In this document: one piece after another, positions 1-64,000 of the stretch
Layout of the letters: the number at the start of each line of letters is the position of its first letter
Numbering within the stretch: position 1 is the stretch's first letter
Assembly (NCBI GenBank): GCA_037446635.1
Contig: JBBIIG010000001.1
Span: forward strand, 85,638-149,637
Reading direction: 5' to 3'
DNA: 64,000 nt
Source of the DNA: a bacterium
GTDB lineage: Bacteria > Zhuqueibacterota > Zhuqueibacteria > Oceanimicrobiales > Oceanimicrobiaceae
The notes under the pieces: model-generated
What the model was told of the DNA's origin: nothing
The model's input: only the letters and a program-made list of their open reading frames with translations
Databases searched by the model: none
Translations under genes and position numbers: made by a program

Positions 1-178
1 GTTGGCTGAGTTTGCGCATGGCCGCCACCATCAGCGGCCCAAAGGTGAGGTTGGGCACGAAGTGGCCGTCCATCACGTCCAAATGAAACCAATCCGCGCC
101 AGCCGTTTCCGCAATTTTGACTTGTTCGGACAACCTCGAAAAATCCGCTGAAAGAATCGAAGGGGCGAGAATGATCAT
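1..178 (-). CDS. rpe: Ribulose-phosphate 3-epimerase, N-terminal part (runs off the window)
   Basis: Manual translation from ATG 178: [16 protein letters not shown]...[18 protein letters not shown], the Rpe signature. Not in the ORF track. Confidence 0.95.
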
Positions 179-184
179 TTTGGT

Positions 185-955
185 TTACCGGTTGGGATTG
201 CTGATGGAACTCACCACAATGTCCAAGGTGTCGCCGTAGGCCGTGCTGACGCCGGCCTCTAAAGATTGCTGGATAACCGTGTTGGGCAACAAATCATTGT
301 TCTGGCGATAACTGATCTGCCCGATGATCAAGCCAGATTTTTGAATTTCACGCTTTGCCGTCTCGATGGTTTTTCCCAAAAGCGACGGCACGATGACGTT
401 CGCGACCGGCTCGCCCAAGCTGATGGTTATATCCACGGCGCTGTTATGTTTGACGAACGTTTTCGGCGGCGGCAATTGATCCAAAACCACCTTTGGCAAT
501 TCGTCGATGATATATTTGTAATCGCGTTCGCCTACGCGCAGCCCGACGCTTTTCAGGATTTCTTCCGCGTTGGTTTCGGAGAGTCCGCGCACCTCGGGCA
601 CTTCTACTTCCCGCTCGCCCACGCTGATGGTCAGGTAAACGCGCCGGCCCTTTTTAACCAACCGATTGGGACGGGGATTTTGATCCGCCACGTAACCGAA
701 CGGAAGAGTGGGATCGTGCTTTTCCCCCTGTTTGACCACGGTGAGGCCCTGCATCTCCAAAAGCTCTTTCGCGCTTTCGTAGGGCTGGGCCACCACGTTT
801 GGCACCGCCAGGGCCTCGTCGTGTTTGGTGTACCACGGCATGATTATCTTGTCGAAAACGAGCGTGATCAAAAATAAAATCGCGAGCACGGCGCCCAAAA
901 CGGCGAGGCGACGGCGCGTAAAAATATTTTTCAGCAAAGTTTTAAAGTTCATCAT
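185..955 (-). CDS. Membrane-anchored PASTA-repeat protein
   Basis: N-terminal TM helix, then three VP(N/E/S)V/L..G...A...L...GL repeats with Q.P motifs; sits between rsmB and rpe. Confidence 0.85.
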   Translation of the reverse strand: MMNFKTLLKNIFTRRRLAVLGAVLAILFLITLVFDKIIMPWYTKHDEALAVPNVVAQPYESAKELLEMQGLTVVKQGEKHDPTLPFGYVADQNPRPNRLVKKGRRVYLTISVGEREVEVPEVRGLSETNAEEILKSVGLRVGERDYKYIIDELPKVVLDQLPPPKTFVKHNSAVDITISLGEPVANVIVPSLLGKTIETAKREIQKSGLIIGQISYRQNNDLLPNTVIQQSLEAGVSTAYGDTLDIVVSSISNPNR

Positions 956-959
956 ACCA

Positions 960-2309
960 CTATTTTGTTTTAATCAATTTCACCGCGAAACTGCCGTCCA
1001 TCGCATGTCGCTGCGGCAAGGTTCGGAGAAATCCGTCCTCCGAAAAAAACTCGCTGTCGATGCTGATGTCTTCCTTTTTGATCTGATAATTCTTATGCTC
1101 ATCGAGAAAATGGCGCACCACCACTTCATTTTCTTCCGGCTCGATGGTGCAGGTACAGTAAACCAGCGTCCCCCCGGGTTTGAGTAGGCGATGGGCATTT
1201 TCCAGCAGCGCGCGCTGAAGTTTCTGGATGTTGGGGATATCGGCGAGAGTGCGTTTCCAGCGCAAATCGGAGCGGCGCGCCAAAACCCCTAGACCCGAAC
1301 ACGGGGCGTCCAACAAAATTTTGTCAACGGGTTTGAGGTTGAAATTCGCGCTGTCAGCCACCACCGGCCGAACCGACTTCAAATTAAAACGCGCGACGTT
1401 TTGTTGGAGCAACCGCAGCCGTTTTGGGTTGCGATCCACCGCAATGATTCGAGCGTCGTCTTCCACTAAATGCGCGAGGTAGCAGCTCTTTCCCCCGGGC
1501 GCGGCGCACATATCCAAAATGGTTTCTCCTTTCTGCGGCGAAAGCAACCGGCAGGGAATGGCCGTGCTTTCGTCTTGAATGGCAAACCATCCCTGTTGGA
1601 ACAGCGGCAGCGCACTCACGTCATCGGGCTGGTGCAGAAGGATAAAGTCGTCAAAAAATTTGGAGGGCTCGGCGCGCATTCCAAGCTCTTCAAATTTTTT
1701 TAGAAGAAGCGCGCGCGTAGTTTTAGCGGGATTGATGCGGATGGAAATCAGCGGCCGGCGATTGTTGTATTCGCACAGACGCTCCGTGTCGGCGATTCCG
1801 TACCGCGCAAGCCATCTTTCTATCATCCACTGCGGATGCGAATATTGAATGGCCAGTGCTGCGACGAGATTTTTTTCGCGAGGCGGCGCCGAAAACTTTT
1901 GCGGGTCCCTCAAATAACTCCGCAGCACACCGTTGACTAACTTACCCCACGACTGGCCGCCCGAATGTTTGGCAAGTTCCACCGCCTCGGAGACCGCGGC
2001 GTAGCTTGGAATTTTGTCCAAAAATTTTAGTTGATACAAACTCACTTCCAAAATCGATCTCAGCCGCAGCGGACTCGTTTCGAATCTTCCATGAAATAAT
2101 TCTCCCAAAATCCAGTCGAGTTGGCCGCGCCAACGAACGGTTCCATTCACCAACTCCAGCAGCAGCGATCGATCCCGCTGGCTTAGTTTGGTGCCCGCCA
2201 ATCCGTTTGCCAGCGCTTCATCGGCGTACATGCCGTCGGCAAAAATCTTTTCGAGGATATCGACGGCCAGCTTGCGCACAGAGGTTTTAATCGAACGTGT
2301 CGCCAACAT
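960..2309 (-). CDS. rsmB: 16S rRNA m5C967 methyltransferase (NusB-like N-terminal domain)
   Basis: QDES, DMCAAPGGK, DAPCSGLG and YCTCT motifs; downstream of fmt. Confidence 0.93.
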   Translation of the reverse strand: MLATRSIKTSVRKLAVDILEKIFADGMYADEALANGLAGTKLSQRDRSLLLELVNGTVRWRGQLDWILGELFHGRFETSPLRLRSILEVSLYQLKFLDKIPSYAAVSEAVELAKHSGGQSWGKLVNGVLRSYLRDPQKFSAPPREKNLVAALAIQYSHPQWMIERWLARYGIADTERLCEYNNRRPLISIRINPAKTTRALLLKKFEELGMRAEPSKFFDDFILLHQPDDVSALPLFQQGWFAIQDESTAIPCRLLSPQKGETILDMCAAPGGKSCYLAHLVEDDARIIAVDRNPKRLRLLQQNVARFNLKSVRPVVADSANFNLKPVDKILLDAPCSGLGVLARRSDLRWKRTLADIPNIQKLQRALLENAHRLLKPGGTLVYCTCTIEPEENEVVVRHFLDEHKNYQIKKEDISIDSEFFSEDGFLRTLPQRHAMDGSFAVKLIKTK

Positions 2310-3216
2310 GTAAAGAATGACCCATTAAAAATTCTTTGGCGGTCATCGAGCGCTTACCTTCCATTTGCAATTCGTGGATCGCCAGCCGGCCCGCGCCGCA
2401 CCCAACGACGATTCGCCCGCTTTTTTTCTCCACCTCCAAAACCCGTCCGGGTGGATTGACTGCTTGAGAATCCACTACCGTCGCGCGCAGCAGCTTCATC
2501 ATTTTACCATTTAAAAAAGTAAACGCTCCCGGGCTGGGGCTCAACCCGCGAATGAGATTACGAATTTTTTCCGCAGCGTCGTTCCAGTGAATGCGCATCA
2601 GCTCTTTTGTCAGCTTGGGAGCCTTGGTGATTTCGCCGCTTTGCCGCCGCGGTGTCGCCCTGCCGGATTCAACTTGAGTGATCGTTTCCAATAACAACTC
2701 TGCCCCGACCGCTGCTAATTTATCCTGCAGTTCGCCGGCGGTTTCGTCTTCGGCGATGGGCACATGTTTTTGCAGAAGGAGATCGCCGGCGTCCACCTGT
2801 TCCTGAATGAAAATGGTGGACACCCCGGTTTCGGGTTCGCCGTTGATGATAGCCCAGTTGATGGGCGCAGCGCCGCGATATTTCGGCAAAAGCGAGGCGT
2901 GCAAATTGATCGTCCCTTTGGGCGGAATACGAAACACCGCCGCCGGCAAAATCCGAAAAGCCACGACCACAAACAAGTCCGCGTGAAAATTTTTGATGGC
3001 GTCGATGAATTTGGGATCGTTCAAATCGGCGGGCTGCAAAATCGGGACTCCGATTTTCTCCGCCGCGCGTTTTATCGGCGCGGGCTGGATTCTGAGGCCG
3101 CGGCCCACCGGCTTGTCGGGCGCGGTGACCACGGCAACTAACTCATGAGAACTCCTGTGGATGGCCTCCAAACTTGGCACAGCAAATTGCGGCGTCCCCA
3201 TGAAAATGATTTTCAT
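2287..3216 (-). CDS. fmt: Methionyl-tRNA formyltransferase
   Basis: MKIIFMGTPQFAVPSL start; NLHASLLPKYRGAAPI; downstream of def. Confidence 0.97.
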   Translation of the reverse strand: MKIIFMGTPQFAVPSLEAIHRSSHELVAVVTAPDKPVGRGLRIQPAPIKRAAEKIGVPILQPADLNDPKFIDAIKNFHADLFVVVAFRILPAAVFRIPPKGTINLHASLLPKYRGAAPINWAIINGEPETGVSTIFIQEQVDAGDLLLQKHVPIAEDETAGELQDKLAAVGAELLLETITQVESGRATPRRQSGEITKAPKLTKELMRIHWNDAAEKIRNLIRGLSPSPGAFTFLNGKMMKLLRATVVDSQAVNPPGRVLEVEKKSGRIVVGCGAGRLAIHELQMEGKRSMTAKEFLMGHSLHVGDTFD

Positions 3217-3743
3217 GATTTTTTCGATTCGTGATCCGATTTGCCGTCTGCGATGGCCTTTAATTTCTTCGCCAGCAGTTTCCGGCGTATGGGGCTGATA
3301 CGATCGATGAACAAAACGCCGTTGAGATGATCGATTTCGTGCTGCAGCACCCGCGCCGGCATTTGATTAAAATCCTCAACGTGCTCGACTCCCTCCAGAT
3401 CGCGGTACCTGACTTTGATGGTTTCGGCGCGCGCCACTTCCTCGCGGATATCCGGGATGCTCAGACAGCCTTCTTCAAGAATCGTTGAACCATCTTCCGC
3501 GAGGATTTCCGGATTAATGAATGCCTTCGGGGCCTCGCCTTCGAACATCATTCCCATGTTCACGATGCAGAGCGCGATGGATTCATCAACCTGCGGCGCG
3601 GCCAGCCCGATGCCGTCCGCCGCGAACATGGTATCGATCATGTCGTTCACCAACTCGCGAACGGAATCGTCGATGGTTTCGATGCGGCGAGTTTTCATCC
3701 GCAGGATCGGTTTGCCATATTTGACGATATCACGCACCGCCAT
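3213..3743 (-). CDS. def: Peptide deformylase
   Basis: GIGLAAPQV, EGCLS and QHEIDHLNG motifs. Confidence 0.97.
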   Translation of the reverse strand: MAVRDIVKYGKPILRMKTRRIETIDDSVRELVNDMIDTMFAADGIGLAAPQVDESIALCIVNMGMMFEGEAPKAFINPEILAEDGSTILEEGCLSIPDIREEVARAETIKVRYRDLEGVEHVEDFNQMPARVLQHEIDHLNGVLFIDRISPIRRKLLAKKLKAIADGKSDHESKKS

Positions 3744-4056
3744 CTTCTTTGCCTATTTTTCGCGCAATGGAACCGCGCGCCACTTTGATTTTGACGTTAT
3801 CATCGATTTCCACGATGAACGCCTGCTCCTTTTCCTGAACGCCCATAATGGTGCCGAAGATTCCGCCGGCGGTTACCACTTTGTCGCCTTTTTTCAATTC
3901 GGCGATCATCGCCTGATGCTGCTTCTGCCGTTTGGCTTGCGGCCGGAAAATCAGAAAATACATGATGACGAAAATCAAGATCATGGGCAGAAACAGCCCG
4001 AACATGCTACCGCCGCCTTCCGTGCCGCTCTGCAAAAATAGACTTATGTTGTACAC
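3730..4056 (-). CDS. yajC: Preprotein translocase subunit YajC
   Basis: TM helix then RPQAKRQK...LKKGDKVVTAGGIFG; downstream of tgt. Confidence 0.95.
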   Translation of the reverse strand: MYNISLFLQSGTEGGGSMFGLFLPMILIFVIMYFLIFRPQAKRQKQHQAMIAELKKGDKVVTAGGIFGTIMGVQEKEQAFIVEIDDNVKIKVARGSIARKIGKEDGGA

Positions 4057-4071
4057 TCATCCCTCCGTTTT

Positions 4072-6581
<2,510 letters not shown>

Positions 6582-6605
6582 CGCGACCTCGAAAAAAACC
6601 GCTCG

Positions 6606-6634
6606 AAAATATCAATTAATAAACTAAAAGTCAA
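6606..6634 (-). promoter_or_regulatory. Putative sigma-70 promoter for the radA...rpe operon
   Basis: Minus strand TTGACT-N17-TATTTT about 25 bp upstream of the radA GTG. Confidence 0.6.
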
Positions 6635-6643
6635 GAATTATCA

Positions 6644-6672
6644 TTGACAGTCTTCCAATGTTTTCATAGATT
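6644..6672 (+). promoter_or_regulatory. Putative sigma-70 promoter for the divergent lipoprotein gene
   Basis: TTGACA-N17-TAGATT, 11 bp upstream of ATG 6684. Confidence 0.65.
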
Positions 6673-6683
6673 TAGGGCAAAAA

Positions 6684-7052
6684 ATGATCGCTTTGCCTAG
6701 AAAAAATTTGCAAGCAACTCGTTGGGCAGTACTTGTCATGTTATTAGCAGCAAGCGCCTGCGGCAAAAATGACGTGGGTACCCCCTTAGAGCATGAGCAA
6801 GTTGTAAAAATTTATTTAGAATTGCTCACGTATCCCCTCAATCACTCGTCGCCCGATTCATCGCATACTCTTGAAAGCGTCTTAAAAGCGAATGGCCTTA
6901 CCAAAGAAAAGTTTGAGCGGCGCATTGCCAGCTATGAGGATGATCCAGAAGCCTGGTTTCGAGTTGTCAATGAAGTGCTGCAGCGCTTGGAGGAAATGGA
7001 ACAAACCAACGCCGCCGGTGATCTTCCCCAATACCCGCCACAAAAAAAATAA
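6684..7052 (+). CDS. Putative lipoprotein (possibly DUF4296-like)
   Basis: Signal peptide ending LAASA-C; helical domain (GLTKEKFERRIASY). Confidence 0.65.
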   Translation: MIALPRKNLQATRWAVLVMLLAASACGKNDVGTPLEHEQVVKIYLELLTYPLNHSSPDSSHTLESVLKANGLTKEKFERRIASYEDDPEAWFRVVNEVLQRLEEMEQTNAAGDLPQYPPQKK

Positions 7053-7167
7053 GCCTGTTTCACGGCAGTACACTGTTTCAGCGCCCGCCACGACTTTTAA
7101 CAAATTCTTACAAAATCGAGCGAAATGCTTATTTTAAAAACAAACACTTAACTTAGTGATAAGTGCA

Positions 7168-7183
7168 TGGCACCTTGTTTGCT
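7168..7183 (+). promoter_or_regulatory. Sigma-54 (RpoN) -24/-12 promoter
   Basis: TGGCAC-CTTGT-TTGCT matches TGGCAC-N5-TTGCW exactly. IHF-like AAACAA-N4-TTA at 7138-7150 and TGT-N11-ACA at 7056-7072. Confidence 0.75.
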
Positions 7184-7193
7184 GAAAACGGGC

Positions 7194-7343
7194 AGAATAA
7201 GAATGTTGTTAGCAATAGCAGCAAAAAGTATTGGTCTCCGCCCCAACCCTATGGCATAGCATCTTCGAGGAGATCAATCACTCCGGGGGCTGACTCACGC
7301 ACCTCGCACTACACCCTTGAGAGTCAGTCCCCTTTCCTTTCTT
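7194..7343 (+). ncRNA. Candidate sigma-54-dependent small RNA (~150 nt)
   Basis: Lies between the sigma-54 promoter and a plus-strand terminator; only an 18-codon ORF without a clear SD. Confidence 0.5.
7285..7343 (+). terminator. Intrinsic terminator-like hairpin with a large loop
   Basis: GGGGGCTGACTC (7285-7296) pairs with GAGTCAGTCCCC (7321-7332): 12 bp with one G-U on the plus strand, followed by TTTCCTTTCTT. Confidence 0.65.
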
Positions 7344-7346
7344 ATC

Positions 7347-8717
7347 TCAACTCGATAACAAAAAATTTATTGCTTCGTCGCGCGCCAGCCGTTTCTGCTC
7401 ACCCGTGCTCATGGTTTTGAGGGTCACTTTTTGTTCGGCGAGTTCATCCGGTCCAATGATCGCCACATACGGGATGCGTTTTTTGTCGGCGAAAGTAAAT
7501 TGTTTTTTAAGTTTACTCAGCTCAAAAAAATGCTCGGCATTGATTCCAGCGGCGCGCAGTTCTTGAGTAAAATTAAGACTGGCAGCGATAGTAGCCTCAT
7601 CGAAGAGCGTCACCAAAACCTGGGTTTTGGTTGGCGATTCCGGGAACATCTTCAGCTCCGTCATCACGTCGATGATGCGTTCAATTCCAAACGCCACGCC
7701 GGTGGCCGGAATATCCCGGCCGAGAAACATGCCAATCAAGCGGTCGTAGCGGCCGCCGCCGCTGAGGCTTCCCATTTTCGGCTCGTCGATTACCGACTCG
7801 TGAATGGGGCCGGTGTAATAACCCAGGCCGCGCGCCAAAAATAGATCAACGCGAACGGCGTCGCGGCGCACGCCCAAAGCGTCAAGGTTTTGCAGAATCT
7901 GTTTTAGTTCGTCTGCGCCGGCGCGTAATTCTTCGTTGGCGTCGAAGAACTTGCTCAAATCGGAAAGCACACTCTCGGGGTTTGCGGAGAGTTCGAAAAC
8001 AGAAAAAATCTTGTTAATCTCAGAAGCGGACAACCCGCGAGCCCGCAATTCGCTTTTGACGCCCTCGAGTCCGGCTTTCTCCAATTTGTCGATGGCGACC
8101 AGCGCCGCGTTCCACTTCTCCGGGGCGACGCCGCCGAATTTCAAAATGCCGTTCAAAATTTTTCGATGATTGAGCCGGATCGAAAAATTCTTAAAACCCA
8201 ATTGCGATAAAACCTCAAACACAATGGCGATGATTTCCGCGTCCGCCAGCATCGACGCCGTGCCCACTGCGTCCACGTCGCACTGGTAGAATTCGCGGTA
8301 GCGGCCGCGCTGCGGGCGATCGGCCCGCCACACCGGCTGAATCTGATAGCGCTTAAACGGCAGAACAATCTCATTTTCGTGCATCGCCACCACGCGGCTC
8401 AGCGGCACCGTGAGATCGTAGCGCAGCGCTTCCTCCACCAAATCGTGGTAGCTTGAAACCGTGAACTCGCTTTCCCCTCTCAGCAAATCTTCGAGGCCGG
8501 AGCCGCGCTTTAACACTTTGAAAATGAGCTGCTCGCCTTCTTCGCCGTATTTCCCGGAAAGGACGTCCAACTTTTCGATGGCGGGCGTCTCCAAGGGCTG
8601 GTAGCCAAGGCGCTCGAAAACCGCACGCACCTTTTCCATCACAAACTGCCGGCGAGCCATTTGTTCCGGCAAAAAATCGCGCGTGCCTTTTGGCAAGCTC
8701 GGTTTGATTAGTCCCAT
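7347..8717 (-). CDS. hisS: Histidine--tRNA ligase
   Basis: KGTRDF, LRYDLTVP, RGRYREFYQCD, ARGLGYYTG, GGGRYD and an anticodon-binding domain. Confidence 0.97.
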   Translation of the reverse strand: MGLIKPSLPKGTRDFLPEQMARRQFVMEKVRAVFERLGYQPLETPAIEKLDVLSGKYGEEGEQLIFKVLKRGSGLEDLLRGESEFTVSSYHDLVEEALRYDLTVPLSRVVAMHENEIVLPFKRYQIQPVWRADRPQRGRYREFYQCDVDAVGTASMLADAEIIAIVFEVLSQLGFKNFSIRLNHRKILNGILKFGGVAPEKWNAALVAIDKLEKAGLEGVKSELRARGLSASEINKIFSVFELSANPESVLSDLSKFFDANEELRAGADELKQILQNLDALGVRRDAVRVDLFLARGLGYYTGPIHESVIDEPKMGSLSGGGRYDRLIGMFLGRDIPATGVAFGIERIIDVMTELKMFPESPTKTQVLVTLFDEATIAASLNFTQELRAAGINAEHFFELSKLKKQFTFADKKRIPYVAIIGPDELAEQKVTLKTMSTGEQKRLARDEAINFLLSS

Positions 8718-8732
8718 TTTACTTGACTAAAA

Positions 8733-10502
8733 TTAAAGTGAAAGTTCGATGTCGTGCAGCGGGGTTAGAATGTCTCCCCTCGCAACTAAATCAGACATCA
8801 ACTGAATTTTAGAATGAAGATACTCGTCATCTTTCATCAAAGCAAACGGCGTCGTTCCCGAAGGCGTCGTATAATTTTTGAGAAAACGAAAAACCGCGCC
8901 GGCGCCGCGCCCCAACGGAAAAACTTCAAAGGAGGTGCTGGCCTCCGCGGCGCTCAGGTGCAGCGCCTGCACCGCACACAAAAATTCGATAGCCAGCAAA
9001 TTCCGCACGTTTTGGCAAACTTTGAGCGCTTTGCGCGCCGCCGTCCATCCCATGCTGACGTGATCTTCCTGATTGTCGGACGTCGGGATGCTGTCCACGC
9101 TGGCGGGATGCGCAAGGATTTTGTTCTCCGCGACTAATTGCGCCGCGGTGTACTGCAGCAGCATGTAGCCGGAATTCAGTCCGGCTTTGCCGCCGGTTAA
9201 ATTGCGCGGTAGGCCGTAACTCATCGCCGGACTGAGCAGCCGAAACACCCGGCGTTCGGAGATGCTGCCGATTTCCGCTGCGGCGATGGCCCAAAAATCC
9301 ATCGCCAGGGCCAGCGGCTCGCCGTGAAAATTGCCGCCGCTTTTGGATTCATACCCTGAACCGTTCGCCGTTGGGAAAATCACCGGGTTGTCCGTCACCG
9401 CGGTGATTTCCCGCTCGACGATGTTTTTCACAAAGGCAATCGCATCTTTGCACGCGCCGTGCACCTGCGGCACGCAGCGCAGGGAGTAGGCGTCCTGCAC
9501 GCGATTTTTTTCAAACTCATAATCGAATTTATATTTTTTTATGGCCTCAGCCAATTCAGAATTCTGCACGCGCTGCGCGATCTGCTTTTTGGTGATGAAA
9601 TTAAAATAAGCCAGGCGCGCTGCCGGGGTCATGCGTTGGCTGTCCTGAATTAAAGAGCGAATGTTGCGCGCGGTGGTGATTTGTCCGGCCTGCCGGCGCA
9701 AGTCGTGCAGCTCCGCCGCGAAGGCGTCCTTCTCCCCCATCATCGCTTCAAGACTCAGCGCCGCGGCGACGTCCGCGGTTTTCAGCAGAATCTCGACGTC
9801 GTGCACCAACCGCACCGCGATGGCAAGCATGAACGCGGTGGCGTTCGTCAGCGAGACCGACTCTTTCGCCTGCAGGCGTATTGGCCGGAAGATGACCTCG
9901 TCGCCATCGTGAACAAAATGGAGATCGCCGGACTCATCTTTCAAATCCTGCAGCCGCTTTCTCTCATTGCCCACCCAAATCTCCGCCTCGTCTTCTCCCA
10001 CCAGCACTGCGGCCACGTGCGTCAACTGCGCCAGGTCGCCGCTGGCGCCCAACGAACCCTGTTGCGGCACCACCGGGTGAATTCGTTTGTTTAGCATCTC
10101 AATCAGCTTGTCAATCACCAACGGGCGGACGCCGGAGTAGCCTTTGGAAAGCGCGTTCGCCTGCAGCAAGATGGCGCCGCGAACGATTTCAACCTCCAGC
10201 GGCTCGCCGACCCCCACGCAGTGGGATTTGACATAGAGTTCTTGAAATCGTTCAATTTGTTCGGCACCGATTCTGACGTTTTTCAAAACGCCCACGCCGG
10301 TGTTGAACCCATAGCGCGGCGGCGCGTTCTCGCTCAGCCAATTTTCCTCAACGAATTTCCGGACGGCTTCGACTTTCTTTCGTCTCGCACCCTCGAAGGG
10401 CGCGACTCGCGCAAAATGGCGCGCCACCGCGATAATTTTCTCGAGGGTTAATTCGCCCTCGTTGATTGAAATGTCAAACTTTGGGGCATGACCCGGTTGC
10501 AT
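8733..10502 (-). CDS. hutH: Histidine ammonia-lyase (MIO enzyme) with insertions
   Basis: YGFNTG, KSHCVGVG (SH specificity pair), GASGDL (MIO), QDAYSLRC, GGNFHG, NQEDHVSM. Start reassigned to ATG 10502, which overlaps the purL stop (TAATG). Confidence 0.88.
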   Translation of the reverse strand: MQPGHAPKFDISINEGELTLEKIIAVARHFARVAPFEGARRKKVEAVRKFVEENWLSENAPPRYGFNTGVGVLKNVRIGAEQIERFQELYVKSHCVGVGEPLEVEIVRGAILLQANALSKGYSGVRPLVIDKLIEMLNKRIHPVVPQQGSLGASGDLAQLTHVAAVLVGEDEAEIWVGNERKRLQDLKDESGDLHFVHDGDEVIFRPIRLQAKESVSLTNATAFMLAIAVRLVHDVEILLKTADVAAALSLEAMMGEKDAFAAELHDLRRQAGQITTARNIRSLIQDSQRMTPAARLAYFNFITKKQIAQRVQNSELAEAIKKYKFDYEFEKNRVQDAYSLRCVPQVHGACKDAIAFVKNIVEREITAVTDNPVIFPTANGSGYESKSGGNFHGEPLALAMDFWAIAAAEIGSISERRVFRLLSPAMSYGLPRNLTGGKAGLNSGYMLLQYTAAQLVAENKILAHPASVDSIPTSDNQEDHVSMGWTAARKALKVCQNVRNLLAIEFLCAVQALHLSAAEASTSFEVFPLGRGAGAVFRFLKNYTTPSGTTPFALMKDDEYLHSKIQLMSDLVARGDILTPLHDIELSL

Positions 10503-12742
10503 TACCTGCTCTCCTGTTTTTGTCCTTCTACTTTGCGACGAATCGCGTGATGATAAAGGTCGAACAAAACCTCCACTCGGCGCCGAATGATTTCGTTTAA
10601 AATCAACTCCTCCCCGCCAACGTTGCCGATGATGGTTAGCGGCGCCGAGTGCTGAGCGCAAATCGCTTTCAAACGATCAATATCCGGCTCTTTTACGGAC
10701 ACGATGATCCGAGATTGATCTTCGCCAAACAAAAGGAAGTCGGGGCGTCCGTTCAAATTCAAATGAATTCTCGCGCCCAATTTTTTCTGCGGATTCAAAA
10801 AGCAGCATTCCGCCAGCGCCGCCGCCAGCCCGCCTTCCGAAACATCGTGTGCGGATTGCACCACTCCCGCGCGAATGGCTGCGAGGCAGGCCAACTGCAA
10901 GCGCTTTTCAAAATCCAAATCGAGCTTCGGACAATCGCCGGCCGCTTTGCCAAACTGAATCTTCAAATATTCGCTGCCGCCGATTTCGCCGCGGTTCTCG
11001 CCGAGCAGGAGAATCACGTCGCCTTCGTTTTTAAACCAGGCGGTCGCTATGTGAGATAAATCTTCGACGATGCCGATCATCCCAATTACCGGCGTTGGAT
11101 AAACGGCGCCGTCCGGATTTTCGTTATAAAAACTCACGTTGCCGCCGGTGACCGGCGTGTCCAAAGCGCGGCACGCCTCCCCGATTCCCGCCACCGCTTC
11201 TTTGAACTGCCAGAAAATTTCCGGCTTGTAGGGATTGCCGAAGTTCAAACAATTGGTGATGGCCACCGGCTTGCCGCCGCTGCACACCACATTGCGCGCC
11301 GATTCGGCCACCGCGATTTGCGCTCCCACTCGCGGATTCAAAAATACGTAGCGGCCGTTGCCATCGGTTTTCATGGCCAGCGCACGGTTCGTGCCTTTGA
11401 TGCGAATCACCGCGGCGTCGGAGCCGGGCAGAACGACAGTGTTGGTCCGCACCATGTGGTCGTACTGCTGAATCACCCACTCTTTGCTGGCAATGGTGGG
11501 CGAGGCGAGCAGGTTTTCCAAAATCGCATTGTAGTCGCTCGGCTCCGGCAGCGATGTCAAATCAAATGAGTACAGTTCGTCGAGATAAGCCGGCTTTCGC
11601 GCCTCGCGATAATAAACCGGCGCGCCGCCGCCCAGCACCAGCGTTTCCGCCGGAATGCTGGCGACTTTTTTTCCGTTGTGAAAAACGTTCAGCAGCGGTG
11701 AGTTCGTCACCTCGCCGATGATCTCCGCATGCAAATCCCACTTTTTGCAGATGGATTTGACTGCTTCTTCTTTACCTTTTTTGGCCACCACCAGCATCCG
11801 TTCCTGCGATTCCGAAAGCATGATCTCGTAAGCGCTCATGCCCTTTTCTCGCAGGGGTACCTGATCCAGATCAATATTCATTCCGCTGCTGCCGCGCGCA
11901 GACATTTCACTGGTGGAACAGGTGATGCCCGCCGCACCCATGTCCTGCACGCCGACAATCAAATCCTGTTTGATTAATTCCAACGTCGCTTCTAACAGCA
12001 GTTTTTCGGTGAAGGGATCGCCCACTTGCACCTGCGGCCGGCGTTCTTCGGAGCCTTCGTCGATTTCTTCGGAGGCGAACGTGGCGCCGTGAATGCCATC
12101 GCGGCCGGTGGACGCGCCAATGACCATCACCGCATTCCCTGCACCTTTAGCGATTGCCTTGGCGATGCGCTCGTGCTTGACGATCCCCACCGCCATGCAG
12201 TTCACCAGCGGGTTGCCGGTATAGCATTCTTCAAAATAGATTTCGCCGGCCACAGTGGGCACGCCGAAGCAGTTGCCGTAATCGCCGATGCCGCGCACCA
12301 CGCCGTCGAACAGGTAGCGCACCCGCGGATCATCGAGGGGGCCGAAGCGCAGGGAATTGAGCGCGGCAATGGGTCGCGCGCCCATGGTGAAGATGTCGCG
12401 CAGAATTCCACCCACGCCAGTGGCTGCTCCCTGGTACGGCTCAACCGCAGAGGGATGATTGTGGCTTTCGATTTTGAACGCCACCGCGAGGCCATCGCCG
12501 ATGTCAATCAGGCCGGCATTTTCTTCACCGGCTTTCACCAGCAGATGTTTGCCATCGCGCGGCAGTGTCTTTAAAAGCGCAATCGAGTTTTTGTAGCTGC
12601 AGTGCTCCGACCACATCACCGAAAAAATGCCCAACTCGGTGAACGTGGGGACGCGGCCTAAAATCTCGAGGATTCGCTGATATTCCTCTTCACTTAGGCC
12701 GTGGGATTGCGCCAGCTTCAAATCGACTTGCGGTTCGGTCAT
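10502..12742 (-). CDS. purL: Phosphoribosylformylglycinamidine synthase subunit PurL (small type)
   Basis: [40 protein letters not shown] and GGNVSFYN motifs. Confidence 0.97.
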
Positions 12743-12815
12743 CTTAGTTTGCGATTATTGTCATTGCGAGTTAAACAATCGACACATCGTTTTATCAGCA
12801 GCGACACATTTAAAG

Positions 12816-12910
12816 TGTCATTTCGAGGCGAAGCCGAGAAATCTGAGATAGCACGATCCGAGTGTTACCAGATTTCTCAGCCGACAAAAAGCGTCGGCTT
12901 CGAAATGACA
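12816..12910. repeat. Intergenic nested palindromic (REP/MITE-like) element
   Basis: Outer IR TGTCATTTCGA/TCGAAATGACA; inner IR GAGAAATCTG/CAGATTTCTC; side hairpin AGCCGAC/GTCGGCT. Confidence 0.75.
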
Positions 12911-12922
12911 ACTACTACGGAC

Positions 12923-14317
12923 TTAGAGAGAGATTGAAATTTCGCTGCTCACTTCTTTGAAAAAATATTTGTACGATGAGTACGTGGGTTCCACTTTGAG
13001 CTTGACGGTGTATTTTCCTTCATCAAATTTCTTAGCCACGCTGTTTTCTAATTCCGAAAGGAAGCCGCTCTCAAAATTCGCATCTAAATAGATTTTTTGA
13101 TTGCCGGAAAAATATTGTTTTTTTGCGAAAACTTCAAGCGGACGCTCAGCGCCGGGTTGGATCAGGGAGAGGGTAAGATAGGCCGGCTCGGTCAAGAAGA
13201 AATCAATTTGCAGCACGCCGAGTTTTGGCCGCCATGAAGTTTCAAAATTAAAGATATCCACGCCCACCCAGAAATACTGCGCGGATTCTTTTTCAGCCAC
13301 AAACACCTGTCCGAACCGTTTGTAAATGGCGATGCCGCGCGGCTCCATGAATTCTTTGTCCCCACTGCCTTTGCGCCCGAAGGTAGTCAAGTAGTTCAAG
13401 TCGCGATCAAATTTATGAAGGCAGTGATTGGCGGTGTCGGTCACCCAGATGTTGCTGTAGTAGTCGGTCGCCAGGTACGCCAGACGGCCGCTGCTGAAAC
13501 CAAAGTCTTTGAGACGAATCGCCTGCTGAAATTTGCCGTCGAGGGTGAATTTTTGAATGCGAGTGTGGTCGAGATCGATCACCGCTAAAAATTCATCTTT
13601 GTAGTACGACCAACGCTCGTCGCCATCGGTAACAGTAATTCCGCTGGGGCGCCAAAGCTCGCCGTCGTTTACTCCCTGTTTGCCGAACCAACGATCGAGC
13701 ACATCGTCCGCCCGCAAAACTTGAATGCGATGATTGCCGGTGTCGCTCACGTACACGTGCCCGCGGCTATCCAGCGCCACGCCCTCCGGCGCATTGAAAA
13801 AACCCGGCGCTGCACCCAATCCGCCGATACCTTTAACGAACGTGAGACTGCGAGCCAGATTCTTGAAACGCACAATACGATGATTGCCCGTATCTGCAAC
13901 GTAAACGTCGCCAATTTCGTTGGCTGCCACGCCGCGCGGATTTTTCAATGCGCGGCCGCCTTTTTCATTCAAACCATAAAATCCCAGCGCAGTCATCGAC
14001 GTGTTATAAACGATCATATTCTCACCCGAGTTGACGCCGTAGCCAGTAACTTCATCGTCGTCTTTCGCGTCGTTGGGATTGTCCCAGCTTTTGAGGCGCA
14101 CCACCGCAATGCCCTGTGGATCATGCACTTTAACTTTGTTCTTCGTGTAAATGGCAAGATGAGTTTTGGTCGCTTTGCGGATGCCCATGGTATGCAAAAA
14201 AGCCGGATAGACCAACGTGGTAGGATCATAAGTCGTGTCGCCAGCGCCCAATAACATCGGCAGCAACACGAGTAAAAGCCAACGCAATCCGCGCTGTTTA
14301 TTCTCGTGGAAAATCAA
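12923..14317 (-). CDS. Exported NHL-repeat beta-propeller protein
   Basis: Signal-like N-terminus; repeated P.G(V/I)A...VYV(A/S)DTGNHRI units; beta-rich C-terminal domain. Confidence 0.85.
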   Translation of the reverse strand: MIFHENKQRGLRWLLLVLLPMLLGAGDTTYDPTTLVYPAFLHTMGIRKATKTHLAIYTKNKVKVHDPQGIAVVRLKSWDNPNDAKDDDEVTGYGVNSGENMIVYNTSMTALGFYGLNEKGGRALKNPRGVAANEIGDVYVADTGNHRIVRFKNLARSLTFVKGIGGLGAAPGFFNAPEGVALDSRGHVYVSDTGNHRIQVLRADDVLDRWFGKQGVNDGELWRPSGITVTDGDERWSYYKDEFLAVIDLDHTRIQKFTLDGKFQQAIRLKDFGFSSGRLAYLATDYYSNIWVTDTANHCLHKFDRDLNYLTTFGRKGSGDKEFMEPRGIAIYKRFGQVFVAEKESAQYFWVGVDIFNFETSWRPKLGVLQIDFFLTEPAYLTLSLIQPGAERPLEVFAKKQYFSGNQKIYLDANFESGFLSELENSVAKKFDEGKYTVKLKVEPTYSSYKYFFKEVSSEISISL

Positions 14318-16167
14318 TTTGTACGGCCGTCTACAAAGTGAAAGTATTCCCAGATTCTTCTGGCCAATTCTTGGGTGATGCCTGTCACCATTTCAATTTC
14401 ATCGATGGTGGCTTCGCGAAGGCTGTTGACGGAGCCAAAATGTTTGATGAGCGCACGCCGCCGCGCCGGCCCCACACCGGGAATGGCGTCCACCGCGGAT
14501 TGAATGGTGCGCTTGCGCCGCAGCAAACGATGATAAGTAACTGCGAAGCGATGCGCTTCGTCGCGAATCTGCTGCAACAGTTTGAGCCCGGAAGAAGTTT
14601 TGGGAATGTTCTGCGCATCCGGCGACTCCGGCACAAACACCTCGTCCAAGCGCTTGGCCAACGCAACAATTGGGATGTCTGTCCGCTGCAATTGCGTTAA
14701 AACGCCGAGGGCGGTGGAAAGCTGGCCTTTGCCGCCATCCACTAAAATCAGGTCAGGCAGCTCCAATTTTTCCGACAACGATCCGCTGTAGCGCCGGCGC
14801 ACGGCCTCCGCCATCATCGTGAAGTCGTCGGGCGTTTCTTTGACTTTAATTTTGAAGCGGCGATAGTCGCTCTTTTTCGGCTTGCCGTTCACAAACGTCA
14901 CCATCGAGGCCACGGGATTCGTGCCCTGAATGTTGGAGATGTCGAAGCACTCGATGCGGCGCGGTGGATTTTTCAATCGCAAATCGCGCTGCAGCGCTTT
15001 GACATTGTGCGGAATGTAATCTTTCTGTTTGAGCTTTTGCAGCTTCAATTCTTCCAGTAGCAGATGCGCGTTCTTCATTCCCATCTCCATCAACTTCGCC
15101 TTTTGCCCTATTTTGGGATGGATTAGCTTAACGCTGCGCTCTGCTTTCTCCGATAGCCACTTTTCCACTGGCTCCGTTTCCGGAATTTCCACCGGCAAAT
15201 AAATTTCTTCGGGGATGAAATCCGATTTCAAATAAAACTGTTTCAGAAATGATGCGACGACATTTTCGTACGCCTCCTCCTCCACCCCATTCAAATAAAA
15301 ATGTTGGCGGCCCAAAATTTTGCCGTCGCGCACTTTGAAAACCACGCCGCAGGCATCCTCCCCTTCCAGCGCCACGGTGACAATATCGCGATCAGTGGCA
15401 TCATCGGTCACCACCTTTTGTTTGTATTGAAACTCTTCGATGGATTGAATTTGATCGCGAACGCGCGCCGCATCTTCGTAGCGCTTCGCTTGCGCCAGCC
15501 GCCACATCTTTTCTTTAAGCTCCACCACCACCTGATTGTTTTTGCCGTTGATGAATTTGACGATCTGCTCGACGGTTTCTTGGTATTCTTTTTCGCCAAT
15601 CAAGCCTTCGCAGGGGCCGTCGCATTTTTTGATATAATAGTCAAGACAGAGTTTGTATTTCTTTTTCGCGACCGCTTCCTCCGTCAAATCGTAATTGCAA
15701 CTGCGGATGGGAAAAAGCCGCTTCACTGACTTTAGCAAATTTCGCATCGAGCCGACGTCGGTGTACGGGCCGAAATAGCGCGAGCCGTCGCGGACAATTT
15801 TGCGGGTGGGGAAAATGCGCGGAAAGCGCTCGTTGGTGACGCGAATGTAGGGATAACTTTTGTCGTCCTTGAGATTGACGTTGTAGCGCGGCTTGTACTC
15901 TTTGATGAGATTCATCTCTAAAATCAGAGCTTCCATCTCGCTGTCGGTGACGATAGTTTCCAAATCGGCAATTTTCGATTTTAGCCGCTCTAACTTTGCC
16001 CCCTCGAGGCGCCCGTTTTGGAAATACGACCGCACGCGGTTCTGCAGCACTTTGGCTTTGCCGATGTAGATGATCTTCCCTTTGGCGTCTTTGAAGAGAT
16101 AGCAGCCGGGTTTTTTGGGAACATTATCTAATTTTTCTTGGAGAGTTTGCGGTTGATTTTCAGTCAT
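14314..16167 (-). CDS. uvrC: Excinuclease ABC subunit C
   Basis: GIY-YIG (GCY...IYIGKA), UVR domain, IECFDIS, DGGKGQL and HhH (IPGVG). Confidence 0.97.
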   Translation of the reverse strand: MTENQPQTLQEKLDNVPKKPGCYLFKDAKGKIIYIGKAKVLQNRVRSYFQNGRLEGAKLERLKSKIADLETIVTDSEMEALILEMNLIKEYKPRYNVNLKDDKSYPYIRVTNERFPRIFPTRKIVRDGSRYFGPYTDVGSMRNLLKSVKRLFPIRSCNYDLTEEAVAKKKYKLCLDYYIKKCDGPCEGLIGEKEYQETVEQIVKFINGKNNQVVVELKEKMWRLAQAKRYEDAARVRDQIQSIEEFQYKQKVVTDDATDRDIVTVALEGEDACGVVFKVRDGKILGRQHFYLNGVEEEAYENVVASFLKQFYLKSDFIPEEIYLPVEIPETEPVEKWLSEKAERSVKLIHPKIGQKAKLMEMGMKNAHLLLEELKLQKLKQKDYIPHNVKALQRDLRLKNPPRRIECFDISNIQGTNPVASMVTFVNGKPKKSDYRRFKIKVKETPDDFTMMAEAVRRRYSGSLSEKLELPDLILVDGGKGQLSTALGVLTQLQRTDIPIVALAKRLDEVFVPESPDAQNIPKTSSGLKLLQQIRDEAHRFAVTYHRLLRRKRTIQSAVDAIPGVGPARRRALIKHFGSVNSLREATIDEIEMVTGITQELARRIWEYFHFVDGRTN

Positions 16168-16192
16168 ACCTTCTAAAGCTCATGACAAAGAG

Positions 16193-16431
16193 CTACGCTG
16201 ATTTTGAATTGGCCTCTATCGGATCATAGTGCAACACCGTAATCTGCTCTGGGCGCAAACCCACCGATTCATAGGTTCGCCCTTCCCGATCCGAGAATTC
16301 CACTTGGAATGCCTCACCATTTGCGAGAATCTCAACCACGATGCCGACTTGTCCGCGCCAGAGATTATATTCTGGTAAGTCAACTGTGCAACTACTACAT
16401 CACGTAAATTGATTTTTTCTTTATAATTCAC
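16193..16431 (-). pseudogene. Frameshifted second DUF4926-like gene
   Basis: First frame gives MNYKEKINLRDVVVA. After a shift at ~16385 the read continues VDLPEYNLWRGQVGIVVEILANGEAFQVEFSDREGRTYESVGLRPEQITVLHYDP...stop 16193, clearly homologous to the adjacent ORF. Confidence 0.85.
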
Positions 16432-16458
16432 TCAACTTCAAACAGGAAAGCGCCCACC

Positions 16459-16680
16459 CTAACTCTTAACTGCTTCAAGATTTTCCGCGATCTGATGCAA
16501 AACAAGCAAATTATCTTGATGAATCGGTACTTGTTCGTAAACCTGTCCTTCGTTATCGGAAAACTCAACCAAAAAATGGGTATCGGAAAGCTTGGCAACC
16601 ACCGTTCCCGTAGTTCCCCGTGTAATTGGGGTATTTGCGATATCAACTAAAACTGCGACATAGTCATGAACTTGAATCAT
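16459..16680 (-). CDS. DUF4926-like small protein
   Basis: D.VA..VD...RG..GTVV...FLVEFSD..G..Y pattern; ATGA-coupled to the upstream gene. Confidence 0.8.
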   Translation of the reverse strand: MIQVHDYVAVLVDIANTPITRGTTGTVVAKLSDTHFLVEFSDNEGQVYEQVPIHQDNLLVLHQIAENLEAVKS

Positions 16681-17027
16681 CTTTCCCTCTTTTTGCTTTT
16701 GATAAAGCAGGACGTTAAATATGGGATATCATCACCTTTGTGAACAATCCATAAAGTACACAAAATTTCTTTTTGATTAATCCCTTTAACCTCATTTTCA
16801 ACTCTAAATATTTTTCCAAAAACAATCTCTGGTTCTTTCGTTACTTTTCCATTTTTCGCCGATTGCAAAACTAATTTTTTAAGCCCTCCACTATTCTCTC
16901 GAGTAATTCCGAGTGCTTTCTCAAATATTTTTGCTTTATGTCTTCCATCAGGATGAAATGGATTTAAACAGTAATCTTCCATTTTCCCCTCAGGAATAAT
17001 CGCTTTCGATCCGTTAGGTAATTTCAT
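16677..17027 (-). CDS. DUF6883-like protein (putative toxin/nuclease-type)
   Basis: MKLPNG..AII...K..DYCLNP.HPDG.HKA.IF..ALG pattern; AT-rich coding. Confidence 0.75.
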   Translation of the reverse strand: MKLPNGSKAIIPEGKMEDYCLNPFHPDGRHKAKIFEKALGITRENSGGLKKLVLQSAKNGKVTKEPEIVFGKIFRVENEVKGINQKEILCTLWIVHKGDDIPYLTSCFIKSKKRER

Positions 17028-17437
17028 TTACCCATCTTCGGATATTCCACCAGCTCCATCAAAATCCCACCCGTGCTTTTGGGGTGAATAAACGCCACCT
17101 TCGAGCCGCCGGCGCCCTGCTCCGAGGCCTGTTCAATAAACTGAAATCCCTGTGTGATCAACGCGGCTTTGGCTTTAGCTAGATCGTCCACCTCAAAACA
17201 AATGTGATGAAAGCCCTCGCCGCGCTTTTCGATGAATTTGGAAATGGGTGAGTTGGCGTCGGTGCCTTTCAAAAGCTCCAGTCGCACCTCGCCCACTGGA
17301 AAAAACGCCGTGGCCACTTTGTGTTCGGGAACGATTTCTTTGTGAGCGGCCGGCTGGCCGGTGAGGTCGGCGTATTTTTTGATCGCCGCTTCAAGGTCAG
17401 CGACGGCTATGCCGATGTGATCGATTTTTTTCAACAT
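17024..17437 (-). CDS. mce: Methylmalonyl-CoA epimerase (VOC family)
   Basis: IDHIGIAV, LELL, GEGFHHICFEV and FIHPKSTGGILMELVE motifs. Confidence 0.92.
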   Translation of the reverse strand: MLKKIDHIGIAVADLEAAIKKYADLTGQPAAHKEIVPEHKVATAFFPVGEVRLELLKGTDANSPISKFIEKRGEGFHHICFEVDDLAKAKAALITQGFQFIEQASEQGAGGSKVAFIHPKSTGGILMELVEYPKMGK

Positions 17438-17473
17438 GGCGAAAAGTAACAAAGGCGAGGCTGAAAATCAAGC

Positions 17474-18331
17474 TCATTTCAGCAGCAGCGAGAGGTCGAG
17501 CGCCTTCGCGGAATGCGTCAACGCGCCCACCGAAATGTAGTCGACGCCAGTTTCCGCGATCGCGCCGACCGTCTCCAGCGTGACGCCGCCGGAAACCTCC
17601 AACTCCACTTGCCCGCCGGCCAATTTCACCGCTGCGCTAATTTGCGGCAAGGGCATGTTATCCAACATGATTCGATCAACTTTCAATTTCAATGCTTCCT
17701 GCACTTCCGCGAGAGTTTTTGTCTCGACTTCGATGGCCAGCGGCAGCTTTCTTGTCTTTAATTTCGCGCGAATGATCTCCACCGCTTTCGTGATGCCGCC
17801 CGCCGCCGCGATGTGGTTTTCTTTGATCAAAATCATATCAAATAATCCCAGCCGGTGATTGTCTCCACCCCCCATTCGCACCGCGTATTTTTCCAGGGCG
17901 CGCAAGCCGGGGGTGGTCTTGCGGGTGTCCAAAATTTTGGCGCGCGTGCCGGCAGTCCGTTCCACAAAGTGCGCGGTCAGAGTGGCGATGCCCGAGAGCC
18001 GCTGTAAAAAATTCAGGGCGGTGCGTTCGGCGGTGAGAATGCTGCGGGCCGAGCCGGAAATCGTTAGAACAACGTCGGAGAGGCTGACTTTATCGCCGTC
18101 TTCCCGGAGTTCCTCGAAGCGTAAACCCTCGTCCACCATTTGGAAAACGCGCTTCGCGATCGGAATTCCAGCAACAACGCCTGTACTTTTGGCGATGATG
18201 CTCCCCTGAGCCGGCGTTGATTTTGGGATCAGCAGTTCAGACGTCACGTCTCCCGGTTCAGACAAATCTTCTTCCAGCGCGGTTTCGATCAAGCGCTCGA
18301 TTTTATGATCGATAACGAAGGGATAGGTCAT
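17474..18331 (-). CDS. nadC: Quinolinate phosphoribosyltransferase
   Basis: ERTALN, DTRKTTPG, HRLGL, IKENH, LDNM and SGG motifs. Confidence 0.97.
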   Translation of the reverse strand: MTYPFVIDHKIERLIETALEEDLSEPGDVTSELLIPKSTPAQGSIIAKSTGVVAGIPIAKRVFQMVDEGLRFEELREDGDKVSLSDVVLTISGSARSILTAERTALNFLQRLSGIATLTAHFVERTAGTRAKILDTRKTTPGLRALEKYAVRMGGGDNHRLGLFDMILIKENHIAAAGGITKAVEIIRAKLKTRKLPLAIEVETKTLAEVQEALKLKVDRIMLDNMPLPQISAAVKLAGGQVELEVSGGVTLETVGAIAETGVDYISVGALTHSAKALDLSLLLK

Positions 18332-18385
18332 GCGATCGCCCTCAAAAATACAAAATCAAGTTAGCGAAAAAAAATGGGAATAGAA

Positions 18386-18419
18386 ATGAAAAAGCCGCGA
18401 AGGTAAGCGGCTCTTTCAT
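18386..18419 (-). terminator. Intrinsic terminator after the VIT-VWA gene
   Basis: Minus strand GAAAGAGCCGC-ttaccttc-GCGGCTTTTTCATTT. Confidence 0.7.
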
Positions 18420-18458
18420 GGCTAAAAGGAGGAGGGGTAGTGATGAGGAAACACTAAC

Positions 18459-20666
18459 TTATTTATTTGCGAAAAAAGTTTTTATTCCCGCCGTTGAAAT
18501 TTCTTCCAAGCCTTTTTCATCAATCTGAACGAATTTATTGTTGAATTTGAAAATCACTTTTGTTCCGAGGGCCAGGTAGGGCGCGGTTTTCGGGTACGTT
18601 TTAAGCAAAGTAAAATAAGCTTCGCTGCCGTATTTGATGTGAAGCGCCGGCGCGTTTTCGTTAAACTCAACGTCCAGCCAATAACCGCGGGCATCCTGCA
18701 CGAAGGTGCGATCGCCGGCGCGTTTCATCCCGGAGAGCAATCTGCCATCGATGGTTTCCGCCTCTTTAAGACGGCGGGAAGTTTTACTATAGGACACGGC
18801 GCTTTTGCCGACGTCGGCGCTCAAAGCAGCAGGTTGATAGTCCACGCTCACTTTATCTCTCAAATCGGAAAGCACGGGCGCATCTTTGTGAATGAACATC
18901 GCCGTGTAAGGCGTCACGATTCCATAGCGCTTGCTTAGTTCGACAACTTCCGTGATGAGGTCTTTGCGCTCGCGTTCATTGGGGTTCAATTTTATTTGTT
19001 CCAACAGAAAGCCGATTTTGCGCGTCGCCCAGAGCTGCGGCAGTTGCGGATTGTCCGGGTTCCGCTCGGGGAAACTGACGTCGTAAGTAAAACTTTTTTT
19101 CGAGTCATTGAATTGCCCTGCGAGTTTAATTTGCGCCGCGCCGTAATTTTTGTATCGTCCAACAATGGTCAACTGCGAGCCGCGAAATAAATCCGGCAGC
19201 GCTTTGGGGTAAACGTTTGAAACTTCCACCGCTCCGTAATCCAATTCCAGGGCCGAAAGCACGGGTTCGCTGATTTTGTTGTAAAACGATGAGATGGCGG
19301 TTTCGATGTCGTCATCCGGCTCGATGTAGTCCGCAACCGCCCGGCTGTCCTGCGCGATGCCATCGAGCAACTGGGTGTTGACGTCGTAACCAACGCCGAA
19401 CGTAAAAATGCGGTAGCGTTCTTTGTTGAGACGCTTGACGTTGCTGCGAATTTCATCGACGTCCTTTACGCCAACCGTGGGCAGGCCGTCGGTGATGAAA
19501 ACAATTTTGGGAGAATGGCTGCGGCCGCCCTTCATATCCAACGCCGTCAGCAGCGCTTCGTTGATATTCGTGCCGCCTTTTGCTTCAAGACGGTTGATGA
19601 ATTCAAGCGCTTCCTGGCGCGCCTGCGCCGCGTTCACCAGTTCACTCTTAAAAAGCTTGGCCTCGGTGCCGAAGGCGATGATGTTAAAATGATCGTTGCT
19701 GCTGAGACTATTAATAGCAAATTTCAACGCCTCTTTAGCCTGCAATAGCTTGTCGCCGGCCATGCTTCCGGAAATATCCAATACCAAAATCAGGTCTTTG
19801 TTGAGGATTTTATAATTTGGAATTTTCACGTTGGGGGAAATCAGCATCATGAAAAACCCATCGTCATCGTTATCGTCATCGTTATCGCGATGAGTGAGAA
19901 GATTCAAACCGAAGTCGCCGTCGTTCAAGCCGTAGTAAAGAATAAAATCACCGGCGGCGTCCCCCAGGCCCTGGTAGTGAATTCTGGCGTGCGTATCGCT
20001 TTGGCGAACGACGTCGATCTTGTGAGTCGGCGAATAGATATTTTTTAAGCCGCTGCGGGCGCTGATTTTGACGGTGATCTCTTCGTTGGTTTCCCGCGGC
20101 GGCGGCGCACCCTTTTGCGGCCGGGGATTTCGGAAAACAACCGGGTTGGCGCGCGAAAATTGAAAATTGCCTCGCAACGGGTGCACGATTTTTACCAGGC
20201 CGTCGTTATTTTCAAGGACTTGATTATAAACTAAATTTATTTTCCGCTGCTCTCCCGGCTGAATTGGAAACACTTTGAGCCGGAAGAATTTGTGATCGAT
20301 CATTTCCAGCAGCGCCGGATCGATGTTTTTTCTGACAATCTCATCGTAAAGCCGGACGGCGTCTTCCCGCTCCAGCAGCTCTCCCTCTAAAACTTTGCCG
20401 TCCACCAGCATCGAGAAGTTGGATACGACTGCTGCTTTTGGAATGGGAAAACAATATATACCTTCGATGGGAGTCGGGGTGGAATTAAAAAACTCCTGTT
20501 CTACTTGAACCTTCGAAAGCTGATCTTTGATATCGATGACGACTTTCTGGGAAATCAGATCGGGCAGCGGTATCCGGTCATCGATCGGAATCATGAAACC
20601 CTGCGGCCTTGCGACATGATTCAACACTAGCACGGCGACGACAGTAAAAATGATCTGCTTTTTCAT
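18459..20666 (-). CDS. Exported VIT + von Willebrand factor A domain protein
   Basis: Signal peptide MKKQIIFTVVAVLVL; VIT (EQEFFN...EGIYCFPIP); MIDAS DISGS..GGTNI..ITDG; LWATRKIG..L..YGIVTPYT. Confidence 0.88.
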   Translation of the reverse strand: MKKQIIFTVVAVLVLNHVARPQGFMIPIDDRIPLPDLISQKVVIDIKDQLSKVQVEQEFFNSTPTPIEGIYCFPIPKAAVVSNFSMLVDGKVLEGELLEREDAVRLYDEIVRKNIDPALLEMIDHKFFRLKVFPIQPGEQRKINLVYNQVLENNDGLVKIVHPLRGNFQFSRANPVVFRNPRPQKGAPPPRETNEEITVKISARSGLKNIYSPTHKIDVVRQSDTHARIHYQGLGDAAGDFILYYGLNDGDFGLNLLTHRDNDDDNDDDGFFMMLISPNVKIPNYKILNKDLILVLDISGSMAGDKLLQAKEALKFAINSLSSNDHFNIIAFGTEAKLFKSELVNAAQARQEALEFINRLEAKGGTNINEALLTALDMKGGRSHSPKIVFITDGLPTVGVKDVDEIRSNVKRLNKERYRIFTFGVGYDVNTQLLDGIAQDSRAVADYIEPDDDIETAISSFYNKISEPVLSALELDYGAVEVSNVYPKALPDLFRGSQLTIVGRYKNYGAAQIKLAGQFNDSKKSFTYDVSFPERNPDNPQLPQLWATRKIGFLLEQIKLNPNERERKDLITEVVELSKRYGIVTPYTAMFIHKDAPVLSDLRDKVSVDYQPAALSADVGKSAVSYSKTSRRLKEAETIDGRLLSGMKRAGDRTFVQDARGYWLDVEFNENAPALHIKYGSEAYFTLLKTYPKTAPYLALGTKVIFKFNNKFVQIDEKGLEEISTAGIKTFFANK

Positions 20667-20675
20667 TCCTACCAA

Positions 20676-21752
20676 TTATTTTTGAATCAACGATTCGAAG
20701 GCGCTCACTTTGAGAAGGTAGCGCTCCTCGCCCATCTGCACTTTCAGCAACTCTTCGTGTTCGCGATAAAAACGCAGCGCTTCTTTTGCTTTTTCCGAAT
20801 TCTTCGATTCCTCGACCATCTTCGCCAGCGTCAGAGCCAAATTATAAATTCCGAGGGCGCGATACGTCGCATCCTTTTCGCGGCTGATATATGAAAGCCA
20901 GATGTTCCTTTTTTCTTCCAGTGACATGCTCTGTTGCACGATCCACAGCGTTTGTGAAAAACTGCTTTGCGAGTCCTCAGCTTGTGAACCAGTGTTTAAG
21001 GGAGCGGCCGTGCTGCGTGAGTTGCCGTCAAAAGTGAGCGCGAAAACGCGCCGGTTGGCGGCCGCCTCCTCACGTTCTTCCTCTGCTTGCACGAAGGAAT
21101 CGGTGTTCAACGAAGTGGTGGGATAAAGAACTTTCTTTCCCTGCATCGGTTTTACTGGCTCAGCCCGTACCGGCAAATTGCGGATGTTGTCGGCAATCGC
21201 ATCAGATGGCGCAGGATGTTGCACGGGCTGAGTCGGCAAGGATGGCGCCGCTTCGACCTTTTCCATTGGCAGAATCGTCGGCTTGGCATCATCAGATTTT
21301 AATTTCGCAATTTCTGCGCTGGTTCGAGTCGATAACTGGCTTGGTGGCGCGTCGGCTGTGGCAATTTCTTTGGCGGGGACTTCTGATTGAGGTTGCGAAT
21401 CAAAGCTGCGCCAGAAAAACATCACCGCCAAAACCGCCAGCGCGCCGGCTAAACCCCAGCGCACGCTCACTGGGGCGAATGTTTTTTGAATGGCGTTGAG
21501 CAATTTATCGAAAATCGCGTGCTGCTTTTGCGCAGCAAGTTTTTTGAAAATGACACGCGGCAGGGTTTCCCAATATTGCGGCGGCGGCTCGGTTAAGATG
21601 AAATCGGTTTTGAAAACTTGATCTACCTTTTTGAGCGATTCGAGCATCAGCGCACATGCCGGACACGTTGCGAGATGTTCGGCTACTTCAGCATCCGCAA
21701 TCGCATCACCCAAATGCATGCTGATTTTTTCTTTTGCATCGTGACAAGTCAT
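20676..21752 (-). CDS. Zinc-binding transmembrane anti-sigma factor
   Basis: MTC...HLATCPAC (HxxxCxxC), one TM helix, extracytoplasmic domain; directly downstream of the ECF sigma. Confidence 0.8.
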   Translation of the reverse strand: MTCHDAKEKISMHLGDAIADAEVAEHLATCPACALMLESLKKVDQVFKTDFILTEPPPQYWETLPRVIFKKLAAQKQHAIFDKLLNAIQKTFAPVSVRWGLAGALAVLAVMFFWRSFDSQPQSEVPAKEIATADAPPSQLSTRTSAEIAKLKSDDAKPTILPMEKVEAAPSLPTQPVQHPAPSDAIADNIRNLPVRAEPVKPMQGKKVLYPTTSLNTDSFVQAEEEREEAAANRRVFALTFDGNSRSTAAPLNTGSQAEDSQSSFSQTLWIVQQSMSLEEKRNIWLSYISREKDATYRALGIYNLALTLAKMVEESKNSEKAKEALRFYREHEELLKVQMGEERYLLKVSAFESLIQK

Positions 21753-21756
21753 TCCT

Positions 21757-22350
21757 TCACACCTCAATATTTTTTGTTTCCAGATAACCGTTGAGCAAGA
21801 GCCGTAACTTATCGCGGGCGCGGGAAAGTCGCGACATGACAGTGCCAATCGAAATTTGCAAAGCGTCGCTGATTTCCTGGTAACTTAGCTCTTCTCTCAC
21901 CCGCAGCAAAAACACTACGCGTTGCTCGGCTGGGATTTTGCCGAGGGCTTCCTTCAATTTGCTCAACAACTCTCCCCCTTCCGCTTGAAACGTTTGCTGC
22001 GGAGATTCCGCCAGATCCAGTTGATGATTGTTGCCGTCGAGATCATCGAGTGAAAAGGCGCGCGTGCGAGCCTTCTTTTTTTGATAATTTAAGGCAGTGT
22101 TCACGGCGATGCGATACAACCAGGGGTAAAACGGGTAGCTCTCGTCATAAGTATCGAGCTTTGTGTATGCTTTGATAAACGTCTCTTGGATGACATCATC
22201 GGCGTCGTCGTGATTCATCACCAACTGCAGGACGGTAAAATAGATTCGCTTTTGATATTTTCGAATAATCCACTCAAAAGCGTTGGCGTCGCCCGAAAGC
22301 GACTTTTTGATGTAATTCAATACATCGTTTTCATTGACTGACGATTCCAT
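21757..22350 (-). CDS. ECF sigma factor
   Basis: Region 2 (DADDVIQETFIKAY..FYPWLYRIAVN) and region 4 (LSYQEISDALQISIGTVMSRLSRAR). Confidence 0.93.
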   Translation of the reverse strand: MESSVNENDVLNYIKKSLSGDANAFEWIIRKYQKRIYFTVLQLVMNHDDADDVIQETFIKAYTKLDTYDESYPFYPWLYRIAVNTALNYQKKKARTRAFSLDDLDGNNHQLDLAESPQQTFQAEGGELLSKLKEALGKIPAEQRVVFLLRVREELSYQEISDALQISIGTVMSRLSRARDKLRLLLNGYLETKNIEV

Positions 22351-22506
22351 CTCTGCACGGCTATTAGGTTAAAACAAGGGTCCCGTGGCCTAAAGGCTGT
22401 TAATTATACTCGCTTTTAACGAATTTATTCCATTAAAGTAACACCAGTCGGGAAGTTTTTTGGGAAGGAAAAAATGATTCGCGGATTGGAAAGCGAAAAT
22501 GAGAAA

Positions 22507-25500
22507 TTAGCGGTTGGCGCTCTGCTCCCGCTCCAGTTCCTCCAGCTTTTGTGCGGCGAAGCGGCCAAAGTTGCTACCCATCCCTTCCGAGCTGACAATT
22601 TGTTTGAGAATGGTTTTGGCCTGCTCCATCTCGCCCAAACTGACGAGGCATTTGCTGGCCTCAAACAGCGCGGTGACGTGCCAGGGCAACTTGGTGGGCG
22701 CAGTGAGATATTTCACCCGCAGGTACTCCGCCACTGCGCGCGTGAAATTTCCCATTTCGCGGTAGCACTGCGCGATATAAAATTGAATCTCCGCTTGCGA
22801 TTCCGGCGCGGCAAACGGCTGCAGCCGCTGAAAGCTCTCGATGGCGCGCGGGTACTCCCGCAAATTCATCAACAGCCGCGCCGCTTCAATTTTCATATTG
22901 AAGGCGTCGTCCGAATAGGGATAGGCGTCGAGGTACTCGCGGATGGTTACAATCGCCAAATCCCACCACTGAGCATCGCTGTAGCATTTGATGAGATAGC
23001 GCAGCGCGGATTGGTGATACGTCCCCGCTTTCGGATGCGACAGAATTTTTTTGAAAGCGCCGATGGCGTTTTCAAGCTGCTGCGATTTGTAATAAAAATC
23101 GCCGAGGTTGAAATAGCTGGCGGGCGCCACCCGGCTTTCCGGATATTTTGACGGAATGTCGGTGAGAATTTTCAACGCGTCTTCGGTGTGATTGGTGATC
23201 AGATACACCGCGCCCAGTCCAAACTCTCCTTCCGCGGCCTCGTCTCCTTTAAAATCACTCTTCAGTTTTTTGAAGGTTTTTTCGGCGAGATCAAAACTTT
23301 TGTCGGCAATCAGGGCGTGCCCTTTATCAATTAAAAACTGCGCCTCGGCGGATTTGGCGCTCTTGAATTTTTTGCGAAACGCTTCGGCTTCGGAATCGGC
23401 GGCGGCAAACTGGCGAAGCTTGTAGCGGCAGCGCACGGTCTGACTGGCCGGATATTCTTCGTCGGATAGGTTGTCTGCCAACTTTGACGCGGTGGAATAG
23501 TGGTCGAGCGCTTCGTTATACAAAGCCTGACTGAAAAAAATATCGCCCAGCGCCACGTGACATTGACGCTGATAAACAGGCTGCGGATGATGGGTCAATA
23601 ATTTTTGATAGAATTCCCGCGCCAGCGCAAGCTTATTTTGCTTTTGGCACAGACGCGCCACCGCTAATAACGCCTCGGGCAAATTGGCGTGGTTAGGATT
23701 GTGATGAATGAAATCCAAGTAGCCGGCGAGGGCAGCCTCCCACTGGCCTAAATTCTCGTTGGTGCGCGCCTCGTAAAAGGAAACGTCGCTGACTCCGGCA
23801 ACACCATTGGCGCCGTCGCTGGGCGATCGCACATGTTGGAGTTTTCGATAGCCATCCAGCGCCGATTGAAAGTCGCCAATTTGGAAATGAAGATCGGCTA
23901 ATTCTTTTTGTGCGGTTTTCGCCAGCGGCGAATAATAAAACTCGGAAATCAGCCGCTGCAAATGCGCAATCGCGGAATCGAAATTTTTGTTTTTAGCCTC
24001 CAGCCTCGCCTGCAACAAAAGCGCGTCCGCAGAAAATGGGTCTTTCGGAAATCGCTCAATAAAGTCGTTTAGCCGTTGTATTGCAATTGAGTCCGCGCCG
24101 AGTTTGCTAAACGCGAGAGCTTCTTTAAAGGCGGCTTCTTCATAGTAGGGACTCGCTTGGCCGCGCGCCAAAACTTTTTGATAGTAGCGCAACGCCTCTT
24201 CAAGTGAGGAGCGATCATTTTCCGCTGCCCCAGCGAAAAGCTCCTCGGCGCGGCGGAGCGCAATCAAATCGGCAAATTTACTGGCGGGCAAACGCGTTTC
24301 CCACTTTTTGAAAATTTCAGCCTGCATTGAATGGTCGTTCAGCGATAATTGCGAACGCAGCTCCTCAACTCGTGTGAGGAGATAAAAGGCATCGTCCAAC
24401 CATTGTGTTGAATCGGTCTGATTGATCAAAAAATTCAGACTGACGCCGGCGCTATCCAGATAGCTGAGCGATTGCGCTGTCCGATCTTGGAGAAGGGATT
24501 TTTCCGCCATCAAAAAATAGCAATGGCCGAGCCGGTAATACGATTCATTCTTTGTTTCTGAATCGGCCGCCAGTTGCAAAACACCTCGCCATTCGCCAAG
24601 CGCAGACTCAAAGTCTTTGGCCTGAAAATGCGCTTTTCCCAATTCCACGTGCCAGTCGATTTCATCTTTGCCCTGCGCAGATTTGAGCAGCTTAGAAACC
24701 AACGAGAGTTTTGGCGGATCGAAGGCAATCGTCTCCGCGATCATTTCAGAGCGGCGCTTGGCCAGCGCATAGTTATCTCCAGCGGGATAGCGCGATAAAT
24801 AGTTGGACAACTCCTGAAAGGCGAGACGATACTCGCCGAGGCGCTGATAGCAGTGCGCCAGCGCCAATTGCGCTTCGTCCACTTGCGGGTGCAGCGGAAA
24901 ACGCTCCACGAAATCAGAAAAGGCGCGCAGCGCTTTCGAGTAATCATTTAAATATCTTTGATAAATCTCTGCTTTTTTGAAAAGTAATTCACTGTCGAGA
25001 GAACTTTGTGGAAATTCAGAAAAAAAGTGTTGAATCAACATTATTGCATCGTAATACTTTTGGGAATGAATGTATGCTTCAAGCAACTCGCGATAGCCGT
25101 CTTCGCCTATAAAGCTCGAATCATTTTTGGAGATAAGCGCCTCGAGAATTTGGATCGCTTGCTGCGATTGCCCGAATTGATTCGCCGCCCGCGCCGCTTT
25201 GATCAGTGCATTGCCTTTTTCCGGCTCGGTAAAAAGACGGGCCGCCTCCTGATAATTTCTAAACGCTTCCTCAAATCTCCCCAATGAAAACAGAGCCTCT
25301 GCTTTAACGAGATACGCCTGGGGCATCAAACTCGGTTCGCCGCGGCCGGCCAAAAATTTATCCAGATAGGTTAGCGCTGCATCGCTGAGGCGGCGATGAA
25401 AATATAATTCGCCGAGATAAAAATTGGCTTGCTGTGCGCGTTGATCGTTGGGAAAATCTTTGAGGAGTTTTAAGTAAATCGACTCGGCCTCTGCGGTTTG

Positions 25501-26193
25501 CCCAAGTTTGTTATAGATATGAGCGCGCAGTAGATAGACGCGCACGTCCTTAAAGTCAGCTCCGTACGAACGCACGACGCCCTCGATTTGAGCGAGCGCT
25601 GCCTGGTAGTCGTTATTTTGAAAGTAACTGTCGATTAACTCGAAATGGGCATCCAAACGCTCGACCGCTTCGGGATAAATTTGAATCAGCGTCAAAAAGC
25701 TGTCGCGGGCCAGCTTGAGGGCGTCGGCTTTCAGATAGGCGCGCCCGGCCTCCAAATACCCTTTGGCTGCCCACTCACTTTCGGGGTGGAACACGGCCAC
25801 GCGTTTGAACAACTCGGCGGCTTCCGAGAATCGCTTTTGCTGCAAAACACACTGCGCCAATCGAAAGCGCGCCGGCGCCAGCCACTCCGATTGCGGAAAC
25901 GCAATCTCCAATTGTTTGTACGACTCGAAGGCGTCTGCGATCTTGCCGCCGTCGAAGAAGGCGTTGCCGGAGAGGAAAAGCGCGTCATCGCATTTCTCGT
26001 GCGCGGGATACTTGTTTGCAAAAGCCCGAAATTGCTCGCCGGCCAGCTCGTACAACTTATCCTGAAACAGTTTGTGGGCAAAGCCAAATTCATCTTCTAT
26101 TTTTACCGGCTGACTTAAAGCTTCGCTTATCATCCAAAGCGATTGACAAAATAGCGTCAAGGAAATGAAAGTTTTAAACAAGATTTTGATCAT
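22507..26193 (-). CDS. Large exported TPR-repeat protein
   Basis: Signal-like N-terminus; many TPR units (A...F..F...YP.....A.F..G) over 1228 aa. Confidence 0.85.
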   Translation of the reverse strand: MIKILFKTFISLTLFCQSLWMISEALSQPVKIEDEFGFAHKLFQDKLYELAGEQFRAFANKYPAHEKCDDALFLSGNAFFDGGKIADAFESYKQLEIAFPQSEWLAPARFRLAQCVLQQKRFSEAAELFKRVAVFHPESEWAAKGYLEAGRAYLKADALKLARDSFLTLIQIYPEAVERLDAHFELIDSYFQNNDYQAALAQIEGVVRSYGADFKDVRVYLLRAHIYNKLGQTAEAESIYLKLLKDFPNDQRAQQANFYLGELYFHRRLSDAALTYLDKFLAGRGEPSLMPQAYLVKAEALFSLGRFEEAFRNYQEAARLFTEPEKGNALIKAARAANQFGQSQQAIQILEALISKNDSSFIGEDGYRELLEAYIHSQKYYDAIMLIQHFFSEFPQSSLDSELLFKKAEIYQRYLNDYSKALRAFSDFVERFPLHPQVDEAQLALAHCYQRLGEYRLAFQELSNYLSRYPAGDNYALAKRRSEMIAETIAFDPPKLSLVSKLLKSAQGKDEIDWHVELGKAHFQAKDFESALGEWRGVLQLAADSETKNESYYRLGHCYFLMAEKSLLQDRTAQSLSYLDSAGVSLNFLINQTDSTQWLDDAFYLLTRVEELRSQLSLNDHSMQAEIFKKWETRLPASKFADLIALRRAEELFAGAAENDRSSLEEALRYYQKVLARGQASPYYEEAAFKEALAFSKLGADSIAIQRLNDFIERFPKDPFSADALLLQARLEAKNKNFDSAIAHLQRLISEFYYSPLAKTAQKELADLHFQIGDFQSALDGYRKLQHVRSPSDGANGVAGVSDVSFYEARTNENLGQWEAALAGYLDFIHHNPNHANLPEALLAVARLCQKQNKLALAREFYQKLLTHHPQPVYQRQCHVALGDIFFSQALYNEALDHYSTASKLADNLSDEEYPASQTVRCRYKLRQFAAADSEAEAFRKKFKSAKSAEAQFLIDKGHALIADKSFDLAEKTFKKLKSDFKGDEAAEGEFGLGAVYLITNHTEDALKILTDIPSKYPESRVAPASYFNLGDFYYKSQQLENAIGAFKKILSHPKAGTYHQSALRYLIKCYSDAQWWDLAIVTIREYLDAYPYSDDAFNMKIEAARLLMNLREYPRAIESFQRLQPFAAPESQAEIQFYIAQCYREMGNFTRAVAEYLRVKYLTAPTKLPWHVTALFEASKCLVSLGEMEQAKTILKQIVSSEGMGSNFGRFAAQKLEELEREQSANR

Positions 26194-26205
26194 TGAATTA
26201 TCTGT

Positions 26206-28392
26206 TTAATGCAAAACTTCAAGATTGGCGTATTTCACCACTAACCGCTTCTCCCCGACATCGTAGAATCGCACGTTGACCTTCATATTTTCCCCGCGTC
26301 CTTCAAGTTTGATGACTTTGCCAACCCCGAACAACTCATGCTTTACTTCCCCTCCCAAAACGATCTGCGAATAACCATCCCGCAAATCGTCCTCCTCATT
26401 CTTCACCATTTCTTCAGCAACTGGTTTTTCAGATCGAAAGTGATAAAGGCGGCGCAGGTTTTTTCGTTCGATGAATTGCGGATCCAGTTCTTTGAGAAAT
26501 CGCGAGGGCAAATTGTGAAAACTATCGCCAAATCGCGGCCGCACCGCAGCCCAGGAGATGAAAAGCTTTTCTTGCGCGCGGGTGGTTCCCACATAAAACA
26601 GCCGCCGTTCTTCTTCGAGGTCAGCGATGTCATCAAACGTGCGCGAAAGGGGGAACAGGCCTTCTTCGAGACCGGTGATGAAAACTACCGGGAATTCCAG
26701 CCCTTTGGCGCTGTGCAGCGTCATGAGCGTGACGGCGTTGGATTGATCGTCCCAGGTATCGATGTCGGTTAACAAAGCCACTTCTTCCAAAAAGGTTTCG
26801 AGATTCGATCCTTTATTCGATTTGGCATAATTCGCGATGGCCAGCAACAGCTCGCGGACGTTTTCCATGCGGCTAAAAGATTCTTCGGTGTTGATTTCTT
26901 TGAAGGCTCGTAATATGCCGATCTCATCCACCAGGGTCTGCGCCAACTCACCCGCGGAAAGCTCGCGCCGCAGCGAGGCGTACTTGGCGATGAGTTGTTG
27001 AAATTCAAAAATGCTTTTACGGATGCGCGGCGCAATAGCGTTAACCTCCTCGACTCGCGCGGCGGCAGCTAACAGCGAAATAGCATGCGCTTTTGCAAAT
27101 TCTTCTAATTTTAACACCGAGGCGTCGCCGATTCCACGCAGCGGAAAATTAATGACGCGCTTAAAACTGATGGAGTCGTTGGCGTTGCAAATTAAACGCA
27201 GATAGGCCAGAACATCTTTGATCTCCTTGCGCTCGTAAAATTTGACGCTGCCTACCACCACATAAGGAATAGCGGCCTGGCGCAGCGCGTCTTCCAACAC
27301 GCGCGACTGCGCGTTCGTGCGATATAAAATGGCGAAATCAGAAAAGTTGCGGCCGTTTTCCACCAACTCGTCTTTGATGACGCCGATGATCGTCAGGGCT
27401 TCGCTGAACGCATCATCCAACTCCAGGATCGTCACTTTCTCCCCGTCTTCCTTTTCGGTCCAAAGAGTTTTTTCGCGGCGGAATTGATTATTTTTAACGA
27501 TGGAATTGGCAGCGTTAAGGATCGACCTGGTCGAGCGGTAGTTCTGCTCCAGATGAAAAATCTTGCATTCCGGAAAGTCTTTTTCCAGGCTGAGAATATT
27601 TTGGATATCGGCGCCGCGCCAGCGATAAATCGCTTGATCGTCATCGCCAACCACACATAAGTTTTTGTGGCGGCCAGACAAGTACTTCAAAAAAATATAT
27701 TGGGTGCGATTGGTGTCCTGAAATTCATCGACCAGGATGTATGAAAATTTATTCTGGTAATGTTCTAAAACCTCCGGATACTGTTGAAACAAAAACAGCG
27801 GGTTGACCAGCAGGTCGTCAAAATCCATGACGTTGTTTTGTTTGAGCAAACTTTGATAAAGGGGATAAATTCGCGCCACGGTGTATTCAAACGGCGCTTT
27901 GGCGATGGCCTGGTATTCGCTGGAGCTGACAAAGGCGTTTTTGGCGCCGCTGATGGCGTTGAGAATCGCTTCCGGCTGGAAATCCTTTTCCGAAACGTTC
28001 AGCTCATTCATCACGTTTTTGATGAAACGCTTCTGGTCTTCGCGGTCGAAGATCAGAAAATTTTTACCGTAGCCCAAGCGTTCGGCCTCCGCCCGCAAAA
28101 TGCGCGCACAAATAGAATGAAACGTGCCAATCCACGCCTCCCTGCCGCCGCCATTTGAGAGCTGCAGAATCCGCTCTTTCATTTCATTGGCGGCTTTATT
28201 GGTAAATGTGACCGCGAGGATCTGCCACGGCTTCACCCCTTTTTGCTCGAGCAGGTAAGCAACCCGATGCGTCAACACGCGAGTTTTGCCGCTGCCGGCG
28301 CCGGCCAAAATCAGCACCGGCCCGTCGCTGCACAACACCGCCTGCCGCTGCGCGGGATTTAAAGACGTTAGTAAGTGCGAATGATTATTCAC
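26206..28392 (-). CDS. pcrA: UvrD/PcrA-family SF1 DNA helicase
   Basis: AGAGSGKT, VDEFQDTN, QNYRST, TLHSAKGLEF, EERRLFYVG and C-terminal Tudor-like HELFGVG. Likely GTG start at 28392. Confidence 0.92.
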   Translation of the reverse strand: MNNHSHLLTSLNPAQRQAVLCSDGPVLILAGAGSGKTRVLTHRVAYLLEQKGVKPWQILAVTFTNKAANEMKERILQLSNGGGREAWIGTFHSICARILRAEAERLGYGKNFLIFDREDQKRFIKNVMNELNVSEKDFQPEAILNAISGAKNAFVSSSEYQAIAKAPFEYTVARIYPLYQSLLKQNNVMDFDDLLVNPLFLFQQYPEVLEHYQNKFSYILVDEFQDTNRTQYIFLKYLSGRHKNLCVVGDDDQAIYRWRGADIQNILSLEKDFPECKIFHLEQNYRSTRSILNAANSIVKNNQFRREKTLWTEKEDGEKVTILELDDAFSEALTIIGVIKDELVENGRNFSDFAILYRTNAQSRVLEDALRQAAIPYVVVGSVKFYERKEIKDVLAYLRLICNANDSISFKRVINFPLRGIGDASVLKLEEFAKAHAISLLAAAARVEEVNAIAPRIRKSIFEFQQLIAKYASLRRELSAGELAQTLVDEIGILRAFKEINTEESFSRMENVRELLLAIANYAKSNKGSNLETFLEEVALLTDIDTWDDQSNAVTLMTLHSAKGLEFPVVFITGLEEGLFPLSRTFDDIADLEEERRLFYVGTTRAQEKLFISWAAVRPRFGDSFHNLPSRFLKELDPQFIERKNLRRLYHFRSEKPVAEEMVKNEEDDLRDGYSQIVLGGEVKHELFGVGKVIKLEGRGENMKVNVRFYDVGEKRLVVKYANLEVLH

Positions 28393-29428
28393 TCGTCGCC
28401 TTCGTGCGTTTGTTGACTTCCCGGCGATAGCGATCAAACTTAGCTTTCGCACGCAAATGCTCTTCATAAGTGCGGCTGAACGTGTGGCTGCCATCGCCGT
28501 TCGCCACAAAATATAAATAATCCACCGCCGCCGGAAATAGACTGGCGCGAATGGAGGCGATGCCGGGATTGTTCACTGGCCCCGGCGGTAACCCCGAATA
28601 TTTGTAGGTGTTATACGGAGAATCGATTTCCAAATCGCGTTTCAACAAACGGCGGGGGCCATCGCGGATAATATACTGGACGGTGGGGTCGGCCTGCAGC
28701 AGCAGGCGTTTCCGCAAGCGATTGTGATAAACCGCGGCGATGATTTCCCGCTCCGACTCGATAACGGCTTCGCCTTCGATAATTGAAGCGAGCGTGACGG
28801 CCTGCAGTAACGTGAGGCCCGACTCCTGGAGCCGGTCTTGAAGCTGCTCATCAAATTTTTTATGAAATTGATTGACCATTCTTTGAATGACCTCTTCCGG
28901 CCCCATCCCCCAATAGAAATCGTACGTTTCCGGATACAGGAACCCCTCCAGGCTCGACGCCGCGACGCCCAACTGCTGCGCATAAGCCGGATCGAAAACC
29001 AATTCCATGAATCGCAGCGAATCCATTTCTATCTTGCTTTGCAGAATCGACGCGATTTGGCGCGCCGATTTTCCCTCGGCGATGGTCACCCACTCAACTT
29101 TTACTTTGCCCTGCGTCAATTGCTGCAACAGCCGGTAACTGGAAGTGCCGCCGGCGACCTCATATTTTCCAGCCCGAATTTTGTTTTTGCAATTGAGAAG
29201 CTCTGCCGCCCAATTCACACGCTTTTGGTCGCGAAGGATTCCTTCTTCCATCAGCAACTTGACGATGCCGGCGAAGGTCATGCCGCTTTTGATTTTCAGG
29301 GTATAGGTGGTCGCTTCACCGCCCGGCACAACCGCTGAAAACAACAGCCAATAAGCGAACCCGGTGGCGGTCAAAATTATCGCCGTTAGCGGCAGTATCA
29401 GTTTAGCCTTCAGTTTCACAAACTTCAA
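28385..29428 (-). CDS. mltG: Endolytic transglycosylase MltG
   Basis: [37 protein letters not shown] and YLYFVA motifs. Confidence 0.95.
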
Positions 29429-29895
29429 ACTGCGACTTTATTTTTGTTTAGAAAATAATCCCGTAATATTTTTTGATGATCGAATGCCAATTCAGGTAGA
29501 TCATCGTCTGCGAAAGCAGCAGCAGCGCCGGCATCGTCGCCCGCCTGGAGCTCTCCCCTGCCCTCCGCCGTGAACACCACGCTCACCGTGTGGCCGCGGG
29601 GGTCGCGCTGGGGAGCGGAATAAACACCGAACAAATTGCGCAGTGTTACCTCCAAAGAAGTTTCCTCCCTGGCTTCGCGAATGGCGGCGGCCTCGACCGT
29701 CTCCCCATATTCAACGAAACCGCCGGGCAGCGCCCACCCAGACGGTGGATTTTTCCGCTGGATTAAAACAATTCTGTTAGAGGCCTCCGGCAACTCGATG
29801 ATAAGATCAACCGTCAGCGCCGGCCGCCTCAACTCCGGAATGGCGCGGCCGCAATGTGGACACACAAAATGGAATTTTTTGATTTGAGAAATCAC
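29425..29895 (-). CDS. NUDIX hydrolase
   Basis: Nudix box [27 protein letters not shown] and LAFDH motifs. Confidence 0.92.
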
Positions 29896-30623
29896 GTTTG
29901 CCGGAACAACAATAAAATATTGTAGAGAGAATGGGTGTAGGCCGTGACGCCGATTCCCCTGAAAATGAACAGCACTGAAAACGCTACCCCGGCCAAAAAA
30001 CGAAACACCAGCGATTGGAGATCCAGCGGTTCGTTGAAAATTTCCAAGTGGTGACTGTACGCAAACAACAGCGAGCTGATGACAATGGCGATGCTGTAGT
30101 TTACACTGGAACGCCAGGAAAAAAAATACTGCATTCCCATAACCAAAACGGTTAGAAGAATGAAACGGAAAAAAAATTCTTCGTAAACACCCGAGCCGAG
30201 ATGAACAACGAACGCGGCGACTTTCGTCTGGTTAAGGTTTGCATTGCCATCAGACAAAAAAATTGCGGATATAAAGCCCACCACCAATCCGAACATCAAC
30301 GCATACGACAAACTTTCCAGCAACATAAAAGCAAAACGCACGGGCTTGCGTGTGAACTTAGCGATGGTCTTTTTCTCTTTGACGACTAACCAGATCAAAA
30401 AAAATGCAGGCATCAACAACGCAAACCCTGCGTGAACTTTCATTGAGTTGAGAAGAGTCTTCAGCAACAAATCCACTCCCGTGCGCGACTCGCCCAACCA
30501 TCCCTCGTTTATTTGGTAAGCTGAGATTTCATAGGCCATCCACAAAGGCGTGATGAACAACCAACCGATGACCGGACTTTGAGACAGCCGCCAGTAGTCA
30601 CTGCGAAAAATTCTCCGCAACAA
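29892..30623 (-). CDS. CPBP (Abi/CAAX) family intramembrane metalloprotease
   Basis: [13 protein letters not shown] and HSLYN motifs, multiple TMs. Start uncertain; TTG 30623 chosen because 30650 overlaps the -10 box. Confidence 0.82.
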
Positions 30624-30648
30624 TTGGGCTCTAAAAAATTGGAAGCAC

Positions 30649-30677
30649 AATATATAAATTCACCTGTGGAATGTCAA
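30649..30677 (-). promoter_or_regulatory. Putative sigma-70 promoter for CPBP-NUDIX-mltG-pcrA-TPR
   Basis: Minus strand TTGACA-N17-TATATT. Confidence 0.65.
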
Positions 30678-30711
30678 GGCTTTAATTCTCCGCCGCGCGG
30701 ATTTTTTTAGC

Positions 30712-30739
30712 TTGACATTTCAACGAATTTTGATATATT
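30712..30739 (+). promoter_or_regulatory. Putative sigma-70 promoter (divergent)
   Basis: TTGACA-N16-TATATT with a TGn extended -10. Confidence 0.6.
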
Positions 30740-30778
30740 CTTAGCCAAAATTTTAATCACCAAACCAAACGTCAAATT

Positions 30779-31096
30779 ATGTTAGCACATGTGAACTTTA
30801 CCCCGGTCGGAAGCGGCGAAGAAACCAAAGAACTCGTCGCAAAAGCGCTAAAGATCATCGAGAAGAGCGAGCTGGACTATCAATTGACTGCGATGGGAAT
30901 TATCATCGAAGGCGATTGGGAAGAGGTGATGACGCTTATTAAAAAATGCCACGACGAAATCAAACATTTTGCGGAGCGCGTGGTGACCAACATCGCGGTT
31001 GACGACCGGAAGGATTTGAACAATCGTTTGAAAAATGCCGTGCTCGAAATCGAGTACGCCGTGGGCGGCGCGCTCAAAACCGCCGGCCTGACCTAA
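30779..31096 (+). CDS. MTH1187/YkoF-like thiamine-binding protein
   Basis: P.G...V..AL.II..S.L.YQLTAMG.IIEG.W.EV...IK.CH..RV.T.I..D.R pattern. Confidence 0.85.
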   Translation: MLAHVNFTPVGSGEETKELVAKALKIIEKSELDYQLTAMGIIIEGDWEEVMTLIKKCHDEIKHFAERVVTNIAVDDRKDLNNRLKNAVLEIEYAVGGALKTAGLT

Positions 31097-31208
31097 ACAG
31101 GCTGAGCGGTCAAAAAGCGATGGCAATGGGTGACGAAGCCATCTCATCGTTTTATGAATTGCAGGCGTGACAAGTATTTCGACTCACGCCTTATTTTTTT
31201 GCGCGATT

Positions 31209-31934
31209 ATGGAGTTAAAAAATAAAGTTGCGTTGGTGACCGGCGGAGCGGTGCGCGTTGGAAAAGCAATTGCTCTTGGCTTGGCAAAAGAAGGGGCGCA
31301 AGTGGCGATTCACTATCACCGTTCAAAACAAGAGGCTGAAAAGACGCTTGCAGAAATCAACGCGATGGGTGGAAGCGGTTGGCTGGTTGCCGGCGATTTC
31401 AGCCGGGTCGCCGATATTGAAAACGTTGTGGCCGCCTGCTTTCAGAAATTCAACCGCATCGACATCCTTATCAACAACGCCGCGATTTATTTTCCAACCC
31501 CCTTCGGCGAAACCACGGAGCAACAGTGGGATGATCTGATGAAGATCAATCTCAAGGCGCCCTTTTTCTGCGCGCAAGCGGTTGCCAAAGTGATGAAGCA
31601 GGGTAAAATCATCAACATTGCGGACGTGGCCGGCATCGACCCGTGGCCGGGCTTTCTGCCCTATTCGATTTCCAAAGCCGGATTGATTGCGCTGACCCAA
31701 GGCCTGGCGAAAACGTTGGCACCCAATATCCAAGTGAATGCCATTGCAGCGGGGACGGTGCTGCTGCAGGACAACGCGCCGGCAGAATATAAAAAAGAGA
31801 TCGAAGAGTTGTCGCTTCTAAAAAAAATCGGCTCGCCGGCCGACATTGTGAATACCGTGCTCTATCTGTTGCAGGGCAGCGATTTTCTCACCGGCGCCGT
31901 CATTCCCGTGGAGGGCGGCCGGCTGCTTGTTTAA
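31209..31934 (+). CDS. Short-chain dehydrogenase/reductase, pteridine reductase-like
   Basis: TGGAVRVG, INNAA and YSISK catalytic motif. Confidence 0.88.
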   Translation: MELKNKVALVTGGAVRVGKAIALGLAKEGAQVAIHYHRSKQEAEKTLAEINAMGGSGWLVAGDFSRVADIENVVAACFQKFNRIDILINNAAIYFPTPFGETTEQQWDDLMKINLKAPFFCAQAVAKVMKQGKIINIADVAGIDPWPGFLPYSISKAGLIALTQGLAKTLAPNIQVNAIAAGTVLLQDNAPAEYKKEIEELSLLKKIGSPADIVNTVLYLLQGSDFLTGAVIPVEGGRLLV

Positions 31935-32917
31935 AAAAACAGCGCGCGTTTCGGAAACAAACCAAAAATCCCGCCGGTATGAATAAACAAGACGTTTTCG
32001 TCCGCCTTAAATTTGCCGGCGCGAATTTGATCGTACAATCCGTAAAAAGCTTTGCCGGTGTAAACCGGATCTAAAATCATTCCCTCCGCTTGCGCTACCG
32101 CTTTGATGATATCGATCTCCTCCTGGCGGCTCAACCCGTAGCCCTTGCCAACGTAGCCATCGATGATTTTGATTTCACTTTTGGAAATGCTCACATCGAT
32201 GCCGAAGCGTTTAACGGCACTCTTAACGATGCCGTGGATTTTATTTACAAAATAGCTTTCGTTGTCACAAACGTTGATGCCGTGAATCTGTGCCGGTAGA
32301 TCGTAAACGAATTTCCCCAGCAGCAAACCGGCGTAGGTGACGCCGGAGCCCACGGGCGAAATGATGTGATGGATTTTTAGTTTCATCGTTTTGAGTTGTT
32401 GGGCGATTTCCTGCGCCGCCTTTACATACCCCAACGCGCCCAACTCATTCGAGCCGCCCTCCGGAATAATGTACGGCCGGTGCCCTTTGCTCTTGAGATT
32501 TTCCGCGACGCGATTCATGATCTCATGAACGCGCTGATACGCTTCCGGTGTCACGTACTCCATTTCCGCGCCCACCAAGCGATTGAGCAGCGGGTTGGCC
32601 TCCAAATCTCTGCTGATGCCGTTGCGCAGCACCAGATGGCTTTTTAATCCGAGTTTGGCGGCCGCTACGGCCGTGGTGCGTGCATGATTGGAGTGAATGC
32701 CGCCGCAGGTGATCACGTAATCGCAATTCATGGTTTGGGCCTCGGCCAGCAGAAATTCTAACTTGCGAATTTTATTGCCGGTGGTCGCCATGCCGGTGTA
32801 GTCGTCGCGCTTGACAAAAATAGTTGGCCCCTCGAACATTTTCGATATCCGTTCCATCTTGAAAATGGGCGTGGGCAGCTGGGCAAGTTTCACTGAATCG
32901 GGAAAAGCAAAGGACAT
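31931..32917 (-). CDS. D-cysteine desulfhydrase/ACC deaminase family PLP enzyme
   Basis: KRDD...GNKIRKLEF, SNHAR, PEGGS, LDPVYTGKA and HTGG motifs. Confidence 0.9.
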   Translation of the reverse strand: MSFAFPDSVKLAQLPTPIFKMERISKMFEGPTIFVKRDDYTGMATTGNKIRKLEFLLAEAQTMNCDYVITCGGIHSNHARTTAVAAAKLGLKSHLVLRNGISRDLEANPLLNRLVGAEMEYVTPEAYQRVHEIMNRVAENLKSKGHRPYIIPEGGSNELGALGYVKAAQEIAQQLKTMKLKIHHIISPVGSGVTYAGLLLGKFVYDLPAQIHGINVCDNESYFVNKIHGIVKSAVKRFGIDVSISKSEIKIIDGYVGKGYGLSRQEEIDIIKAVAQAEGMILDPVYTGKAFYGLYDQIRAGKFKADENVLFIHTGGIFGLFPKRALFF

Positions 32918-32938
32918 ATTCGATCTCCAGTAAAAAAA

Positions 32939-33853
32939 TCAGAACTTGAAGGGTTCTGGTGTAAACGATAAAACAAAAATAATCATCGTCACAATTCCAA
33001 GTAAAATGCGGGCGCCATCGACGGGGGTCTCGTCCAAAGTCGGCGGGTGGCGGTAACCAAACCAAAGGATGAGCAGCAGCAATAGCGCCCAGCCGCGATA
33101 CAAAAAAACGCATACCACGGCAAAAGCCAGGAGTGCAGCCATCGCTACCAACCTGTGCCGGCGCCCGATCATGGCGTACACGATGTGACCGCCGTCGAGC
33201 TGGCCGATGGGCAGCAGGTTGAGCGCAGTCACAAACAATCCCGCCCAGCCCGCAAACGCCAACGGGTGTAACAAGACATCCTTATTTTGCGGCAGATTGC
33301 CGATTGCGATTTTTGAAATTTGTTGATAGAGATACGACTCTCCCAAATGAATCGTGCCGGGACGGGACGCCTGGGTAAGATCGATGATTTCAGAAAATTG
33401 GATGCCGTAGTAAATGCAGGGAATGGTGACCGCCAGTCCGGCCAGCGGCCCCGCTACCGCAACATCGAATAAAGCTTTGCGGCTGGGGATGGCGGACTCC
33501 ATGCGAATCACCGCGCCCATGGTGCCGAACGGATTGATCACCGGCAAGAACGGAATGAAAAACGGCAGCGTCGCGCGGATGCCGTATTTTCGGCACATGA
33601 TGTAATGCCCCATTTCGTGAGCTAAAAGGATGGAAATAATCGCCGCGCTGTACCACGCGCCCGACTGCCACGTCCCCTGCTGCAACCAGCCGGTGGTAAA
33701 AGTAGTAGCACAAGTGGCCACAAACAAAATGACGTTGAGCTTGGGGTTGCGGCTGTTCAACTTTGAAAGCAACCGAAAGCGCCGCCTCTGGTGGTACGAT
33801 TGATAGTACTCTGGTGCGATAGAATCGCGTTCATCCCAGTAACGTTGTTCCAT
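32939..33853 (-). CDS. Site-2 protease (M50 family)
   Basis: HEMGH, AGPLAG and NLLPIGQLDGGH motifs. Confidence 0.92.
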   Translation of the reverse strand: MEQRYWDERDSIAPEYYQSYHQRRRFRLLSKLNSRNPKLNVILFVATCATTFTTGWLQQGTWQSGAWYSAAIISILLAHEMGHYIMCRKYGIRATLPFFIPFLPVINPFGTMGAVIRMESAIPSRKALFDVAVAGPLAGLAVTIPCIYYGIQFSEIIDLTQASRPGTIHLGESYLYQQISKIAIGNLPQNKDVLLHPLAFAGWAGLFVTALNLLPIGQLDGGHIVYAMIGRRHRLVAMAALLAFAVVCVFLYRGWALLLLLILWFGYRHPPTLDETPVDGARILLGIVTMIIFVLSFTPEPFKF

Positions 33854-33872
33854 CTATGAACATCCCCAGATT

Positions 33873-34664
33873 TTAATTTGCAAAATTAACGTTTATTTCA
33901 TCGCCGATTTGGCAGTGCAGGGTTTTTTGGGCGTCGCCGCCGTTGACGGCAATTTCCAAATAACCGGCGCTGCCAATTAATGCGATGGGTTTACCTTCTT
34001 TTCCAGCAAAATAGCTTTCAACTAAACCAACTATGACGGCGCCGGCGAGCTTAACGACGATTTGAGTGTGATGGCCGCGTTGCAAAACATCGCCTGGGAT
34101 ATTTGAAATTAAATTCCCAAAACGATCAACATAAATGATCTCGCCGAAGATCTCACGTTCGCGCTCAACCAGCCGCGGCAGCCGGCCGACTTTCCAGTCG
34201 CGCACCGGCGGCCCCAACTCAGCGATTGGAATTCCCTTTGCGAGATGCGCCGCTGCCGGCGCAAAAATATCGCGGCCGTGAAAGGTGCGGCTGACCTCGG
34301 CAAGAAAGTATTTTGAATTACTCACATGATACACATCTGCAGACTTATTTTTTTCCAAAACGAATTTGAGCACCCCATTGTCCGGCGCAAGAAATAAGTG
34401 GCTCCCAGCCGCGGCGGCTAAAATCCGGCGCTCGCCGCCCACCCCCGGATCGACCACCACGACATGAACGGTGCCCGGCGAAAAAAATTTATATATGCTG
34501 TTCAAAACAAACGCCGCGCCGTCTATATCCTGGGGAGCGATCTCGTGGCTGATATCAACGATAGTTGCCGCCGGAAAAATATTCAGCATCACGCCTTTCA
34601 TCGCACCGACGTAGCCATCGCGATGGCCGAAGTCGGTGATCAAAGTAATAATCTGCGATGTCAT
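33873..34664 (-). CDS. SAM hydroxide adenosyltransferase / halogenase family (DUF62)
   Basis: TDFG, VVDPGVG, APDNG, TFHGRDIFAP and DRFGN motifs. Confidence 0.92.
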   Translation of the reverse strand: MTSQIITLITDFGHRDGYVGAMKGVMLNIFPAATIVDISHEIAPQDIDGAAFVLNSIYKFFSPGTVHVVVVDPGVGGERRILAAAAGSHLFLAPDNGVLKFVLEKNKSADVYHVSNSKYFLAEVSRTFHGRDIFAPAAAHLAKGIPIAELGPPVRDWKVGRLPRLVEREREIFGEIIYVDRFGNLISNIPGDVLQRGHHTQIVVKLAGAVIVGLVESYFAGKEGKPIALIGSAGYLEIAVNGGDAQKTLHCQIGDEINVNFAN

Positions 34665-34676
34665 CGTTACAAATTT

Positions 34677-34705
34677 AGTATAGGAAAATTGCCTTCAACT
34701 TTCAA
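34677..34705 (-). promoter_or_regulatory. Putative sigma-70 promoter for DUF62-S2P-desulfhydrase
   Basis: Minus strand TTGAAA-N17-TATACT, 12 bp upstream of ATG 34664. Confidence 0.6.
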
Positions 34706-34727
34706 GTCAAAATTCTGATGAGACGGA

Positions 34728-36188
34728 TCAAACCGCGACCGCGGTCACGTTACAAAGCTCGAAACGGGTAAACGACATTTTCATCTCGGAGACCAGCGAA
34801 GCGACGCTCGCTGGCGCGTTGTCATCAATTAAGGTCTGATTCAGCCGCTTGGCCAGCAAACTCAATTTCTCGAACGTATGAAATGTCGTCCCGGTTGGGC
34901 GAATGGGCAGGATGGAATTGTTCGACAGCAGCGGGTCGGCGTTTTCTGGAAATCCAAAATACATCTGCGCCCGGCGCCATTCCATCGTTCCGGGGATGGG
35001 CGAAAAAACCGCCAGTCGGATTTTCACACCCTGTCGGTGAACAAAGGCCATGCTCCATAAAACTTCTTCGATGGATTGCCCGGGCAGCGCCGCGAGCACG
35101 TAGGCGTCGGCGTCGCCGCGGCGGTAGCCGGCATCGTAGAGGTGATGCACGGCGCGCTCAAAATAGTCGTCGCTGGATTTTTTGCAAATGTCTTTGTGGC
35201 GCAGCGGGTTGCCGGATTCATAACTCAGTCGGAGCGATTTGAAGCCGGCGCGAAACATCAACTGGGCAATTTCGCGATCGATTAACTTGCACTGCAAACC
35301 GTTCGGAGTGTGAAAGGTGATGTTCCAGCCGCGGCGGAGAATGTCATCCAAAATCAGCGACAGATGATGTTTGTGATTGGTGAGCAGCGCGTCGTCGTAA
35401 AAAGCAAATTCACGCAGGCCCAATTTTTCGTAATCGAATTCCATCTCCGCCAAAACATTTTCCGGGGTGCGCCAGCGGTACGCGCCCGCCACCAGATGGG
35501 AAGCGCAAAAGCTGCATTTCAGCGGGCAGCCGCGGGAAGTCATGATCACGGCGTAGCCGAGATTCTCATAAAGATCGAGCGCGGGGAACGGAATCTCGTC
35601 CAAAGAATTTGGGCAATACGGACGGTCACGTTTAATGCCGGCGATCGCATCCACACGCTGGAGCGCCGCCGCCTCTCCCTCACCGGCGAACACCTCATCT
35701 GCGCCGGCGTTGGCGCGCGCGTGATCATAACAGAGGGTTGCATAAATTCCGCCGAGCAGAATGGGAACGTTTGGAAACGCGCGCCGGATTTCTGTAATCG
35801 CGGTCTGGACACCGGGATACCAGTAGGTCATTCCTGAAGTAACGAGCACCGCCGCCGGGTTGCTCATTCGCCGCAACTTTTGCTGGAACAGCTCCAGCGG
35901 CAGACCGTAGCGCGCAAAATGGCGGGGAATATTTCGATACAACTCCGGCTTGGGGATGATTTCACGATGAAATTTGCCGGTGTTGAAAAAACGGTTTTTA
36001 GGTCGTGCCAGTCCCTGCAATGTTAACAGCTCGGGATCGCCGCGGTGCAGGCAATCGATGAGCTCGACCTCGTAACCATGTCGGCGCAAAACCGCGGCAA
36101 TATAAAGAACCCCCAGCGGTTTGAGCCAATAATCATAAGCGGCAAAATCCGTGATCCAAGGATTGACCAAAAGAATCTTGGAATTCAT
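34728..36188 (-). CDS. B12-binding-domain radical SAM protein
   Basis: PLG..YIAA.L and ILLGGIYAT (cobalamin-binding-like); SRGCPLKCSFC (CxxxCxxC); FYDD. Confidence 0.88.
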   Translation of the reverse strand: MNSKILLVNPWITDFAAYDYWLKPLGVLYIAAVLRRHGYEVELIDCLHRGDPELLTLQGLARPKNRFFNTGKFHREIIPKPELYRNIPRHFARYGLPLELFQQKLRRMSNPAAVLVTSGMTYWYPGVQTAITEIRRAFPNVPILLGGIYATLCYDHARANAGADEVFAGEGEAAALQRVDAIAGIKRDRPYCPNSLDEIPFPALDLYENLGYAVIMTSRGCPLKCSFCASHLVAGAYRWRTPENVLAEMEFDYEKLGLREFAFYDDALLTNHKHHLSLILDDILRRGWNITFHTPNGLQCKLIDREIAQLMFRAGFKSLRLSYESGNPLRHKDICKKSSDDYFERAVHHLYDAGYRRGDADAYVLAALPGQSIEEVLWSMAFVHRQGVKIRLAVFSPIPGTMEWRRAQMYFGFPENADPLLSNNSILPIRPTGTTFHTFEKLSLLAKRLNQTLIDDNAPASVASLVSEMKMSFTRFELCNVTAVAV

Positions 36189-36194
36189 GGCTCA

Positions 36195-37340
36195 CTACTT
36201 CATGCCGGCGATGATGAGGTAAACGTCGTCCTTTAAGGAATTGGGGGAGTATTGGTACACGCCGGTGAGGACGGACTCGATGATTTCGTTGGCGGAATGA
36301 TAAATGGCCGGCTTGAAAAAATTGATGAAGCCGTCGATTCCCAATTGCCGGCCGCTGCCGTCCTCGGCTTCGATGATGCCGTCGGTGTAGAGAATGATTT
36401 TATCTTCGGGCTCGACGCGGACGCTTTCCTGCAGAAAATTATTTTCCTTGCGCTTGTCGTAGCCGAGGATCACATTCTGCGACTCCATGCGCTGGAATTT
36501 GTTTTCGCGGCTGCGCCAAAGGATGGCGGCCGGGTGAGCGCTGCCGGCATAGGTGAACGTGCCCTTGCGCAAATTGATGACGCCGGAAAACATGGTCAGA
36601 AACATCGCCATGCCTTCGAACGTTTGCAGGATAAAATTGTTGACGTGATAAAGGATGGTCTGCGGCTGCAGGTGCTCGCGCACCAATTTGCGAATCTCGC
36701 TGCATATACGATTCACCATCAGCGCGGCGGTGATGCCGTGCCCGGTAACATCGACGAGGTTGAGATAAACATTTTCACTGCCGTCGAAATAGACGTCGGC
36801 AAAATCGCCGCCGACGCCAATCATTGGCAGATATTTGACGTGCACATCAACGCCGGGCAAACTGATGGGCTGCGGCACCAGACTTTTCTGAACCTGTTCG
36901 GCCAGGCTCAAATCTTTTTTGATCATTTCCTGGTACGCCAGCAGCTCCTGCTGCTGCCGCTCGATCTGCAGCTTGAATTGCCGGCGTTCCAGCGCCTTCT
37001 GAACTTTGAGGCGAAACTCCTCCATGTCGATGGGCTTGGTCAAGTACTCGAACGCGCCTAACTTCATCGCCTCTACGGCGGTGGCCACCGTGCCGTGGCC
37101 AGTCAAAATCAGCACTTCGGTGCTCTTGTCCTTGTTTTTGACAATCTTCAAAACTTCGATGCCGCCCACCTCTTTCATGTGCATGTCCGAGACCACCAAA
37201 TCATAAGAATGCTTCTTCAGCTCGTCGGCGACCAGCTTGCCGTCGGAGAGCTGACGCACTATGTGGCCATCCTTTTTCAGGACTTCGGAAAGCAGAAAGG
37301 TGATGGATTTTTCGTCGTCAACAACTAAGATTGCAGCCAT
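36195..37340 (-). CDS. Response regulator receiver + SpoIIE/PP2C phosphatase
   Basis: REC (VVDDE, SDMHM, LTGH, TKP) followed by GGDF, DVTGHG, YTDG and DD. Confidence 0.92.
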   Translation of the reverse strand: MAAILVVDDEKSITFLLSEVLKKDGHIVRQLSDGKLVADELKKHSYDLVVSDMHMKEVGGIEVLKIVKNKDKSTEVLILTGHGTVATAVEAMKLGAFEYLTKPIDMEEFRLKVQKALERRQFKLQIERQQQELLAYQEMIKKDLSLAEQVQKSLVPQPISLPGVDVHVKYLPMIGVGGDFADVYFDGSENVYLNLVDVTGHGITAALMVNRICSEIRKLVREHLQPQTILYHVNNFILQTFEGMAMFLTMFSGVINLRKGTFTYAGSAHPAAILWRSRENKFQRMESQNVILGYDKRKENNFLQESVRVEPEDKIILYTDGIIEAEDGSGRQLGIDGFINFFKPAIYHSANEIIESVLTGVYQYSPNSLKDDVYLIIAGMK

Positions 37341-37347
37341 TGCAATT

Positions 37348-39087
37348 TCACAAAACTTTCAGAACCAGCATGGTAATGTCGTCGGCTTGCGGCAGCCCCT
37401 GTGAAAACTCCTTCACTTCTTTTATGATGGTTTGCAGGATCTCCTCGGCTGGTTTCGAGTAGTTTTTTTGAATACAGGCTTCGATGCGTTTTTCTTCGAA
37501 TTCCTCTTCTTCGATGTTCACGGCCTCTGAGACGCCGTCGGTAAACATCAGAAGGCCATCGCCGGGCTGCAGTTGCACGGTTTGAACGGTGTAGGGCATG
37601 TTGGGCATCATTCCCAACAGCAGGCCGCCTTCGGTTAACGTTTGAAACGAGCCATCTTTGTGAAATAAATAAGGCGGATTGTGTCCGGCGTTGACCGAAA
37701 TCAGGGTGCGAGTCTGGGTGTCCAAAATCGCAATAAAAAAAGTGATAAATTTGTCAATGGAGGTGTTGCGATAAATGATGTTGTTGATGCGGAAACAGAT
37801 TTCATCAATCGTGAGGCCAGTGTTCAGCAGCGCGTGCAGGCTGGCCTGCAAATTCGACATCAGCAGCGCCGCCGGCACGCCTTTGCCGGAGACGTCGGCG
37901 ATGCAAAACGCATACTGGCCATCGTTGAGTTTGATGCAGTCAAAATAATCGCCGCCCACCTGCCGCGACGGAATGTTAATGGAGGCGACGTCATAATTTG
38001 GAATGGTGAGGCACGAGTCCGGCAGCAGACGTTTCTGAATATCGCGGGCGATGAGCAGCTCCTCCTCCATGCGCTGCTTTTCCAGAGTCTCCTCGAACAG
38101 CCGCGCGTTTTCAATGGAAATGATGGAGAGGTTGCCCAGCGTGGTGAGAAAATCCAATTCTTCTTTCACGAATTTGTTGCGGGTAATTTTGTCGCCCAGC
38201 GCAATCACCCCTTTGGTTTCGTTTTGAATGCGCATAGGCACAACGATGGCGATCGCCAGCTTCTTGAATTTAGCCGTCAGCGGGTGCTCGTTCTCGCTCA
38301 GAATAAGTGGGGCGTCTAATGCGAGCAGCTCGTTCAAAAATTCGGCTTCGTTGGTGATGTGCAGGTCCTGTTCGCTCTGATAGCCTTTGTTCAATTTTAG
38401 AGTCATGCTGTCGCCGATTTTCAAAAAAATCAGGCAGCGGTTGACCATCATTTCGCCCATAATGGAATAGGCCAGCAGGTTCACCACTTTATCGGTTTCG
38501 AGGGTGGAGTTCAATTCTTTGCCGATCTCGAACAGGGTGTTTAACTCCTGCACCTTTTTATCCAGTTGGCGGTTGACTTCCTTCAACTCCTGAAAGATGA
38601 GGCCGTTTTGCACCGCGGTGGCGGCGATGTTAGAAAGCGAATGCAAATAGTCCAGCTCGGAATCGCTGTAGTCCTTCCCTAAAATCTTTTTGCCGAAACC
38701 GATCAGCCCTAACTTCTTTTGATCGTGAACGATGGGGATGATCAGCTCGATGCCGTTTTTGAGAAAGAACGCCTGCCACGGCGCGGGATCGAGTTGGGCG
38801 ATGTATTCCGGCTGCGTTGGTAAATCGTCGATCTCGATGGTTTGCCCTAAAAGTGATTTCGGCAAGCCTTTGAGGGTGTCGATGACATAGCCTTTGCCGC
38901 CGTTGGAAATGAGCACCACCCCTTTGCCGATCAACATTTTTCCCATGGGGGTCAACAAAATGGTATCGAGAATATTTTTTAAATTGAGAGAGGAGTTGAG
39001 GGCTTTGCTTAAATCGAAGAGGGCTTGCAGCTCGAAAAGCTTCTCGTCCAACTGCACGATTTCTGGTTTTTCAGTAACGTGTGCCAC
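37348..39087 (-). CDS. Double-GAF SpoIIE/PP2C phosphatase (RsbU-like)
   Basis: Two GAF-like repeats; VGGDYFD, DVSGKG, NAGH, FTDG and DDIT. Confidence 0.92.
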   Translation of the reverse strand: MAHVTEKPEIVQLDEKLFELQALFDLSKALNSSLNLKNILDTILLTPMGKMLIGKGVVLISNGGKGYVIDTLKGLPKSLLGQTIEIDDLPTQPEYIAQLDPAPWQAFFLKNGIELIIPIVHDQKKLGLIGFGKKILGKDYSDSELDYLHSLSNIAATAVQNGLIFQELKEVNRQLDKKVQELNTLFEIGKELNSTLETDKVVNLLAYSIMGEMMVNRCLIFLKIGDSMTLKLNKGYQSEQDLHITNEAEFLNELLALDAPLILSENEHPLTAKFKKLAIAIVVPMRIQNETKGVIALGDKITRNKFVKEELDFLTTLGNLSIISIENARLFEETLEKQRMEEELLIARDIQKRLLPDSCLTIPNYDVASINIPSRQVGGDYFDCIKLNDGQYAFCIADVSGKGVPAALLMSNLQASLHALLNTGLTIDEICFRINNIIYRNTSIDKFITFFIAILDTQTRTLISVNAGHNPPYLFHKDGSFQTLTEGGLLLGMMPNMPYTVQTVQLQPGDGLLMFTDGVSEAVNIEEEEFEEKRIEACIQKNYSKPAEEILQTIIKEVKEFSQGLPQADDITMLVLKVL

Positions 39088-39104
39088 AATAAGCGAATGG
39101 GATT

Positions 39105-39569
39105 TTAGTTTGCGTCGTTTGTGGAGGCGGGTTTATTGAGATATTTGATCATCTTGACTTGATTGCGAACTCCGGGTTTGACGTCGAAGTTAACCTTGTC
39201 CATCAGCGTTTCAATCAAATAGATGCCGAGCCCTCCGACTCGCATCTCTTGCAGATACTCGTTCATTTTCGGCAACTTGATTTCGTCGGGATTGAATCCT
39301 TTGCCTTTGTCGGTTACTACCACCATCAGTTTTTGTTTATCAACTTTGATGAGAATGTCGATGATATTTTTCGAATTGCTGCCGTAGGCGTGTTTGATGA
39401 CGTTGGCGCAAGCTTCGTCCACGGCTAACTCGATCTTGCTGACGTCGTCGTTGCTGAATCCTACTTTGGTCGCTACTTTCGCGACCAGCTCTCTAATCAG
39501 CGAGAGATTGTCGGACTGGCTGGGTAATTTCAGTCGATATTGAATAGGCGTTTTTCCCAAAATTGTCAT
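39105..39569 (-). CDS. Anti-sigma factor Ser/Thr kinase (RsbW-like)
   Basis: ELAVDEACANVIKHAY, DKGKGF and GGLGIYLI motifs. Confidence 0.92.
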   Translation of the reverse strand: MTILGKTPIQYRLKLPSQSDNLSLIRELVAKVATKVGFSNDDVSKIELAVDEACANVIKHAYGSNSKNIIDILIKVDKQKLMVVVTDKGKGFNPDEIKLPKMNEYLQEMRVGGLGIYLIETLMDKVNFDVKPGVRNQVKMIKYLNKPASTNDAN

Positions 39570-39623
39570 CTACCTCATTTTAGGCCGGAATACATAAATT
39601 GCGTGGTTGACTTCTGATCGCGA

Positions 39624-39986
39624 TCAATTTTTCACTTTCGCTTTGTTGAATTTTTCGATGGCCTTTTCTTCTTCCTCAAGAATGTCATAAAGCGTTGGAA
39701 ATCCTAACAAGTCAAAAACACGATAAATTTTGGGCTTCATGTTGGTGAGCTTGATGTCGCCGCCATTTTGCCGGATGTCTTCGATAAAACCCATAAAGAC
39801 GCCCAGGCCCGCGCTGCTGATATAATTCAGGTCTTTGAAGTTGACCACGATGCTGTACTTTTTCGCATCCACCAATTGTTGAAACGCGGATTCCAGATCG
39901 GGCGCGGTATGGGCATCTAAGTAGCCTTTAATATATAGGATGGCAACGTCGCCATTTTCACTCTTAGCTACTTCAAATCCTTCCAT
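39624..39986 (-). CDS. STAS anti-sigma antagonist (RsbV-like)
   Basis: GYLDAHTA and YISSAGLG (phospho-Ser motif). Confidence 0.92.
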   Translation of the reverse strand: MEGFEVAKSENGDVAILYIKGYLDAHTAPDLESAFQQLVDAKKYSIVVNFKDLNYISSAGLGVFMGFIEDIRQNGGDIKLTNMKPKIYRVFDLLGFPTLYDILEEEEKAIEKFNKAKVKN

Positions 39987-40030
39987 CTAATTTCCTCCTT
40001 AGTAACAGACCACAACTTTTGATTTTAGAA

Positions 40031-42055
40031 TTATGTTGCCTTTATAACAACACACGTCAGATCATCATGAGCTTTCTCGCGGCCAATAAAGTCGCTGACT
40101 TCTTTGACCAGCGCCTCTTTGAGGTCCGACGCGTTCAAGCTGCTGTGATTTGCAACGAACTCGCGCAGCCGCTCCGCATCGAATTCCTTTTGTTCGGCGC
40201 TGCGCGCCTCCACCAGGCCATCGGTGTAAAAAACCAGTACGTCACCGCATGCGAGTTGGATGGTTTGCTCGCAGAGGATGCCATCAAACTTTTCGCCGTA
40301 TTCCAACCCGAGCCCCAACCCCGTTGGCTCGACAAATTGCGCTGTGTTTTTTTTCTTTGCATAATAAAGCAGCGGACAGTGTCCGGCGCGCGCCAGGGTC
40401 AACTCCTTTTTCTTGACGTCGAGAACGGCGTAAATCAAACTAATAAAAAATTGCGGCTCCAAATTCCCGTACAACGTTTTGTTGATATGCACGACGATGT
40501 CTTTCGGCGACGAATACATGCCGGCAACCGATTCGATGATGCCCTTCAATTCCGCCATGTAAAAAGCCGCCTTCGCGCCTTTGCCGGAAACATCGCCGAC
40601 GGTGATGGCCAACCTATTGTCATTCAGCTTGAAAAAATCGTAATAGTCTCCCCCCACTTCGTTGGCGGTGATGCAAATAGCGTCGATTTGAAAGCCCGCG
40701 ACATTGGGCATCACCTTCGGCAGCAGTTTGCGCTGGGCGTCTTGTGCAATTTTTAGCTCCTGCTCCAGCCGTTCTTTTACCAACAACTCCTCGAACATTC
40801 GCGCGTTCTCGAGGGCGATGGCGGCCTGATTGGCGAACGCTTGCAGCAGCTCGCGCTCGTCTTCGTCATAAGCGAAGGGATCCGCCTTTCCAGAATAGAG
40901 GACTCCCAAAACCCGATTTTGTGAAATCAGCGGCACAGCCAAGAGCGAGCCTAATTTTTTCGCGGAACCCAAAAAATCTTTGCAGCGCGGGTCCTTCGCC
41001 GCCTCATTGATGAGTAACGAGCTTTTGTTGTCGAGAATCCAATTGTTCACACCGTTGGCGGCGTGAAGCTGCAGGTGTTTGATTTCAGCCTCGTCCAAAT
41101 TTTCAGCAGATACCACTTTTAGATCGCCCGGGCCCGGCGGCGCCAGAGTCAACCAGAGGGCGTCTGGGCGAATGATGGCGGCCGCTTTGCTGGTGATCAC
41201 CGGCGCAATCTTTTTTGAATCAAACACGGACGATAGTGTACGGCTCAAGTCATGCAAGGATTCAATCTCGCGAATTTTGCGATCAAAAATACCAGCCGTG
41301 GGTAAGTGCAAGATCAGGCTTAAAAAACTCATGCCTAAATAAATAGCAAGAAAAAGCCCGGCCTTATCGATCAATGCCGCCAGAGAAATGCTGTACTCTT
41401 TTAGAAATGAATTTTGAGCGATCTCGACTTGAAACAAGATCGCGCCCACCAGCAGTGGGGCGCCCATCCACAGACAGTGGATTTTTTGCCGCTTGTTCAG
41501 ATAATTGATCCACGAATTTCTTAAGGCATTCAAAACCATTAATACGATCAAAATGTAAAGAACAAATTCATGCGCAAATTTAAGCGGCTGGGAATTCACA
41601 CCCTCAGAATAGCCATTTCCGTTCAAATTTGCAAGCACAACTTCCAGCCCCAGGAAGATCAGCAGAAAGTTAAAATTACGAGACGATGTCTTCCTTCTTT
41701 TGAAAAAAACCAGGTCGCGCAGGATGAGCAGCATTCCAGCCAAAAGAATGGCGCTGCTCAACGTGAAAAGCGCTCTGAAAGCAAGGCCGCCAAACGATAA
41801 CAGGTAAGCGCCGTATATCAGCGCCACGCCAAAATAGAGTCCCTTGAGCTTGATGAACACATCTTTGTTGACGACAAACCGGCTGCGATTCCATAGCGGG
41901 ATGCTCGATATCACTAAAGCAACCAGCAGCGGCTCGCGCAGATACGAAACGCCAGCAATCAATTCTCTATTGAGGTACAAAAAAAAATCAATGGCGAAGG
42001 CCAGAGCCAGCACAATTAGAAACAGCGCCGACGCGATGCGATTTAGCCGCCCCAT
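40031..42055 (-). CDS. Multi-TM + GAF + SpoIIE/PP2C phosphatase
   Basis: About eight hydrophobic segments, a GAF domain, VGGDYYD, DVSGKG, RAGH, YTDG and DDLT. Confidence 0.9.
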   Translation of the reverse strand: MGRLNRIASALFLIVLALAFAIDFFLYLNRELIAGVSYLREPLLVALVISSIPLWNRSRFVVNKDVFIKLKGLYFGVALIYGAYLLSFGGLAFRALFTLSSAILLAGMLLILRDLVFFKRRKTSSRNFNFLLIFLGLEVVLANLNGNGYSEGVNSQPLKFAHEFVLYILIVLMVLNALRNSWINYLNKRQKIHCLWMGAPLLVGAILFQVEIAQNSFLKEYSISLAALIDKAGLFLAIYLGMSFLSLILHLPTAGIFDRKIREIESLHDLSRTLSSVFDSKKIAPVITSKAAAIIRPDALWLTLAPPGPGDLKVVSAENLDEAEIKHLQLHAANGVNNWILDNKSSLLINEAAKDPRCKDFLGSAKKLGSLLAVPLISQNRVLGVLYSGKADPFAYDEDERELLQAFANQAAIALENARMFEELLVKERLEQELKIAQDAQRKLLPKVMPNVAGFQIDAICITANEVGGDYYDFFKLNDNRLAITVGDVSGKGAKAAFYMAELKGIIESVAGMYSSPKDIVVHINKTLYGNLEPQFFISLIYAVLDVKKKELTLARAGHCPLLYYAKKKNTAQFVEPTGLGLGLEYGEKFDGILCEQTIQLACGDVLVFYTDGLVEARSAEQKEFDAERLREFVANHSSLNASDLKEALVKEVSDFIGREKAHDDLTCVVIKAT

Positions 42056-42063
42056 ACTCTCCC

Positions 42064-43320
42064 CTATTTCGGCGCCAGATACTGGACGCTCACGGCGTCC
42101 GGCAGGCCGATGTTTTCGAATACGCCCTCGATTGCGCCGCTGGCGTCGATTTTGACCAGACGGTTGTTGTCGGTGTCGGCCACCACGCAGCCGTTGTCAA
42201 ATGGATTGGCAGCCAAATCCCGCGGCGCCAGGAACCCTCCCAGCTCGAAAAGCAAATCGCCATTTTCCGAAAACTTCAACACTCGTGATGGCCGGAAGTC
42301 GATAACCCAGACTTCACCGGTGTTTTCGTTCACCGAAACTTTCGACGCAAATTCAAAGTTGTAGGCGAGTGTCAATTCATGACTTCCATCTTCAGCCAAT
42401 TTTACCACTCGCGAGCTGTCGGCCACCCAAACGCTGCCGTCGCGCGAATTAACAACCAGCGATTGCAATGAAAAGAATGGCGCCGGCGCGAGCGCAAATG
42501 CGCTTCCATCGGCGGGAATGCGCGCCACCCGCCGGGAGGCCGCATCCGCCACCCAACAAGCGCCGCTGCGCTGATCCACGTCCAGCGCGGTGGGCGCGGC
42601 AAAATCCTGAATGGCGAAAAGCCGTCCGCCCAGCGAATCCAATTTCGCCACCACGCCATCCTCGCGGTCTGCGACCCACACAGCATTGGAATCGAAGTGA
42701 ATGGCGGCATCCACCGGCCCAACAAAAGGCACGATGGGTTCGCGAACGCGACCGCTTGCCGAGACCCGCACCGCGTTGCCAATGAACCGGCTGAGCCTTT
42801 CCACTACCCACACTTCGCCGCTGTTCGGGTTGGGTTCGACGTCAACCAGCGTAAAAAATCCGCTGACGCGAAAAATTTGGTGCTGCGCGTCGTGGGAAAG
42901 TTTTATGAGCTGTCCTGACAAATTATTTACGGCCCAACTCAAGGTTGGCCCCGGCGTGATCCGCTGGGGCGGCGAGGGCGCGCTTTCATAATTGCGGCCG
43001 AGCGCCGTAAGCTGGTATTCATAGCGTATGTTAAACTCGACGTCGAAATCTTTGAATGAAGTCAGGCTGCGAGAAAGTAGGATCAATGGGCTGAAATCAC
43101 TCTCATCGCTGCGCCGGCGGTAAAGTTGATAGCCGATCAGATCATCCAAATTTATGGCATCCCACTGCAGAAAGACCGTATCCTGAATGGAATAGACACG
43201 CAACCCCGTGGGCTTGCCTTGTGTATCTGGATTTTTCGGATCCAGTGGATTGCTGCGCTCGCGATCAGTGCAGGCACAGAACATCAAAAGCACGATGCCA
43301 ATAAATAACGTGACTCTCAA
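42064..43320 (-). CDS. Lipoprotein with FN3-like domain and beta-propeller
   Basis: Lipobox (FCA-C), R.NP.DP motif, LQWD..GYQLYR..YEYQLTA, repeated G.(V/C)WVAD blades. Confidence 0.78.
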   Translation of the reverse strand: MRVTLFIGIVLLMFCACTDRERSNPLDPKNPDTQGKPTGLRVYSIQDTVFLQWDAINLDDLIGYQLYRRRSDESDFSPLILLSRSLTSFKDFDVEFNIRYEYQLTALGRNYESAPSPPQRITPGPTLSWAVNNLSGQLIKLSHDAQHQIFRVSGFFTLVDVEPNPNSGEVWVVERLSRFIGNAVRVSASGRVREPIVPFVGPVDAAIHFDSNAVWVADREDGVVAKLDSLGGRLFAIQDFAAPTALDVDQRSGACWVADAASRRVARIPADGSAFALAPAPFFSLQSLVVNSRDGSVWVADSSRVVKLAEDGSHELTLAYNFEFASKVSVNENTGEVWVIDFRPSRVLKFSENGDLLFELGGFLAPRDLAANPFDNGCVVADTDNNRLVKIDASGAIEGVFENIGLPDAVSVQYLAPK

Positions 43321-43399
43321 ACTTGCAACGTTGATTCGGGTGATAGAAACGATTCAGAAAATAGTCCGCGCTGGGTAGCGGCTCAAAAAATGTGCGTAG

Positions 43400-43428
43400 A
43401 AATTAGCAAATTGCTGACATGAAGTCAA
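43400..43428 (-). promoter_or_regulatory. Putative sigma-70 promoter for the partner-switching operon
   Basis: Minus strand TTGACT-N17-TAATTT. Confidence 0.55.
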
Positions 43429-43472
43429 GGGATTTGTAAAACTTAAATTTATAAACTTACGGGGCAGGCAAG

Positions 43473-45464
43473 TCAGTTGAACAAGCGTTGCAGCAGACGC
43501 TTGATGCCGCTGGTGGAATAATCGGGCAGCTCCACTTGCGGAGGGGCCGGGTTGTTCTGATATTCCTGAAGCTGTTTTTTAGCTTGTATGTACAACACCC
43601 GGTTATCTACGGCAACCGCCACCTGGTTGGCCAGAATTTCCAGGGTGCTGAAAACTTCTTTGGTTGGCAAACGCTGGTCTTCGGGATCATCCACGAGCAA
43701 AACGCCGATCACCTTTCCATCCCGGGACTTGAGTGGTACCAGAATCACACCCCAAGACGGCCAGCCGCCGTTTGTGGGTTTGGCCAGACTGCCATTGTGA
43801 TAAATTTGCTTCAATGGCTGAAGAATCTCCTCCTGCTTGACAATGAAGTAGGATTTGCCGCGCAGGTATTCACTGCGAAAAAGGTTCGCAAAGTTAGTCA
43901 GTTGAAATTTTAACTCAGAGAGCTGGTTCTGTTTAACGCGGTCATCGCAGGCTACCGCTTTCAACTCCAGACACGATGATCTTTTGCTGATGAGACCCAA
44001 AGCCACCAGGTTAAAATCTAGTGAAAATTTTATGGACCACACCATTTCTTTCAACAACTCATCTAAGCTGAGATGAAGCTTGAAAATGTTGCTGGTCACC
44101 AAAATCTGTTTCAAACGCCGCGAGCGTTTTTCGATGGTTGAAAACTGATAGTAGTTCTCAATAATCAGGGCGGCTAATTTGCCAAAGAGCTCGAGGTTTT
44201 TGAAGGTGTCGCGGCCCGGAATAAAATCGTCCACCGGCAGATCCAAAGAGATGTAGCCAAAGGTTTTGCCGGCGCTGGTCAACAAATTCACGAGCACCAA
44301 ATCCCGCTTGTGCCACTGATTGTTGGGCCGGCGTTTTTGAGTACGCCGTTCATAAAATTCAGAGTTGAGTTCCAGCGCGTTTTCCTGCTGCGCCTGGTTA
44401 TAATATAAAACTTTAACCAGGAATTTGTTGGCAAAAATACGATCGATCACTTCCTGGGGCACTTCTAAATTGGCGGCCTCTTTTGACGGCAAATTGGCGT
44501 AACCAATCATGGCGTGTTTGACGTAAGCGTTCTTTCGGCGATCGAGCAGGGCAAGGGTGACGCGTTGAAACCGAAAAATCCTGCCGCAGCATTCGGCAAT
44601 GCTTTCCAACACCACATTAAATGGTTCCCAGTAACTGGTGGCAAGAATTTGCGCCACCCGCGAAATCATGTGCAATTGATCGACGCGGTTGCCGGGCGCC
44701 AGGTCCCGCGCCGAGGTGGAAACTTTTTCAAGATGGCCGCGGAAGCTGACGATGTTCTGGTTTTCATCTTTAATGGCGGTCAAGCGAATGTCAATGGGAC
44801 TTTTGGCCCCGCGTTTTCCAAGAATTTCGGTGCGAAAGGATTTGGTGGAATTGCCGTTGCTGCTCACCGCATTGAACCAATCATAAAATGATTTTTCCTG
44901 TTCTTTGGGAAGCAAATCCGGCAGGCTCAGCTCCATCAATTCGCCCTGGGTATAGTTGGTAATTTCCTCCATGCTGCGGTTGGCGGAAAGGATTTTTCCC
45001 CGCCGATCAAGAATGAAATAGCCGGCAGACGCTATTTTTCTCGCCGCGGATTCGGCTTGCGGAATTGCCGTGGCTTCAGTTTTGATGATGCTGCGTTCGA
45101 CGATATTTCGAATGGTGATGGGGAGCGCCGTGAGATAGCCGCGCACTTTTAGAACAAAATCCGACGCGCCCTGCTCCATGGCCATGTCCGCGATGTCATC
45201 CCGCCCTTCGTCCACTAAAATAATCAACGGCGTTCGACTGTCGCGGGCGCGAATTTTGTCGATGACCTGCAAGCCGTTCATATCGCCAAGGTCGTAATCG
45301 AACAGGACGATATCGTAGCGCCGGCTCTGCGATTTATCGATGCAATCCTGCCCCGAGTAAGCCAAATCCACCTCGCAGTTGCTGTAGTGAAACTTGAGCA
45401 TTTTTTTGGAAATTTCAAGATACGAACTGCTTGTGCCGGCGATGAGAACACTGAGGTTGTTCAT
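43473..45464 (-). CDS. REC-PAS-GAF-GAF signalling protein with no recognisable output domain
   Basis: Receiver (DIVLFDYDL..NGLQV..GASDFVLK), PAS (ILDRRGKILSAN..ITNYT), two GAF-like segments. ATG 45464 follows GGAG. Confidence 0.75.
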   Translation of the reverse strand: MNNLSVLIAGTSSSYLEISKKMLKFHYSNCEVDLAYSGQDCIDKSQSRRYDIVLFDYDLGDMNGLQVIDKIRARDSRTPLIILVDEGRDDIADMAMEQGASDFVLKVRGYLTALPITIRNIVERSIIKTEATAIPQAESAARKIASAGYFILDRRGKILSANRSMEEITNYTQGELMELSLPDLLPKEQEKSFYDWFNAVSSNGNSTKSFRTEILGKRGAKSPIDIRLTAIKDENQNIVSFRGHLEKVSTSARDLAPGNRVDQLHMISRVAQILATSYWEPFNVVLESIAECCGRIFRFQRVTLALLDRRKNAYVKHAMIGYANLPSKEAANLEVPQEVIDRIFANKFLVKVLYYNQAQQENALELNSEFYERRTQKRRPNNQWHKRDLVLVNLLTSAGKTFGYISLDLPVDDFIPGRDTFKNLELFGKLAALIIENYYQFSTIEKRSRRLKQILVTSNIFKLHLSLDELLKEMVWSIKFSLDFNLVALGLISKRSSCLELKAVACDDRVKQNQLSELKFQLTNFANLFRSEYLRGKSYFIVKQEEILQPLKQIYHNGSLAKPTNGGWPSWGVILVPLKSRDGKVIGVLLVDDPEDQRLPTKEVFSTLEILANQVAVAVDNRVLYIQAKKQLQEYQNNPAPPQVELPDYSTSGIKRLLQRLFN

Positions 45465-45661
45465 ACAAGCCACTCCGTAGTGCAGGTTGAAAATTGATCG
45501 GCGCACCCAGTGGTGCGCGCCACGAACAGGCGTTGCAAAGCAACGGCACAATTTACAAAAAAATACTAAAAAATCAAGGTATAATTTTGAGCCAATTAAG
45601 ACGTTACGCGAGAAAGGCGCGGAAGAAAACCCCAACCGAACAGAACCGTTGTTTTAGACTT

Positions 45662-46915
45662 CTAAAGCTTTCCCAACTCAGAGCGGGCTTCGGAAATGTA
45701 TTCGCTGCCCGGGCATTCATTGACCAAGCGCGTGAAAAACTGTTTAGCGACGGCCTTGTTACCCATTCGCAGGAACGTTCGGCCCAGGTGATAAAATGCG
45801 TCGTCTAACTTTGATGAACGCTTATACTCCAAAACTTTGTTGAACGCCTCGACGGCTTCGCTTAAACGATTCTGAGCGAGCAGGCTTTGGCCGATCCAGT
45901 AGTGGCAATTGCCGATCAGCGTATGGTTGGGGTTCTGTTGCAGCAGCAAACGAAATAGCGAAATCGCTTCCGTATAGTTTTCGTTGTAATAATTGGTAAG
46001 CGCCTCTTCATAAACTTGCGAGAAACCAGACATCGAAGTGGCTTTTTTCAGTGGAACCGGCGGCTGGCTGGCGGCCTTTTTTTCCAGGCCGGAAAGCTGT
46101 TTTCTGCGCTCGGAGAGGTTACTCTGCAAGCGCGCGATTTCTTTCTCCCTTTCCTCGACCGAGCGATTTAGCTCATCGACGCGCGATTTCAAGCGCGCAT
46201 ATTCTGCCATGTCTTTCGTGTCGAGGCCAGAAGGTGAAGAACCCCTGAGTGACTCCTGGTCCGCAAAAGGATCGTCGCCAATTTCATAAACAGGCGCTTG
46301 GGCATCCGCAATGAATTGAGCGGCGTCGGAGCTCGCGGTGGGAAAATAATAAACGAACCCGCCGCCCACGCTGAGGTAGCCATCGGTGGTGGTGCCGCCG
46401 ATGACAATGGCATCAAGTGCATCGGTGCTGGTGTGGCGATAATCGGCTCCAACCGTCAGCGCTATGCGCGGACTCATCCGAAATCGAATTCCTCCCCCGC
46501 CCATCAAAGCCGCTTCCCATTTTCGTCCCAGGATTTGACCTATATGAAAATTCAGCGCGCCGACTCCAAGGGAGAGATATGGCCTCGCCAGTCCTCGCGA
46601 AATGATCTCGAGATTCGTCCGCAGGTCAATATTAAATATATCTGTAGTGTTGCCATTGCCAAGGATGGGATGGTCATATTTCAACTGGCTGTATCCGAGG
46701 GCTAACGAGACGTCCGCAAAACGCAGGAAACGATAACTGCCGAAACCCTCGAATCCCAGCCCAATGCCCACGCCAGCTAAACCGCCGTCGCCGTAAACGC
46801 GGCGCCCGCCAGCGTTCAGGCCCAATCCAAATCTGTCCTTGTATTCTTGTGAATAGGAAACGGCGGCTGCGAATAGAAACACCAAAACAAGAAACGACGC
46901 TGACCTCCTATTCAT
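45662..46915 (-). CDS. Outer-membrane beta-barrel fused to coiled-coil and TPR (CpoB/YbgF-like)
   Basis: Signal peptide; amphipathic strands ending GGGFVYYF; heptad region; YEEAL..Y...YWIGQ..LDDAFYHLG TPRs. Confidence 0.72.
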   Translation of the reverse strand: MNRRSASFLVLVFLFAAAVSYSQEYKDRFGLGLNAGGRRVYGDGGLAGVGIGLGFEGFGSYRFLRFADVSLALGYSQLKYDHPILGNGNTTDIFNIDLRTNLEIISRGLARPYLSLGVGALNFHIGQILGRKWEAALMGGGGIRFRMSPRIALTVGADYRHTSTDALDAIVIGGTTTDGYLSVGGGFVYYFPTASSDAAQFIADAQAPVYEIGDDPFADQESLRGSSPSGLDTKDMAEYARLKSRVDELNRSVEEREKEIARLQSNLSERRKQLSGLEKKAASQPPVPLKKATSMSGFSQVYEEALTNYYNENYTEAISLFRLLLQQNPNHTLIGNCHYWIGQSLLAQNRLSEAVEAFNKVLEYKRSSKLDDAFYHLGRTFLRMGNKAVAKQFFTRLVNECPGSEYISEARSELGKL

Positions 46916-46945
46916 TCGGCTGCTCCTTTGGTTTGAATTTTCCGG

Positions 46946-47485
46946 TTAGGATTGCTCAACAAACACCGGCGCGACAACCGGCATCAAATCGCGCGGCATC
47001 ACGTCATGAAACGAAACCTTCTTTTCCGAATACGCATTGTAGGCGTCGATCAGCTCGCTCAATTGCCGTCCGTGTTCTCTCAAATTCTGCTCGCTGCCAG
47101 CGCCAGCCACCAACTGGCGAATCTCTAAAATCTTGTTGCCGATGCTTTCGAAATAATACTCTGACATGGCCTGGCCAATCAGGTTTTTGACGGCCGCTTC
47201 CGCTTGCTGTTCTTTGTCCTTAAGCGTTTTGATGGTGTTCTTGAGATGGAATTGATTCAGATCCTTGACCAAAGTTACCTTGACGCCAGAGTAGTTAAGA
47301 ACGGCGGGGTGCTTTTTGTAATAGTCCGTTTTCACCGCGACGTTCGTCAACAGATATTGCTCAACAATGACGCGCTCGCCAAAAGTTAAATGCCGATGGG
47401 AGAAGTAGCTCAACAGATTTTCCGTCTGTTTGTAATCCACTTCAATCATTAAATCTGAAGATGAAAAATAAAGTAATTCGGTCAT
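46946..47485 (-). CDS. Hypothetical protein
   Basis: 179-aa ORF filling the gap co-directionally; no motif recognised. Confidence 0.7.
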   Translation of the reverse strand: MTELLYFSSSDLMIEVDYKQTENLLSYFSHRHLTFGERVIVEQYLLTNVAVKTDYYKKHPAVLNYSGVKVTLVKDLNQFHLKNTIKTLKDKEQQAEAAVKNLIGQAMSEYYFESIGNKILEIRQLVAGAGSEQNLREHGRQLSELIDAYNAYSEKKVSFHDVMPRDLMPVVAPVFVEQS

Positions 47486-47487
47486 AG

Positions 47488-47564
47488 CATCACGAGACGT
47501 TTTGGTTTTTGAATGGACGTTGTTTTGTCCAATTTTTACAAACCCTATGCCACGTCTCGTGATG
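47488..47564. repeat. Perfect 13-bp inverted repeat with 51-bp spacer
   Basis: CATCACGAGACGT (47488-47500) and ACGTCTCGTGATG (47552-47564). Confidence 0.85.
47537..47552 (-). promoter_or_regulatory. Sigma-54-like promoter (variant -12)
   Basis: Minus strand TGGCAT-AGGGT-TTGTA. Confidence 0.45.
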
Positions 47565-47683
47565 TCAGTGGGACGATAGATAACTATCTATTTTAGAAAG
47601 TGTTTACTACGCGGGCGGCTTTTGAACTCCTTGTCGATGAAAATGTATTTCAATGATGCAGTTTGATTTTTTTGAGACATTTC

Positions 47684-50074
<2,391 letters not shown>

Positions 50075-50134
50075 GATTCTCTACCTCATTTTTGAGTTGC
50101 CAAAAAGTCATTTAAAAAATACGATGCTCTTTTT

Positions 50135-50150
50135 TGCAACAACCATTCCA
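50135..50150 (-). promoter_or_regulatory. Sigma-54-like promoter upstream of lon
   Basis: Minus strand TGGAAT-GGTTG-TTGCA, 60 bp upstream of the lon ATG. Confidence 0.55.
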
Positions 50151-50240
50151 GAAAAATTAGCGCCGCCGACCGCGCATGTTATTTCAGCAATTAACTGGAG
50201 CAGAAGTATTTTACCGCGGCGCCATTTAGTTCGTCACGCG

Positions 50241-51098
50241 CTAAGTTGGCATGGCTTCGGCGAGGATGTTCGCGCAGCGCTCTAAAACCTCGCGATCGCC
50301 GTCATGAAAGGCGTCCCGCTGGTCGCTGTCGATATCGATTTCTCCCAACACCAGTTCGCCGCGCAGGATAGGCACCACGATCTCGGACTGCGTCTCGATG
50401 CTGCACGCTAAGTAGCGCGGGTCCGCGTTCACGTCCGCCACAATGATGGATTTTTTTTCGCTCGCTGCCGCGCCGCAAATTCCTTTGCCAATAGGAATGC
50501 GCGTGTGTGGACTCGGCTTGCCGATGAAGTTGTGAAGCACGAGCGTCTCCCCTTCCAAAAGGTAAATGCCCACCCAGGTGCACTTTGGAAAGCGTTCTTT
50601 CAGAAGCGCCACTGCTGTTTTTAGAATTTCATCCTTGCCTTTTTTGAGATGGTGAAGCTGCTCGACGATATCCTGCCCCACCAGAAATTCAATCGCGCGA
50701 AAATATCCCCGTATCCCCAATCCGAAAATTTGTTTAGCGCAGACGTCTTTGATTACCGAGCGGCGGCGGAATTCTTCGCGCTGCTCGATGTTGGAAAGAT
50801 GCACTTCGATCGCCGGCAATTTCACGGATTCCAGCGCGTCGCGCAGGGCGTAGCTGTAGTGGCTGTACGCGCCGGGATTGATGACGATGCCTTGCGCCCA
50901 CTGGCGCTGTTCGTGAATGAAATCGATGAGCGCGCCCTCATGATTGGATTGAAAGGTTTTCACTTCGACATTCATTGCAGCGGCAAATTTCACAACCTCC
51001 GCTTCCAGCTCGCGCAGGGTCATGGCGCCGTAAATTTCCGGCTCGCGCTCGCCTAACAGGTTCAAATTGGGTCCATTAATCAGAATAATTTTTTTCAT
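50241..51098 (-). CDS. aroQ: Type II 3-dehydroquinate dehydratase fused to a C-terminal GAF (fRMsr/MsrC-like) domain
   Basis: NGPNLNLLG.REPEIYG, QSNHEG, INPGA, EVHLSN; then WVGIYL, GKGICG, YLACS..SEIVVP and EIDIDS in the same frame. Confidence 0.9.
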   Translation of the reverse strand: MKKIILINGPNLNLLGEREPEIYGAMTLRELEAEVVKFAAAMNVEVKTFQSNHEGALIDFIHEQRQWAQGIVINPGAYSHYSYALRDALESVKLPAIEVHLSNIEQREEFRRRSVIKDVCAKQIFGLGIRGYFRAIEFLVGQDIVEQLHHLKKGKDEILKTAVALLKERFPKCTWVGIYLLEGETLVLHNFIGKPSPHTRIPIGKGICGAAASEKKSIIVADVNADPRYLACSIETQSEIVVPILRGELVLGEIDIDSDQRDAFHDGDREVLERCANILAEAMPT

Positions 51099-51634
51099 AA
51101 ATGACTTCCAATCACACTCAAAATTTCATCAGCGATTTGCTCGGGGGCTTTGCAATCGTCGCATAAAATTTTGAGATCAGCACGCAAATAAAGCTGCTCT
51201 CGTTCCTTAAAAAGTTCTACAACCCGTCGCTTTTTGCTGGTTTCATCATCGCCAAAAATCAACGGCCGCGAATTTCGCAGCAGCCGTTCGGCCAGCGCCG
51301 ACGCCGGCCATTTTAAATAAATCGTCACTCCCGAATTGGAAAGCAATTGCCAACTTTTTGGAGAAAGAATCGCGCCGCCGCCCAGCGCCACAACCGCTTG
51401 CCGCCGACGCGCAACCTCAGTCACCGCCGCGGATTCCATTTCGCGAAAGTAGCGTTCGCCGTATTCGTTAAAAATCTGCGCGATGGCTTGGCCGCTGCGG
51501 CGTTCAATCATTTCATCCGTGTCGAAAAAATCGCGCTTCAATTTTTGGGCAAGCAATTTACCCACCGTGGTTTTGCCCGCGGCCATAAACCCAATCAGAT
51601 AAATGTTATCGTGACTTTTGCTGCCAGCGTTCAT
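51095..51634 (-). CDS. aroK: Shikimate kinase
   Basis: GFMAAGKTT, DTD, GERYFREME, LGGG and RPL motifs. Confidence 0.93.
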   Translation of the reverse strand: MNAGSKSHDNIYLIGFMAAGKTTVGKLLAQKLKRDFFDTDEMIERRSGQAIAQIFNEYGERYFREMESAAVTEVARRRQAVVALGGGAILSPKSWQLLSNSGVTIYLKWPASALAERLLRNSRPLIFGDDETSKKRRVVELFKEREQLYLRADLKILCDDCKAPEQIADEILSVIGSHL

Positions 51635-52790
51635 ACGCCTCTCGAATTTCAGTGACAGAATCGCCGCCGAATTTTTCCAAAAACGCCTCCGCCAAAACCA
51701 GCGCCAAAATCGCCTCACCGATAACGGAGGCCGCCGGCACGGCGCACACGTCGCTGCGTTCGATGTGAGCCGGCGTTTTTTCTTGGCTGATCATATCAAC
51801 GGAATCCAGCGGCTTCATCAACGTGGAGATGGGTTTCATGGCCGCGCGCACCACGATGGGCATGCCGTTCGAGACGCCGCCCTCGATTCCGCCGGCGTGG
51901 TTGCTGGAGCGAAAGTAGATTTTTTTCGCGCCATCAAAACAAATTGGATCGTGCACCTCCGAGCCGAAGCGCGCCGCAGCCTCGAAGCCCCAGCCAATTT
52001 CCACGCCTTTGATGGCCGGGATGCTCATCAGCGCGCCAGCGATGCGGCCGTCCAATTTGCGATCCCAGTGCGCGTAGCTGCCGAGCCCCACGGGAACGTT
52101 TAATGCCGCCACCTCAAACACGCCGCCAACCGTGTCGCCGGCGGCTTTCGCTTCGTCGATGCGCGCCATCATTTCCGCTTCTAATTTTTTAGTGAGACAG
52201 CGTACCGGTGAATCGTCGGCGATTTCGTTCACCAACTCCCATTCGATTTTTTGATCGCGTTGAATCTCCGCCGCTGAAATGCTCGATTTTATCGAATGGA
52301 TTTGTACGACGTGGCTGACAATGAGAATGTTGACTTCGGCTAAAATTTTTTTTGCAATCGCCCCCAGCGCCACCCGCATGGCGGTCTCGCGGGCGCTGGC
52401 GCGTTCCAAAACATTGCGCAGATCGCGGTGGCGGTATTTGATCGCGCCGGCAAAATCGGCGTGCCCGGGGCGCGGGACCGTCACTTCATTTATCTCGTCC
52501 GCGATTTCTGCGACGGACATTTTCGTCTGCCAGTGCTTCCAATCTTTATTTTCAATTTTGAGCGCGATCGGGCTGCCCAGCGTTTTCCCGAAGCGCACGC
52601 CGGAAAGGATGCGCGCGCGGTCGCTTTCAATTTTCATGCGCTGGCCGCGGCCGTAGCCCATTTGCCGGCGCCGCAGCTCGCGCGCGATGTCATCTTCACT
52701 CAAGAATAAACCTGCGGGCACGCCTTCGAGGATTCCGATCAGCGCCTGGCCGTGCGATTCGCCGGCGGTCAAAAATCTAAGCTGGCTCAT
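51606..52790 (-). CDS. aroC: Chorismate synthase
   Basis: TAGESHG, RPGHAD, ERASARET, GGIEGG and MKPIST motifs. Confidence 0.97.
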   Translation of the reverse strand: MSQLRFLTAGESHGQALIGILEGVPAGLFLSEDDIARELRRRQMGYGRGQRMKIESDRARILSGVRFGKTLGSPIALKIENKDWKHWQTKMSVAEIADEINEVTVPRPGHADFAGAIKYRHRDLRNVLERASARETAMRVALGAIAKKILAEVNILIVSHVVQIHSIKSSISAAEIQRDQKIEWELVNEIADDSPVRCLTKKLEAEMMARIDEAKAAGDTVGGVFEVAALNVPVGLGSYAHWDRKLDGRIAGALMSIPAIKGVEIGWGFEAAARFGSEVHDPICFDGAKKIYFRSSNHAGGIEGGVSNGMPIVVRAAMKPISTLMKPLDSVDMISQEKTPAHIERSDVCAVPAASVIGEAILALVLAEAFLEKFGGDSVTEIREAYERWQQKSR

Positions 52791-53658
52791 AATTTTTTAA
52801 TTTTTCGATAAGCAACTTTCTCAAATGCGGGTAAACGGAGTTGGCGTCAATTTCGCGGCCGCTCCAGATTCGCATCGCCGCGATGCCCTGGAAAATCAGC
52901 ATATCCAAACCGTCCATCACCGCTAAACCAGCCGCGCTTGCGGAGCGCAGAAATCGCGTCGGCAGTGGATTGTAGATGAGATCGATGGCGATCAGGTTGT
53001 CGTCCGTTTTCGGAAACTCAAATGGCGCCGCCGCGGAATCCGGCCACATTCCAACTGGCGTGGCGTTGATCACAAAATCCACCGACTCCAACAATTTCAA
53101 GATTTCCGCGTGCTGCAAATTTACCGTGATAAAATTAAAAAAACCACTGGCGCTGCTGAGATGTTCCACCAACTCCAGCGCGCGCACCGTCGTCCGGTTG
53201 GCGAGATAAATTTTTCGGATGCCGCCGCGAATCAGCGCCGCCGCCACCGCCCGCGCCGCGCCGCCCGCCCCTAAAATCAGCGCCTGTTTTTTAGATACCT
53301 CGAGGTTGTGAAACGCCAGCGCGCGCTCGAAGCCAGTGCCGTCGGTGTTAAACCCAAGGAGCCGGTTTTTTTCGTGCAAAACCACATTCACCGCGCCCGC
53401 CCGTTGCGCCCGTTCGTCCAGCTCATCCAGCAGCGAGATAATTTGCTCTTTGAACGGAATGGTTACGCTGAAGCCGCGGATGCCGCCAGCTTTCAGCGCT
53501 CGTATTTTTTCTTCGAATTGTTGCGGTGGAATTTCAAACAATTCAAAGCGGCCATTCAGTTGGATCGCCTCCAGCAGAAATTCGTGCAGCAAAGGCGAAA
53601 GCGAATGCCCGATGGGGTAGCCCACGACGCCGAACGCCAGCGATTTCGGCTTAGCCAC
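52777..53658 (-). CDS. aroE: Shikimate dehydrogenase
   Basis: HSLSP, VTIPFK, AVN, NTD, GAGGAA, NATPVGM and DLIYNP motifs; GTG start. Confidence 0.94.
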   Translation of the reverse strand: MAKPKSLAFGVVGYPIGHSLSPLLHEFLLEAIQLNGRFELFEIPPQQFEEKIRALKAGGIRGFSVTIPFKEQIISLLDELDERAQRAGAVNVVLHEKNRLLGFNTDGTGFERALAFHNLEVSKKQALILGAGGAARAVAAALIRGGIRKIYLANRTTVRALELVEHLSSASGFFNFITVNLQHAEILKLLESVDFVINATPVGMWPDSAAAPFEFPKTDDNLIAIDLIYNPLPTRFLRSASAAGLAVMDGLDMLIFQGIAAMRIWSGREIDANSVYPHLRKLLIEKLKNYEPA

Positions 53659-54934
53659 TGGCAAGTTCCTCCAGCGTTTCAAAAAAATTCGGGAAGCTGA
53701 TGTCCACGCACTGCGCATTTTGAATGACCGTCTCCCCCTCCGCAATCAGACCAGCAACCGCGAAGGCCATGGCGATGCGGTGATCGTTAAAGCTGTCGAT
53801 GGCTGCGCCCCGCAAGCGCACTGGCCCGTGAATGACGAGTCCGTCTTCTTTCTCCAAAACCTCAGCGCCCATTTTCTGCAAATTGCTGTGGAGAGCGGTC
53901 AGGCGATCCGACTCCTTCACGCGCAGCTCGCCGGCGCCGCTGATTTCGGTGACGCCCTCCGCCTGAGTGGCGAGAACGGCGAGAATCGGAATTTCATCGA
54001 TGATCTGCGGAACGAGGTCGCCGCCGATTTTAATGCCGCGCAGGGCCGAGCTTTTAGCGGCGACGTCCGCAAAAAATTCGTTGTTGATGTTGGCAAAATT
54101 GATGATATCGATTTCCGCGCCCATCTCCATCAGCAGCGAAAGAAGCGCCCGGCGCGTGGGGTTGACGCCGACGTTCTCAATCGTAATTCGCGAGCCGCCG
54201 GTTAAAATGGCCGCGGCGATGAGAAAGGCGGCGCTGGAAAGATCGCCGGGAACAAAAACGTGCTGCGCCGTCAACTTCGCCGGGCCGGCGATGGAAATCG
54301 TGGCGCCGTCTTTTCCGATCGTTGCGCCAAAATTTTGCAGCAGGCGCTCGGTGTGATCGCGGGTTGGGAAAGGTTCGACCACGCGCGTCTCACCCTCGGC
54401 AAATAATCCCGCCAGCAGCACGCACGATTTCACTTGCGCGCTGGCCACGGGCAGCGAATAGGAAATTGGCGAAAGTTTGCCGCCGCGGATGGTCAGCGGT
54501 GCAAACGCATCGTTTTCTGCGTAAATTTGCGCGCCCATTTGCCGCAGCGGCTGCACGATGCGCGTCATCGGCCGGCGGCGAATGCTGGCGTCGCCGGTGA
54601 GGGTGGTTTCAAAAGGCTGCCCGGCGAGCAGCCCGCTCAGCAAACGAATCGTGGTACCGGAATTTCCAACATTTAAAATTTCTTTCGGCGAAGAAAAGCC
54701 GAACAGGCCTTTTCCAAAAACACAGGCCGCGCCATTTTTAAATTCAAACTTTGCTCCCAATTTTTGCAAACAGGCAAGCGTGCTTTTCACGTCCGCGGCG
54801 GGGGATAGATTTTCGATTTCAGTCACCCCCTCCGCCAGCGCCGCGATCATCAGCGCGCGGTGGGAAATGGATTTGTCACCGGGGAGCCGGAGTGCGCCAT
54901 TTAAGTTTTTCTTCGGGGAAATGATTTTAGTCAT
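53651..54934 (-). CDS. aroA: EPSP synthase (class II)
   Basis: PGDKSISHR, GNSGTT, SAQVKS, RDHTE, RVKESDR and DHRIAM motifs. Confidence 0.97.
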   Translation of the reverse strand: MTKIISPKKNLNGALRLPGDKSISHRALMIAALAEGVTEIENLSPAADVKSTLACLQKLGAKFEFKNGAACVFGKGLFGFSSPKEILNVGNSGTTIRLLSGLLAGQPFETTLTGDASIRRRPMTRIVQPLRQMGAQIYAENDAFAPLTIRGGKLSPISYSLPVASAQVKSCVLLAGLFAEGETRVVEPFPTRDHTERLLQNFGATIGKDGATISIAGPAKLTAQHVFVPGDLSSAAFLIAAAILTGGSRITIENVGVNPTRRALLSLLMEMGAEIDIINFANINNEFFADVAAKSSALRGIKIGGDLVPQIIDEIPILAVLATQAEGVTEISGAGELRVKESDRLTALHSNLQKMGAEVLEKEDGLVIHGPVRLRGAAIDSFNDHRIAMAFAVAGLIAEGETVIQNAQCVDISFPNFFETLEELASG

Positions 54935-54943
54935 TTTCGATGA

Positions 54944-55825
54944 TCAGATTACTTTTTCGTTTCGGAAAAGAAGACGGCCCTGCGCCGCAGTTTGAAAATA
55001 GCCGGCTAATTCTGCATCAGAAATTTTCTTTTTGAAAAGCTGCAGCTCGGCAATAAAGCCATCGATGGCATCGACAACGTTGTTTTGATTGGCAGCAAAA
55101 ATATCGCGCCAGATATTGAACGAGCTTTCGGCCAAGCGGGTGCAATCGCGAAACCCAGCGGCCGCCAGACTGAAGTGAGCGGGCTCCGTTTGGTTGAGCC
55201 GATACGCGTAATTCATCAACGCCGTAGCCAAAATCTGCGGCAGGTGACTGATGTTCGCCACCACGCGATCATGCAATCGCGCCGGCATCATCAGCGGCTT
55301 TGCGCCGATGGCTTCAATCAACTGCGTCAAACCGGCCACCAACTCTGCCGGGGCGTCCGAATCTTCGTCGATCACGTACACCGCATTTTTAAACAAATCG
55401 GCATTGGCGTGTTGGAATCCGCTTTTTTCCGAACCGGCCATCGGGTGGCCTCCCAAAAAATAAACGCCCCGGGGGAGGCGTTTTTTTGCGGCAGCAACAA
55501 TCACTTCTTTGACGCTGCCCACATCGGTGATGAGCGCGCCGGTTTGTGCGGAGTCGGCGACAAGCGGAAGCCAGTTCAAAATCTCTCGAATCGGCGCGGC
55601 AAGAATAACTAAGTCCGCGCGCGACAAACAGCGCTTGCTGCCCGCCAGGTCCCCCAGTGCGCAGCCATCGGTGACGACCTCCGTCGCTAGCGCTTTTTGA
55701 ATGACGCCGTCGCAATCAATGGCGCTCACTTTTGCCGCGCCGCCAAATTTTTTAAACGCCGCCGCCAGCGAGCCGCCAATCAGGCCCAATCCAATTATTA
55801 AAATTTCTCTGAACGGCAAAATCAA
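54944..55825 (-). CDS. tyrA: Prephenate/arogenate dehydrogenase
   Basis: GLGLIGGS, DVGSVK, GGHPMAGSE, HD...SHLPQ and GFRD.TRLA motifs. Confidence 0.93.
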   Translation of the reverse strand: MILPFREILIIGLGLIGGSLAAAFKKFGGAAKVSAIDCDGVIQKALATEVVTDGCALGDLAGSKRCLSRADLVILAAPIREILNWLPLVADSAQTGALITDVGSVKEVIVAAAKKRLPRGVYFLGGHPMAGSEKSGFQHANADLFKNAVYVIDEDSDAPAELVAGLTQLIEAIGAKPLMMPARLHDRVVANISHLPQILATALMNYAYRLNQTEPAHFSLAAAGFRDCTRLAESSFNIWRDIFAANQNNVVDAIDGFIAELQLFKKKISDAELAGYFQTAAQGRLLFRNEKVI

Positions 55826-55878
55826 ACTTTCTCAATTTTTGAAATAATAAAAAACCGCTGCGACATGATCAAGCAAAA

Positions 55879-56892
55879 TTACCAGCGCTGGTTGATGGCC
55901 TTCGCGATGATTTTTAGCTCTGCCATCAATTGTCGAAATTGCTCGGGGTAAAGCGACTGTGCGCCGTCGGAAAGCGCTTGCTCTGGCTGGTTGTGCACTT
56001 CGATCAAAAGTCCGTGAGCGCCGGCGGCAATGGCGGCGCGCGCCATCGGCGCCACTTTATCGCGGCGGCCGGTGGCGTGGCTGGGGTCGGCGATAATCGG
56101 CAAGTGGCTGAGCTTCTTAACAATCGGGATGGCCGAAATATCGAGCGTGCTGCGGGTGTAGTTCTCGAAGGTGCGGATACCGCGCTCACAGAGGATGACC
56201 TGGTAATTTCCGCCGGCCATGATGTACTCCGCCGCCATCAACATTTCTTCGATGGTCGCCGCCAGGCCGCGTTTCAGCAGCACCGGCTTGCGGATTTTTC
56301 CTAACTCGCGCAGCAGAGAAAAATTCTGCATGTTGCGCGCGCCCACTTGCAAAATGTCCACGTATTCCACCAGCAGCGGGATGTGCTGGCTTTCCATCAC
56401 TTCGGAGACGCTGACCATGCCATTTTCGCGAGCGGCTTCCCGCAGCCAGCGCAAGCCTTGTTCGCCCAGCCCCTGAAAACTGTAGGGTGAGGTGCGCGGC
56501 TTAAAGGCGCCGCCCCGCAGCACGGCGGCGCCGCTCTGTCGCACCAATTTGGCAATCGCGTGAATTTGTTGCGCGGTTTCAACCGAACACGGTCCGGCCA
56601 TCATCACCAGGCGATCGCCGCCGATCTCCACGCCGCCGATTTTGATCACCGTATCCTCGGGATGAAACGTGCGGCTGCTGAGTTTGTAGGGCTCGGTGAT
56701 CGGCACAACTTTATGTACGCCCGGCAGCACCTCCAGCATTCGCGAATCCAGGCCGCGCTTGTCGCCGATGGCCCCCAGAACCGTTTGATTCACTCCCGTT
56801 GAGCGGTGAACATCGAATTTCATCTCGGTCAATTTTGCAATGACGTTTTGAATCTCGTCTTCCGAAGCGATTTCTTCCATAACCACGACCAT
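55879..56892 (-). CDS. aroF: DAHP synthase type I-beta with N-terminal ACT-like regulatory domain
   Basis: AGPCSVE, KPRTSPYSFQG, GARNMQN, CERGIRTF, DPSH and SDG motifs. Confidence 0.95.
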   Translation of the reverse strand: MVVVMEEIASEDEIQNVIAKLTEMKFDVHRSTGVNQTVLGAIGDKRGLDSRMLEVLPGVHKVVPITEPYKLSSRTFHPEDTVIKIGGVEIGGDRLVMMAGPCSVETAQQIHAIAKLVRQSGAAVLRGGAFKPRTSPYSFQGLGEQGLRWLREAARENGMVSVSEVMESQHIPLLVEYVDILQVGARNMQNFSLLRELGKIRKPVLLKRGLAATIEEMLMAAEYIMAGGNYQVILCERGIRTFENYTRSTLDISAIPIVKKLSHLPIIADPSHATGRRDKVAPMARAAIAAGAHGLLIEVHNQPEQALSDGAQSLYPEQFRQLMAELKIIAKAINQRW

Positions 56893-56896
56893 AGGT

Positions 56897-57193
56897 TCAC
56901 TCCATTTTATTTGGTTTGTTAGTTTGAGAGGCCAAAATATCTTTTTCAAGCTTGCGCGATTCGTCGATGATACGCTCGAAAACCCGGCGCACGCCGTCGT
57001 CGCTCATCGGACCGGAATTTTCGTCCATCAGCCGCTGGATGATTCGGGCCTCGCGATCCGGCGAGTAAATTGGCAAAAGCAGTTCCTTTTTGAGATGCGC
57101 GATTTCGATGGAGTATTTTGCCCGCTCGTTCAAGCAGCGCAAAATTTTCAAATCGATGTCATCGATGCGGGCGCGCCAGTTTTCAATATCCAT
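56897..57193 (-). CDS. Monofunctional chorismate mutase (type II)
   Basis: R.RID.ID..IL..LNERA...IA.LK...REARII pattern. Confidence 0.9.
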   Translation of the reverse strand: MDIENWRARIDDIDLKILRCLNERAKYSIEIAHLKKELLLPIYSPDREARIIQRLMDENSGPMSDDGVRRVFERIIDESRKLEKDILASQTNKPNKME

Positions 57194-57195
57194 GT

Positions 57196-57996
57196 TCAAA
57201 CTCCTGCGATTGCGTTTTTCATTTCGTAAACAAATTGTTTCGCGGCGGTCAGCGCTTCGGCGTCATTTGCAGTGCGGGAAATTAAATCTACCAAAGCGCT
57301 GCCGATGATGACGCCGTGGCAGAGACGGGCAATTTCCCGGGCTTGTTGCGAAGTCGATATCCCAAAGCCCACCAGGTAAGGATGCCGAGCGATTTTGGAA
57401 ACGGTTTGCAGGAAATTCTGCAGGCCGCGATCCAGGCTTTGTCGGGCGCCGGTGACGCCGGTAAGGGAGACACAATAGAGAAAATCCCGCGTCAGATTGT
57501 CCACTGTCAAAATGCGTTCCGCGCTGGAATTGGGCGCAACCAAAAAATTGACGCCGACGCCGCTTTCATCAAAATGCGATTTGAAATTGAGATACTCCTC
57601 CGGGAGTAAATCCGGGATGATGAGTCCGGCCGCTCCGCTGGAGCGCACATCGCGCAAAAACTCCGGCAAACCGTAACTCAAAATTGGATTGAGATAACTC
57701 ATCACAATCAGCGGTGCAGAACATTCCTCCCGCATCGTTGCAACTTGCTGCAAAATTGTTTTCAATGTGATGCCGTTCTCCAATGCGATCATCGATGCTC
57801 GTTGAATGGTCGGGCCGTCGGCGAGGGGGTCGGAAAAGGGCACGCCAATTTCGATCAAGTCCGCGCCGGCCTCGGCGATGGCGAACGCCAATTCAGTTGT
57901 GCTCTGCAGCTTCGGATAGCCCGCAGGTAAAAAGATCGCAAGCAGCTTCTCGCTTTTTTCAATTTTTTGTTGCAAGAATTTTGTAAGACGAGTCAC
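57196..57996 (-). CDS. trpA: Tryptophan synthase alpha
   Basis: [27 protein letters not shown] and IGSA motifs. Confidence 0.97.
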
Positions 57997-59198
57997 TCTT
58001 TCAATTCCTCCAGTTGCGACTGCACCAGCGCCACGTCTTTATCGCCGCGACCGGAAAGGCAAATCACAATGCTTTGATCGCGGCGCGTGGCCGGCGCAAG
58101 TTTGACCACTTCCGCCACCGCGTGCGCCGACTCCAACGCCGGAATAATGCCTTCCAACTGAGCCAACTTTTTGAACGCCGCCAGCGCTTCGGCGTCGGTA
58201 GCCGAAGAATAGCGAACACGCTTTGAGTCTTTCAGAAAACTGTGTTCTGGCCCGACGCCCGGGTAATCCAGACCGGCTGAAATGGAATGCGCTTCGTTAA
58301 TTTGGCCAGCATCGTTTTGCAGCAAATAGCTCAGGGCGCCGTGCAAAACTCCCGGACGGCCGGCGCTGAGCGTGGCAGCGTGCCGCAGCGAACCTATTCC
58401 CGAGCCGCCGGCTTCAACGCCGACGAGCTGAACCTCATCTTCCAGAAACGGATGAAACAGGCCGATGGCGTTGCTGCCGCCGCCCACGCAAGCAACGAGG
58501 TAATCGGGCAACTTTTTTTGGTCGGCAAAAAATTGGCAGCGGGTTTCGCGGCCGATGACGGCTTGAAAATCCCGCACCATCATCGGGTAGGGGTGCGGCC
58601 CCACCACGGAGCCAATCAGATAAAAAGTGTCGCACACATTGGTCACCCAATCGCGGATGGCTTCGTTGATGGCGTCTTTGAGCGTGCGGCTCCCGGAAGT
58701 CACAGGAATCACGTCGGCGCCCAACAAGCGCATGCGAAACACGTTAAGCTGCTGGCGGCGGGTGTCTTCTTCACCCATGTAAATCGCGCATTGTAATCCA
58801 AACTTGGCTGCGGCCGTGGCGACCGCCACGCCGTGCTGTCCGGCTCCGGTCTCAGCGATGATTCGATGTTTTCGCATTCGCTTTGCGAGCAAAATTTGGC
58901 CGATAGCGTTGTTGATTTTGTGAGCGCCGGTGTGATTCAAATCTTCCCGTTTTAGAAAAATCTTCGCGCCGCCCAATTCCGCGGTGAGGCGATGGGCAAA
59001 GGTCAGCGGCGTGGGCCGGCCGGCGTAGCGCTTCAGATAAAAATCCAATTCGTGCTGAAATTCAGCGTCAGACCGTGCAAATAAATACGCTTGCTGCAGT
59101 TCCATCAACGCTGGCGCTAAAATTTCCGGGACAAACTTTCCACCGTACGCACCGAAGTAGCCGCGCGCGTCCGGGAGATCATAGGGTTGATTGAACAT
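57993..59198 (-). CDS. trpB: Tryptophan synthase beta
   Basis: [31 protein letters not shown] and LSGRGDKD motifs. Confidence 0.98.
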
Positions 59199-59805
59199 GT
59201 TTCCGAATTTCTCCCAAAAAAGAGCTTAGCTTGTGCGGATCTTTTTTTCCGGGATATGCCTCCACCCCACTGCTAACGTCCACCGCGTACGGTTGCGCCG
59301 TCCGCAGCGCCGCGATGACATTGCCGGCGTGCAAACCGCCGGCAAGAACGATGTTGCCGTAGCGGTTGGCGTCGCGGGCTAGTCGCCAATCGAAACACAC
59401 GCCGGTGCCGCCGTACATGTCGTCAACGTCAGCATCGAGAACAAAGCCCGCGATGTGATAGTCCCGCAACCACTGGAGATTAAAATTTGATTTTACTCGA
59501 AAGGCTTTTAACACCGGCCGCGAAAGGTGATGGCAGTAATCCGCGCTCTCGTCGCCGTGCAATTGAATGAGATCAAGTGGTAAGCGCTGGCAGAGTCGGT
59601 TTAAATCGCCCAGCGGCAGGTTTACAAACACGCCGACTTTGGCGACAAACGGCGGCAGCTTTCTCATAATCGCGTCAGCGCGCTGGGGTTCGACGTAGCG
59701 CGGGCTCGGTTTGTGAAAAACAAATCCCAACGCATCGGCGCCCAACTCGCAGGCCAACAGGGCGTCTTCCAAATTAGTGATGCCGCAAATTTTCACCTTG
59801 ACCAT
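59179..59805 (-). CDS. trpF: Phosphoribosylanthranilate isomerase
   Basis: KICGIT, QLHGDE, GGTG, LAGGL and DVSSGVE motifs. Confidence 0.96.
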
Positions 59806-60590
59806 TTGCGCACCCCAACGAATTGTTGCAGAGCCGCGCCGACGTCCGGCGCGCGCACCAGCGCTTCGCCAATCAAAACCGCATCGACTCCCAGTTTTCC
59901 CAGCCGTTCCACGTGCTCGCGATCTTTGACGCCGCTCTCCGACACCACCGTGACGCCGCTGGGAATATGCGCCAATAGTTTTTCAGTCGTCGCCAGATCT
60001 ACCTTGAAATTCATTAGATTTCGGTTGTTGATGCCAATCAGTTTGAACCGGCTGGAAATGGCGCGCTCCAATTCCTCGCGCTCATGAACTTCGACCAGCG
60101 TTTCGAGGAGACACTCCCGCGCCGTGTGCATCAATTCCAGAAAAAGTTGCGGCGGCAACAGATTCAGAATCAACAGCACCGCATCCGCGCCATAAGCTCG
60201 GGCTTCAATGATTTGATAGGGATCGATGATAAAATCTTTTCGCAGCAGCGGCAAGGACGAACGCTGGCGAATTTTAGAGAGATAATTTCGATTGCCGGCA
60301 AAATATTTTTCGTCGGTCACAACCGAGATCGCCTGCGCGCCATTTTTACTGTAGGCCTGCGCAATGGCCACGGGATCGAAGTCGGCGCGCAGGATACCGG
60401 CGGACGGCGAGGCTTTTTTCACTTCAGCAATGACCGCGACCACATTTTTGTGACTCAATTGCGGCGAAAACGGCCGCGGCGGCGGGCTCTGTTTTATCAG
60501 CCCCCAAAGCGTGGAGAGTTGCACCTCGCGCTTGCTTTTGCGCACCTCCAGTTTTTTGTGTTTGATGATGATGTCCAAAATCGTTGGCAT
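59793..60590 (-). CDS. trpC: Indole-3-glycerol phosphate synthase
   Basis: IAEVKKASPSAG, LRKDFI, GINNRNL and SESG motifs. Confidence 0.96.
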   Translation of the reverse strand: MPTILDIIIKHKKLEVRKSKREVQLSTLWGLIKQSPPPRPFSPQLSHKNVVAVIAEVKKASPSAGILRADFDPVAIAQAYSKNGAQAISVVTDEKYFAGNRNYLSKIRQRSSLPLLRKDFIIDPYQIIEARAYGADAVLLILNLLPPQLFLELMHTARECLLETLVEVHEREELERAISSRFKLIGINNRNLMNFKVDLATTEKLLAHIPSGVTVVSESGVKDREHVERLGKLGVDAVLIGEALVRAPDVGAALQQFVGVRKWSR

Positions 60591-60591
60591 G

Positions 60592-61605
60592 TCACAGCTC
60601 GTGGGAAAGTTTTTTTAGCGCTTCGAATTTTTGCGCTGCGGCGCCGGAGTCAATCGCCGCCATCGCCATTTGCGCGCCTTCTTTGAAATCGCTTGCCAGG
60701 CCTGCCACCAAGAACCCGCACGCCGCATTGCAGACGACGATGTCCCGCGCCGCGCCTTTTTCTCCGCGCAAAACCGTTTTGACGATGGCGGCGTTTTCCG
60801 CGGGTGTCCCGCCCGTCACGCCATTGTCGGTACGCGCTCGCAGTCCAAAATCTTGGGGCGAAATGCTGCGTTCGGAAATGACGCCATCTTTCAACTCAAT
60901 CATATTCGTCGGCTGGCAAACGGAGACTTCATCGAGACCGTCCTCGCTGTGGACGATGAGAACATGCTGCGCGCCCAACTCTTTCAACACCTCCGCCACG
61001 AAACGCGCCGCTGCCGCACTATAAACGCCCAACACTTGATGCTGGACGCCCGCCGGATTGGTGAGCGGACCGAGTAGGTTGAAAACCGTGCGCACCCCGA
61101 TTTCCCGGCGCGGCGCAACCGCATGTTTCATGGCTGGGTGCAGCATCGGCGCAAACAGAAACGCGACGCCGATTTCATCGAGACAGCGGCTCACTTGCTG
61201 CGCGTTCAAATCGATCTTCACGCCCAACTCTTCTAGCAAATCGGCGCTGCCGCAGCGACTGGAAACCGAACGGTTGCCGTGCTTCGCCACCACCGCACCG
61301 CCGGCCGCCGCCACCAACGACGCCACGGTTGAAATATTGAAGGTGCCGCGGCCATCGCCGCCGGTGCCGCACATGTCGATGGCGTTAGCATGGTGCGTGG
61401 TTACCGGCGTCGCTTTTTCGCGCATGGCGCGGGCAAAGCCGGCGACTTCGGGGCAGGTCTCCCCTTTCAACTTCTCGGCCACTAAAAACGCGGCGATTTG
61501 CGCCGGTGTGGCCTGCCCGGCCATGATGGTGTTCATCACGTCATAAGCTTGCTGAGTGTTCAAATCCTGGCCGTCGATGAGCAGACGAATGATTTCTTGA
61601 ATCAT
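60592..61605 (-). CDS. trpD: Anthranilate phosphoribosyltransferase
   Basis: CGTGGDG..TFNIST, KHGNRSVSS and NLLGPLTNP motifs. Confidence 0.96.
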   Translation of the reverse strand: MIQEIIRLLIDGQDLNTQQAYDVMNTIMAGQATPAQIAAFLVAEKLKGETCPEVAGFARAMREKATPVTTHHANAIDMCGTGGDGRGTFNISTVASLVAAAGGAVVAKHGNRSVSSRCGSADLLEELGVKIDLNAQQVSRCLDEIGVAFLFAPMLHPAMKHAVAPRREIGVRTVFNLLGPLTNPAGVQHQVLGVYSAAAARFVAEVLKELGAQHVLIVHSEDGLDEVSVCQPTNMIELKDGVISERSISPQDFGLRARTDNGVTGGTPAENAAIVKTVLRGEKGAARDIVVCNAACGFLVAGLASDFKEGAQMAMAAIDSGAAAQKFEALKKLSHEL

Positions 61606-62186
61606 GAGCGGTCTCCGCGAGTTTGACACACTTTCAAAAAATTCGCTAAAATTTTTTTGCCCGCGATTGTTAGGATGGATTCCGGATGAAATTGTACCCC
61701 GTACAGCGGATAGCTTCGATGTTGTAAACCCATGATGAGATGATCGTCGGTTTCAGCGGTTACAACCAACTCAGCCGGCAGAGTCGTTCGTTCCACAATC
61801 AACGAGTGATAACGGGTGGCAATAAACGGATTGGCAATCCCCGCAAACAAGTTTAGACTGTTGTGATAAATGAGCGAGGTTTTGCCGTGCATCAGTTTCG
61901 GGGCGGAAACGATGCGCCCGCCGAAGGCATAACCAATCGCCTGATGCCCCAAACACACGCCAAGGATCGGTTTCAACGGCGCGATCTCTCCAATCAAGTT
62001 TACGCACATGCCCGCCTGCTCCGGACGGCCGGGACCGGGGGAAATCACAATTCCTGAGGCACGGATCTTTTTTAAATCAAGTTCAGGATCATCGTTTCTG
62101 ACGACCTGCACTTCGGCGCCCAACTCGCCCAAATACTGCACGAGATTAAAGGTGAACGAGTCGTAGTTGTCGATAACTAAAATCAC
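61602..62186 (-). CDS. trpG: Anthranilate synthase component II
   Basis: IDNYDSFT, SPGPG, GVCLGHQ, RYHSL and QFHPES motifs; GTG overlaps the trpE stop. Confidence 0.95.
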   Translation of the reverse strand: MILVIDNYDSFTFNLVQYLGELGAEVQVVRNDDPELDLKKIRASGIVISPGPGRPEQAGMCVNLIGEIAPLKPILGVCLGHQAIGYAFGGRIVSAPKLMHGKTSLIYHNSLNLFAGIANPFIATRYHSLIVERTTLPAELVVTAETDDHLIMGLQHRSYPLYGVQFHPESILTIAGKKILANFLKVCQTRGDRS

Positions 62187-63658
62187 CTTAATCCTCCTTC
62201 GGCAAAATCGATGGCAGCTTGCAGGGCCGCCGCTTTGTGAATGGTTTCCTGAAATTCTCGTTCCGGAATCGAATCGGCAACGACGCCCGCGCCGGCTTGA
62301 AAGTAAGCCTGCGGCCCCTGCGTCACGATGGTGCGGATGGCGATGCAAGTATCCAAATTTCCACAGAAATCGAGGTAACCAATTGCGCCGGCATAAATCC
62401 CGCGGCCTTCCGGCTCCAGTTCGCTGATGATTTCCATGGCGCGAATTTTAGGCGCGCCGGTAACCGTGCCCGCGGGAAAACAGGACGCCAGCGCCTCGAT
62501 CGCGGAAAGGCCGTTCCGCAATTTCCCACTAACGTTGGACACCAGGTGCATGACATGCGAGTATTTTTCGACAGACTTGAAATTGGTTACGCTCACGGAA
62601 CCGGCCTGCGCGACGCGGCCAACGTCGTTGCGGCCCAAATCCACCAACATTACGTGCTCGGCGATCTCCTTTTCATCGCTCAAAAGATTTTGCGCAAAGC
62701 GGTCGTCCTCATCGGCATCTTGGCCGCGCGGCCGGGTGCCGGCAATCGGCCGGACTTCCACCACGCCGTCTTCCACTCGTATTAGAAGCTCCGGCGACGA
62801 GCCGATGATGCAGGCGTCGTTCATTTTGAGAAAATATAAATAGGGCGAGGGGTTGATGAGCCGCAGGGCGCGGTAAATGTCTAGAGGGTCGGCGTGGATG
62901 GCGCGTTGGAATTTTTGCGAGAGCACCACTTGAAAAATGTCGCCGGCGCGGATGTACTTTTGCGCAGCGACCACCGCGCGGCAGAAATCGGCTTCACTAA
63001 AATTGCAGGAAACAGCGGAGAGAGCGGCCTTCGGTGGTAACGTGCGCGGGGGATTGCGGTCCAGCATTTTTTCAATGTCGGCGATTTTTGTTAATGCGTC
63101 TTCGAACTGGCTGGCGAGGGAACGGGCGCTGTCCAAAAAAACATTGGCGACGATGTAGATCAAGTGGCGGAAGTGATCGAAGATTAAGACGGTATCGAAA
63201 AACATGAACAGCGCGTTGGGCAGGTTCACGCCCTTCGGTTTTTGAGTGGGAATGTTTTCGAGCACACGCGCCGTTTCATAGCTCAAAAAACCGACGGCGC
63301 CGCCGGTGAAGCGCGGCAGCCCGGCGGCGCGCACGCCTCTAAATTTTTGAAACGTTTTTTTCAAATACTGGAAGATGTTTTCGCCGGCGGCCGTTGTTCT
63401 GCCTTCGCGCTCCTCAAAAATTTTATCTCCGCGCATTCGAACCGTCAGGAATGGTTGGCAGCCAAGAAACGAATAGCGTGCGTATTTCTCTCCGCCTTCG
63501 ACGCTCTCCAAAAGAAACGCGGGCGCGCCGGCGGTTTGCAGCCGCATCAAAGCCGAGACCGGAGTCAGCAGATCCGCGAGGCGAGTGGCGTAAACCGGAA
63601 TCACGTTGCCTAATTTTGCCAGCTTTTGAAATTCCGAGAACGGCAGCGATGGAATCAT
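62183..63658 (-). CDS. trpE: Anthranilate synthase component I
   Basis: LLES, GDIFQVVLS, NPSPY, PIAGT, EHVMLVDLGRND and GAPKIRAM motifs. Confidence 0.97.
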   Translation of the reverse strand: MIPSLPFSEFQKLAKLGNVIPVYATRLADLLTPVSALMRLQTAGAPAFLLESVEGGEKYARYSFLGCQPFLTVRMRGDKIFEEREGRTTAAGENIFQYLKKTFQKFRGVRAAGLPRFTGGAVGFLSYETARVLENIPTQKPKGVNLPNALFMFFDTVLIFDHFRHLIYIVANVFLDSARSLASQFEDALTKIADIEKMLDRNPPRTLPPKAALSAVSCNFSEADFCRAVVAAQKYIRAGDIFQVVLSQKFQRAIHADPLDIYRALRLINPSPYLYFLKMNDACIIGSSPELLIRVEDGVVEVRPIAGTRPRGQDADEDDRFAQNLLSDEKEIAEHVMLVDLGRNDVGRVAQAGSVSVTNFKSVEKYSHVMHLVSNVSGKLRNGLSAIEALASCFPAGTVTGAPKIRAMEIISELEPEGRGIYAGAIGYLDFCGNLDTCIAIRTIVTQGPQAYFQAGAGVVADSIPEREFQETIHKAAALQAAIDFAEGGLR

Positions 63659-63670
63659 TTTTTCGGCCTT

Positions 63671-63708
63671 AAAATAAAAAACCCACTATATAGAGTTATA
63701 TAGTGGGT
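63671..63708 (-). terminator. Attenuator terminator upstream of trpE
   Basis: Minus strand ACCCACTATATA-actc-TATATAGTGGGT (12-bp perfect stem) followed by TTTTTATTTT, ending 12 nt before the trpE ATG. Confidence 0.88.
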
Positions 63709-63737
63709 CGGATGAGCGTTACGTTATGGGGTTCGAT

Positions 63738-63830
63738 TTACGGGCTTGATTGGCGCGTAGCCTTCCCACTATTGGCCGGATACCAATACCAGTAATACCA
63801 ATAATTTTTCGTGGAAAGATTCAGCGTCAT
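63738..63830 (-). CDS. Trp/Tyr-rich leader peptide (30 aa)
   Basis: MTLNLSTKNYWYYWYWYPANSGKATRQSSP*, located between the promoter and the terminator; too short for the ORF track. Confidence 0.88.
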   Translation of the reverse strand: MTLNLSTKNYWYYWYWYPANSGKATRQSSP

Positions 63831-63854
63831 TTTATACCCAAAAAATTTAAGGCG

Positions 63855-63883
63855 AATATAACGAAAGCTGAGAATTTTGTCAA
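63855..63883 (-). promoter_or_regulatory. Sigma-70 promoter of the aromatic superoperon
   Basis: Minus strand TTGACA-N17-TATATT, 24 bp upstream of the leader ATG. Confidence 0.8.
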
Positions 63884-63884
63884 G

Positions 63885-64000
63885 CTAATTTTGCTGTGCT
63901 GGCGGTTTTGGTGGCTCGGCCGCCTTTTTATCGAGCGCGTTCAAACTTCCTACTAAAACTTTTTGGACGGTCACCGGCTCCACGACGTGCCACTGCTGGA
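63885..64000 (-). CDS. Probable 3' end of an unidentified upstream gene
   Basis: Open frame from the window edge, QQWHVVEPVTVQKVLVGSLNALDKKAAEPPKPPAQQN*, stopping just before the -35 box. Confidence 0.45.
   Translation of the reverse strand, partial: QQWHVVEPVTVQKVLVGSLNALDKKAAEPPKPPAQQN

Follow-up and report, generated by a model that had tools for sequence, protein, structure and literature searches.

The window, by which we mean the whole 64,000-nucleotide stretch of DNA analyzed here, comes from a genome (G000) of 4.64 Mb that is 97% complete and carries, on its minus strand, a short leader followed by a tightly packed series of genes for aromatic amino acid biosynthesis in the order trpEGDCFBA-CM-aroF-tyrA-aroAECKQ, where CM stands for chorismate mutase. 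The features of this locus are listed below.

63855..63883, minus strand: sigma70-type promoter, TTGACA-N17-TATATT, 11 of 12 consensus matches
63738..63830, minus strand: leader peptide ORF of 30 codons, MTLNLSTKNYWYYWYWYPANSGKATRQSSP, with homologous ORFs in relatives
63811..63818, minus strand: segment 1 (CUUUCCAC), 5' arm of the outer protector helix 1:2, from the MFE fold and covariation
63780..63803, minus strand: control codons 10-17, YWYYWYWY (TAT TGG TAT TAC TGG TAT TGG TAT)
63770..63803, minus strand: inner 1:2 hairpin, UAUUGG (63803-63798 or 63788-63783) with CCAAUA (63775-63770)
63762..63772, minus strand: segment 2 (AUAGUGGGAAG), 3' arm of 1:2 and 5' arm of the antiterminator 2:3
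63697..63709, minus strand: segment 3, 5' arm of the terminator, partner of segment 2 or segment 4
63671..63692, minus strand: segment 4 and U tract of the intrinsic terminator
62183..63658, minus strand: trpE, anthranilate synthase component I (TIGR00564, above cut-off)
57196..62174, minus strand: trpG, trpD, trpC, trpF, trpB, and trpA, each above an NCBIfam cut-off
54944..57193, minus strand: chorismate mutase (CM), DAHP synthase (aroF), and prephenate dehydrogenase (tyrA), from NCBIfam
50241..54934, minus strand: aroA, aroE, aroC, aroK, and aroQ (fused to a C-terminal domain), from NCBIfam, with aroK below cut-off
47684..50074, minus strand: lon protease, which follows aroQ in seven family relatives too

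Among the genes downstream of trpE, the start codons of trpG and trpD are our own choice; the DAHP synthase scores above its NCBIfam cut-off, and the assignments of CM (E 5e-19) and tyrA (E 3e-67) are best hits below cut-off. From the spacing of the genes, we infer that the trp, aro, and tyrA genes are co-transcribed, and a terminator scan of 47400-63660 gave no excess over shuffled sequences (29 versus 31.5). The lon gene may or may not lie on the same transcript; weak promoter-like sites are present in the 167-nt gap between aroQ and lon. The aroQ gene (50241-51098 of the window, minus strand) carries a fused C-terminal domain of about 140 amino acids, likewise found after aroQ in relatives, which may be a GAF domain. 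No pheA is present in this operon, and neither HMM nor tblastn searches found one in the G000 assembly, which may reflect gene loss or an assembly gap. On the other side of the leader, mutL and an unknown 363-amino-acid gene (63885-64000 of the window; L412 523-3314, minus strand) end 2 nt before the -35 box, and because no minus-strand terminator is found there, read-through from the upstream genes may also enter the leader.

The first-pass annotation of this DNA had read the leader as a dual Trp- and Tyr-sensing attenuator, and the elements that it named all lie at the stated positions. The promoter is found at 63883-63855, where a scan detected 2 promoter-like sites in 701 nt compared to 0.5 in shuffles, and the 30-codon ORF with eight consecutive Trp/Tyr codons is found at 63830-63738, with five Tyr, three Trp, and no Phe codons at positions 10-17. 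This YWYYWYWY stretch exceeds every other Trp/Tyr run in the six frames of the 4.64-Mb genome, where only three runs of at least five exist; in long ORFs, the frequency of Trp or Tyr is 0.040 per codon. The leader peptide has no NCBIfam match, and its exact sequence is absent from the protein collection searched. An intrinsic terminator, previously given as 12 bp, occupies 63709-63680 with 13 pairs (12 Watson-Crick and one G-U), a 4-nt loop, and a U6-A-U4 tract, and stands 13 nt before the trpE ATG at 63658. As proposed, AUAGUGGG (63772-63765) can pair with CCCACUAU, its complement in the 5' arm of this terminator, to give an antiterminator. The UAUUGG/CCAAUA hairpin that had been suggested as the protector exists too, but it forms just the interior of a more extended 1:2 hairpin and covers only AUA at the start of the 8-nt antiterminator strand; the main protector, missed earlier, is the outer helix formed by CUUUCCAC (63818-63811) and GUGGGAAG (63769-63762), which covers the core of that strand. 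Segment 2 is itself part of the coding sequence, the stop codon following about 25 nt later. The local energies of helices 1:2, 2:3, and 3:4 are -18.4, -15.8, and -17.0 kcal/mol, respectively, and the whole leader folds at -46.7 kcal/mol (z -2.59; 3 of 200 shuffles equally good). Rfam gave no match in the window at the gathering threshold and, at E<=10, only three weak, unrelated matches in 63600-64000; the leader belongs to no Rfam leader family, including Trp_leader (RF00513).

We collected 20 family relatives, 16 of which have a full trpE. A leader with Trp and Tyr codons is present at all 16, directly upstream of trpE in 15; in the remaining one (G011), leader and trpE are about 590 nt apart, and the interval holds a tRNA-Trp gene and a broken ORF. 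This tRNA-Trp(CCA) gene (L122 5580-5653, minus strand) is situated between the leader-terminator and trpE and may itself be under attenuation. Another relative, G010, lacks a large internal portion of trpE and has only trpG after it (L184); its retained leader carries Trp and Phe codons, with no Tyr in the control zone. A TrpE-based scan of genome contigs found a Trp+Tyr leader only at the three closest of 80 loci (64-65% identity), the rest being distant and having Trp-only ORFs at most, and two Zixibacteria loci with the same gene order (L037, L057) showed no such leader in a scan of their upstream DNA. A metagenome scan with a terminator pattern was unspecific: trp genes stood behind the hairpin at only 3 of 80 loci with DNA, one with a Trp+Tyr leader (L245), one with a WWW leader (L246), and L243 as the third.

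An alignment of 33 homologues from five families, from which five leaders of family f5 were excluded since their helices differ, shows that the ORF and its start codon are conserved and that a similar promoter-like site lies at most 110 nt upstream of the leader start in all 33 homologues examined. Compensatory changes are found in all three mutually exclusive helices. In helix 1:2 (the CUUUCCAC/GUGGGAAG region), 80% of the cells are paired and 20 changed on both sides; the corresponding values are 81% and 39 for helix 2:3 and 91% and 58 for helix 3:4. The inner UAUUGG/CCAAUA hairpin, formed with the second UAUUGG copy, also covaries (77% of cells paired, 20 double changes). Each of 1:2, 2:3, and 3:4 beat all 500 shuffles on pairing and double changes and all slid controls on pairing, with the caveat that the shuffle test is inflated by kinship and that a structure derived from a single member usually outscores slid controls. 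Run by itself, RNAalifold identified no helix other than the terminator.

The alignment also bears on a reading in which the nascent peptide is the sensor: recognition of a free aromatic amino acid within the tunnel of the ribosome would cause a TnaC-like arrest, which then drives the same RNA switch. The peptide does appear to be conserved around the control codons (L-S-T and S-G-K), yet these two motifs are the two arms of helix 1:2. Moreover, the S-G-K encoded by segment 2 in most leaders is replaced by V-G-R or V-G-K in four of them (G003, G019, G020, and G015), so that segment 2 is conserved in two reading frames; RNA, not peptide, is therefore under selection, whereas a TnaC-type element would have its peptide conserved independently of RNA pairing. 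In addition, comparable RNA layouts occur with peptides of unrelated type (His, Cys, or Phe/Tyr), and an arrest induced by the product would presumably turn a biosynthetic operon on in excess, which is the wrong sign. Taken together, we regard such a peptide sensor as very improbable.

We also compared codon set and operon content at trpE loci. Of 73 loci classified, 7 were dropped because they had no leader ORF near trpE, 3 because the ORF was not credible, and 15 because the contig ends before the operon could be classed; a further 3 operons with trp genes plus aroF only (Tyr counts of 0, 1, and 0) were also set aside. At least two Tyr codons are found in the control zone of 19 out of 20 operons that join trp genes to CM, aroF, or tyrA, compared to 1 out of 25 trp-only operons; the exceptions are the superoperon of G012, with one Tyr codon in the zone, and the trp-only operon of G067, with two. 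Among relatives, Tyr codons thus go with the content of the operon. On a quick IQ-TREE phylogeny of TrpE, the operon type changes at least four times, and all four independent pairs agree with the trend, although four contrasts are too few for significance (sign test, p=0.125).

These data can be set against the possibility that the attenuator answers Trp only, with the Tyr codons kept for pairing or arising by slippage of the TATTGG repeat. Consistent with a role in pairing, the Tyr codons lie in the covarying inner hairpin and are biased to UAU (86 versus 15 UAC in the 33 leaders), and there is a precedent in the AroR leader of Corynebacterium glutamicum, in which Tyr is reportedly without effect (according to the accessible part of PMC11802643). 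However, in the trp-only operons of G158, G032, G058, and G049, which belong to the clade sharing the homologous RNA, the helices are kept and the Tyr cluster is gone (G037 retains one Tyr), and Tyr codons dominate the leaders of aro-tyrA operons that contain no trp gene. Since Tyr codons track operon content, pairing alone does not predict the pattern, and we consider a Trp-only response unlikely. The preference for wobble-read codons in the 33 leaders extends to Phe (UUU:UUC 33:7); UAU and UAC are about even in the ORFs of G000.

The absence of Phe codons, which the first-pass annotation had noted, holds for the G000 leader but is no trait of the element, as Phe is present in the control zone of 12 out of 18 family and order leaders. 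Where a genome has a pheA hit, 19 of 21 mixed leaders include Phe codons, against 1 of 5 where it has none; this comparison is post hoc, made among kin and on incomplete genomes, and we treat it as a lead only. Among 12 pheA loci examined, 5, all within the family, have a Phe-rich leader and hairpin of their own, which argues that the Phe branch is controlled apart. These Phe-rich leaders with terminators (L178 and L180-L183) precede pheA clusters that include aminotransferase and/or DAHP-synthase-like genes; no such cluster was detected in G000.

A covariance model of the leader alignment extended this picture to the class, with matches in 70 of 125 genomes (a tally that includes the unpublished G163; none of our conclusions depends on G159 or G163). 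We examined 43 places, namely, 40 of the 45 new ones, two weak hits in G000, and the hit in G011; at one of the 43, the operon was not classifiable. All seven leaders before CM-aroF(-tyrA-aro) operons without trp genes have 2 to 7 Tyr and 1 to 5 Phe codons, with no Trp in six and a single one in G158, and all 23 leaders before trpB2 operons have 3 to 6 Trp codons and at most one Tyr. In each of five genomes (G158, G107, G025, G059, and G137), one operon has a Trp leader and another has a Tyr/Phe leader; in G158, the Trp leader stands on trp and the Phe/Tyr leader on CM-aroF. At the CM-aroF(-tyrA) loci of G058, G037, and G049, no aromatic leader with start codon and terminator was found; therefore, not every split operon gains a leader. 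Between Trp leader and trpB2, a gene for a protein of about 245 amino acids, SbnI-like in family f4, turns up repeatedly (L370, L377, L380, L381, L384, and others), and its product may supply phosphoserine to TrpB2.

The same layout is also found with codons for other amino acids. In family f4, four leaders (L407, from G028:C2:55098 onward, L369, L379, and L383), in genomes where trpE was not found, precede CM, the SbnI-like gene, trpB2, aroF, and tyrA and contain Trp, Tyr, and Phe codons plus two or three His codons. Because these His codons suggested a search, hisG, hisC, hisB, and hisH were located after aroQ in G028, the one of the four f4 loci checked for his genes. G146 has a His-rich leader with a single Trp before trpB2 plus his genes, and four His-rich leaders stand before hisG, one of them in G000 (L366, G000:C45:16119-16282, minus strand), where a leader and terminator of the same layout precede hisG-hisD. 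Two Cys-rich leaders with intrinsic terminators are found at cysteine synthase loci, one in G000 (L365, G000:C4:33234-33408, minus strand; cysteine synthase) and one in G022 (L386; sulfurtransferase-cysteine synthase), and are candidate cysteine attenuators. A common origin of the His and Cys leaders and the aromatic leaders is our reading of weak scores (E 2e-4 to 0.05) and should be taken as tentative. A possible further attenuator lies in G000:C97 (L411, about 1370-1250, minus strand), where a short Cys-Cys ORF, a GUGGG segment, and a CCCAC/GUGGG terminator precede a TonB-dependent receptor gene.

How a ribosome on the leader might set the switch was modeled in two ways. In the first model (A), the RNA behind the ribosome is held unavailable and the transcript ends in the terminator loop; here, stalling at codons up to 18 of the G000 leader favors 2:3, and from codon 19 on it does not. 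Across the 33 leaders, a stall favors upstream pairing of the terminator arm at 94 of 96 Trp codons and 104 of 106 Tyr codons, and the zone in which it does so holds 53 of 70 Phe codons, compared to 305 of 677 other codons. The 'free' and 'stop' conditions of this 33-leader scan counted any upstream pairing, were too noisy, and were discarded. In the second model (B), the RNA behind the ribosome is free to pair around it, and the result differs: in G000, 1:2 prevails when the ribosome stalls at codons 14-17 (P 0.83-0.99), and over codons 8-17 the value for 2:3 never exceeds 0.31, whereas trpL, pheL, and thrL of Escherichia coli retain the switch at most control codons. The control codons are thus placed so that a stall frees the antiterminator in model A and not in model B; given a 41-nt loop and a 30-nt footprint, closing 1:2 around a stalled ribosome is probably not sterically feasible. 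Once the terminator is complete, the equilibrium structure is always 3:4, so that read-through requires 2:3 to form first.

This equilibrium preference, together with the weak Shine-Dalgarno-like GGGU of the G000 leader, would also fit a constitutive terminator behind an ORF that is untranslated or incidental, or that encodes a small independent peptide, with control left to a protein or another ligand. Yet the ORF, its start codon, the promoter, and the alternative helices are conserved in 33 homologues, the codons match the content of the operon, no TrpR, TRAP, or T-box was found, and Rfam offered no match, which together make this explanation improbable. As to the individual regulators, TrpR was not found in G000, and searches of this 97% complete genome, with positive controls, detected neither the T-box RNA (RF00230) nor the TRAP gene (PF02081) on which T-box- or TRAP-dependent attenuation would rely.

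The favored explanation is ribosome-mediated attenuation, in which leader translation, ribosome stalling, the sequence of folding events, and termination, along with the answer to Tyr, are inferred to proceed as follows. RNA polymerase would start near 63848, as judged from the promoter, and the leader would be translated. When charged tRNAs are plentiful, the ribosome would pass segment 2 and reach the stop codon, covering segment 2 on its way; segment 2 would then re-pair with segment 1 behind the ribosome, 3:4 would form, and transcription would end near 63675. An untranslated leader should fold into 1:2 plus 3:4 and terminate too. When Trp-tRNA or Tyr-tRNA is short, the ribosome is expected to stall in codons 10-17 and block 1:2, and the segment 2 freed in this way would capture segment 3 before segment 4 is made, allowing the trp, shikimate, and tyrA genes to be transcribed. 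The leader would then act as an OR gate for Trp-tRNA and Tyr-tRNA.

The sequence elements expected of a classical attenuator are found at this locus: a short leader ORF with clustered codons for end products of the pathway, an intrinsic terminator between leader and first gene, a conserved antiterminator exclusive with that terminator, and a 1:2 protector that sequesters the antiterminator strand. Judging from sequence comparison, we are very probably dealing with a real, conserved leader-peptide attenuator, and it is probably a classical ribosome-mediated transcription attenuator sensing both Trp-tRNA and Tyr-tRNA. The first-pass reading is in this sense supported, for Trp and probably also for Tyr, by anatomy, conservation, covariation, and the match between codons and operon. 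A broader proposal, to which we give slightly better than an even chance, is that one lineage-wide attenuator scaffold truly senses tRNA-Tyr and tRNA-Trp and has its codon cassette rewritten when operons fuse or split, the cassettes being Trp; Tyr/Phe; Trp+Tyr; His+Trp; His+Trp+Tyr+Phe; His; and Cys. In such a case, the series would show how multivalent attenuators evolve, and the Trp-or-Tyr gate would be a tyrosine-responsive ribosomal attenuator for which we found no experimental precedent. With the five-Tyr leader and its sister leaders, which differ mainly in codon cassette, an E. coli reporter could probe directly both the sensing of Tyr-tRNA and attenuation with several inputs. Further, the codon set can serve as an annotation tool in an uncultured lineage, as it predicted his genes in one operon (G028).

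The best-known relative in mechanism is the E. coli trpL-trpE attenuator, reportedly the work of Yanofsky. Like the leader described here, trpL (NC_000913.3) has a short ORF with Trp codons before trpE, the alternative helices 1:2, 2:3, and 3:4, and a terminator with a U tract, and it behaves in the same way in a stall scan when the RNA behind the ribosome is unavailable. In contrast, our leader has 30 codons with eight control codons of two kinds, places segment 2 inside the ORF, has no Rfam match (RF00513), and precedes an operon that adds CM, aroF, tyrA, and the shikimate genes. Multivalent attenuators are known from E. coli, where thrL (Thr+Ile) and the ilv leaders likewise match two kinds of control codons to end products of one operon, but with other amino acids, another RNA sequence, and no aromatic codons.

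Among aromatic leaders, pheL-pheA of E. coli shares the long run of control codons and the same logic (in the portion of PMC3082878 available to us), but pheL has Phe only, and the family of the window has pheA with its own Phe-rich leader elsewhere in the genome. The leader aroR of C. glutamicum, first noted in PMC4046766 as far as the consulted part of that paper indicates, carries Phe-Tyr-Phe before aroF and is thus a mixed aromatic precedent, including Tyr, before a DAHP synthase under ribosome-mediated attenuation; according to the same part of PMC11802643, it answers Phe and reportedly not Tyr (Neshat et al. 2014, as cited there), and it has no Trp, a single Tyr codon compared to five here, and no trp genes behind it. 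No published Trp+Tyr attenuator was found in our literature search, which was incomplete, and such a leader is absent from the portions seen of PMC1262725, PMC2659441, PMC6892785, and PMC3082878. Within these sources, Tyr is the aromatic amino acid for which we found no demonstrated ribosomal attenuator, the nearest case being AroR. Compared to these known systems, the mechanism proposed here is textbook, the codon pair is unusual, and the natural series linking codon cassette to operon content is unusually clear.
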